DNA of 32,160 bases. Origin: Promethearchaeota archaeon (GTDB taxonomy: Archaea; Asgardarchaeota; Odinarchaeia; Odinarchaeales; JBHLKK01). Below, piece after piece: positions 1-32,160 of this stretch. The stretch spans positions 1 through 32,160 of the forward strand of contig JBHLPJ010000002.1 in assembly GCA_048939565.1 (NCBI GenBank). The letters run 5' to 3'. The stretch's first letter is position 1; each line of letters starts with the position of its first letter. The position numbers and the translations under genes are program-made. The notes under the pieces were generated by a model. The model worked only from the letters and a program-made list of their open reading frames with translations, was not told where the DNA came from and made no database searches.

Positions 1-631
1 CTAGAAGTGCCCTCGTAAATATTCCCAAGGTCCCCTCGCTTCCAACAAACAGTTTTGTCAAATCATATCCTGATACAGCTTTCACACATTTTGACCCCGT
101 CCACATGACCTCACCTGTTGGCAGAACGACTTCCAATCCTTTGGTCCAGTCTCCAGTAACTCCATACTTAACCGCTCTCATGCCGCCGGCGTTTTCAGCT
201 ATCATTCCACCGATGGTGACCCAATCCTGACTTGATGGATCAGGAGGGAAAAATAGCCCCCTTTTTGAAAGCTCCTTGTCCAGATCCTTGTAGACAACGC
301 CAGGCTCGACCATTGCCTGAAAATTCTCCTCGTCAATCTCTAGGATCTTGTTCATTTTTGTAAAATCGAGTAGTATGCCGCCCATAATGGCAACTGGTCC
401 TCCGCTGAGACAGCTGCCGGCTCCTCGTGGAATTACCGGGATCTTGTTCTCATTAGCATGTTTCACAATCTGTACTACTTCTTCGGTTTTGTGAGGAAAT
501 ACTACGATTGATGGCCTTCCCTTGAGTGGAGTCGCATCTGAAGAATAGACCACCAGATCCGCTGGGTCTGAAAGGACGTTTTCCTCGCCAACCACACTAA
601 TAAGGTAATCTTCATTTACCTTGACAGTCAT
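1..631 (-). CDS. FAD-binding oxidoreductase, GlcD / D-lactate dehydrogenase-like (N-terminal part; the 3' end runs off the window)
   Basis: Not in the ORF track because no stop lies in the window. Hand translation from the ATG at 631-629 gives MTVKVNEDYLISVVGEENVLSDPADLVVYSSDATPLKGRPSIVVFPHKTEEVVQIVKHANENKIPVIPRGAGSCLSGGPV...EPGVVYKDLDKEL...FFPPDPSS...TIGGMIAENAGGMRAVKYGVTGDW. This is the typical PCMH-type FAD-binding domain (RGxG(T/S)...GG, PDPSS, GG..AENAGG). GGGGG lies just upstream of the ATG. Confidence 0.75.
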   Translation of the reverse strand, partial: MTVKVNEDYLISVVGEENVLSDPADLVVYSSDATPLKGRPSIVVFPHKTEEVVQIVKHANENKIPVIPRGAGSCLSGGPVAIMGGILLDFTKMNKILEIDEENFQAMVEPGVVYKDLDKELSKRGLFFPPDPSSQDWVTIGGMIAENAGGMRAVKYGVTGDWTKGLEVVLPTGEVMWTGSKCVKAVSGYDLTKLFVGSEGTLGIFTRALL

Positions 632-725
632 CCCCCTCACACCTACTTCCATGTTTAGGCTAGCATGACCCCTATATGTTAATGATAGTTAAGGCTTGTG
701 TTATTCGTCTTCACTACTCTACCGC

Positions 726-1373
726 CTATTTCAAAATCCTTCCTGTTTTCATGTACCAAAGATACAAGTCCAACTCACCAATTGGCAGATCAACTCTTTC
801 CGCCAAACGCTTCACTATCGATTCGATCTCCAAATACTTTCGTCCTGTAAGCGTTTTCGGGATGTAGTTAATCAGCCCGTATTCGTGCAAAATCCTCAAG
901 ACATGCCTATCCAAGATAGCTACATTCAGATAGCCAACATTTCGGAGGTAGTGGCTGACTTCCTTGTATCCAAGACCTTTGACATTCTTGACGAGCCACT
1001 CTCTCAAATCCTTCAGACCTCTTTCTTGGGGGCTTTTTTCGAAAATTCGAAGGATTATGCTTTTTATGTCTCTGATCTTTCTCGCTTCGACGATATATTC
1101 TGCTCTCCTGTTGGGGAATCTGTATCCACACTCCTTCAGTCTCTTTGTCAAAATGTGTCTTGGCAATGTGGAGAATTCCTGACCAATAACCCTTTGGATC
1201 TTTATGCCCATCTCTGCAGAGCAGTTTGCAGTTAACAAGCAGAAACAAAGTTCTGAGAACCAGCACTCATCATCTTGACCATGTAAGTCAATGAATTCTT
1301 CTATCCGTTTTTTGATTTCTTTTCCTGTCTTTGAGTCTTTCAGTTTCTTAACTTCATCTGCCAATCTTTCCAT
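726..1373 (-). CDS. ogg: N-glycosylase/DNA lyase, archaeal Ogg2-type 8-oxoguanine DNA glycosylase
   Basis: Near colinear with my memory of the Methanocaldococcus Ogg (MJ0724) sequence: ELCFCLLTAN, RRAEYIV, KGLGYKEVSHYLRNVGY..VAILDRHVLR (HhH-GPD), IPKTLTGRKYLEIE, LDLYLWYMKTGRILK at the C-terminus. Confidence 0.9.
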   Translation of the reverse strand: MERLADEVKKLKDSKTGKEIKKRIEEFIDLHGQDDECWFSELCFCLLTANCSAEMGIKIQRVIGQEFSTLPRHILTKRLKECGYRFPNRRAEYIVEARKIRDIKSIILRIFEKSPQERGLKDLREWLVKNVKGLGYKEVSHYLRNVGYLNVAILDRHVLRILHEYGLINYIPKTLTGRKYLEIESIVKRLAERVDLPIGELDLYLWYMKTGRILK

Positions 1374-1574
1374 GACTGTACCTAATTACACCATCTTTTA
1401 ATTCTTTCTCAGAGTTCCATGAGCAACTTCACTCGAGGAAAAGATGCCTAGGATTTTCTGAGTCTCTCTAGAAGCTTCTTTTTTCCTTTCGGTGGCAGAT
1501 CTCTTATCTCTTTCGAGGAGGACTAGTTCTTCTTCTCCTGTGGTTACTTGTATTTCCACAAGCTCCTCCAATGT

Positions 1575-1757
1575 CTACTCATATTCTTCTTTGAAGCCCT
1601 CTTCAGAAACACCTTCTTCAATTGGAGAGCGCTCTTCGGTTCTTGCCTTATTTAGAGTGGTGATTAACTTATCTCTCTCCTTGTGATCCATTTCTAGGAG
1701 TTGTTCTACCAAAGATTCTTGTCCAGCGTGAGGCAGACTTGGAAACTTGCCATCCAA
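1575..1757 (-). CDS. Hypothetical small acidic protein (TTG start), followed in frame after a single TAG by a second 57-codon ORF (1398-1571)
   Basis: ORF-track entry with charged, helix-like composition (LVEQLLEMDHKERDKLITTLNKARTEE...). No recognisable family and no ATG start. See the finding on the in-frame TAG. Confidence 0.25.
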   Translation of the reverse strand: MDGKFPSLPHAGQESLVEQLLEMDHKERDKLITTLNKARTEERSPIEEGVSEEGFKEEYE

Positions 1758-1834
1758 GTTTTACTAGCTCTTCAACCTCCGGAACCACTTCCTGGCCAAG
1801 AACCAATTCAAGCTCTATTAAATCTACCCTTCTA

Positions 1835-1890
1835 ACTTGTTTAGATAACTTGTTTAGATAAATTGTTTAGATAGAAAACTTGTCTAGATA
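1835..1890. repeat. Four direct copies of a 13-nt unit, consensus ACTTGTYTAGATA
   Basis: Copies read directly at 1835-1847, 1848-1860 and 1861-1873 (AATTGTTTAGATA), then a GAAA spacer, then 1878-1890 (ACTTGTCTAGATA). The array lies between the stop of the DUF457-like gene and the small minus-strand ORFs. Confidence 0.85.
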
Positions 1891-1908
1891 AAAAGAAGGG
1901 TAGGAATG

Positions 1909-2424
1909 TTACCATGGGATGACTATGATTCCTGTCCAAGGAATGATTCCTTCTGCCATGATTAAGAATATCCCTGCCCAAACAAGGCACATTACGCCCG
2001 ACCAGACAAGAAGTGGTTTTTCCCATTTCTCTGGAACTCCTCTTATATCCCCCGGCGTATATTCCTTGAAAACCCCTGCGACTCGTTTGAATATGGATGC
2101 ATTTGATGCAAATATGTCCAAAAGCAGGTGAGATGCATAGCCCAGAAAGAAGACAGCAAGAAATCGATAGGTAGTCGGATCAGGAACTATCAGAATATAG
2201 AATATGAAAAACAGAGTAGGAACTAAGCCACTGTGTGTTATGGGGCTTCTGTGATATTTCGCACCGAATCCTAGATCCAAATCTGGGAAGATTGAGCCAA
2301 ATACGCAGACGAACAGTGCTGGCCAGAACAGTACCTGAAAAAGCTGCAGAAATCGTTCTATCAGTAGATAGTAAAATGAAAAACCGATTACAGCCCAAAC
2401 GTGATGCTCGACCGATTGAACCAA
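1909..2424 (-). CDS. Membrane-bound metal-dependent hydrolase, DUF457/YdjM-like
   Basis: Polytopic hydrophobic protein with the motifs PDLD, HRSPITHS and YASHLLLD, typical of the DUF457 family. TTG start as given in the track. Confidence 0.65.
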   Translation of the reverse strand: MVQSVEHHVWAVIGFSFYYLLIERFLQLFQVLFWPALFVCVFGSIFPDLDLGFGAKYHRSPITHSGLVPTLFFIFYILIVPDPTTYRFLAVFFLGYASHLLLDIFASNASIFKRVAGVFKEYTPGDIRGVPEKWEKPLLVWSGVMCLVWAGIFLIMAEGIIPWTGIIVIPW

Positions 2425-2672
2425 TTCTATTCAACCTATTTATTTTATTAGTATAGCATGTTACTCATAAAATGTTGTAGCAATAATAAAAAACCTTCCT
2501 GCAAGAGGTTGGACCAGATTCTGTTTCACAATTGAACAGCTTCGTCCTTTGAGATCCAAGTTGTTTGCTAGCAAGCTGAAAATCTGCTAGTAGATGCCTC
2601 TCTTGCTCCAGTGTATCTCCCTGAGCCAAATTCGTTAATTTTTTATCCTTTGGTGCCAAAAATAAAGCAGAG

Positions 2673-3320
2673 TTGAAGCAATTATTTCTATGGGTGTTGA
2701 GAAACGTGCGTCTCAATTTAGCGGAGGGAGAATACTTAATTAGACTCGCAAGAAAGAGTATAGAAACATATTTGAGAACCGGAGAACGACTAAAGGCTCC
2801 TGAAGAAGCCTTCGAAGTACTTTATGAAAAACGCGGTGTGTTTGTCACTCTCCAAAGAATGCTTGAAGGCGAGAAGCGACTCAGAGGTTGTATAGGTTTT
2901 ATTGTTCCTCAATATTCGCTTATAGAAGCCACAATTCGCTCGGCTATAAGTGCAGCTGTCGATGATCCGAGATTTCCTCCTGTGGAATTCAATGAACTGA
3001 AAAAACTCGTAATTGAAGTAAGTGTTCTGACACCTGCCCAACTGGCAAAAGTAAATAACCCGCGAGAATACCCTTCCTCCATAAAGGTGGGTCGTGATGG
3101 TCTAATCGCAAAATTAGGATGGAAAACCGGAGTTCTGCTACCCCAAGTTGCGGTAGAATATGGTTGGGATGAGGAGCAATTCATAAAACAAACATGCATT
3201 AAGGCGTTTTTACCTCAAGATGCCTGGAAAGAGGATGAATTTGAGCTATATTCCTTTCAATCCCAGATTTTTGAGGAAAAATCTCCTAACGGAGAAGTCG
3301 AAGAGCGTAGCCTAACCTAG
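2673..3320 (+). CDS. AMMECR1 domain protein
   Basis: RGVFVTL...LRGCIGF core motif, DPRFPPV, LLPQVA. The true start is probably the internal TTG at 2697 or GTG at 2706 rather than TTG 2673. Confidence 0.85.
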   Translation: MKQLFLWVLRNVRLNLAEGEYLIRLARKSIETYLRTGERLKAPEEAFEVLYEKRGVFVTLQRMLEGEKRLRGCIGFIVPQYSLIEATIRSAISAAVDDPRFPPVEFNELKKLVIEVSVLTPAQLAKVNNPREYPSSIKVGRDGLIAKLGWKTGVLLPQVAVEYGWDEEQFIKQTCIKAFLPQDAWKEDEFELYSFQSQIFEEKSPNGEVEERSLT

Positions 3321-3417
3321 AGTAATTCTCCCAAAAAACAGTTGAAAAATCTTAAATATTAGTGGTAGATATTACTGTTTGCTTCGGGTCTCGTACACGA
3401 GAAAGAGGCGACCAAAA

Positions 3418-3744
3418 ATGAGTTTAATACTTGCCGTTCCTATTGCATTTGTGATTTGTCTGATAGTAGTTGGAATACTCTATCTTTTTGGTAGAAAAAT
3501 GGCCCCTCCAAGTAGAAAAAAGGGGGAAGCTGTGTTAACCTATGCTTGCGGTGAAGATATGGATCAAGAGAAAATCCAATTCAGAATTAACTGGCTATAC
3601 TATGCAATATATTTCGTTATCTTCGACATCATTGCTTTTACGCTTTCTCTATCCATTCAACTTGGGGTCTTTGAATCAGCACTAATGGCAGTAGCTTACT
3701 CCTTTATTTCCCTTGTAGCGATACTCGTACTCCTAAGACGATAG
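3418..3744 (+). CDS. NuoA(ND3)-like small membrane subunit of a group-4 hydrogenase / complex-I-like module
   Basis: Three predicted TM helices. The YACGED motif corresponds to YECG in NuoA, and YYAIYFVIFDIIAF corresponds to the NuoA A..F..FD.E motif. I prefer the ATG at 3418, preceded by AGAGG, over the track's TTG at 3379. Confidence 0.65.
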   Translation: MSLILAVPIAFVICLIVVGILYLFGRKMAPPSRKKGEAVLTYACGEDMDQEKIQFRINWLYYAIYFVIFDIIAFTLSLSIQLGVFESALMAVAYSFISLVAILVLLRR

Positions 3745-3757
3745 AGGTGAAAGAAGA

Positions 3758-4210
3758 ATGGGGTTACTTAAAAGATTGGTTGACTGGTCAAGGCGTAAAT
3801 CACCTTGGCTCCTCCACTTCAATGCTGGAAGCTGCAATTGCTGTGATATAGAAATCCTGGCTGCTCTGATGCCTCGATTCGACATAGAACGGTTTGGGGC
3901 TCTTCTTAAGGCCAGTCCGAGACATGCTGATGTACTCGTATGCACAGGACCTGTTACATTGCAGCAGGCAAAGCGTCTAAAAAGGATTTATGAGCAGACG
4001 CCAGATCCAAAGTTTGTAATGGTAGTAGGTACATGTGGAAGTACGGGTGGGGTCTTTAGAGGCTGTTATCATACTCATCAAGGAATTGATAATATTATTC
4101 CGGTTGATGTTTACGTTCCCGGCTGCCCTGCAAGACCTGAATCTATACTATTCGGGGCTGTAAGGTTACTTCAGAAATTGGAGGCAGTCCAAAAAGGTGA
4201 AAGTACATGA
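3758..4210 (+). CDS. Group-4 [NiFe]-hydrogenase small subunit / NuoB-like [4Fe-4S] subunit
   Basis: GSCNCCDIE, GTCGSTGG and VPGCPARPE cluster-ligand motifs, 150 aa. GAGGTGA Shine-Dalgarno sequence. Its stop overlaps the next start (ATGA). Confidence 0.9.
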   Translation: MGLLKRLVDWSRRKSPWLLHFNAGSCNCCDIEILAALMPRFDIERFGALLKASPRHADVLVCTGPVTLQQAKRLKRIYEQTPDPKFVMVVGTCGSTGGVFRGCYHTHQGIDNIIPVDVYVPGCPARPESILFGAVRLLQKLEAVQKGEST

Positions 4211-5940
4211 CTGTAGAAGCTGAGATTAGTGAAGAAGTATTGTTTAGGCAATTCCCTAAAGAGGGCGAGATAATACAATCGTTGCGTGAAGCACTAGGTG
4301 ATCGATTCATTGACAGTAAGATTGCACGAAAGCGTAGAGTCTATATCACAGTTGCTGAGGGAGCTCATCGCGAGGCGGCTAAAAAGCTTAAGGCAATGGG
4401 AGTATGGTATACTCCTGCCATTGTGGGATTAGATCAAAAAGAAAAATTCGAGGTTCTCTTCCAATTCTTTGACAAAGAAAGAAATCTACACATCGCAATA
4501 AGAGCTCCGGTTTCGAAGGATAATCCAGAGCTGGAAACAATAACGGACCTCTTTCCAGGGACTGTACTCTATGAACGAGAAGTACACGACATGTTTGGTA
4601 TTGTTTTCAAAAACCATCCCAACTTAGCTAAGTTTTTGCTGGCTGATATCTGGCCTGCAGACGAACATCCTCTAAGGAAGGATTGGCAGCCTACGGGCAG
4701 AAGAGTCAAGTCTCGAAGAAAAACATCTTTGGTCGCGGAAGGAGAATACCTTATTCAAGTTGGGCCTCAGATTCCAACGCTGAAAGAACCTATGAACTTC
4801 GAGGTTATTGCAGACGGAGAAGTTGTTGTTGACATAATTCCTCATCTAGAGTACAACCATCGTGGTATAGAAAAAGCCATGGAACAAAGAACCTTCACGC
4901 AAGGGATCTACCTCAGCGAGAGAGTCTGTGGCATTTGCAGCCAACCTCATGCATTCACCTACTGCAGCGCTGCCGAAAGATTGTTGGACGTTGAGGTCCC
5001 TCGGAGGGGACAATACCTCAGAACGATGGTTTATGAAATGAACAGAATACATAGCCATCTTCTATGGATTGGTGTTGCAGCTCACCTGATTGGTTGGGAT
5101 ACTCTATTCATGTATACGTGGCGGGACCGTGAGGTTATTCTAGATCTGACAGAACTAGTAACCGGGGGACGGTTGACAGGTGCAATAAACACCATTGGTG
5201 GAGCTAGAAGAGACATAAATGGCGATCAAATACAGAAACTTCGTAAAGGATTAAACATACTGGAAGAACGGACCAAAGCATATAAGAAAATCGCTCTAAA
5301 CGAGGACACTTTGATAAAGAGATGTCTAGGCGTAGGTATCATGAAGCCAGAATTGGCCAGGGATTATGCTGCGGTTGGGCCAACCATACGAGGATCTGGA
5401 ATCAAGGCCGATCTCCGTTGGGATGATCCAGAACATGGATGTTATGATGAGATTTCAGATGTGTTTGATCCCGTAACTTCCGATTTATGTGATGTCGCAG
5501 GAAGACTAATTGTTCGTGCAGATGAGACGTTGGAATCGGTAAACATGATTCGTTGGATTCTTGACCATTTGCCAAGCGGACCAGTCCGAAAAAGAGTACC
5601 CAGGAGAATTCCGAGAGCTGAATCTGTGGGAAGGACTGAAGCTCCTCGAGGCGAAGTGTATTATTACATGGTGTCTAATAACACGGATAAGCCAGAAAGG
5701 GTGAAAATAAAAACACCAACGATAGCGAATATTCCTGCATTTATCGAATCCACAAAAGGACTATACATCGCAGACTTTGTAATTAACTTTGGCAGTATCG
5801 ATCCCTGCATTGCATGTACTTGTAGGACAACAATTACCGACATAAGCCACCCCAACAAGCCAAAACATCGTGTTATGTCACATGAAGAATTAAGGCAGTA
5901 TGGGATTAAATGGTACGAAGAAAGGAAATGGAGGAAGTAA
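4207..5940 (+). CDS. Fused NuoC-like / [NiFe]-hydrogenase large subunit (NuoD-like, HycE-type architecture)
   Basis: The N-terminal ~170 aa form a NuoC-like domain (FPGTVLYEREVHDMFGI.F). The large-subunit domain keeps both Ni-Fe ligand motifs: RVCGICSQPH (4921-4950) and DPCIACTCR (5800-5826). A 37-aa C-terminal tail follows. Confidence 0.9.
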   Translation: MTVEAEISEEVLFRQFPKEGEIIQSLREALGDRFIDSKIARKRRVYITVAEGAHREAAKKLKAMGVWYTPAIVGLDQKEKFEVLFQFFDKERNLHIAIRAPVSKDNPELETITDLFPGTVLYEREVHDMFGIVFKNHPNLAKFLLADIWPADEHPLRKDWQPTGRRVKSRRKTSLVAEGEYLIQVGPQIPTLKEPMNFEVIADGEVVVDIIPHLEYNHRGIEKAMEQRTFTQGIYLSERVCGICSQPHAFTYCSAAERLLDVEVPRRGQYLRTMVYEMNRIHSHLLWIGVAAHLIGWDTLFMYTWRDREVILDLTELVTGGRLTGAINTIGGARRDINGDQIQKLRKGLNILEERTKAYKKIALNEDTLIKRCLGVGIMKPELARDYAAVGPTIRGSGIKADLRWDDPEHGCYDEISDVFDPVTSDLCDVAGRLIVRADETLESVNMIRWILDHLPSGPVRKRVPRRIPRAESVGRTEAPRGEVYYYMVSNNTDKPERVKIKTPTIANIPAFIESTKGLYIADFVINFGSIDPCIACTCRTTITDISHPNKPKHRVMSHEELRQYGIKWYEERKWRK

Positions 5941-5943
5941 GAC

Positions 5944-6990
5944 ATGGTTTTGGAAGCTATCCTCGACATACTTCAAATCTTGCTTTTCCCAGGAATATTC
6001 TTCTGTCTCGCTTTAGCACTCTTTTACTCGTGGATAGACAGGAAATATCATGCCGATCTTCAGAACCGAATGGGACCGACATATACCGGGTGGCGAGGGA
6101 TACTTCAGCCTTTTGCAGACTTCATAAAGCTCATGGCCAAAGAAGATATCACTCCGGCAGCAGCCGATAGGAGGAGTTTCGCTGCTGTACCAATTATCCT
6201 GCTGGCGGTTCCTCTCACTGCTCTTCTTCTGATACCGATTAGCAGCGCAGCCGGAATAATTAGCTTCCCTGGTGACATTGTATTTCTGATGTTCTTATCA
6301 ACCATAATTGCGATTCTTATCTTTCTTGGCGGATGGTTTTCAACGAATGTATTCAGTGACATTGGAGCTACAAGAGCTGTCCTGCAGCTGATTGGATATG
6401 AGATACCTTTTATGATAGCCGTGTTCTCTCCGGCTATTCTGGCTGGTTCACTTACACTTGCACAGGTTGTTCAGTATCAAGCTGCTAATGGCTGGATGCT
6501 TTTCCAATTCCCAGCTATATATAGGAGTATTCCGATGTGGATTGCCTTTGGCATCTATATGATAGCATTGATGGCCGAACTTGAGAAAATCCCTCTGGAC
6601 ATTCCGGAAGCTGAAACCGAAATCGTTGCTGGATGGCAAACTGAATACTCCGGTAAGAAGTTCGCATTCCTTGTTCTATCAAATGATCTTCACATGCTAT
6701 TCGGTGCAGGCTTAGCTGTAACGTTATTCTTGGGCGGACCTTTCGGGATCGAGAAGCTGCCAGGACTGGCCTGGTTGGATGCGTTTATTTCGGCAACACC
6801 TGTAGTCAGAGAAATCTGGTATACAATATGGTTTATACTAAAGACTGCAATAATTGTGCTGATAATTTCAAACATCAGGACTTTGTTTGCACGTTATAGG
6901 GTTGATCAGATGATTCGTGGCTCGTGGAAGTATCTGGCACCACTTGCCTTGGTTCAAGTAATGATAATTCAACTAGTAAGTCTAATTTAA
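5944..6990 (+). CDS. NuoH/HycD/EchB-like polytopic membrane subunit
   Basis: N-terminal DRKYHADLQNRMGPTYTGWRGILQPFADFIKLMAKED matches the NuoH family signature (RK..A..Q.R.GP...G..G.LQ..AD..KL..KE). About 8 hydrophobic segments. Confidence 0.9.
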   Translation: MVLEAILDILQILLFPGIFFCLALALFYSWIDRKYHADLQNRMGPTYTGWRGILQPFADFIKLMAKEDITPAAADRRSFAAVPIILLAVPLTALLLIPISSAAGIISFPGDIVFLMFLSTIIAILIFLGGWFSTNVFSDIGATRAVLQLIGYEIPFMIAVFSPAILAGSLTLAQVVQYQAANGWMLFQFPAIYRSIPMWIAFGIYMIALMAELEKIPLDIPEAETEIVAGWQTEYSGKKFAFLVLSNDLHMLFGAGLAVTLFLGGPFGIEKLPGLAWLDAFISATPVVREIWYTIWFILKTAIIVLIISNIRTLFARYRVDQMIRGSWKYLAPLALVQVMIIQLVSLI

Positions 6991-6994
6991 GAAG

Positions 6995-7387
6995 GTGATG
7001 TTATTGCCTTTCCCTGGAGCTATGCAAGGTGAACTGTTGAAGCATCTTACTAAGAAGAGAGCAACTGTGCTTTATCCGTTTGAGAAGTTGGAGCTGGCTG
7101 AAGCGTATAGGGGTCGATGGTCTCATAACATGGCCAAATGTACTGGTTGTGGTCTTTGTGCAAAAGACTGTCCGAGCGAAGCCATACAGCTGGTTCAGAC
7201 CGATATAACTCCTGGTGGCAGGTATCCTGTCTGCTATTTGAGTCGATGTATGTTCTGTGCTCAATGTGAAGATACTTGCCCGACAGGTGCTATCCAACTC
7301 ACAAATGAATATGAGCTTGCTGATTATCAGAAGAGAATCATCGACAGCGCCGAACCTGAAGGATTTAGATACGAAGAAAGTAAATAA
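6995..7387 (+). CDS. NuoI/HycF/EchF-like 2x[4Fe-4S] ferredoxin subunit
   Basis: Two cluster motifs, CTGCGLCAKDCP and CMFCAQCEDTCP. GAAGGTGA RBS; the start is GTG 6995 or ATG 6998. Confidence 0.85.
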   Translation: MMLLPFPGAMQGELLKHLTKKRATVLYPFEKLELAEAYRGRWSHNMAKCTGCGLCAKDCPSEAIQLVQTDITPGGRYPVCYLSRCMFCAQCEDTCPTGAIQLTNEYELADYQKRIIDSAEPEGFRYEESK

Positions 7388-7512
7388 ATTAATTATTTCC
7401 TTATTTATTCTTATATTCGTCTCACATTTATCCATATCTTTTCAGTATTCTTTCTGTTAAGTAAATAAAACAAGATTATTGATTCCTACCTATTCTTTTT
7501 TGTTTTCAGAAA

Positions 7513-7539
7513 GATTTAAAAGAAACAAGCATAAATACT
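7513..7539 (+). promoter_or_regulatory. Candidate BRE/TATA region for the histone gene
   Basis: A/T-rich TATA-like elements GATTTAAAAG (7513-7522) and CATAAATACT (7530-7539), 40-70 nt upstream of ATG 7581 and upstream of the GGAGG RBS at 7568-7572. Judged by eye only. Confidence 0.3.
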
Positions 7540-7580
7540 AAGTGCAAATGGTTTAGTATATTAAATCGGAGGATAAAAAA

Positions 7581-7802
7581 ATGGCTACAAAGTTAACGAA
7601 TGCTCGTGTCGAGAGAATAATGAGGGAGACAGGGAAGAAGGAAGGAATTCCTCGTGTTTCAGCGGATGCAGTTGTTTCGATGAATGATGCTGCGACCAAA
7701 TTCATTCGTAGCATCTGTGCAGTTGCAGCTGGTCTGGCAAAGAAGGATAGACGTAAGACCGTCTTACCGCGAGACATCGATCAAGCTGTAAAACAAGCAT
7801 AA
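7581..7802 (+). CDS. Archaeal histone (HMf / CBF-NF-Y histone-fold family)
   Basis: 73 aa with a histone-fold pattern: L..ARVERIMRE.G...RVSADAV......A..FI......A...A....RKTVLPRDIDQAVK. The RKT...DI..AV signature matches HMfB-type histones. Confidence 0.85.
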   Translation: MATKLTNARVERIMRETGKKEGIPRVSADAVVSMNDAATKFIRSICAVAAGLAKKDRRKTVLPRDIDQAVKQA

Positions 7803-7819
7803 AACTCCCTTCTTCATTA

Positions 7820-7840
7820 TTTTTTTGGGGTACTTTTTTT
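7820..7840 (+). terminator. Two T7 tracts immediately downstream of the histone gene (archaeal oligo-T terminator)
   Basis: T7 at 7820-7826 and T7 at 7834-7840, within 40 nt of the stop at 7802. Confidence 0.5.
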
Positions 7841-7898
7841 GGATCTCATATAGCTGAACCTAGGCTCTCTTACAAAAACCAATTTTGCGATTTATACG

Positions 7899-7922
7899 AA
7901 AAACCGAGTATTTTCGGTTTTT
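7899..7922 (+). terminator. Perfect 9-bp stem hairpin with a T-rich 3' side
   Basis: AAAAACCGA (7899-7907), loop GTATTT, TCGGTTTTT (7914-7922), followed by TT. Lies in the intergenic region between the histone and the Rab-like GTPase gene. Its role (terminator, or RNA or protein-binding element) is unknown. Confidence 0.3.
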
Positions 7923-8040
7923 TTGTGACATCTTTTTATGATAATCACAATCATATCTTGATTGATATGCGGAATCCTTAAATGCCATTTTGCACAATTA
8001 TTTATCAGGAGCGCAAAAGAATACTGCGGGAGATTGCTAA

Positions 8041-8601
8041 ATGCTACTAAACACTGAGCTGTTCAAGGTAATTGTCACTGGAGAGGGTGGTGTTGGAAAA
8101 ACCTGCCTTGTTCAGCGTTATACTAGCGGTAACTTTTATCACACAAGGACGACCATCGGAGTAGGATTTGCCACAGCTGATGTTAATCTCAATGGAAGAG
8201 ACATAAAACTCCAGATTTGGGACTTCGGTGGTGAAGAACGTTTTAGAAGACTTCTTCCCTCTTTCTGCAAAGGAGCAAGTGGAGCATTAGTTCTATTTGA
8301 CTTGACAAGATTTCCTACTTTTCTTCATCTCAACGAATGGTTGGATCTCATAAGAGATAACACCAACAATATACCGCTGGTCCTCGTGGGATCAAAGGCC
8401 GATCTTACGAACATGAGAGTTGTTGGCAGAGAAGAGATCGCCGACCTGATGAATAAATACAATATCGAACACTATTACGAAGTCTCATCGAAAGATGGAA
8501 TCAACACAGAGGTGGTTTTTACTCGAATTGCTAAACTAATAGTTAACTCATTTGAGACCAGCAACACGAATAATGAACACGGGATAATAAGCATACAATA
8601 G
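8041..8601 (+). CDS. Small GTPase, Rab/Ras-like
   Basis: G1 GEGGVGKT, switch-I region TIGVGF (Rab-type IGVDF), G3 WDFGGEERF, G4 GSKAD, G5 SSK. 186 aa with no C-terminal Cys prenylation motif. Confidence 0.9.
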   Translation: MLLNTELFKVIVTGEGGVGKTCLVQRYTSGNFYHTRTTIGVGFATADVNLNGRDIKLQIWDFGGEERFRRLLPSFCKGASGALVLFDLTRFPTFLHLNEWLDLIRDNTNNIPLVLVGSKADLTNMRVVGREEIADLMNKYNIEHYYEVSSKDGINTEVVFTRIAKLIVNSFETSNTNNEHGIISIQ

Positions 8602-8611
8602 GAGGTATAAG

Positions 8612-9598
8612 TTGTTGAGCGTTACTGATCAAAGCTTCTTGGAGACCAAGCAGCCTGTTATATGTGATATCTGCGGTGAGAAGTTTAATATTAAAATTGA
8701 AAAAGAATATCTTAACGATGTCAAGCGTTTTCCGTTCTCTTACACGTTTGTACATGGAGCACCACCACATGCAGTTGTAGTATATCTTGATAAGGATCTG
8801 AATGTTAGAGGAACTGAGACATCTGATCTGACAAGCATAAAAAGCGGTGAACTAAATACTCCCGCTGTAGATATTACGCCTGATACTCGTCCTATTCTTT
8901 CAAAAAGGGACATCGGAAAGTTGGAAATGGACGGCGATACTGTTTTTATACTTCGAGAGATTGACGGTGAGCTTACAGTTAAGGAAATCGCTGAGAAAAC
9001 CAAAATGGACATAGACAAGGTATGCCAGAAAGTCCAGTATTTAGTTGACTCTGGCGTGCTAATGCCGCTGTTACCTATTGACCTCTGTAATGTGGATTAC
9101 CATCGGATTTACGAGCTCATACCGCCATATAATACAAACAATGTAACCATGACTGCAGGTGCCCAGAGAAGTTCTGCAACCTGCACAATTCTCAGCAACC
9201 TTGACAAGGACTACACTGTTCTGGAAATCGCTCGAGGCCTTGAAAAGGCTGGCTTTGATAAATCTCCCAAAGACGTCCTTGAGACTTTGGAATACTTCGA
9301 GGCTAGGGATGTGGTTCGAGTAAAAGGCCTGACTAAGATTGATATACCTGAGGAATGGAACGATCCTATATTCAATCAAGTACCAAGATTTGCAGACGGT
9401 ATAGAAGAAGAAAGCATACTCAAGAAGGTACCAATTCCAGACAAAACACACTATTTCATTATCAAGAATATTGGAAGAAGGAGTATACTCGATACCACAT
9501 TAGGCTTAATAGGACTTGGCATAGAGACAAATCCTAGAAGGGTACTAGAAATCATAAGGAAGTATCAAAAGCAAGGCTTGGTATATGCCACATTCTAG
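8612..9598 (+). CDS. Hypothetical protein: N-terminal C-x2-C-x26-H-x4-H domain followed by three winged-helix-like repeats
   Basis: TTG start 11 nt after the GTPase stop, preceded by GGAGGT. N-terminal segment CDICGEKF...YTFVHGAPPHAVVVYLDKDLNVRG. Three helix-rich segments of about 55 aa each end in a beta-hairpin-like motif: ...LVDSGVLMPL, ...EARDVVRVKG and ...QKQGLVYATF. No family recognised. Confidence 0.7.
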   Translation: MLSVTDQSFLETKQPVICDICGEKFNIKIEKEYLNDVKRFPFSYTFVHGAPPHAVVVYLDKDLNVRGTETSDLTSIKSGELNTPAVDITPDTRPILSKRDIGKLEMDGDTVFILREIDGELTVKEIAEKTKMDIDKVCQKVQYLVDSGVLMPLLPIDLCNVDYHRIYELIPPYNTNNVTMTAGAQRSSATCTILSNLDKDYTVLEIARGLEKAGFDKSPKDVLETLEYFEARDVVRVKGLTKIDIPEEWNDPIFNQVPRFADGIEEESILKKVPIPDKTHYFIIKNIGRRSILDTTLGLIGLGIETNPRRVLEIIRKYQKQGLVYATF

Positions 9599-9717
9599 GC
9601 ATAAACCATCTCATTCCTTTTTCTACTTTCTTTGTTCAACAATATTTAATAACAAATGGCACCATAGTCTACCCTGTCAAGATTAAACATTATGCCATAA
9701 GAGAGGAGGCAGAAATA

Positions 9718-9990
9718 GTGACTAAGTCCGAGAGTATAAGATCCAGGTGCAAGTTGTGTGACATCATCATTGATATTCCTGTTCCCAAAGATTTCGATGC
9801 CAGCGAAGGTGGCGTTGCACCCATAGTCTATGTACATGGCAATCCTCCTCACACAATAATCGCATATGTGGATGTGAATCTATCGGTCAGAAGCAGTTTC
9901 GTTGTTAGAACCACCGATCCCAAAAAGGCATTAACCGAGCTGAGAAAAAAAGCACTCAAGAGAATGGTAAAACGTGTAAAATCGCTCTGA
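9718..9990 (+). CDS. Hypothetical small protein: stand-alone paralog of the C-x2-C...H-x4-H domain, with a basic C-terminal helix
   Basis: GTG start preceded by GAGGAGG. CKLCDIIIDIP...PIVYVHGNPPHTIIAYVDVNLSVRS aligns residue-for-residue with the N-terminus of the 8612-9598 product. Confidence 0.65.
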   Translation: MTKSESIRSRCKLCDIIIDIPVPKDFDASEGGVAPIVYVHGNPPHTIIAYVDVNLSVRSSFVVRTTDPKKALTELRKKALKRMVKRVKSL

Positions 9991-10045
9991 TTCTGCTGCC
10001 ATCTATACCAAGAGGTCAAAAGAAGTGGAGAAGAAAAAGCAGCTC

Positions 10046-11011
10046 CTACTTCTCGCCGCATCGCTCCATGATTAACTCCCAGTTTTTATCAACATGCGCT
10101 TGAATCTGTTTGATAATATCGTCGCGTCTTTCCGGTCGGAATAGATGTCTGAATCGGCCTTGAATCTTTAGAAACTCTTCAACAGGTCTCTTTTTTTCGG
10201 GCTTTCTAACTATGATTTTGCTCGGTGTAGATAGTTTGTAGACAGCCTTTCCGTTCTCCAAGGCTGCCTCCCACAGCGGGAAGAAACAAGTTTCAACTGC
10301 TACTCTGGCAACTTTTACTGATAAGGCCGGATCATGTCGCCACCCTCTCTGACATGAAGCAAATACGTGCATAAATGCTGGACCTTGCACATCATAAGCA
10401 CTCTGGGCCTTTTGCATCAAATCTCTCCAATAGGCTGGTGATGCAGTAGCAACATAAGGTATTTCATGTTCTACTGCAATCCTTGCAATGGGTTTCTTCC
10501 ACTCAACCTTTCCTGGGATGACCTTTCCTGCGGGGCTTGTTGTTGTCCAAGCATATCGAGACGTACCGCCGCTCCTCTGGATACCAGTATTCATGTATGC
10601 TTCATTATCAAGCAGCACATATACAAAATCATGCCCTCGTTCTAGAGCACCAGAAAGTGCTTGAATTCCAATATCTATTGTACCGCCATCTCCAGCTAAA
10701 GCAAGAACATTGATGTGTCTCTTCATTTTTCCACGTCTTTTAAAACTTTTTAGCGTAGCCTCTATACCGCTTGCTGTGGCAGCTGCATTCTCAAATGCGT
10801 TATGAATCCATGGTATCTTCCAAGAAGTATAAGGATAGATGCTAGTTGAGACTTCGAGACAGCCTGTAGCGCTAACGGCTATAATGGGATCCTTACTGGC
10901 TTTCAGTAGAAGTCTTGTTGCTGTTCCTTCTCCACATCCGGGACACAATCTGTGACCTCCAGAAAGCAATTCATCAGGGGATTTTGCTATATCTTTGGCC
11001 TTCAACGACAT
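10046..11011 (-). CDS. porB: Pyruvate/2-oxoacid:ferredoxin oxidoreductase beta subunit (TPP-binding)
   Basis: LCPGCGE N-terminal Cys motif and the GDGG..DIG TPP-binding motif. The size and position as last gene of the four-subunit operon fit. Substrate specificity (pyruvate versus another 2-oxoacid) cannot be determined by eye. Confidence 0.88.
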   Translation of the reverse strand: MSLKAKDIAKSPDELLSGGHRLCPGCGEGTATRLLLKASKDPIIAVSATGCLEVSTSIYPYTSWKIPWIHNAFENAAATASGIEATLKSFKRRGKMKRHINVLALAGDGGTIDIGIQALSGALERGHDFVYVLLDNEAYMNTGIQRSGGTSRYAWTTTSPAGKVIPGKVEWKKPIARIAVEHEIPYVATASPAYWRDLMQKAQSAYDVQGPAFMHVFASCQRGWRHDPALSVKVARVAVETCFFPLWEAALENGKAVYKLSTPSKIIVRKPEKKRPVEEFLKIQGRFRHLFRPERRDDIIKQIQAHVDKNWELIMERCGEK

Positions 11012-11015
11012 CTTA

Positions 11016-12239
11016 TTATCTCACCCCCAGATACTGGATTCTTTTTTTGACCTTCCCAGTTTTGACAATCTCAAGTCCATCTTTGAAGGTCTTTCTAATG
11101 AGTTCTTGGGGCACATCACGACCACCTAAGCCGTATATGTAATTAACAATAATCGGCCTCTCTTCTTTTTCATAAAACAGTGATCTCAACTCGTTAAATA
11201 CTGGACCTCCATATCCTCCTGGAACGGAGCTTCTATCAAGAACTGCTACAACCTTGATGCCTTCCAGTGCTTCGGATAATTTCTCATATGGGAATGGTCT
11301 AAATACTCTAAGCTTCAGCGATCCGACTTTTGCTCCTTCATCTTTCATAGTCTTGGCCACGTATCTAGTTGTACCTGCTGTGGAACCTAGACTTAAGATC
11401 GCCACATCGGCATCTTCTAGTCCTTGCTGTTCAATGATACCATAGGTCCGCCCCGAGATTTCGCCATACTCCTTGTCAATCTTCTCGATAGCTCCTTCGA
11501 CGTTGTTCATTGCCAAGATTTGTTGCATCTTAATTTCGAAATAGTAATCTGTCAATGCTAGATCACCAAAACTCAGCGGATTCTCCGGGTCTAGTACATA
11601 TGGAGCTTCTTTGCTCCCGACATCTACCTTGGGGATTCTTCTCTCTCCAATGAAATCTTTTACTGCCTCATCCGGAAGCACGGTTACGTTTTCTAATGTG
11701 TGGCTTAATACAAAGCCATCTAGCGTATCCATAACTGGCAGTTGAACCTCAGGATGTTCAGCTATCCTCCATGCTTGGATTGTTGTATCATAGGCTTCTT
11801 GGCTGTTCTCACAATAGATTTGTATCCAACCGCTGTCTCTTGCCCCCATTGTATCTGAGTGGTCGCAATGAATATTAATGGGTGCTGAAAGCGCACGATT
11901 GACGACGGTCATGACTATCGGCAGACGTAATCCCGCAGCTATGTAGAGAATCTCCCACATTAATGCTAGACCTTGGCTAGCAGTTGCGGTGTATGCCCTT
12001 CCTCCGACAGCAGCTGCTCCCACACACGCCGACAAAGCCGAGTGTTCAGATTCTACAGCCACAAACTCAGTGTTAACTTCTCCGTCTGCGACATATTCCG
12101 AGAATCTCTCAACAATTATCGTTTGGGGTGTTATGGGATAAGCTGCCACAACATCTGGATCACATTGTTTTGCCGCAAAAGCTGCAGCCTCGTCGCCATT
12201 TAGAGCCAATATCTTTTGCTTAACGGCCATTTTCATCAC
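11016..12239 (-). CDS. porA: Pyruvate/2-oxoacid:ferredoxin oxidoreductase alpha subunit
   Basis: LNGDEAAAFAAKQCDPDVVAAYPITPQT and the overall ~400 aa layout are typical of PorA. Start ambiguous (GTG 12239, ATG 12236 or ATG 12230); it overlaps the porD stop. Confidence 0.9.
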   Translation of the reverse strand: MMKMAVKQKILALNGDEAAAFAAKQCDPDVVAAYPITPQTIIVERFSEYVADGEVNTEFVAVESEHSALSACVGAAAVGGRAYTATASQGLALMWEILYIAAGLRLPIVMTVVNRALSAPINIHCDHSDTMGARDSGWIQIYCENSQEAYDTTIQAWRIAEHPEVQLPVMDTLDGFVLSHTLENVTVLPDEAVKDFIGERRIPKVDVGSKEAPYVLDPENPLSFGDLALTDYYFEIKMQQILAMNNVEGAIEKIDKEYGEISGRTYGIIEQQGLEDADVAILSLGSTAGTTRYVAKTMKDEGAKVGSLKLRVFRPFPYEKLSEALEGIKVVAVLDRSSVPGGYGGPVFNELRSLFYEKEERPIIVNYIYGLGGRDVPQELIRKTFKDGLEIVKTGKVKKRIQYLGVR

Positions 12240-12523
12240 TCCTTAATCATAGTTATTGCTTCAACCGGGCATTCTTCAGCACAAATACCACACCCTTTGC
12301 AGAAATCATAGTCAAAAGAAATCTTTTCTCCATCCCACTTCACTGCAGCATCTGGACAGTAAAGCCAACATAACATACATGTCGTACATTTTTCATGGTC
12401 TATTGTTGGTTTGAATGTACGCCAAGCGCCTGTATGGTACTCTTCACTAGATTTCCAGGCAACTCCACCCATGGGTATTTCTTTCCAGCCCTTCTTCTCA
12501 GTCACTTTCTTTTGCCTCCTCAT
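12236..12523 (-). CDS. porD: Pyruvate/2-oxoacid:ferredoxin oxidoreductase delta subunit (2x[4Fe-4S])
   Basis: CTTCMLCWLYCPD and CKGCGICAEECP ferredoxin motifs. The start is possibly GTG 12505, preceded by AGGAGG, rather than ATG 12523. Confidence 0.85.
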   Translation of the reverse strand: MRRQKKVTEKKGWKEIPMGGVAWKSSEEYHTGAWRTFKPTIDHEKCTTCMLCWLYCPDAAVKWDGEKISFDYDFCKGCGICAEECPVEAITMIKE

Positions 12524-13073
12524 ACGCTCTCGTAATCAATTGAACATTCATTTCTCCGACCTTTCCTCTAAATCGTTCTTCGGTCGCTTCCAATACGCTT
12601 TCTAGTTTTGTATACCCTGTTGCCTTTACCAGGGCACCAATCATGGCCGTACTGGTTATTTCCCGTCCTAAAATCTCTACGGAGAGATCAGTGGCCGGTA
12701 TTACCCAGACTCTTTGTGATTTGGTCAAGTTGATTCTCTTCTTTAGATCAGAGGGAGAATCTCGCGAATTTATGGCTATTATGCCATTTTGAACCAATCC
12801 GTCCGAAACATCTACCGCATCAAGCAGCGTGGGATCTAAGACGACGACGCTGTCTGGCTCATAAATGCCGCAATGCAAATCTATGGGGCTGTCCGAAATA
12901 CGAACATATGCCTCCACGGGAGCTCCGCTTCGTTCAGGTCCAAATGCTGGAAAAGACTGAGTATATCGACCCTCGTGGATTACTGCCTTTGCCAGTATCT
13001 GTGTGGCGGTCCAAGCACCTTGACCTCCTCTGCCGTGAAATCTTATCTCTATAATCTTGTCTGCAGACACCAT
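12498..13073 (-). CDS. porG: Pyruvate/2-oxoacid:ferredoxin oxidoreductase gamma subunit
   Basis: IRFHGRGGQGAWTATQILA...FGPERSGAP is the PorG signature. First gene of the minus-strand porGDAB array. Confidence 0.9.
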   Translation of the reverse strand: MVSADKIIEIRFHGRGGQGAWTATQILAKAVIHEGRYTQSFPAFGPERSGAPVEAYVRISDSPIDLHCGIYEPDSVVVLDPTLLDAVDVSDGLVQNGIIAINSRDSPSDLKKRINLTKSQRVWVIPATDLSVEILGREITSTAMIGALVKATGYTKLESVLEATEERFRGKVGEMNVQLITRAYEEAKESD

Positions 13074-13184
13074 ATCGCCTCCATATCATTAGATTAATCA
13101 TACACCGTGAAATTAGAAGATAGATATAACAGTTATGCCCAAAAAAGGCATGAAAATTGCCAAATCGTTGTAGCATATAGGGTC

Positions 13185-14057
13185 TCATATGCCATCTTTT
13201 GACAGGACACCCTCTATAAGCTCCAAACTAAAGCTAAGAGCTTTAACTGAATGGGTTAAGCTTCCCATCGATATCACATCAACACCTGTTGCAGCATACT
13301 CGTCGACGTTTTCGAATGTAATCCCTCCCGATGCTTCAATAGTGACCTTTTCCCTCAATCCTTGATTCTTTAGTTCATACATGGTTTGTCTAATCTGATC
13401 CGGCTTCATGTTATCTAACATAATTATGTCTGCCTTAGCTTTAGCAGCCTTCAAACAATCTTCGGTATTCTCGACCTCAATCTCTACTTTCTTGGAGAAG
13501 CTAGCCTTGCCTCGAGCGACTCCTATCGCAGTTTCGACATCTCCAACGAGAGCAAGATGGTTATCTTTAATCAATATGCAATCATCTAGCCTGAATCTAT
13601 GCGTGTCTCCACCTCCAATCTCTGCGGCCCGTTTATCAAAGTATCTGAGAAGAGGGGCTGTCTTTCTGGTTACGGCAATCCGAATCCCCGGGTTCATCTT
13701 CCTTGCTTTTTCGATGGTTCTGCTAATTGCAGTAGCTATTCCGCTCATTCGCATAAGGAAATTGAGGGCGGTCCGCTCACAGGTAAGTATGGCTTTCGCG
13801 GATCCTTCAATAATCATAACGGTTGTTCCCTTTTTTTCAACCTTATCGCCATCATTCATTTTGGGAGTGACTTCTAATCCCATCTGCTCAAAAATGGTTT
13901 TTGCCTCTCTAATTCCGGCCACAACACCGATCTCTTCAGCTACTATTCTGGCTTTACTCCGCTGATCTCCAATCAGAATTTCTGTTGTTATGTCGCCAAA
14001 CCCTACATCCTCATTTAGAGCGTGAATAACTCTCTCCTCAAGATCGAAAGCCTTCAA
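13185..14057 (-). CDS. nadC: Nicotinate-nucleotide pyrophosphorylase (quinolinate phosphoribosyltransferase)
   Basis: ALNEDVGFGDITT, ERTALNFL..MSGIAT, TRKT.P, KDNH and MLDN motifs. Confidence 0.9.
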   Translation of the reverse strand: MKAFDLEERVIHALNEDVGFGDITTEILIGDQRSKARIVAEEIGVVAGIREAKTIFEQMGLEVTPKMNDGDKVEKKGTTVMIIEGSAKAILTCERTALNFLMRMSGIATAISRTIEKARKMNPGIRIAVTRKTAPLLRYFDKRAAEIGGGDTHRFRLDDCILIKDNHLALVGDVETAIGVARGKASFSKKVEIEVENTEDCLKAAKAKADIIMLDNMKPDQIRQTMYELKNQGLREKVTIEASGGITFENVDEYAATGVDVISMGSLTHSVKALSFSLELIEGVLSKDGI

Positions 14058-14990
14058 TCACGACAACTCCAACATACGTTCTATGGCCATTCTTGCCTTA
14101 ACTGCAATCTTATCAGGAACTTTGACTACGGGGGATTTATTCTTCAATGCAAGAAAAACCTTCTCCAATGTGATATGTTTCATTTGCCTGCATACAGCTT
14201 CTTCATTGGCACAGATAAAGGTCTTGCCAGGTATTTCACGTCTCATTCTTTCAATCAATCCAATCTCAGTAGCAACTATGAATTCCTTAGAAACCGATTC
14301 TTGAGCATGTTTGTACATTTGACCAGTACTACCAACGAAATCTGCTGCTTTTTGGATCTCCGGGTCACATTCGGGGTGAACCATAAACTCTGCCTGTGGA
14401 TATTGCTCCTTCTTCATAACGGATTCCCCGCCAAACATCATATGGACGTAACAGTACCCGTCTCTGGGAATAGGTATTATCTCCTTCTCTGAGACTTTGC
14501 TTTGAACATACCAAGCCAAATTCTTATCGGGTCCAAAGAGAATCTTATCTGAATCGAGCTTTCTCACAACATCTACCGCGTTGGCTGACGTACACATGAT
14601 ATCCGCTTCAGCCTTCGCTTCTGCCAGTGTGTTAACGTAAAGAACAACAACAGCATCCGGATGTTGTTTCTTTGCTTCAACTACCTTCTCTGCAGTAAGC
14701 ATAGCAGCCATAGGACACCTCGCCTCTATTGCTGGCAAAATCACTCTTTTGCTTGGGTTAAGAATTGAAGCAGTCTCAGCCATGAAATCGACTCCGCAAA
14801 AGACAATGTAATTTGCATCTTCGACTTCGGTGGCCTTGATTGAAAGCTGAAGGGAATCCCCCATGAAATCTGCTATCTCCTGTATCTCAGTTACCTGATA
14901 GTTGTGGACCAGCATTACGGCATTATCTCTTTTTCTTAGTTCCAGTGTATTCCTCTGTAACTTATTTAGCGGGAACATGGTGATCGCCAA
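14058..14990 (-). CDS. nadA: Quinolinate synthase
   Basis: VHNYQ...IQEIADF.GDSL, FCGVDFMAETA and a conserved Cys pattern. Directly abuts nadC. Confidence 0.9.
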   Translation of the reverse strand: MAITMFPLNKLQRNTLELRKRDNAVMLVHNYQVTEIQEIADFMGDSLQLSIKATEVEDANYIVFCGVDFMAETASILNPSKRVILPAIEARCPMAAMLTAEKVVEAKKQHPDAVVVLYVNTLAEAKAEADIMCTSANAVDVVRKLDSDKILFGPDKNLAWYVQSKVSEKEIIPIPRDGYCYVHMMFGGESVMKKEQYPQAEFMVHPECDPEIQKAADFVGSTGQMYKHAQESVSKEFIVATEIGLIERMRREIPGKTFICANEEAVCRQMKHITLEKVFLALKNKSPVVKVPDKIAVKARMAIERMLELS

Positions 14991-14993
14991 TAA

Positions 14994-15839
14994 TCAAGTT
15001 CCAATCTGTACGTGTTCACCAATTTTTCTTAATGTCCTTACAACTGAGAGTGCTGCAAGATAGCTTGTCTTGGGATTGTATGAAGAAGGTACGTTCTCTA
15101 CATGGGTCTTTATGGTACCAAAGTCCCCTTTTGCGGTAATCTCATGCACGTTTTTATGTACCGTTGGATCTGCGACTATTCTGACCCTCGTTCTTTTGGC
15201 CCCAATCCCTGCCAAGCTCAAAACCGCAGCAACATTAATGTTCTTTGGAAACGTTCTTGCGGCCTCTTCTGCATTCCCCTCATAAACTACGGTTGGCCTT
15301 TTGATTGAGTCCAGATTAATCTCATGTCGAACGATATAGGGTGCTCCTTTGAGCGCATCAGGATGCTTTCGTGTTGTCAACGTCACTTCGGTAAGATTAG
15401 CAGTCGAAGAAGACTTAACTCCATCCAAACCAGCTAATGCTCCAGACGGGAGATAGACCATCCTATCATTTCTCTCTGCGGTTTTTTCGATCTCTTCAAG
15501 TAACTTTCTATCTACTAGAGCTCCTATGCTTAGTATTAAAAGGTCCTTGCCTGAGTTAAGAATTTTGATTGCATGTTTTCTAACAACTTCCTGAGACGCT
15601 GCTTCTATGATCAGATTAATCCGGTCGCTTTCGATAAGTTCCTCTGGTCTTTCAGCTACTTTGGGTTTTTTGGCCATTCTCTGAATACACTTCTCAGCGT
15701 TCTCCTTCAGTAGATCATAAACCATCACTAGTTCTGTATCCCCTGCTCTGCCGTCTTTGATTGCATCAGAAATGATATTCCCGATTGCCCCACACCCAAT
15801 CAATCCCACTTTGAGTTTCGCCATCTCTTCCGCCAGCAA
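14994..15839 (-). CDS. nadX: L-aspartate dehydrogenase
   Basis: Rossmann motif VGLIGCGAIG. The C-terminal PSGALAGLDG...FPKNINVAA...IVADP....N.H.I...G.FG......EN.PS..NPKTS matches my memory of Thermotoga TM1643. The likely true start is ATG 15824. Confidence 0.88.
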   Translation of the reverse strand: MLAEEMAKLKVGLIGCGAIGNIISDAIKDGRAGDTELVMVYDLLKENAEKCIQRMAKKPKVAERPEELIESDRINLIIEAASQEVVRKHAIKILNSGKDLLILSIGALVDRKLLEEIEKTAERNDRMVYLPSGALAGLDGVKSSSTANLTEVTLTTRKHPDALKGAPYIVRHEINLDSIKRPTVVYEGNAEEAARTFPKNINVAAVLSLAGIGAKRTRVRIVADPTVHKNVHEITAKGDFGTIKTHVENVPSSYNPKTSYLAALSVVRTLRKIGEHVQIGT

Positions 15840-15968
15840 ACTATTTCCTAGAATTGAAAAATAATGATTATGATTTATAAATTAACCGATTGAAAAATTA
15901 AGAAAAGATAAAGCCCCCTTAGATACCGATTTCTAGACCTTCATCTCAAGTAACGGATTGATTTCCCA

Positions 15969-16814
15969 TTATTCTAAGATTATCCTCTCCAAGAGTTCCA
16001 AAAGACTATTTCGTTGAGCTTTCTCTATTGCTACCAAGCCGTAGGTCTTGATACCGAGTACCTCTTCAATTTCTTCAGGAGGGAGCGCGTTCCCGCGATC
16101 CTGTTTGTTCGCAACTCCTATGATTTTTGCATATGGAGCCTTGCTCTTAACCAGCGGGAGGATTTTTTCTTTTGTCAACTTAATATTATCCAGTGTAGAG
16201 TCACAGACTATGGCAATGACTTCTGTTCCTTTAACAAGTATGTCCCAGGCAGCCATGAACTGCTCCTGACCTGCAAAGTCAAATATCATGACATAGTAGA
16301 CTCCTACAGTAACTGTAAGCGGTTCTCTATCGGCGAAGATTGTGGGAACATATTTCATTGGAATTTCTTCTTTTCTCAAGAGGCGAAGTATGGTCGTCTT
16401 CCCGACGCCGCCAAATCCAACCAAAGATAGCTTCACCGGAAGCTTGCTTATGATATCAATCACTTCGTTGTTAAATCCATCGCTTAGCTGGGAGCCGTTC
16501 TCAATCTGATTCTCGACCCCAAACTTCTTAATAAATGAGGTTGTTATTTGCAGCAAAATATCCTGAACTTCTCGTTCTGAATTTGTTCTATCGCTTAGTA
16601 CAGCGAATATGTTGTCGTTTGACTTGAGATAGGAGAAACGAAAACGAACAATGTTTGTGTGTTCGATATTGCCCATTTCCATTCTCTCGGAGGCACCCAA
16701 AATTGTAGGCAGTATTGCGTCCACTGAGATCTCTTTCGATCTTGTGAATGATTTGTGGAAAACCTTACCTCCGACTTTATCTAGTATTAGTACCTCTCGT
16801 ATCAATTGCATCAC
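15969..16814 (-). CDS. Two-domain protein: N-terminal longin/roadblock-like alpha-beta domain fused to an Arf/SR-beta-like small GTPase domain
   Basis: The C-terminal half carries G1 GFGGVGKTT, switch-I T (VPTIF), G3 DFAGQEQF and G4 NKQD (Arf/Sar/SR-beta-type). The N-terminal ~125 aa reads as beta-beta-alpha-beta-beta-alpha (IREVLILDKVGGKVFHKSF ... FRFSYLKSNDNIFAVLSD ... VQDILLQITTSFIKKFG), resembling sigma-adaptin/longin domains. Confidence 0.8.
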   Translation of the reverse strand: MMQLIREVLILDKVGGKVFHKSFTRSKEISVDAILPTILGASERMEMGNIEHTNIVRFRFSYLKSNDNIFAVLSDRTNSEREVQDILLQITTSFIKKFGVENQIENGSQLSDGFNNEVIDIISKLPVKLSLVGFGGVGKTTILRLLRKEEIPMKYVPTIFADREPLTVTVGVYYVMIFDFAGQEQFMAAWDILVKGTEVIAIVCDSTLDNIKLTKEKILPLVKSKAPYAKIIGVANKQDRGNALPPEEIEEVLGIKTYGLVAIEKAQRNSLLELLERIILE

Positions 16815-17083
16815 CGAAGATTTTGATCAATTAAAAATACCTAACCCAACCATTTAATACTTTCGCAACATGGGCACATCTTCTTGTGATAGTCGCAACA
16901 TAATGCAATTAGGATCAGAAGGAATTAAGAGAAGAATCTGTCGTTGGCGTCACTATGAAAATTTTATTATATCCAAATTCTCTTATGTTATATATAAGAT
17001 ACGAAAGAATATACACCCTCTGACTGACCAAAAAAAGGCAGAAAAAGCAATAATAAAAGGGAGTATGTTATGGGGATGATTAG

Positions 17084-18922
17084 TTGCCCAAAACTGCAAA
17101 ATATATGTTTAAGATAATCACTGTCGGAGATGGAATGGTTGGCAAGACCAGTCTTATCCTACGATTCACTGAAAATACCTTTAGGGAGACCTATAAAAAG
17201 ACCATAGGGGCCGATTTCGCTATTAAGAATGTTGATATTGACGGGATTATAGCTAAACTCCAAATTTGGGATTTAGGCGGTCAGGATACCTTTAAGGATC
17301 TACGCAAGATATTCTATCCTGGAGCACGCGGAGCCGTATACGTTTTCGATGTTACTAACCGACCAACCTTCGAAAATATCAGACACTGGTTTAAGGATAT
17401 AGATTCAGTAGTCGGCGATGTTCCCGGACTATTGGTTGGCAATAAGATAGATCTAGCCAGAGAAGTAAGCTATGAGGAAGGGAAAGAATTAGCAGATGAG
17501 CTAGGTATGGACTATCTCGAGACGAGTGCTAAAACTGGAGAAAAGGTAGTAGATGTTTTTAAGATCATGGCGCGAGTAACAGTCGGCGAGAAAGCCGAAG
17601 AAATTCCTACTGGGGTTCCTTCGGCAATATCTCCAAAAATCCCCGGAATCTCTACAGATACTTCAATTGCCTTGGGTCCGGAAGCTGAACTGGAATCCGA
17701 GATCCCTGCAACACCTGCTGACCTGCTTCCAGCTAAACCAGCAATACTTCCTGACGTTGTTATGGATGTTTATGAGTGGATCGAATCACACAGAGACGAT
17801 TTCGTAGATTTATTGAAACGTCTAATAGGTGCTGATACAACCAATCCTCCTGGACACGAGTTCAGAGCAGCCAGAATAATACTGGAAGAATTACTAAAGG
17901 ATAATATCAGATTCAGGGTTTATGAAAGCGAAAAGGATAGAACAAATGTTGTCAGCTGGTCCGGCAAAACTGAGAGTCCTTCTGTTATGCTGGTCTGCCA
18001 TCACGATGTTGCACCGCAAGTTGAGGGGTGGAAGCATCCGCCGCTTGATGCTCTTGAGAAAGATAGCAGGATATATGGGTTAGGAGCTTGCTGCAGCAAA
18101 GGTCCCCTTGTTTCTGCTCTAATGGCCCTTAGAGCGATTCATGTCCTTAATGTAGAACTTAAAGGACAAGCAATGGTCGTGGCGGCCTCCGATGGACTTG
18201 GAGATGGATCAATTGGATTAAAGCACCTCATAGAAGAGGTAGGACTCGTTCCAAATCATGCCATTGTAGCCAGCCCTACAAACTGCAAAACAATAAGAAC
18301 CGTAGAACTAGAGACATTAGCTTTCAGACTTACCAGCAGAGGAAGAGTGTTTGAACCCTCACTTAAGGACATCAATGCTGCCGAGAAACTCGTCAAGGTG
18401 TTAGCAGGATTCAATGATTCTAATGGAAGCAAATATCCGACGCTCGCCAAATGCTCGATTAACATAAGGGAGATCAGAGGAATGCCTGGTGTTGGCGGCA
18501 TTCCTGAGTGGGCAGAGGCAACTCTAGATATTCGTCATCTATTCAAGGAGAACAACGAAAAGATACTTGACGAGGTTCGAAAATTGATTGATAATACCAA
18601 GATATTGGATTCCGATGTTGACGTGTCCATCGAGCAATTACCCGAACCTCCAAAAATCGCCTCTTCAGTCGATGCTCCTGTCGTAATGGCGGTTCGAGAT
18701 GGTTTATATAATACTGCCAATCAAGAACCCTCTTTCGCCGAAACCAAAGAGAATGTCTTGGCGAAAATCTTGGTTCAAAGTAAAATACCTGTGTGCATAT
18801 TTGGCCCAGGTAATGAAGAGAAGTGCAACAGTCCGAACGAGTATATCGAGATTGATGATATGATCGAGGGTGCTAAGGTTTTTGCTGCATCGATAATTAC
18901 TTTGCTAGGGATTAAAGACTGA
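17084..18922 (+). CDS. Rab-like small GTPase fused through a Pro/Ala-rich linker to an M20 (ArgE/DapE/CPG2-type) metallopeptidase-like domain with degenerate active site
   Basis: GTPase domain (aa 1-168): GDGMVGKTS, TIGADFAIK, WDLGGQD, GNKIDL, ETSAK. Linker: aa ~169-225. M20 domain (aa ~226-612): N-terminal LLKRLIG..T.NPPG, VCHHDVAP, W.HPP, IYGLGACCSKG, FGPGNEEKCNSPNEYIEIDD. TTG start at 17084, with ATG 17105 as an alternative. Confidence 0.85.
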   Translation: MPKTAKYMFKIITVGDGMVGKTSLILRFTENTFRETYKKTIGADFAIKNVDIDGIIAKLQIWDLGGQDTFKDLRKIFYPGARGAVYVFDVTNRPTFENIRHWFKDIDSVVGDVPGLLVGNKIDLAREVSYEEGKELADELGMDYLETSAKTGEKVVDVFKIMARVTVGEKAEEIPTGVPSAISPKIPGISTDTSIALGPEAELESEIPATPADLLPAKPAILPDVVMDVYEWIESHRDDFVDLLKRLIGADTTNPPGHEFRAARIILEELLKDNIRFRVYESEKDRTNVVSWSGKTESPSVMLVCHHDVAPQVEGWKHPPLDALEKDSRIYGLGACCSKGPLVSALMALRAIHVLNVELKGQAMVVAASDGLGDGSIGLKHLIEEVGLVPNHAIVASPTNCKTIRTVELETLAFRLTSRGRVFEPSLKDINAAEKLVKVLAGFNDSNGSKYPTLAKCSINIREIRGMPGVGGIPEWAEATLDIRHLFKENNEKILDEVRKLIDNTKILDSDVDVSIEQLPEPPKIASSVDAPVVMAVRDGLYNTANQEPSFAETKENVLAKILVQSKIPVCIFGPGNEEKCNSPNEYIEIDDMIEGAKVFAASIITLLGIKD

Positions 18923-18987
18923 TGGATAATCTTAAAACCCAAAAGTGTCTACATACTTATTCCCAGTAATTCCCCGGGGGGAGTAAT

Positions 18988-20505
18988 TTGAATGTTATTA
19001 CTGTTGAAGACATGAAGATTGCCGACAGGAATTCCGACTATTTGGGTGTTCCACCTCACATCTTGATGGAAAACGCAGGACGAGGAGTTGCAGATGCCAT
19101 TAACAATACCCATAAGGTTGAAGGCAAGAGAATCGTTATATTCTGCGGCCTGGGAAACAACGGCGGAGACGGATTTGTGGCGGCTAGGCATCTGGCTGGG
19201 TTGGGAGCTACAGTATGCCTTATCCTAATGGGCCATCCTGATCGGATTCGCACCCCTGAAGCCCAAAGGAACTGGAGAATCCTAGATAAGATGCAGCTGA
19301 CCGTTGATAAGGTAATTTGCACAGATTCTTCCGAGGAATCCAAGATTAAGGATCTAGTATCTGATGCGGACATAGTTGTAGATGCCATTCTTGGAACAGG
19401 ATTCTCTGGGAAGCTTAGAGACCCCATCACTGTGGCTGTTGACATAATTAATACTTTCATTGGGTTGAAGGTTGCAGTTGATGCGCCAACAGGAGTAGAT
19501 GCATCTACCGGAAAGATATCTGATCGAGCAGTTGAAGCAGACCTGACAGTAACATTCCACAAAGCTAAACCCGGACTGCTGAAAGCGCAGAAACATGTGG
19601 GTAGACTTACAGTTGCCGGAATCGGCATTCCGCCAGAAGCAGAGATTATCGCAGGACCTGGAGATGTAGGAATGACCCAGAAAAGCCGTAGCCCGCATGC
19701 CAAAAAAGGGGAATTTGGAAAAATCTTGGTTATAGGGGGAGGCAGTTATTATCATGGGGCTCCTACATTTGTGGCCTTCGCGGCCCTTAGAACCGGAGCA
19801 GATCTAGCAATCATTGCTACTCCGAGCAGTGTCGCGGACGCAGTGAGAAGTTTTTCTCCAAACCTAATTGTCCGTAGCCTACCCGGGGATGTTCTTACGG
19901 AGGATGCACTCCCTTCATTGAAGGGACTAATTGATTGGGCATCCTGTGTTGCCATAGGACCTGGCTTGGGTGTTGAGGCAGAAACAGTAGATGCTGTACT
20001 TAAAATTCTTGATCTTATCAAAGAGTCCAACAAGCCAACCCTAGTTGACGCTGATGCAATAAAGGCAATGGCAAAAGAGAAGACCATCTTGAGCGGACTT
20101 CCTGCTGTATTGACACCCCACGCTGGCGAATATACAAAGCTTACTGGCGAAATCCTGCCCCCCTCTGAGGAGCTTCAGAAAAGAATTGGCATAATAATGA
20201 GAACAGCAGGAGAACTTGGTGTAGTTCTGCTTCTTAAGGGGCATGAAGATATTGTTTCTGATGGAAAACGCTACAAGATTAACACTACTGGCAATCCTGG
20301 CATGACTGTGGGAGGTACTGGCGATGTCCTCAGTGGCGTTGCTGCAACATTTCTTTCACAAGGCTCCGATCCATTTAGAGCAGCAGTCTCAGCTGCCTTC
20401 ATAAATGGTCGCGCAGGTGATTTAGCTGTGGACAGACTAGGATATCATATTGTTGCCACGGATGTCATAGAGATGATTCCAAAAGCTATGAAAGAATGCC
20501 TGTGA
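18988..20505 (+). CDS. nnr: Bifunctional NAD(P)H-hydrate repair enzyme (NAD(P)HX epimerase / ADP-dependent dehydratase, YjeF N+C)
   Basis: YjeF_N domain: FCGLGNNGGDGFVAARHL, DAILGTGFSG. Carbohydrate-kinase domain: KG.FGK.LVIGG, GPGLG, TPH.GE, GGTGDVLSG. TTG start preceded by GGGGGGAG. Confidence 0.9.
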   Translation: MNVITVEDMKIADRNSDYLGVPPHILMENAGRGVADAINNTHKVEGKRIVIFCGLGNNGGDGFVAARHLAGLGATVCLILMGHPDRIRTPEAQRNWRILDKMQLTVDKVICTDSSEESKIKDLVSDADIVVDAILGTGFSGKLRDPITVAVDIINTFIGLKVAVDAPTGVDASTGKISDRAVEADLTVTFHKAKPGLLKAQKHVGRLTVAGIGIPPEAEIIAGPGDVGMTQKSRSPHAKKGEFGKILVIGGGSYYHGAPTFVAFAALRTGADLAIIATPSSVADAVRSFSPNLIVRSLPGDVLTEDALPSLKGLIDWASCVAIGPGLGVEAETVDAVLKILDLIKESNKPTLVDADAIKAMAKEKTILSGLPAVLTPHAGEYTKLTGEILPPSEELQKRIGIIMRTAGELGVVLLLKGHEDIVSDGKRYKINTTGNPGMTVGGTGDVLSGVAATFLSQGSDPFRAAVSAAFINGRAGDLAVDRLGYHIVATDVIEMIPKAMKECL

Positions 20506-20642
20506 GCTATTCTTATGTTAGTAGGTGCTCACACTCCGAAAACCTTTACTTCAGGGTTGTTGCGGTTTATTAATGGTTGAAGGAAAAGTTAAATTATAGG
20601 AAAATAATAATAAAGACTGAGGCCAAAACCTAGGAAAGTGAT

Positions 20643-21548
20643 GTGTTAGTAATGATAATCTACGGCGTATCGGATTCTGGTGATCTAGACGAACTAAAGG
20701 GAGATAGACCAATTAAGGATTATTTAGTCAGCGACAGAGTTCTTATTTTAATAGATGATGATTTGAAGAAAATTTGGATATGGAAAGGTAATAGTGCCCC
20801 TGTTCGACAGAAATTTATTAGTGCGCGAGTGGCAAATCAAATAAGACAGGAAAGAGGATTAACCTATAAGACTTTGAGCATTGATGAAGGTGAAGAATCA
20901 CAAGAGTTTCTCGATTCAATTGGAGCCAAACCAAAGAAAGCTCCCCGTCCTGCGCTTCCAGCTGAGCCCAAACCTCCTATGCCCGTTGCAGCTCCCACTC
21001 CTGATCCAACTCCCAAGTCTGCTCCAGCACCGGCTGCTCCAGCTCCCGCGCCAATAGTCAAACAGCCTGAAGCACCAAAAACACCTGCAACCTCAAGAGT
21101 CACTTCGCCCATGCCCTCTCCCACTCCAGCAGTAGTTACGCCTCTTGAAGCAGAAGTAATATCGAAACTTGAAAGAGTCGAAATCCCTCGCGGATATGAA
21201 AGAGAGTTGGTCATCGTTGGCAACGAGGTATATGCAATCACAGAATATCGAACGATTTTCTTGGGGGAGAAAAAGGTTGAAACAAAATTAGAAAAAGCCT
21301 CTAAGCTACCAGAGGGAATATTCTTTGCAGAAGGTTACACACCTAGAGTAATAGTGGACAAAGGTCGCGTTCTGGCTGTGGAATTCTTGAAAACAGGTAA
21401 GGGAGTTGAAGTCCCTGTCAAGGATACTACTCCTCGTTCACTGCGAGATGAAATGAAATTGCATTTGAGCGATCTAGTCGATTTCTTTAAAATCGATATC
21501 CCCAAGAAAGAGAAGAAGCTAAAAAGGGAAAAAAAGGGAAAGAAATAG
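20643..21548 (+). CDS. Gelsolin/cofilin-fold domain protein with Pro-rich linker, unknown C-terminal domain and Lys-rich tail (1DGelX-like architecture)
   Basis: In aa ~5-95, SDRVLILIDDDLKKIWIWKGNSAPVRQKFISARVANQIRQERGL.YKTLSIDEGEESQEFLDSIG fits the gelsolin-repeat pattern (yil...iyvW.G..as..ek..a...a..i......v.eG.E...F...f). A PxP/AP-rich segment follows (aa ~95-168), then a beta-rich ~120-aa domain and the tail KKEKKLKREKKGKK. Confidence 0.7.
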   Translation: MLVMIIYGVSDSGDLDELKGDRPIKDYLVSDRVLILIDDDLKKIWIWKGNSAPVRQKFISARVANQIRQERGLTYKTLSIDEGEESQEFLDSIGAKPKKAPRPALPAEPKPPMPVAAPTPDPTPKSAPAPAAPAPAPIVKQPEAPKTPATSRVTSPMPSPTPAVVTPLEAEVISKLERVEIPRGYERELVIVGNEVYAITEYRTIFLGEKKVETKLEKASKLPEGIFFAEGYTPRVIVDKGRVLAVEFLKTGKGVEVPVKDTTPRSLRDEMKLHLSDLVDFFKIDIPKKEKKLKREKKGKK

Positions 21549-21603
21549 CAGTGCATTAAGACAGATTGTGATCAACGCATCATTTGGTTAGGGAGATCTG
21601 AAG

Positions 21604-21996
21604 GTGTCATCTGTAAAAATCACTCCTGAAAAAGCAAAAGAATTGGCCAATTATCTTAGTGAGATTACCATGAAAACCGAATTAGAGGCTCTGGCCTGTG
21701 TTACGCGTGAGGGACAACGACTTGCTTTCAAAACTGTTGGCTATGAAGTTGAACCGGATCTAATGTCAGCAATTTCAGCTGCCATGCTTCATGTAGGAGA
21801 GACTGCCGTATCAAGAATGGGCTTTGGAGATCTTTGGGAGGTTATTGTCACAGGAGCGGAGGGCTATATAGTGTTATCTGGAGCGGGAAAGCTGGTCTTG
21901 ATAGGTGCTGGGAGATCTATGACTAGTCTCGGCAATACTGTGAGTGTATTTAGAAATTATGCAAAAATGGTTGCCAATCTGTTTCCTAGCAAGTAA
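21604..21996 (+). CDS. Roadblock/LC7 (MglB-like) domain protein
   Basis: 130 aa. LEALACVTREGQRLAF...DLMSAISAAML..GE....MGFGDLWEVIVTGAEGYIVLSGAGKLVLIGAGRSMTSLGNT follows the Roadblock/LC7 profile. GTG start preceded by AGGGAG. Confidence 0.75.
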   Translation: MSSVKITPEKAKELANYLSEITMKTELEALACVTREGQRLAFKTVGYEVEPDLMSAISAAMLHVGETAVSRMGFGDLWEVIVTGAEGYIVLSGAGKLVLIGAGRSMTSLGNTVSVFRNYAKMVANLFPSK

Positions 21997-21999
21997 TTC

Positions 22000-23391
22000 T
22001 TATTCTTTGCTGCTTTTGCTGAGGAATTCAATAAGTTCTGATAGCCTTGTATCCACTTTTCTTAGGTAATCATTTGCAGTACCAATATTCTTTGCTTCAA
22101 CAGTTAGACGTATTATTGGCTCGGTTCCAGAAGGACGTATCAGAATCCAGCCTTCACTCAATAGTAGACGCAAACCATCAACCTTCTGTACTTCGGTGAT
22201 ATCCTCCAAAAGCGAGGCTGATTCCTTTTCCAAGTCGTCCATTAAGGATCTTTTTAGCTTGTCGGGGCATTCAATTACCCCTCGTAAAATAGGATATTTG
22301 GGTATTGATGAGACGAATTCACTGATGTTAACCCCATCATGGGCAAGGAATTCAAGCAACTTTCCTACAGTGAGTAAGGAATCCGGTCCGTAGTGAGCCT
22401 TGGGCCATATGAATGTTCCACAAGCTTCTCCACCAAGCATACCTTTGCACTGTTTGATCTTTATGGCAACTTGAATATCACCTACGGGTGTTCGGAAGAC
22501 TTCACCGCCAGCTTCGTTTACTACTTCATCGATCACCATGCTGCCATCTATAGTAGTAACGGTCTTTCCGTTACCACCGTTCTCAATCTCTCTTTTGGCC
22601 AAGGCTGCCAGAAATCGATCCCCCTCGATAACTTTTCCCCTTTCATCCGTGAAGACAACCCTGTCGGCGTCACCATCGAAAGCTACACCTAGATCGGCAG
22701 AAGTAGCATTCACCAAAGCAGATAGATTCATCAAATTCTCTTCAGATGGAATAGGATCTCTGCCTGGAAAAAAACCATCCCCTTGGGCATTCAGGCTAAT
22801 TACCCTGCAACCTAATTCTCTCAACAATCTAGGTGCTATTTCATAAGCTGCTCCACACCCTGGGTCAACAGCTAACTCGAATTGTCTTCTTCCAATGCTT
22901 TTGGCATCAACACTCTCCCTTATCATTTCTATATGGGTGGAATCTGCAGTCTCTATGTTTTGGGTTTTCCCCAAGAGATGCCAAGGTTTCAGCGAAAAGG
23001 CCTTCCTAGTGTATATTCTTTCAATTTCATGCTCTTGCTCAGACGTAAACCCCATTCCATCGGGATTCCACAGCTTTATGCCAATTGCGGGTGGTGGGTT
23101 GTGAGAGGCAGTTATCATGATACCTGATGATACATTCAGGTGTTTTGTAGCATAGGCAAGAGTTGGTGTGGTCACGATCCCGGTTTTTAACACTGTACAT
23201 CCTGTGCTTAGCAGACCCGAGGTGATTGCAGATTCAATCGTTTTCGCAGCTGTTCTTGTATCTCTACCTACTACAACTGACTTTGAAGTAGCGTAAGTCC
23301 CCAGAGACGACCCCAATCTTAGAGCCATCAATGGCGTAAATTCGGTGTTGAATATACCTCTAATGCCGGATGTCCCGAAAAGTTTTTCCAT
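22000..23391 (-). CDS. Alpha-D-phosphohexomutase (archaeal phosphoglucosamine mutase / phosphomannomutase type)
   Basis: FGTSGIRG, the active-site TASHNPP, the metal loop FDGDADR, and GGE..G. Specificity cannot be assigned by eye. Confidence 0.9.
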   Translation of the reverse strand: MEKLFGTSGIRGIFNTEFTPLMALRLGSSLGTYATSKSVVVGRDTRTAAKTIESAITSGLLSTGCTVLKTGIVTTPTLAYATKHLNVSSGIMITASHNPPPAIGIKLWNPDGMGFTSEQEHEIERIYTRKAFSLKPWHLLGKTQNIETADSTHIEMIRESVDAKSIGRRQFELAVDPGCGAAYEIAPRLLRELGCRVISLNAQGDGFFPGRDPIPSEENLMNLSALVNATSADLGVAFDGDADRVVFTDERGKVIEGDRFLAALAKREIENGGNGKTVTTIDGSMVIDEVVNEAGGEVFRTPVGDIQVAIKIKQCKGMLGGEACGTFIWPKAHYGPDSLLTVGKLLEFLAHDGVNISEFVSSIPKYPILRGVIECPDKLKRSLMDDLEKESASLLEDITEVQKVDGLRLLLSEGWILIRPSGTEPIIRLTVEAKNIGTANDYLRKVDTRLSELIEFLSKSSKE

Positions 23392-23543
23392 ACCTATCTA
23401 CCACCACAAATAAGCTCCCTAGTTATTTATTAAAATTATCAGAAATGTTCCCTGCAAAAGCTGAGTGATGAGTTGATCTGGGAGATTGCAGGAGCCTTTT
23501 CTATATTTCACGAGCTCTTTACAAAGCAAAAAAAGTGGAGTGG

Positions 23544-23690
23544 TTACTTCCATTCATTTCTACAATCGTGACAAATGAGTCTTTTGCCATATATGGGGAC
23601 ATGACCAGCATATCCCAGTGCTTCTGATTTATCATCTTCTTTGGTGACGTTAAAGCCTCCACATCTTGGACACTTGGTTCGTTCAGCCAT
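23544..23690 (-). CDS. Small zinc-ribbon protein (48 aa), below the ORF-track length cutoff
   Basis: Hand translation: MAERTKCPRCGGFNVTKEDDKSEALGYAGHVPIYGKRLICHDCRNEWK, i.e. C-x2-C...C-x2-C. GGAGGT lies ~13 nt upstream of the ATG. The overlapping 64-aa track ORF in another frame looks non-coding. Confidence 0.5.
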   Translation of the reverse strand: MAERTKCPRCGGFNVTKEDDKSEALGYAGHVPIYGKRLICHDCRNEWK

Positions 23691-23784
23691 AGGAAGCTGC
23701 TACCTCCTAACATAACTTAGCAATCTAATATTTTGGGAAGCTGTCTTTTATATATTTCGTTTATTGCCGAGTCTTGGATTGAAT

Positions 23785-24165
23785 TTCTCAGAATGTAGGT
23801 GGAGTTATTCGCAGTTTTTGCTGAGATTTCTCAATTATTTTGAATCTTATTGCTCCAGTACTTCCTAAGTCAGGATCGGTCATAAGATACCCGGCAGGAA
23901 ATCAAACTAGAATATGTATGCTTGGTCTTCGTGGCTCGCCAACCTCTGCCGTATGTTCACCAGTAACAGGAAAGATAAAGGTGAAGAGAACATGGTATGG
24001 TTGAATTCGCTTAAATCCAGCGAATATGTCAACTATTGAACATGTTGGGGCATGACCCAAATGAACGGGGCCATTCATATGTGGTATCGGAAATGTGGTG
24101 AACATCTTTCCCCATCCATCAGGGTTCACTTCAAATAGTCTGCTTTCACTCCAATTTTTTGCCAT
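23785..24165 (-). pseudogene. Relic of the N-terminus of an archaeal-type leucyl-tRNA synthetase (HIGH region), truncated and degenerate
   Basis: The 87-aa ORF reads W.ESRLFE....K.F.T.PIPHMNGPVHLGHAPTCSIVDIFAGFKRIQPYHVLFTFIFPVTGEH. It lines up position-by-position with my memory of the archaeal LeuRS segment GHARTYTIxDVIARxKRMQGYNVLFPMxxHxTGxPI. Normally conserved residues are replaced (R to P, G to P, H to P). A stop follows after ~87 codons, with a weaker in-frame continuation to 23785. Confidence 0.5.
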
Positions 24166-24402
24166 TTTGCCTCAATTGCTCTCCAGTCCACCGTTAATCA
24201 TGACTCCAAAATACAAAGTAATAAATCTCCAAAGGTATTTACGAAAAATAGCTTATTTGAGGAGAATACAATACCCCACTCTGTCATCTCTTTGTTAGAA
24301 GCAAAAGGTAAACTACTCACATTTGAACCTTGTGAGTATCAAACCTTCATCTTTTATTAATATCCTCATTACAGAAATAGGAACTGTTAAGGAGGAGTCC
24401 TA

Positions 24403-24927
24403 ATGGATGTCTTCGAAGCTATTAAGGGACGGAAAAGTATCAGAAGATTTAACAGTAAAGAGGTTTCTGACGAGGAATTAAGAATGATCTTGGATGCCGC
24501 AATTCGTGCCCCCTCCGCAGGAAATATACAGCCTTGGTCATTCATTGTGGTAAAAAATCCAAATAAGCGTAGAGATCTTGCAAGGGCCGCATATGGTCAA
24601 ATGTTCATTGCAGAGGCCCCTTTGGTTATAGCCGTCTGCGCAGATGAACGAGCTTCAGGTCGGGGGTATGGTTCGAGAGGAAGAAGCTTATATTGTATTC
24701 AAGATACGGCTGCAGCAATTCAAAATATCTTGCTGGCTACCTATGCACTGGGGCTCGGAAGCTGCTGGGTCGGCGCTTTTAGTGAAGACGCTGCACGCGA
24801 AGTAGTAGAAACTCCCCCAGAAGTTCGTCCTATTGCCCTCATACCTATAGGACATCCGGCAGAAAAACCGTATGCTACTGGTAGAAAATCTCTAAATTCC
24901 GTCGTGCACTGGGAGAAATATGGGTAG
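24403..24927 (+). CDS. Nitroreductase-family FMN oxidoreductase
   Basis: IKGRKSIRRF, APSAGNIQPW.F.VV, the internal CADE...QD.A.A..N..L.A..LGLG.CW.G pattern, and ...IPIGHP. GGAGGAG RBS. Confidence 0.85.
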   Translation: MDVFEAIKGRKSIRRFNSKEVSDEELRMILDAAIRAPSAGNIQPWSFIVVKNPNKRRDLARAAYGQMFIAEAPLVIAVCADERASGRGYGSRGRSLYCIQDTAAAIQNILLATYALGLGSCWVGAFSEDAAREVVETPPEVRPIALIPIGHPAEKPYATGRKSLNSVVHWEKYG

Positions 24928-24957
24928 TTAATTCACAACAATGCTTGGGGTGAGGTT

Positions 24958-26361
24958 ATGGCTACAGACCTAGAGGATCTTGCCAGGCTGTCGGTAGAAC
25001 TGGTGTCAAAGCACGGAGCAAAACTAGTTGAATCAAGAGCAGAATCAGGGGAAGCATTCACAATAATAATCTCAGAAGAAGGAATCAAAAGAGTCGATTT
25101 TGGTGAGAGCAAAGGCTTAAGCATACGTTTTTTGATGAATGATATGTGGCATTTCTCATCTCTTGATAACCCTTCCAAAAGGAAAATACATAGCCAAGTC
25201 AGAAATATGGTCAAAGCAGCAAGAATCAGCAGCGGAAATGAAATTATCGAAGTGGCTGAAACCAGAACGGTTAGGGACAGGTTGCGGGTAAAAAGCAAAA
25301 TAGATATTCATAATACACCTGTTGACGAGATTTGCAGCATCCCCATATCACTTCATAGAAGACTCCGGTCTGAAGACAAGACTCCAAGAACGCTGAAATC
25401 TTATACTATTTCACTCGCTGCTTCACACAGTGAGGAGTTCTTTGTCAACAGCGATGGATCAGAGATTGCTATGGAAGCACCCTTTACCGTGATGACTTTT
25501 TCAGCTGTTCTGCAAAAAGATGGAAAATTGGCAAAATCTGCAGATGCAATAGGCGGCACATACGGATTAGAGTTCTATAAAGATCGTGACATCTGGAAAC
25601 CCTTCGAGCTGGCAGATTCGGTTTTGAACCGAGGACAGGTTGCATTAAAAGGCAAAAGACCTCCGAAAGGAGACTACCCGGTTGTCTTGGACCAATCTAT
25701 GACTGGCACATTAATCCATGAAGCCTTTGGCCACTTATGTGAGGCTGATCTCGTTATGGCCGGAGGCATTCTAAATAGAGAAATGATCCAGAAACAGATA
25801 GCAGACGAAGGCGTGACAATAATTGATGATGGTATTCGCAAGGACGGTGCTTGGGTCCCTTATGATGATGAAGGCATCAGGCATGAAAAAACCGCACTGG
25901 TTAAGGATGGAGCGTTGAAAACATTCATGGTCAACCGTGAATATGCAGCCAAGTTGGGTATAAGTCCCACGGGTAATGCGCGAACATCCAATTATCACAC
26001 CCCCCCTATCATTAGAATGCGAAACACATATCTCAAAAAAGGTGATTTCAGTTTTGAGGAATTGATTGAAGACATTCATCAAGGTATATACGTTGAGAAG
26101 TTCATGGGCGGTCAAGCTTCCTTAATTGGAATGTTTCAATTTGCCGGGCAGGTAGGTTGGCTAATTGAAAAAGGACAATTGGCTACGCCTATTCGGGATG
26201 TAACTATCTCGGGCTCAACTCTGGAAACCTTGAAGACACTTGATGCTATTGGTAAGGATTTTGGAACAGATATAGGCATTTGTGGAAAAGGTCAACAGAT
26301 AAGCGTTGGAAGTGGAGGGCCTCCCATAAGAGTTCCAAAGCTCAGCGTTGGAGGAGAGTAG
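24958..26361 (+). CDS. tldD: TldD-family metalloprotease
   Basis: HEAFGHLCEAD (HExxxH) motif, the C-terminal GNARTSNY...P..RMRNTY pattern, and adjacency to a PmbA-like partner. Confidence 0.9.
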   Translation: MATDLEDLARLSVELVSKHGAKLVESRAESGEAFTIIISEEGIKRVDFGESKGLSIRFLMNDMWHFSSLDNPSKRKIHSQVRNMVKAARISSGNEIIEVAETRTVRDRLRVKSKIDIHNTPVDEICSIPISLHRRLRSEDKTPRTLKSYTISLAASHSEEFFVNSDGSEIAMEAPFTVMTFSAVLQKDGKLAKSADAIGGTYGLEFYKDRDIWKPFELADSVLNRGQVALKGKRPPKGDYPVVLDQSMTGTLIHEAFGHLCEADLVMAGGILNREMIQKQIADEGVTIIDDGIRKDGAWVPYDDEGIRHEKTALVKDGALKTFMVNREYAAKLGISPTGNARTSNYHTPPIIRMRNTYLKKGDFSFEELIEDIHQGIYVEKFMGGQASLIGMFQFAGQVGWLIEKGQLATPIRDVTISGSTLETLKTLDAIGKDFGTDIGICGKGQQISVGSGGPPIRVPKLSVGGE

Positions 26362-27696
26362 ATGAGTGATATTCTGGAAAAAACAATAAAAAGAGCTGAA
26401 AAAAAAGGAATTGAGGCCGAAATCTTCTTCGTATATCGAGAGGTTACAGACTGTAGCTTTGAGAACAATATCTTGAATGAATTTGGAACCGGAGTCTCAA
26501 GAGGTGTTGGCATTAGAGTAATTCGAAACAACAAGCTGGGTTTCTCCTCAACAAACACAATTACAGAAAGAAGTCTGGAGAGGGGCCTGGATAGGGCAAT
26601 AGCCCTAGCAAAAGTCAATCGTAAGAATCCTTTTATTGGTTTTGCAGAAGCTAAGAAGGACCACAACCAAGCTTTTCTTGATCCGAAAGTCTCCAACTTG
26701 CCTTACAGCTACTTCCTTGAGAACGCGAGAAATATGCTAGCCAATACTCAAGACACCCTCAAAAAAAGAGGAATAGATGCAGTAATTAGCGGAGGACTTG
26801 TAAGAGGCGTAGGCAGAGTGAGGATTCTAAATACCCTGGGGTTGGATATCCAGTATGAGAAGTCGATACTTAAGAAAGGAATCGGTGGTAAAGCAATAAA
26901 TCCCCCTTCTCTCGAGTGCGGGGTCTCGGAGTCTCTTGCCAAAGGGGTCGGGAAGTCTGTAGAAGAACTAAGCGATGAATTTGTTAGGACTTTGGCATTT
27001 TCGCTAAAACCTGAAAAAGTTGACAAAATCAGTGGTCATGTATTATTTCACCCGGACTCTTTTGCTCAAGTATTGTCCTATACATTAGGACCCGCCATAA
27101 GTGGGGAGAATGTATGCAGAGGTCGAAGCTTTCTGGCCAATTCAATAAATAAAAAGATAGCTTGTGAAAAGCTTCAGATTTATGACTGGGGCAACTTGGA
27201 GAGTCTCTTTAACTCTCGTCCTTATGATGGAGAGGGAACGCCCACTAGAAAAAATGAAATAATAGAGGCCGGTATTCTCAAATCCTTCATTTATGACATT
27301 GAATGGGGTAGGAGAGCAGGAGAGGGAAGCACTGGTAACGCACAGAGAAGTTTCAGCGGCGTTCCCATGATAGCTTTGAGCAGCTTCTTTATACCGCCTA
27401 CTGCCAAAGCATCATTGATGGAACAGCTGGATTCAGCGTACTATGTACGTGATGTTAGCGGAGCCCACACCTCAAATAGTGTAACTGGTGACTTTGGGGT
27501 AGGGATCATACAGGCCTATAGGATTAAACATGGGGAAATTGAGAAACCAGTATACGGAGCAACTATTGTGGATAACTGCATTAGTCTTCTGAAATCGGTT
27601 CAAGAAGTAGACAATGATGTTGAAAATCTTCAGCTTTCTGGAGGATCTGTAGCCATACATTCTGGAAAAATCTTAACATACATGAAGAGAGCTTAG
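26362..27696 (+). CDS. pmbA: PmbA/TldE-family protein (TldD partner, lacks HExxxH)
   Basis: Starts directly after the tldD stop. Same fold family by length and C-terminal motifs (YDGEG.PT, GNA.RS....P....S....P, GDF). No HExxxH motif. Confidence 0.85.
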   Translation: MSDILEKTIKRAEKKGIEAEIFFVYREVTDCSFENNILNEFGTGVSRGVGIRVIRNNKLGFSSTNTITERSLERGLDRAIALAKVNRKNPFIGFAEAKKDHNQAFLDPKVSNLPYSYFLENARNMLANTQDTLKKRGIDAVISGGLVRGVGRVRILNTLGLDIQYEKSILKKGIGGKAINPPSLECGVSESLAKGVGKSVEELSDEFVRTLAFSLKPEKVDKISGHVLFHPDSFAQVLSYTLGPAISGENVCRGRSFLANSINKKIACEKLQIYDWGNLESLFNSRPYDGEGTPTRKNEIIEAGILKSFIYDIEWGRRAGEGSTGNAQRSFSGVPMIALSSFFIPPTAKASLMEQLDSAYYVRDVSGAHTSNSVTGDFGVGIIQAYRIKHGEIEKPVYGATIVDNCISLLKSVQEVDNDVENLQLSGGSVAIHSGKILTYMKRA

Positions 27697-28418
27697 TTTT
27701 TCCAATCCTCGATGAATCTAAGAAGGCCTGGTCTGGGTCTTATGATGTAACCTTCGTCAATCAAATCATTTAGGACTATCTCTACTTCATCTTTTTCGAA
27801 ACCATAATCTTTCATTTGCAGGTACACATAATCTTCAGGTACAGCTTCTGTTATTCTTCCGAAGAGCTCTCGTAATCTTGCGCTGACTTCTCTTCTTTTA
27901 TGTTGAGTCTTCGATTTCTTTTCTTTTTCTTTATCTGCTTGAATATCGGTCATAATGTATTTTAAAGACCATGGATTGGGAAACATTACTCCTCCCTGGC
28001 TTGCCAAGATCCCAACTCTCTTGCCTACCCAATCCCAGTCTAATTGGGCTTTGGCACACATTCTGTAAAAATCACCGAGCAGAGTTGATTTGGTGCAATG
28101 ATTCCTCAGTATCTGAAATAGGCGCTTGTCTTTGGACCCCGCGATATCAATCTCAAAATCCACAAGATCCTCGATTGAGTCATCATCCATTTTGGAATAA
28201 GCTTCAACTTCTGATAGGAACTTCTTCTTTCCTCCCTTCTTGTTATATTCTCTGACTTTAGAATATGCTTCTTTTTGTCCTTTTACGATCTTTGAATGTT
28301 GGGGGTTTGCCATAATCATCCTCCCACAATGGTTACAGATCCTAATTCTATGTTCTGTCGGTATAAATGTGAAACACTCACAATTAGGGCAAATGAATAC
28401 CAAGTATGTGTCCTTCAA
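27693..28418 (-). CDS. Zinc-ribbon (DUF1922-like) protein with two winged-helix-like domains
   Basis: N-terminus YLVFICPNCECFTF....IRICNHCGRMI (C-x2-C...C-x2-C). C-terminus EVEIVLNDLIDEGYIIRPRPGLLRFI is wH-like. Paralog of the next gene. The DUF1922 assignment is from memory and needs an HMM check. Confidence 0.65.
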   Translation of the reverse strand: MKDTYLVFICPNCECFTFIPTEHRIRICNHCGRMIMANPQHSKIVKGQKEAYSKVREYNKKGGKKKFLSEVEAYSKMDDDSIEDLVDFEIDIAGSKDKRLFQILRNHCTKSTLLGDFYRMCAKAQLDWDWVGKRVGILASQGGVMFPNPWSLKYIMTDIQADKEKEKKSKTQHKRREVSARLRELFGRITEAVPEDYVYLQMKDYGFEKDEVEIVLNDLIDEGYIIRPRPGLLRFIEDWKN

Positions 28419-28442
28419 AGATCATCCCCCGTTTTGATCATA

Positions 28443-28886
28443 CTACTGAGAAAGAAACAATATGAATCCTTCTTTTGGTCTTAAAAGAAGTCCGTTTCTC
28501 TCCAAACGAATTAGCTGGTTATCAACCCACTCCTCTTCCAATCCCTTATTCTTGGCTGCTCTAATTATTTCATTCTCAGGAATTGCCTTTCCCCCAGATT
28601 CTTCGGTTAGTGAAAGCAAGATTCTCATAAATCGATCTCTTTTAGATCCCCTTATTTGTGCTCCCGAATCAATGGCCTTAAATTCACCCTTCTTGTCCTT
28701 GGGCAATTTAATGAATCGCACGATTTTACTTGCTTCAAATCCATCATCAGCATACCCTATTTTGCGGGCACGTCCTATCTTGATGCTATAATCACATCTT
28801 GGGCACTTCCTTGTTTTCTGAGTTTCCTTTGTGAAAAGTGGAAGTCCACAATTGCCACAGACGAATATTATGTATCGCTTAGCCAT
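28443..28886 (-). CDS. Zinc-ribbon (DUF1922-like) protein with one winged-helix-like domain
   Basis: N-terminus YIIFVCGNCGLPLF....TRKCPRCDYSI. C-terminus WVDNQLIRLERNGLLLRPKEGFILFL. Same architecture as the downstream neighbour. Confidence 0.65.
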   Translation of the reverse strand: MAKRYIIFVCGNCGLPLFTKETQKTRKCPRCDYSIKIGRARKIGYADDGFEASKIVRFIKLPKDKKGEFKAIDSGAQIRGSKRDRFMRILLSLTEESGGKAIPENEIIRAAKNKGLEEEWVDNQLIRLERNGLLLRPKEGFILFLSQ

Positions 28887-29055
28887 TTTTCTATCATTCC
28901 AAGATTCCTGTTATCGCCTAAGAAGATGTCATATTAGTGGTAATTCAGCAGACCACATTATTCTTAGTTATGAATTCACCAATAAGACGCTTTTGATTAA
29001 CTTTTGTCAACTAAAGATTAATTTATTACTTCCCCCTATCGATTCAAAGGAGAAG

Positions 29056-29610
29056 ATGGTGTTGCCAGAAGAAAATGTTGAAATTCTTGCAGAACTGAAG
29101 AGTTTCATTGAAAAGGAAATTGAAAGGAAGCAGGAAGAGGTTAATACGCTTAAACGTTTTCTCAAAGCTGTTGATGCTTTTCTTGTAAAAAGCAGTTTCA
29201 AGACTGCAGATAAGCTCACCGGCAAGAAGGAAGAACCTAAGGCTGAGATGATGGAAGAGGCCGTCTCCATAAAATCAGGCAGTATCGAGTTAGCTGCAAT
29301 GTATATTGACAATGACGAAGTCCGAATAATTCCTGTGTCGGAGCATCAGTTCGATCCAGGATTGCCTCCTTTCGATTCATTCTTTGTAAAGAGAATAATG
29401 AATAACATGATAGAAGAAGATCAAGCTAAAGTAGAAGCCGGTGAATTGGCTCAAGAAGACGTTATTGCATTCGAAGTCCGAATTGAAGGCGGGATCATAA
29501 AAGAGATAATCATTAGAAACACAGGAAGTCAAGAAAGAAATAAGGAAATACAGAGAACCATAAGGTGGACTCTGGAGAAGATGTGGGAAAAGAAGATTTC
29601 GAAATCATAG
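29056..29610 (+). CDS. Hypothetical protein with an N-terminal coiled coil and an alpha/beta C-terminal domain
   Basis: I prefer ATG 29056, preceded by AAGGAGAAG, over the track's start at 28831, whose first 75 codons overlap the neighbouring gene and look non-coding. N-terminus ENVEILAELKSFIEKEIERKQEEVNTLKRFLKAVD. No family recognised. Confidence 0.55.
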   Translation: MVLPEENVEILAELKSFIEKEIERKQEEVNTLKRFLKAVDAFLVKSSFKTADKLTGKKEEPKAEMMEEAVSIKSGSIELAAMYIDNDEVRIIPVSEHQFDPGLPPFDSFFVKRIMNNMIEEDQAKVEAGELAQEDVIAFEVRIEGGIIKEIIIRNTGSQERNKEIQRTIRWTLEKMWEKKISKS

Positions 29611-29635
29611 TAGGACGGATTTAAAGGAGGGACTA

Positions 29636-30034
29636 ATGATTCAAGATCTGATCAAGGAGTTTGTTAACAAGAAGAATGTTTATGCTGTCATAGGAGTGAG
29701 TAGAGATCCAGAAAAATACGGTCATAGAGTCTACAAGGATTTGCGGAGCGCGCGCTACAAAGTTTATCCAATAAATCCAAAAATAAACGAGGTCTTGGGA
29801 GACAAGGTCTATCCCAATCTGGAGAGTTTGCCTGAAAAACCCGATGTCGTCGATGTAGTAGTCCCCCCTAAAATAACCGAAGAAATTGTCAAAACGTGTA
29901 AACAGTTGGGAATAACAAAAGTCTGGCTGCAGCCGGGTTCAGAATCTGATTCGGCAATAGAATTCTGCCAAGAAAACGGCATAGATGTTGTTTACGGAGT
30001 ATGTGTAATGAAAGAGCGTGCAGCTTATCATTAA
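29636..30034 (+). CDS. CoA-binding domain protein (YccU/YneT-like)
   Basis: VYAVIGVSRDPEKYGHRVYKDL....YKVYPINPK...V.G.KVY..L..LP...D.V..VVPP...........G....WLQPG. AAGGAGGGA RBS. Confidence 0.85.
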   Translation: MIQDLIKEFVNKKNVYAVIGVSRDPEKYGHRVYKDLRSARYKVYPINPKINEVLGDKVYPNLESLPEKPDVVDVVVPPKITEEIVKTCKQLGITKVWLQPGSESDSAIEFCQENGIDVVYGVCVMKERAAYH

Positions 30035-30085
30035 ATCTTGTCAGTCTTTTCACTTACTAATGATTAAACACAGGTTGAGAGTATC

Positions 30086-30520
30086 TTGTCCGAGAGCTCA
30101 GCATTTGAATTAAAGGCCATTGGCGTTGTAAAAAGTTCTGGACCCGTATCTGAAATAACTGTCTTTCAGGAATACTGCTCAGGTCTGCAGAGTCTTGCAG
30201 AATTTTCACACATCATCATATTATACTGGTTTCATCTTAGAGACGGCAGAGAAGACAGAAGTGTATTGAGCGTGATCCCTAAAAGACATCCCGGGGCACC
30301 TCCTGTTGGAGTGTTTGCATCCAGAAGTCCTAGTAGGCCAAACCCAGTTGGATTATGTGTTGCCGAGATCATAGAAGTAGTGAATTGTACCCTTACTGTG
30401 AAAGGTCTGGATGCGTTTGAAGGATCTCCTATAATCGATATAAAGCCATACCTTTCAGGGAACGATGTTGTTCTTGAAACCAGAGCTCCCGAATGGGCAT
30501 CGCATAAATCCCCCACTTAG
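30086..30520 (+). CDS. trmO: TsaA/TrmO-family tRNA (m6t6A37) methyltransferase-like protein
   Basis: IGVVKS, GL..L.EFSHIIILYWFH, GVFASRSPSRPNPVGL, GLDAFEGSPIIDIKPY. TTG start. Confidence 0.85.
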   Translation: MSESSAFELKAIGVVKSSGPVSEITVFQEYCSGLQSLAEFSHIIILYWFHLRDGREDRSVLSVIPKRHPGAPPVGVFASRSPSRPNPVGLCVAEIIEVVNCTLTVKGLDAFEGSPIIDIKPYLSGNDVVLETRAPEWASHKSPT

Positions 30521-30656
30521 AGTAGAAACCATTTCGAAAATCAACAGAAATATTCGTTTTCTTCCCTGCAAGAATAGGCAAAGTCTGTCCTCTACTCTTG
30601 ATAGATTCTTAAGATTTAGCAGCTTTTCTAGACCCTCGGCTTTGATCCTAGATTAC

Positions 30657-30944
30657 TTATTGGTGTGTCTTTGCTTCTTCAACAACTCGCTGACCTGCAA
30701 CTACCTGATCGATGCTGTGAATAGAACCCCCAAGCTCTTCCAACTGTTGCTTGATCAGATCGAATTGTAAATCAGGACCTACGATGGTAATTTTGATGCT
30801 CTCTGTTTCAGTGTCAACTTCGATCAAAGAGATGTTAACTCCGCTTACTCCATCAAGTCTTGCTATTCTGTCTGCCAATTCGTGCAGTGGAGGATTATGT
30901 GGCTTAAGAACGTCCAGCACAAGACGTTTAATGCCATAACTCAT
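30657..30944 (-). CDS. DUF211 family protein
   Basis: IKRLVLDVLKPHNPPLHELA..IA.LDGVSGVNISLIEVD.ETESIKITIVG.D..FD.I...LEELGGSIHSIDQV matches the conserved DUF211 pattern from memory. Confidence 0.8.
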   Translation of the reverse strand: MSYGIKRLVLDVLKPHNPPLHELADRIARLDGVSGVNISLIEVDTETESIKITIVGPDLQFDLIKQQLEELGGSIHSIDQVVAGQRVVEEAKTHQ

Positions 30945-31007
30945 TTATGTGGCGACACCTCAGAACTTTAAGGCTATACTCGATAGTCTTTTGGGATTAT
31001 TTAAATT

Positions 31008-31703
31008 TTATTGTTCTGATTGATAACTCATACTATCGAGAAAATCTGTCAACTCTGACACCCCTCTAATGGTGTAATCTGCTCCTCCTTTCTTTAATTC
31101 TTCTGCTGTTTTCATGGAAGTCTCCACACCGATTGTTAAGACTCCAATGCTGTTGGCTGCTTGAAAATCCACTGGATGATCTCCAATGACTATTGTCTTT
31201 TCTGGTGCTATTCCCAGAAGCTCGATCGCCTTGCCCAAATGCTCGATACTGGGTTTTGGCTCATCAACATCATCCCGAGTCACAATAACATCAAAGAATT
31301 CTCTAATGTTCGTTTTTTTAAGGACATAACTGGTAGTCAAATCTCTATTCAGTGTGAAGATCCCTAGCTTAAACCCTCTCCTTTTGAGCTCCTCCAGGGT
31401 TCCTATGACTCCAGGAATCAGCGATGTCATTTTAGCACCCTCGAGCTCATATTGCTCGATTGCTTGATCTACTGCTTGTCTTATTCTCTTCAGTTCCCCC
31501 TCTTTCGCCCCTTTTTTCCTCAGATAGTCGAATACTCTTCCTAGGGTTGTGAAGATCGGTTCAGTTGCTGATAAGAGTTCAGCGTCTATATTGTGTTCTC
31601 TAAGTCGATCTAAAGCCTTCTTTCGTGCACTCATGTAATCTATCCTAAACCACACCAGAGTTCCATCGAGATCGAAAATGACGGCTTTGAATTTTCGCAT
31701 CAT
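31008..31703 (-). CDS. HAD-superfamily hydrolase (phosphoglycolate phosphatase-like, subfamily IA)
   Basis: Motif I VIFDLDGTLV, motif II T (FTLN), motif III K plus GDHPVD. Confidence 0.85.
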   Translation of the reverse strand: MMRKFKAVIFDLDGTLVWFRIDYMSARKKALDRLREHNIDAELLSATEPIFTTLGRVFDYLRKKGAKEGELKRIRQAVDQAIEQYELEGAKMTSLIPGVIGTLEELKRRGFKLGIFTLNRDLTTSYVLKKTNIREFFDVIVTRDDVDEPKPSIEHLGKAIELLGIAPEKTIVIGDHPVDFQAANSIGVLTIGVETSMKTAEELKKGGADYTIRGVSELTDFLDSMSYQSEQ

Positions 31704-31730
31704 CGTACTCCCCTGAAATGCTAGAGATGA

Positions 31731-32156
31731 TTACTCGATTTCCATATTAAGAGGCTTTGAAACAAAATCAAAGAATTTCTGCGGGATAAACCTCTCGAAT
31801 CTCATCTTTGCTCTTATCCCATCAAATCTCAGGTATTTGGTTCCTTCTGCCAGAGTGAATACATACTTGAATTCTCTCTCGTCCTCAGGCTTGAGATCCC
31901 TGACTTCCCAGAATTTGCGCCTTGTATCCTCAGAACCTTCCCAAATCATATCTGATATTATTGCTTGAGTAACTTCTTGGTCTGATCTATTTGAGATAAT
32001 GACCTTAACAACATTCTCTCCGTTTCGCTTAATAGGCAATTGCATCTCACGCTCTACTGCTACATTGGGACAAACAAAAATCGGACCTATCTGAACCTTC
32101 GTTCTACCTATGCCAAAATAAATCTCATCGAACTTGTAGTTCATATCTGCCATCAA
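31731..32156 (-). CDS. Hypothetical beta-rich protein
   Basis: Clean 141-codon ORF with no recognisable motifs. There is no in-frame stop between its ATG and the window edge, so the true start could lie beyond 32160. Confidence 0.45.
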   Translation of the reverse strand: MMADMNYKFDEIYFGIGRTKVQIGPIFVCPNVAVEREMQLPIKRNGENVVKVIISNRSDQEVTQAIISDMIWEGSEDTRRKFWEVRDLKPEDEREFKYVFTLAEGTKYLRFDGIRAKMRFERFIPQKFFDFVSKPLNMEIE

Positions 32157-32160
32157 ATAC

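Follow-up and report, generated by a model that had tools for sequence, protein, structure and literature searches.

Asgard archaea possess a dynamic actin cytoskeleton, and their Roadblock proteins and small GTPases are numerous. In the MglA/MglB module of Myxococcus and Thermus, which acts on cell polarity and the cytoskeleton, a small protein of Roadblock fold is encoded beside the gene of its functional partner. More generally, Roadblock proteins, MglB and Ragulator among them, act as regulators or scaffolds of small GTPases (PMC10933270). GTPase and Roadblock genes are rarely found in operons (PMC10933270), and Asgard regulator-target assignments are, therefore, largely lacking; in MK-D1, the GTPases generally lie outside operons with Roadblock (RB) genes (PMC10933270). 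One conserved neighbourhood that includes a Roadblock protein is the Asgard LAMTOR1-like - Rab-like - DENN operon (Liu et al., bioRxiv 2020.10.19.343400). The Thor-RB and MKD1-RB proteins (~120-131 aa, with N- and C-terminal helices) form homodimers (Tran et al. 2024, PMC10933270) and have been proposed as a protein-protein scaffold or membrane module; the text of that paper does not mention gelsolin.

On the actin side, proteins of the Asgard 1DGelX class (Akil et al. 2020, PNAS, PMC7444086) combine an N-terminal gelsolin/cofilin-type domain with a 'domain X'. Thor 1DGelX binds rabbit actin with a Kd of 7.7 uM and shows nucleation and severing in the absence of calcium; the main text of that paper makes no mention of a Roadblock neighbour. 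The DWG motif (Asp, Trp, Gly) distinguishes gelsolin from cofilin, as defined in bioRxiv 768580. The gelsolin-like domain of Sec23 has a different use, supplying a catalytic residue for Sar1 GAP activity, and is lacking in Asgard Sec23-like proteins (PMC11914678).

The locus described here lies in a window of 32,160 nucleotides (contig JBHLPJ010000002.1), in which a gelsolin-domain gene, referred to as GelX, is followed by a Roadblock/LC7 gene. This pairing, conserved across most sampled Asgard lineages, ties one Roadblock orthogroup to one actin-regulator-like protein and makes GelX-Roadblock a directly testable partner pair. No report of it was found in open papers and bioRxiv.

Organization of the locus

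The features of the window considered below are listed by position:

8041-8601: third GTPase, Ras-like (Pfam)
15969..16814, minus strand: Arf-like GTPase (Pfam Arf over aa 127-257), extended N-terminally by 126 aa
17084..18922, plus strand: fusion of a Ras-like GTPase with an M20 (ArgE/DapE-family) deacylase (Ras-M20), 612 aa (Pfam, NCBIfam)
18988..20505, plus strand: Nnr gene (YjeF_N and carbohydrate kinase, Pfam), the conserved upstream neighbour
20576..20616, plus strand: promoter-like block upstream of GelX, with the BRE/TATA-like GAAAAGTTAAATTATA at about 20583-20598
20652..21548, plus strand: GelX gene, 298 aa, ATG start at 20652, TAG stop (ORF list)
20652..20930, plus strand: gelsolin domain, aa 1-93 (PDB sequence matches, AF2, Foldseek)
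20931..21137, plus strand: Pro/Ala-rich disordered linker, aa 94-162 (AF2 pLDDT <50)
21138..21488, plus strand: X domain, aa 163-279 (AF2 core pLDDT 86-89)
21498..21545, plus strand: polybasic tail PKKEKKLKREKKGKK (K/R count)
21549..21603, plus strand: GelX-Roadblock spacer, 55 nt (sequence)
21604..21996, plus strand: Roadblock/LC7 gene, 130 aa, full-length RB type, GTG start, TAA stop (ORF list)

An alternative GelX start, GTG 20643, shares the TAG stop at 21548. The ATG at 20652 is the likelier start, because it agrees with the N-termini of homologues and with the database protein P0001 (298 aa, 100% identical to the window GelX).

The GelX protein

The gelsolin domain scores 13.5 bits against Pfam Gelsolin (PF00626), under the cut-off of 21. 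The domain call holds despite this sub-threshold score: phmmer searches of the PDB return Asgard gelsolin structures (7whg, E 4e-9; 7c2f, E 6e-7), and the AF2 model (pLDDT ~81-93) shows the mixed beta sheet packed against a long helix that is typical of the gelsolin fold. Its best Foldseek match is Thor ProGel 7c2f (TM 0.87, rmsd 1.6 A); next come domains of the eukaryotic proteins gelsolin, adseverin, and villin, and the fold matches actin-bound Asgard gelsolins. Among 30 family members, D36, W44, and G46 are invariant, which, as matched in the sequence alignment, is consistent with the gelsolin DWG motif; R52, K54, and R65 are also invariant within this domain. By comparison with Thor 1DGelX and ProGel, GelX would be expected to bind and regulate actin.

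The X domain begins with a helix, followed in the AF2 model by five long antiparallel strands and a C-terminal amphipathic helix, so that a five-strand beta meander is flanked by helices. It carries the conserved motifs P-x-G-[FY]-x-R-E and EFLK, is found almost solely behind a gelsolin domain, and has no match in the PDB by Foldseek (best E 0.33). Two other assignments of this domain were considered. A Roadblock/longin-like fold that could heterodimerise with Roadblock was rejected, reaching an hhalign probability of only 2.5%, with the same Foldseek best E of 0.33. The coiled coil of the 2020 model (PMC7444086) is unsupported, since AF2 predicts the five long strands with pLDDT 86-89 and thus a beta meander with helices instead.

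GelX, in which one gelsolin domain precedes a C-terminal domain of non-gelsolin type, has the architecture that defines the 1DGelX class, and both are restricted to Asgard archaea: the 51 word-index matches and 161 genome loci of the GelX family are Asgard throughout. This likeness to the tested Thor 1DGelX is one of architecture class, rather than demonstrated orthology; Loki genomes encode 2-3 '1DGelX' proteins.

The Roadblock protein

The downstream protein scores 20.4 bits against Pfam Robl_LC7 (PF03259), under the cut-off of 23, and its identity as a Roadblock/LC7 protein of full-length RB layout, judged by sequence, holds nonetheless. The window protein matches 7f8m in the PDB (E 3.7e-6), a profile of its orthologues matches 9jue (E 3e-8) over residues 10-125 of 131, and PF03259 is annotated on the Odin orthologues (~70% identity). 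At E<=0.1, this profile reaches only 9jue and 7f8m in the PDB, and neither MglB nor LAMTOR. The GTG start at 21604 agrees with the N-termini of 60 orthologues. Identity is 97-98% to the L001 orthologue and about 67-72% to the Odin ones, and Roadblock is more strongly conserved than GelX. NCBIfam holds no family for either protein. The gelsolin-X and Roadblock/LC7 identities proposed in the preliminary description are thus borne out, by PDB matches and AF2/Foldseek for the former and by the orthologue profile for the latter.

Comparison with known Roadblock systems shows both likenesses and differences. The full-length RB architecture is shared with Thor-RB and MKD1-RB, although the orthogroup is different. 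Separately, the two Roadblock/LC7 entries of the PDB that this protein matches, 7f8m and 9jue, are distant matches (E 3e-8 to 4e-6). MglB adjoins an MglA-type GTPase, whereas Roadblock here adjoins a gelsolin-domain protein, with no cognate GTPase adjacent, and a PDB search with its profile at E<=0.1 does not extend to MglB. The analogy with MglA/MglB drawn in the preliminary description, therefore, fails on its defining arrangement, no small GTPase gene adjoining Roadblock. Ragulator (LAMTOR)/Rag also consists of Roadblock-fold proteins, used as a scaffold in Ragulator, but is built from paired Roadblocks and a Rag GTPase that ends in a Roadblock domain of its own. The window, by comparison, has one Roadblock gene, single-copy by HMM search, with no heterodimer pair and no such Rag-type GTPase. 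Similarly, the LAMTOR1-like operon pairs its Roadblock protein with a GTPase and DENN, whereas the conserved partner here is GelX.

Conservation of the pair across Asgard archaea

A synteny survey of gelsolin-roadblock adjacency, which had been suggested as a check, was strongly positive in both directions. Starting from GelX (80 genome loci, all from Asgard MAGs), the orthologous Roadblock gene follows directly, in the same orientation, in 60 loci, or 60 of the 74 with enough contig; starting from Roadblock in metagenomes, GelX is immediately upstream in 66 of 80 loci (66/71 with room). Reciprocal adjacency is, thus, about 81-93%, in lineages that diverge at phylum level, with identities of about 35-45%, and the 60 paired GelX-seeded loci carry the labels Hod, Odin, Loki (Promethearchaeota), Thor, and Hermod. 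As it recurs in independently seeded sets (60/80 and 66/80), the adjacency is beyond chance. The pair remains intact where the flanks change, as in L006/L007, L008, and L162, which have no adjacent Nnr. GelX occurs without an adjacent Roadblock in at least three lineages (the long-form Hermod-type clade, Borr/Sif, and Njord).

Of 81 loci, 59 have Nnr upstream of GelX in the same orientation; the gene is conserved beside GelX about as well as Roadblock, and has no obvious link to actin. Since such a housekeeping gene also adjoins GelX, conserved order alone does not prove shared function. The distances for GelX and those for Roadblock co-vary beyond the Nnr control (partial r 0.66-0.75), but as the pairs are not independent, this lends the partnership weak support. 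No GelX- or X-Roadblock (Rosetta-stone) fusion was found among 228 X-domain clusters. In at least 31 Loki/Thor-type loci, an actin-family (divergent actin) gene lies four genes downstream of the pair, giving independent support to the connection with actin.

Spacer and transcription of the pair

The spacer (21549-21603) is as first described: 55 nt, no T-tract (the longest T run is 3), and a Shine-Dalgarno-like AGGGAG at 21590-21595, 8 nt ahead of the Roadblock GTG. Its composition is coding-like (58% AT vs 56-57% in the flanking coding sequence), the best 10-nt window has just 7 A/T, and no TATA-like match occurs in 21549-21603. There is no significant RNA structure (z -0.18), and a scan for bacterial-type promoters and terminators, which does not model archaeal signals, returned nothing. 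A purine-rich Shine-Dalgarno sequence is kept in position in L001 (GGGGG) and L002 (GGAGG), the remaining spacer being divergent. Upstream of GelX, the 41-nt block 20576..20616 is identical in the window, L001, and L002, amid divergent non-coding sequence, and contains a BRE/TATA-like regex match at 20584; it may act as the promoter of GelX. Conserved FFK codons account for a TTTAAA that occurs within the GelX coding sequence at 21486, although it might conceivably also serve as an internal promoter.

In sequence terms, the window thus looks as expected of a bicistronic operon: the spacer is short, lies between genes of one strand, and is free of terminator or promoter signals, and an internal Shine-Dalgarno site is present. 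The coding-like, T-tract-free spacer, the position-conserved Shine-Dalgarno sequence, and the BRE/TATA-like block upstream of GelX make co-transcription plausible here. The pair would most likely form one bicistronic transcript, starting at the block about 55-70 nt upstream of the GelX ATG, with Roadblock translated from its own Shine-Dalgarno site.

This part of the preliminary description stands for the window, but does not extend to most lineages, where GelX and Roadblock are probably separate transcripts, being divided by T5-T7 runs and a promoter-like block that is conserved. Loki/Thor-type spacers are 108-260 nt long and AT-rich, with T runs and the conserved promoter-like block before Roadblock. 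Elsewhere, the gap measures 2-3 nt in Odin and L036, which implies operonic coupling, 16-36 nt in Hermod YT, 20 nt in L162, and 55 nt up to the Roadblock GTG in the window clade. Co-transcription, therefore, depends on the lineage and is not the conserved feature of the pair.

Neighbouring GTPases

In the window, Roadblock is flanked by GelX upstream and by a convergent PGM/PMM gene downstream, with no GTPase adjoining. The pair had been placed 1.7 kb from two GTPase genes; this distance fits only the 3' end of the Ras-M20 gene, whose G domain is ~3.1 kb away, the second GTPase being the divergently transcribed Arf-like gene on the minus strand, at 3.8 kb. A Roadblock domain is absent from all three local GTPases, which instead carry the M20 domain, an unrelated N-terminal extension, or nothing further. 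The extension of the Arf-like protein, considered as a candidate Roadblock domain, was rejected (hhalign probability 0.3%).

The Ras domain of Ras-M20 has intact G1-G5 motifs, as read from the sequence, including the catalytic Gln. The fusion occupies the same position in L001-L005, and its location two genes upstream of the pair is conserved only in the window clade and Odin (6 loci). In Odin, the four genes Ras-M20, Nnr, GelX, and Roadblock are packed tightly on one strand, with gaps of -8 to 45 nt (-8 to 6 nt between Ras-M20 and Nnr) and no T runs, and the window clade has the same gene order. The linkage of Ras-M20 to the pair looks operonic in these two clades. The Arf-like gene is conserved in the window clade only. 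Overall, GTPase-family genes occur in only 12 of 81 loci, and Loki/Thor/Hermod-type loci have no conserved GTPase neighbour, nor is there a conserved GTPase position in the Loki-type. The proposed link between actin and GTPases gains support on its actin side, from the actin gene near at least 31 Loki/Thor-type pairs, and is weak on its GTPase side.

Possible function of the GelX-Roadblock pair

Given the pairing across most Asgard lineages, the two genes probably work together. On balance, we lean towards GelX and Roadblock being a conserved Asgard module, whose products are partners in actin-filament remodelling; a link of the pair to GTPase signalling is a possibility. From the observed gene structures, folds, and conserved adjacency, we infer co-transcription in the window, a physical partnership, and an activity of the pair on actin. 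GelX would contribute an actin-binding gelsolin domain, a flexible linker, the beta-rich X domain, and a basic tail, and a dedicated Roadblock protein would follow. The Roadblock dimer, as the presumed partner of GelX in filament remodelling, could serve as an adaptor that dimerises, localises, or gates GelX via the X domain or C-terminal helix, and, in some lineages, might present a surface on which a small GTPase docks.

It is rather less probable that the Nnr-GelX-Roadblock order was inherited from an ancestor, with Roadblock acting elsewhere, for example on an unlinked GTPase. The frequent presence of the metabolite-repair enzyme Nnr upstream (59/81) fits such an inheritance, for which the order needs no shared function, as do the separate promoter- and terminator-like signals between the two genes in most lineages and the absence of fusions among the 228 X-domain clusters. 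However, the pair persists where Nnr and all other flanks are replaced (L006/7, L162), the 2-3 nt spacers of Odin and L036 imply operonic coupling, and the reciprocal adjacency spans phylum-level divergence. A further account makes the Roadblock dimer a GAP, GEF, or docking platform for a local GTPase, with GelX as effector, so that the state of Ras-M20 or the Arf-like protein would control actin severing. The MglB and Ragulator precedents (PMC10933270), the compact Odin block with the same order in the window clade, and the intact Ras domain speak for it. We nevertheless consider it unlikely, as Roadblock has no GTPase beside it, linkage to Ras-M20 is limited to two clades (6 loci), GTPase genes are scarce (12/81) and not conserved in position in the Loki-type, the three local GTPases have no Roadblock domain, and the Roadblock profile reaches 9jue and 7f8m, but not MglB or LAMTOR.

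Equally doubtful is a broader version, which sees in GelX-Roadblock an archaeal precursor of actin remodelling under GTPase control. A small GTPase docked on the Roadblock dimer would then switch the severing/nucleating activity or location of GelX; a candidate would be Ras-M20, which in Odin and the window clade belongs to the same compact operon as the pair. If true, Rho-like logic arising from a Roadblock adaptor would predate eukaryotes. Finally, GelX might not regulate actin at all, its gelsolin domain acting as in Sec23/24, with a GTPase-GAP or coat-like function shared with Roadblock. The role of this domain in Sec23, its absence from Asgard Sec23-like proteins (PMC11914678), and the invariant R52, K54, and R65 of GelX are in keeping with such a role, which is, however, very improbable: in sequence and structure, this domain is closest not to Sec23 but to Asgard gelsolins bound to actin and to gelsolin/villin domains of eukaryotes, and the actin-family gene of the Loki-type cluster points to actin. 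If GelX and Roadblock are indeed partners in actin remodelling, the main partner of this Roadblock protein would be a cytoskeletal regulator, not a GTPase, and the pair would be a candidate for how GTPase signalling came to be linked with actin.

Variation within the GelX family

The linker (24 Pro and 14 Ala per 69 residues in the window protein) differs in length and composition from lineage to lineage. The polybasic tail, in which 11 of the final 20 residues of GelX are K or R, is confined to some lineages, and may bind membrane or F-actin. Longer X-domain variants still consist of gelsolin and X, one of them with an extra coiled coil.

Gene Pair and Domain Assignments

The genes considered here are arranged in the window as follows:

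8041-8601, + strand: Ras-like GTPase gene, 186 aa
15969-16814, - strand: Arf-like GTPase gene, 3.8 kb from the pair
17084-18922, + strand: Ras-M20, a fusion of GTPase and M20 deacylase, 612 aa
18988-20505, + strand: Nnr (YjeF_N and carbohydrate kinase)
20643-21548, + strand: GelX (gelsolin domain and X domain), open reading frame from GTG to TAG
21604-21996, + strand: Roadblock (Roadblock/LC7), open reading frame from GTG to TAA
22000-23391, - strand: PGM/PMM gene

The source is an Asgard archaeon, and the GC content of the window is about 43%. The sequence bears out the preliminary description of the GelX-Roadblock spacer: it spans 55 nt, lacks a T-tract (T runs of at most 3 nt), and carries an AGGGAG ribosome-binding site at 21590-21595, 8 nt 5' of the Roadblock GTG; its AT content is 58%, versus 56-57% in both coding regions. 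Based on the match to an identical database protein (P0001) and on homologue N-termini, ATG 20652 is the more likely GelX start, giving a protein of 298 aa. The placement of two GTPase genes 1.7 kb away is correct for the 3' end of Ras-M20, but the other lies 3.8 kb off, on the opposite strand. The stops of Roadblock and the convergent PGM/PMM gene are only 3 nt apart, with no terminator-like signal between them (21994-22002).

Both domains score below the Pfam cut-offs (Gelsolin on GelX, 13.5 bits for a cut-off of 21; Robl_LC7 on Roadblock, 20.4 bits for a cut-off of 23). The gelsolin assignment is secured by sequence matches to solved Asgard gelsolins (7whg, 4e-9; 7c2h, 2e-7; 7c2f, 6e-7), by an AF2 model of residues 1-90 with pLDDT of about 81-93, and by its superposition on Thor ProGel (TM 0.87, rmsd 1.6 Å), the next structural matches being eukaryotic gelsolin, adseverin, and villin domains. 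D36, W44, and G46 do not vary within the family, which fits the gelsolin DWG motif. The Roadblock assignment relies on matches to 7f8m (3.7e-6) and 9jue (8e-5), on a profile of 20 orthologues that matches 9jue at 3e-8 over almost its whole length, on the PF03259 annotation of the Odin orthologues (about 70% identical), and on the agreement of the GTG start with the N-termini of 60 orthologues.

Residues 94-162 of GelX (20931-21137) form a disordered linker, which in the window clade (the closest relatives of the window locus) is proline-rich and FH1-like (of its 69 residues, 24 are Pro and 14 are Ala) and could be a profilin-binding site. The Loki-type linker is not proline-rich, and has a conserved GPLY-x-G motif in its place. 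The X domain is predicted to begin with a helix, continue into five long antiparallel strands, and end in an amphipathic helix on the C-terminal side (AF2 core pLDDT 86-89), and a polybasic tail closes the protein. Foldseek found no structural match for the X domain in the PDB (best E 0.33, TM <0.25), and a Roadblock-like identity was rejected (hhalign probability 2.5%). Searching 1.84 billion representatives with an X-domain profile returned 228 clusters, nearly all of them proteins some 270-320 aa long in which X follows one gelsolin domain; longer variants are still gelsolin plus X, one with an extra coiled coil, and none of the 228 is fused to Roadblock.

Conservation of the Pair

The GelX alignment, run against a single genome for each species, gave 161 relatives, and the best 80 of these 161 loci, all from Asgard MAGs, were retained (labelled Hod-, Odin-, Prometh(Loki)-, Thor-, and Hermodarchaeota, Borr- and Sifarchaeum). 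A same-strand Roadblock orthologue lies directly 3' of GelX in 60 of these best 80 (phmmer E 1e-27 to 1e-81), six are truncated by a contig end, and in 14 with enough contig not even the orthologue HMM detects a Roadblock within 6 kb. These 14 represent few events, since 13 fall into two synteny groups (the remaining one is L062): a long-form Hermod-type clade with the order M28 peptidase(-), GelX, zinc-ribbon protein, and a Borr/Sif group with M23(-), GelX, Fae-Hps. Roadblock is also absent downstream of GelX on a Njord contig. Reciprocally, a Roadblock-seeded scan of metagenome contigs found GelX directly 5' in 66 of 80 loci, nine of the others having no room and five being exceptions. The pair is kept despite different flanks at L006/L007, L008, and L162, where the gap is 20 nt and ABC-transporter genes flank the pair. 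Across Asgard archaea, it is the adjacency and orientation of GelX and Roadblock that are conserved, not an operon.

In the long-form clade (L012, L013, L015, L026, L028, L033, L034, L054, L071), GelX is followed instead by a conserved protein that is about 430 aa long, has several zinc ribbons plus a coiled coil, and may be an alternative GelX partner. At L162, Roadblock is followed by a second, 129-aa ORF (5456-5845, starting VKGIIVFDEGG), which looks longin- or profilin-like by eye and which the Roadblock HMM does not pick up.

Transcription Signals

Upstream of GelX, a 41-nt block (20576-20616) containing a BRE/TATA-like GAAAAGTTAAATTATA is identical in three genomes, while the surrounding non-coding sequence diverges. 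It resembles a promoter, and the extent to which it is conserved suggests a further regulatory site. The GelX proteins of these three genomes are only 80-85% identical. The window-clade spacer diverges save for a purine Shine-Dalgarno at a fixed position, and the window spacer shows no TATA-like or T-run signal; together with the upstream block, this fits a bicistron. A TTTAAA at 21486, within the GelX coding sequence, is accounted for by conserved FFK codons, although it could still mark an internal promoter.

The proposed co-transcription fits the window clade, but probably does not extend to Loki/Thor-type loci, where GelX and Roadblock would form separate transcripts. There, the spacer is 108-260 nt long and 80-90% AT, it opens with T5-T7 runs right after the GelX stop, and a roughly 45-nt block (…GAAATATAAATTTTTAAG…TTTTTAATTATTATTAATT…), some 40-75 nt 5' of the Roadblock ATG, is conserved across dozens of genomes. 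As this block is longer than BRE/TATA requires, it may include an operator or a 5'-UTR element. Its AT-rich consensus reads GAAATATAAATTTTTAAGnnnnAAnTTTTTAATTAWTATTAATT; L025 (6841-6984), L011 (6772-6902), and L037 (6823-6988) are examples of such loci.

Wider Neighbourhood and Function

The Loki/Thor-type order is Nnr, GelX, Roadblock, vWA (about 715 aa), AbrB/ACT, coiled-coil, actin-family protein, and then a further gene; the final four are closely spaced. The actin-family protein scores 167 bits with Pfam Actin and about 120-135 bits with eukaryotic actins. This divergent gene (about 381-400 aa; L025 10999-12144) has equivalents in at least 31 loci, four genes 3' of Roadblock, in a four-gene unit with AbrB/MazE+ACT, coiled-coil, and unknown proteins, preceded by the 715-aa vWA gene. 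The window clade and Odin share the order Ras-M20, Nnr, GelX, Roadblock, convergent PGM/PMM; the successive Odin gaps of -8 to 6, 36-45, and 2-3 nt, free of T runs, look like a four-gene operon.

The gelsolin fold, the actin-family gene of the Loki-type cluster, and the activity published for a Thor protein in this architecture class would point to a GelX role in actin. As reported (PMC7444086), the Thor 1DGelX protein binds rabbit actin with a Kd of 7.7 µM, and nucleates and severs without calcium; GelX shares its architecture class but may not be its orthologue, as Loki genomes hold two to three '1DGelX' proteins each.

On the best reading, Roadblock would serve GelX specifically, as its partner or adaptor. 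Their distances co-vary beyond the Nnr control (partial r 0.66-0.75, from non-independent pairs), similarly to the two halves of GelX, which, given that non-independence, lends the partnership slight support. Roadblock is the more conserved (97-98% identity to the nearest relative versus 85% for GelX; about 67-72% versus 45-49% to Odin orthologues). Frozen synteny, with no functional coupling, is a serious rival, since Nnr is conserved beside GelX nearly as well as Roadblock, adjoining it upstream in 59 of 81 loci. A GTPase-coupled version, as the preliminary description had proposed by analogy with MglA/MglB-MreB, is possible but unlikely, its one support being the linkage to Ras-M20, which is restricted to some lineages; the gene arrangements that define MglA/MglB and Ragulator are both missing at the pair, and the MglA/MglB analogy fails on this point. 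The components of the pair are of known kinds, and no paper reporting the pairing was found in the open-access literature. GTPase genes of MK-D1 generally lie outside operons with Roadblock genes, making it hard to match regulators and targets (Tran et al., PMC10933270); the conserved pair, therefore, offers a useful assignment that can be tested.

Ras-M20 joins a Ras/Rab-like GTPase, whose G1-G5 motifs are intact, to an ArgE/DapE-family deacylase, an unusual GTPase-peptidase fusion. It is kept in the window clade and Odin (L001-L005; 557-612 aa), always two genes 5' of GelX, and abuts or overlaps Nnr in Odin. The Arf-like GTPase gene is divergent from it across a 269-nt AT-rich region, and encodes a protein whose N-terminal extension of 126 aa neither matches a Pfam family nor resembles the Roadblock profile. 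Lastly, the Ras-like GTPase gene is followed after 10 nt by that of a 328-aa protein with weak winged-helix matches only (8041-9598, +), and the two may form a GTPase-partner operon.
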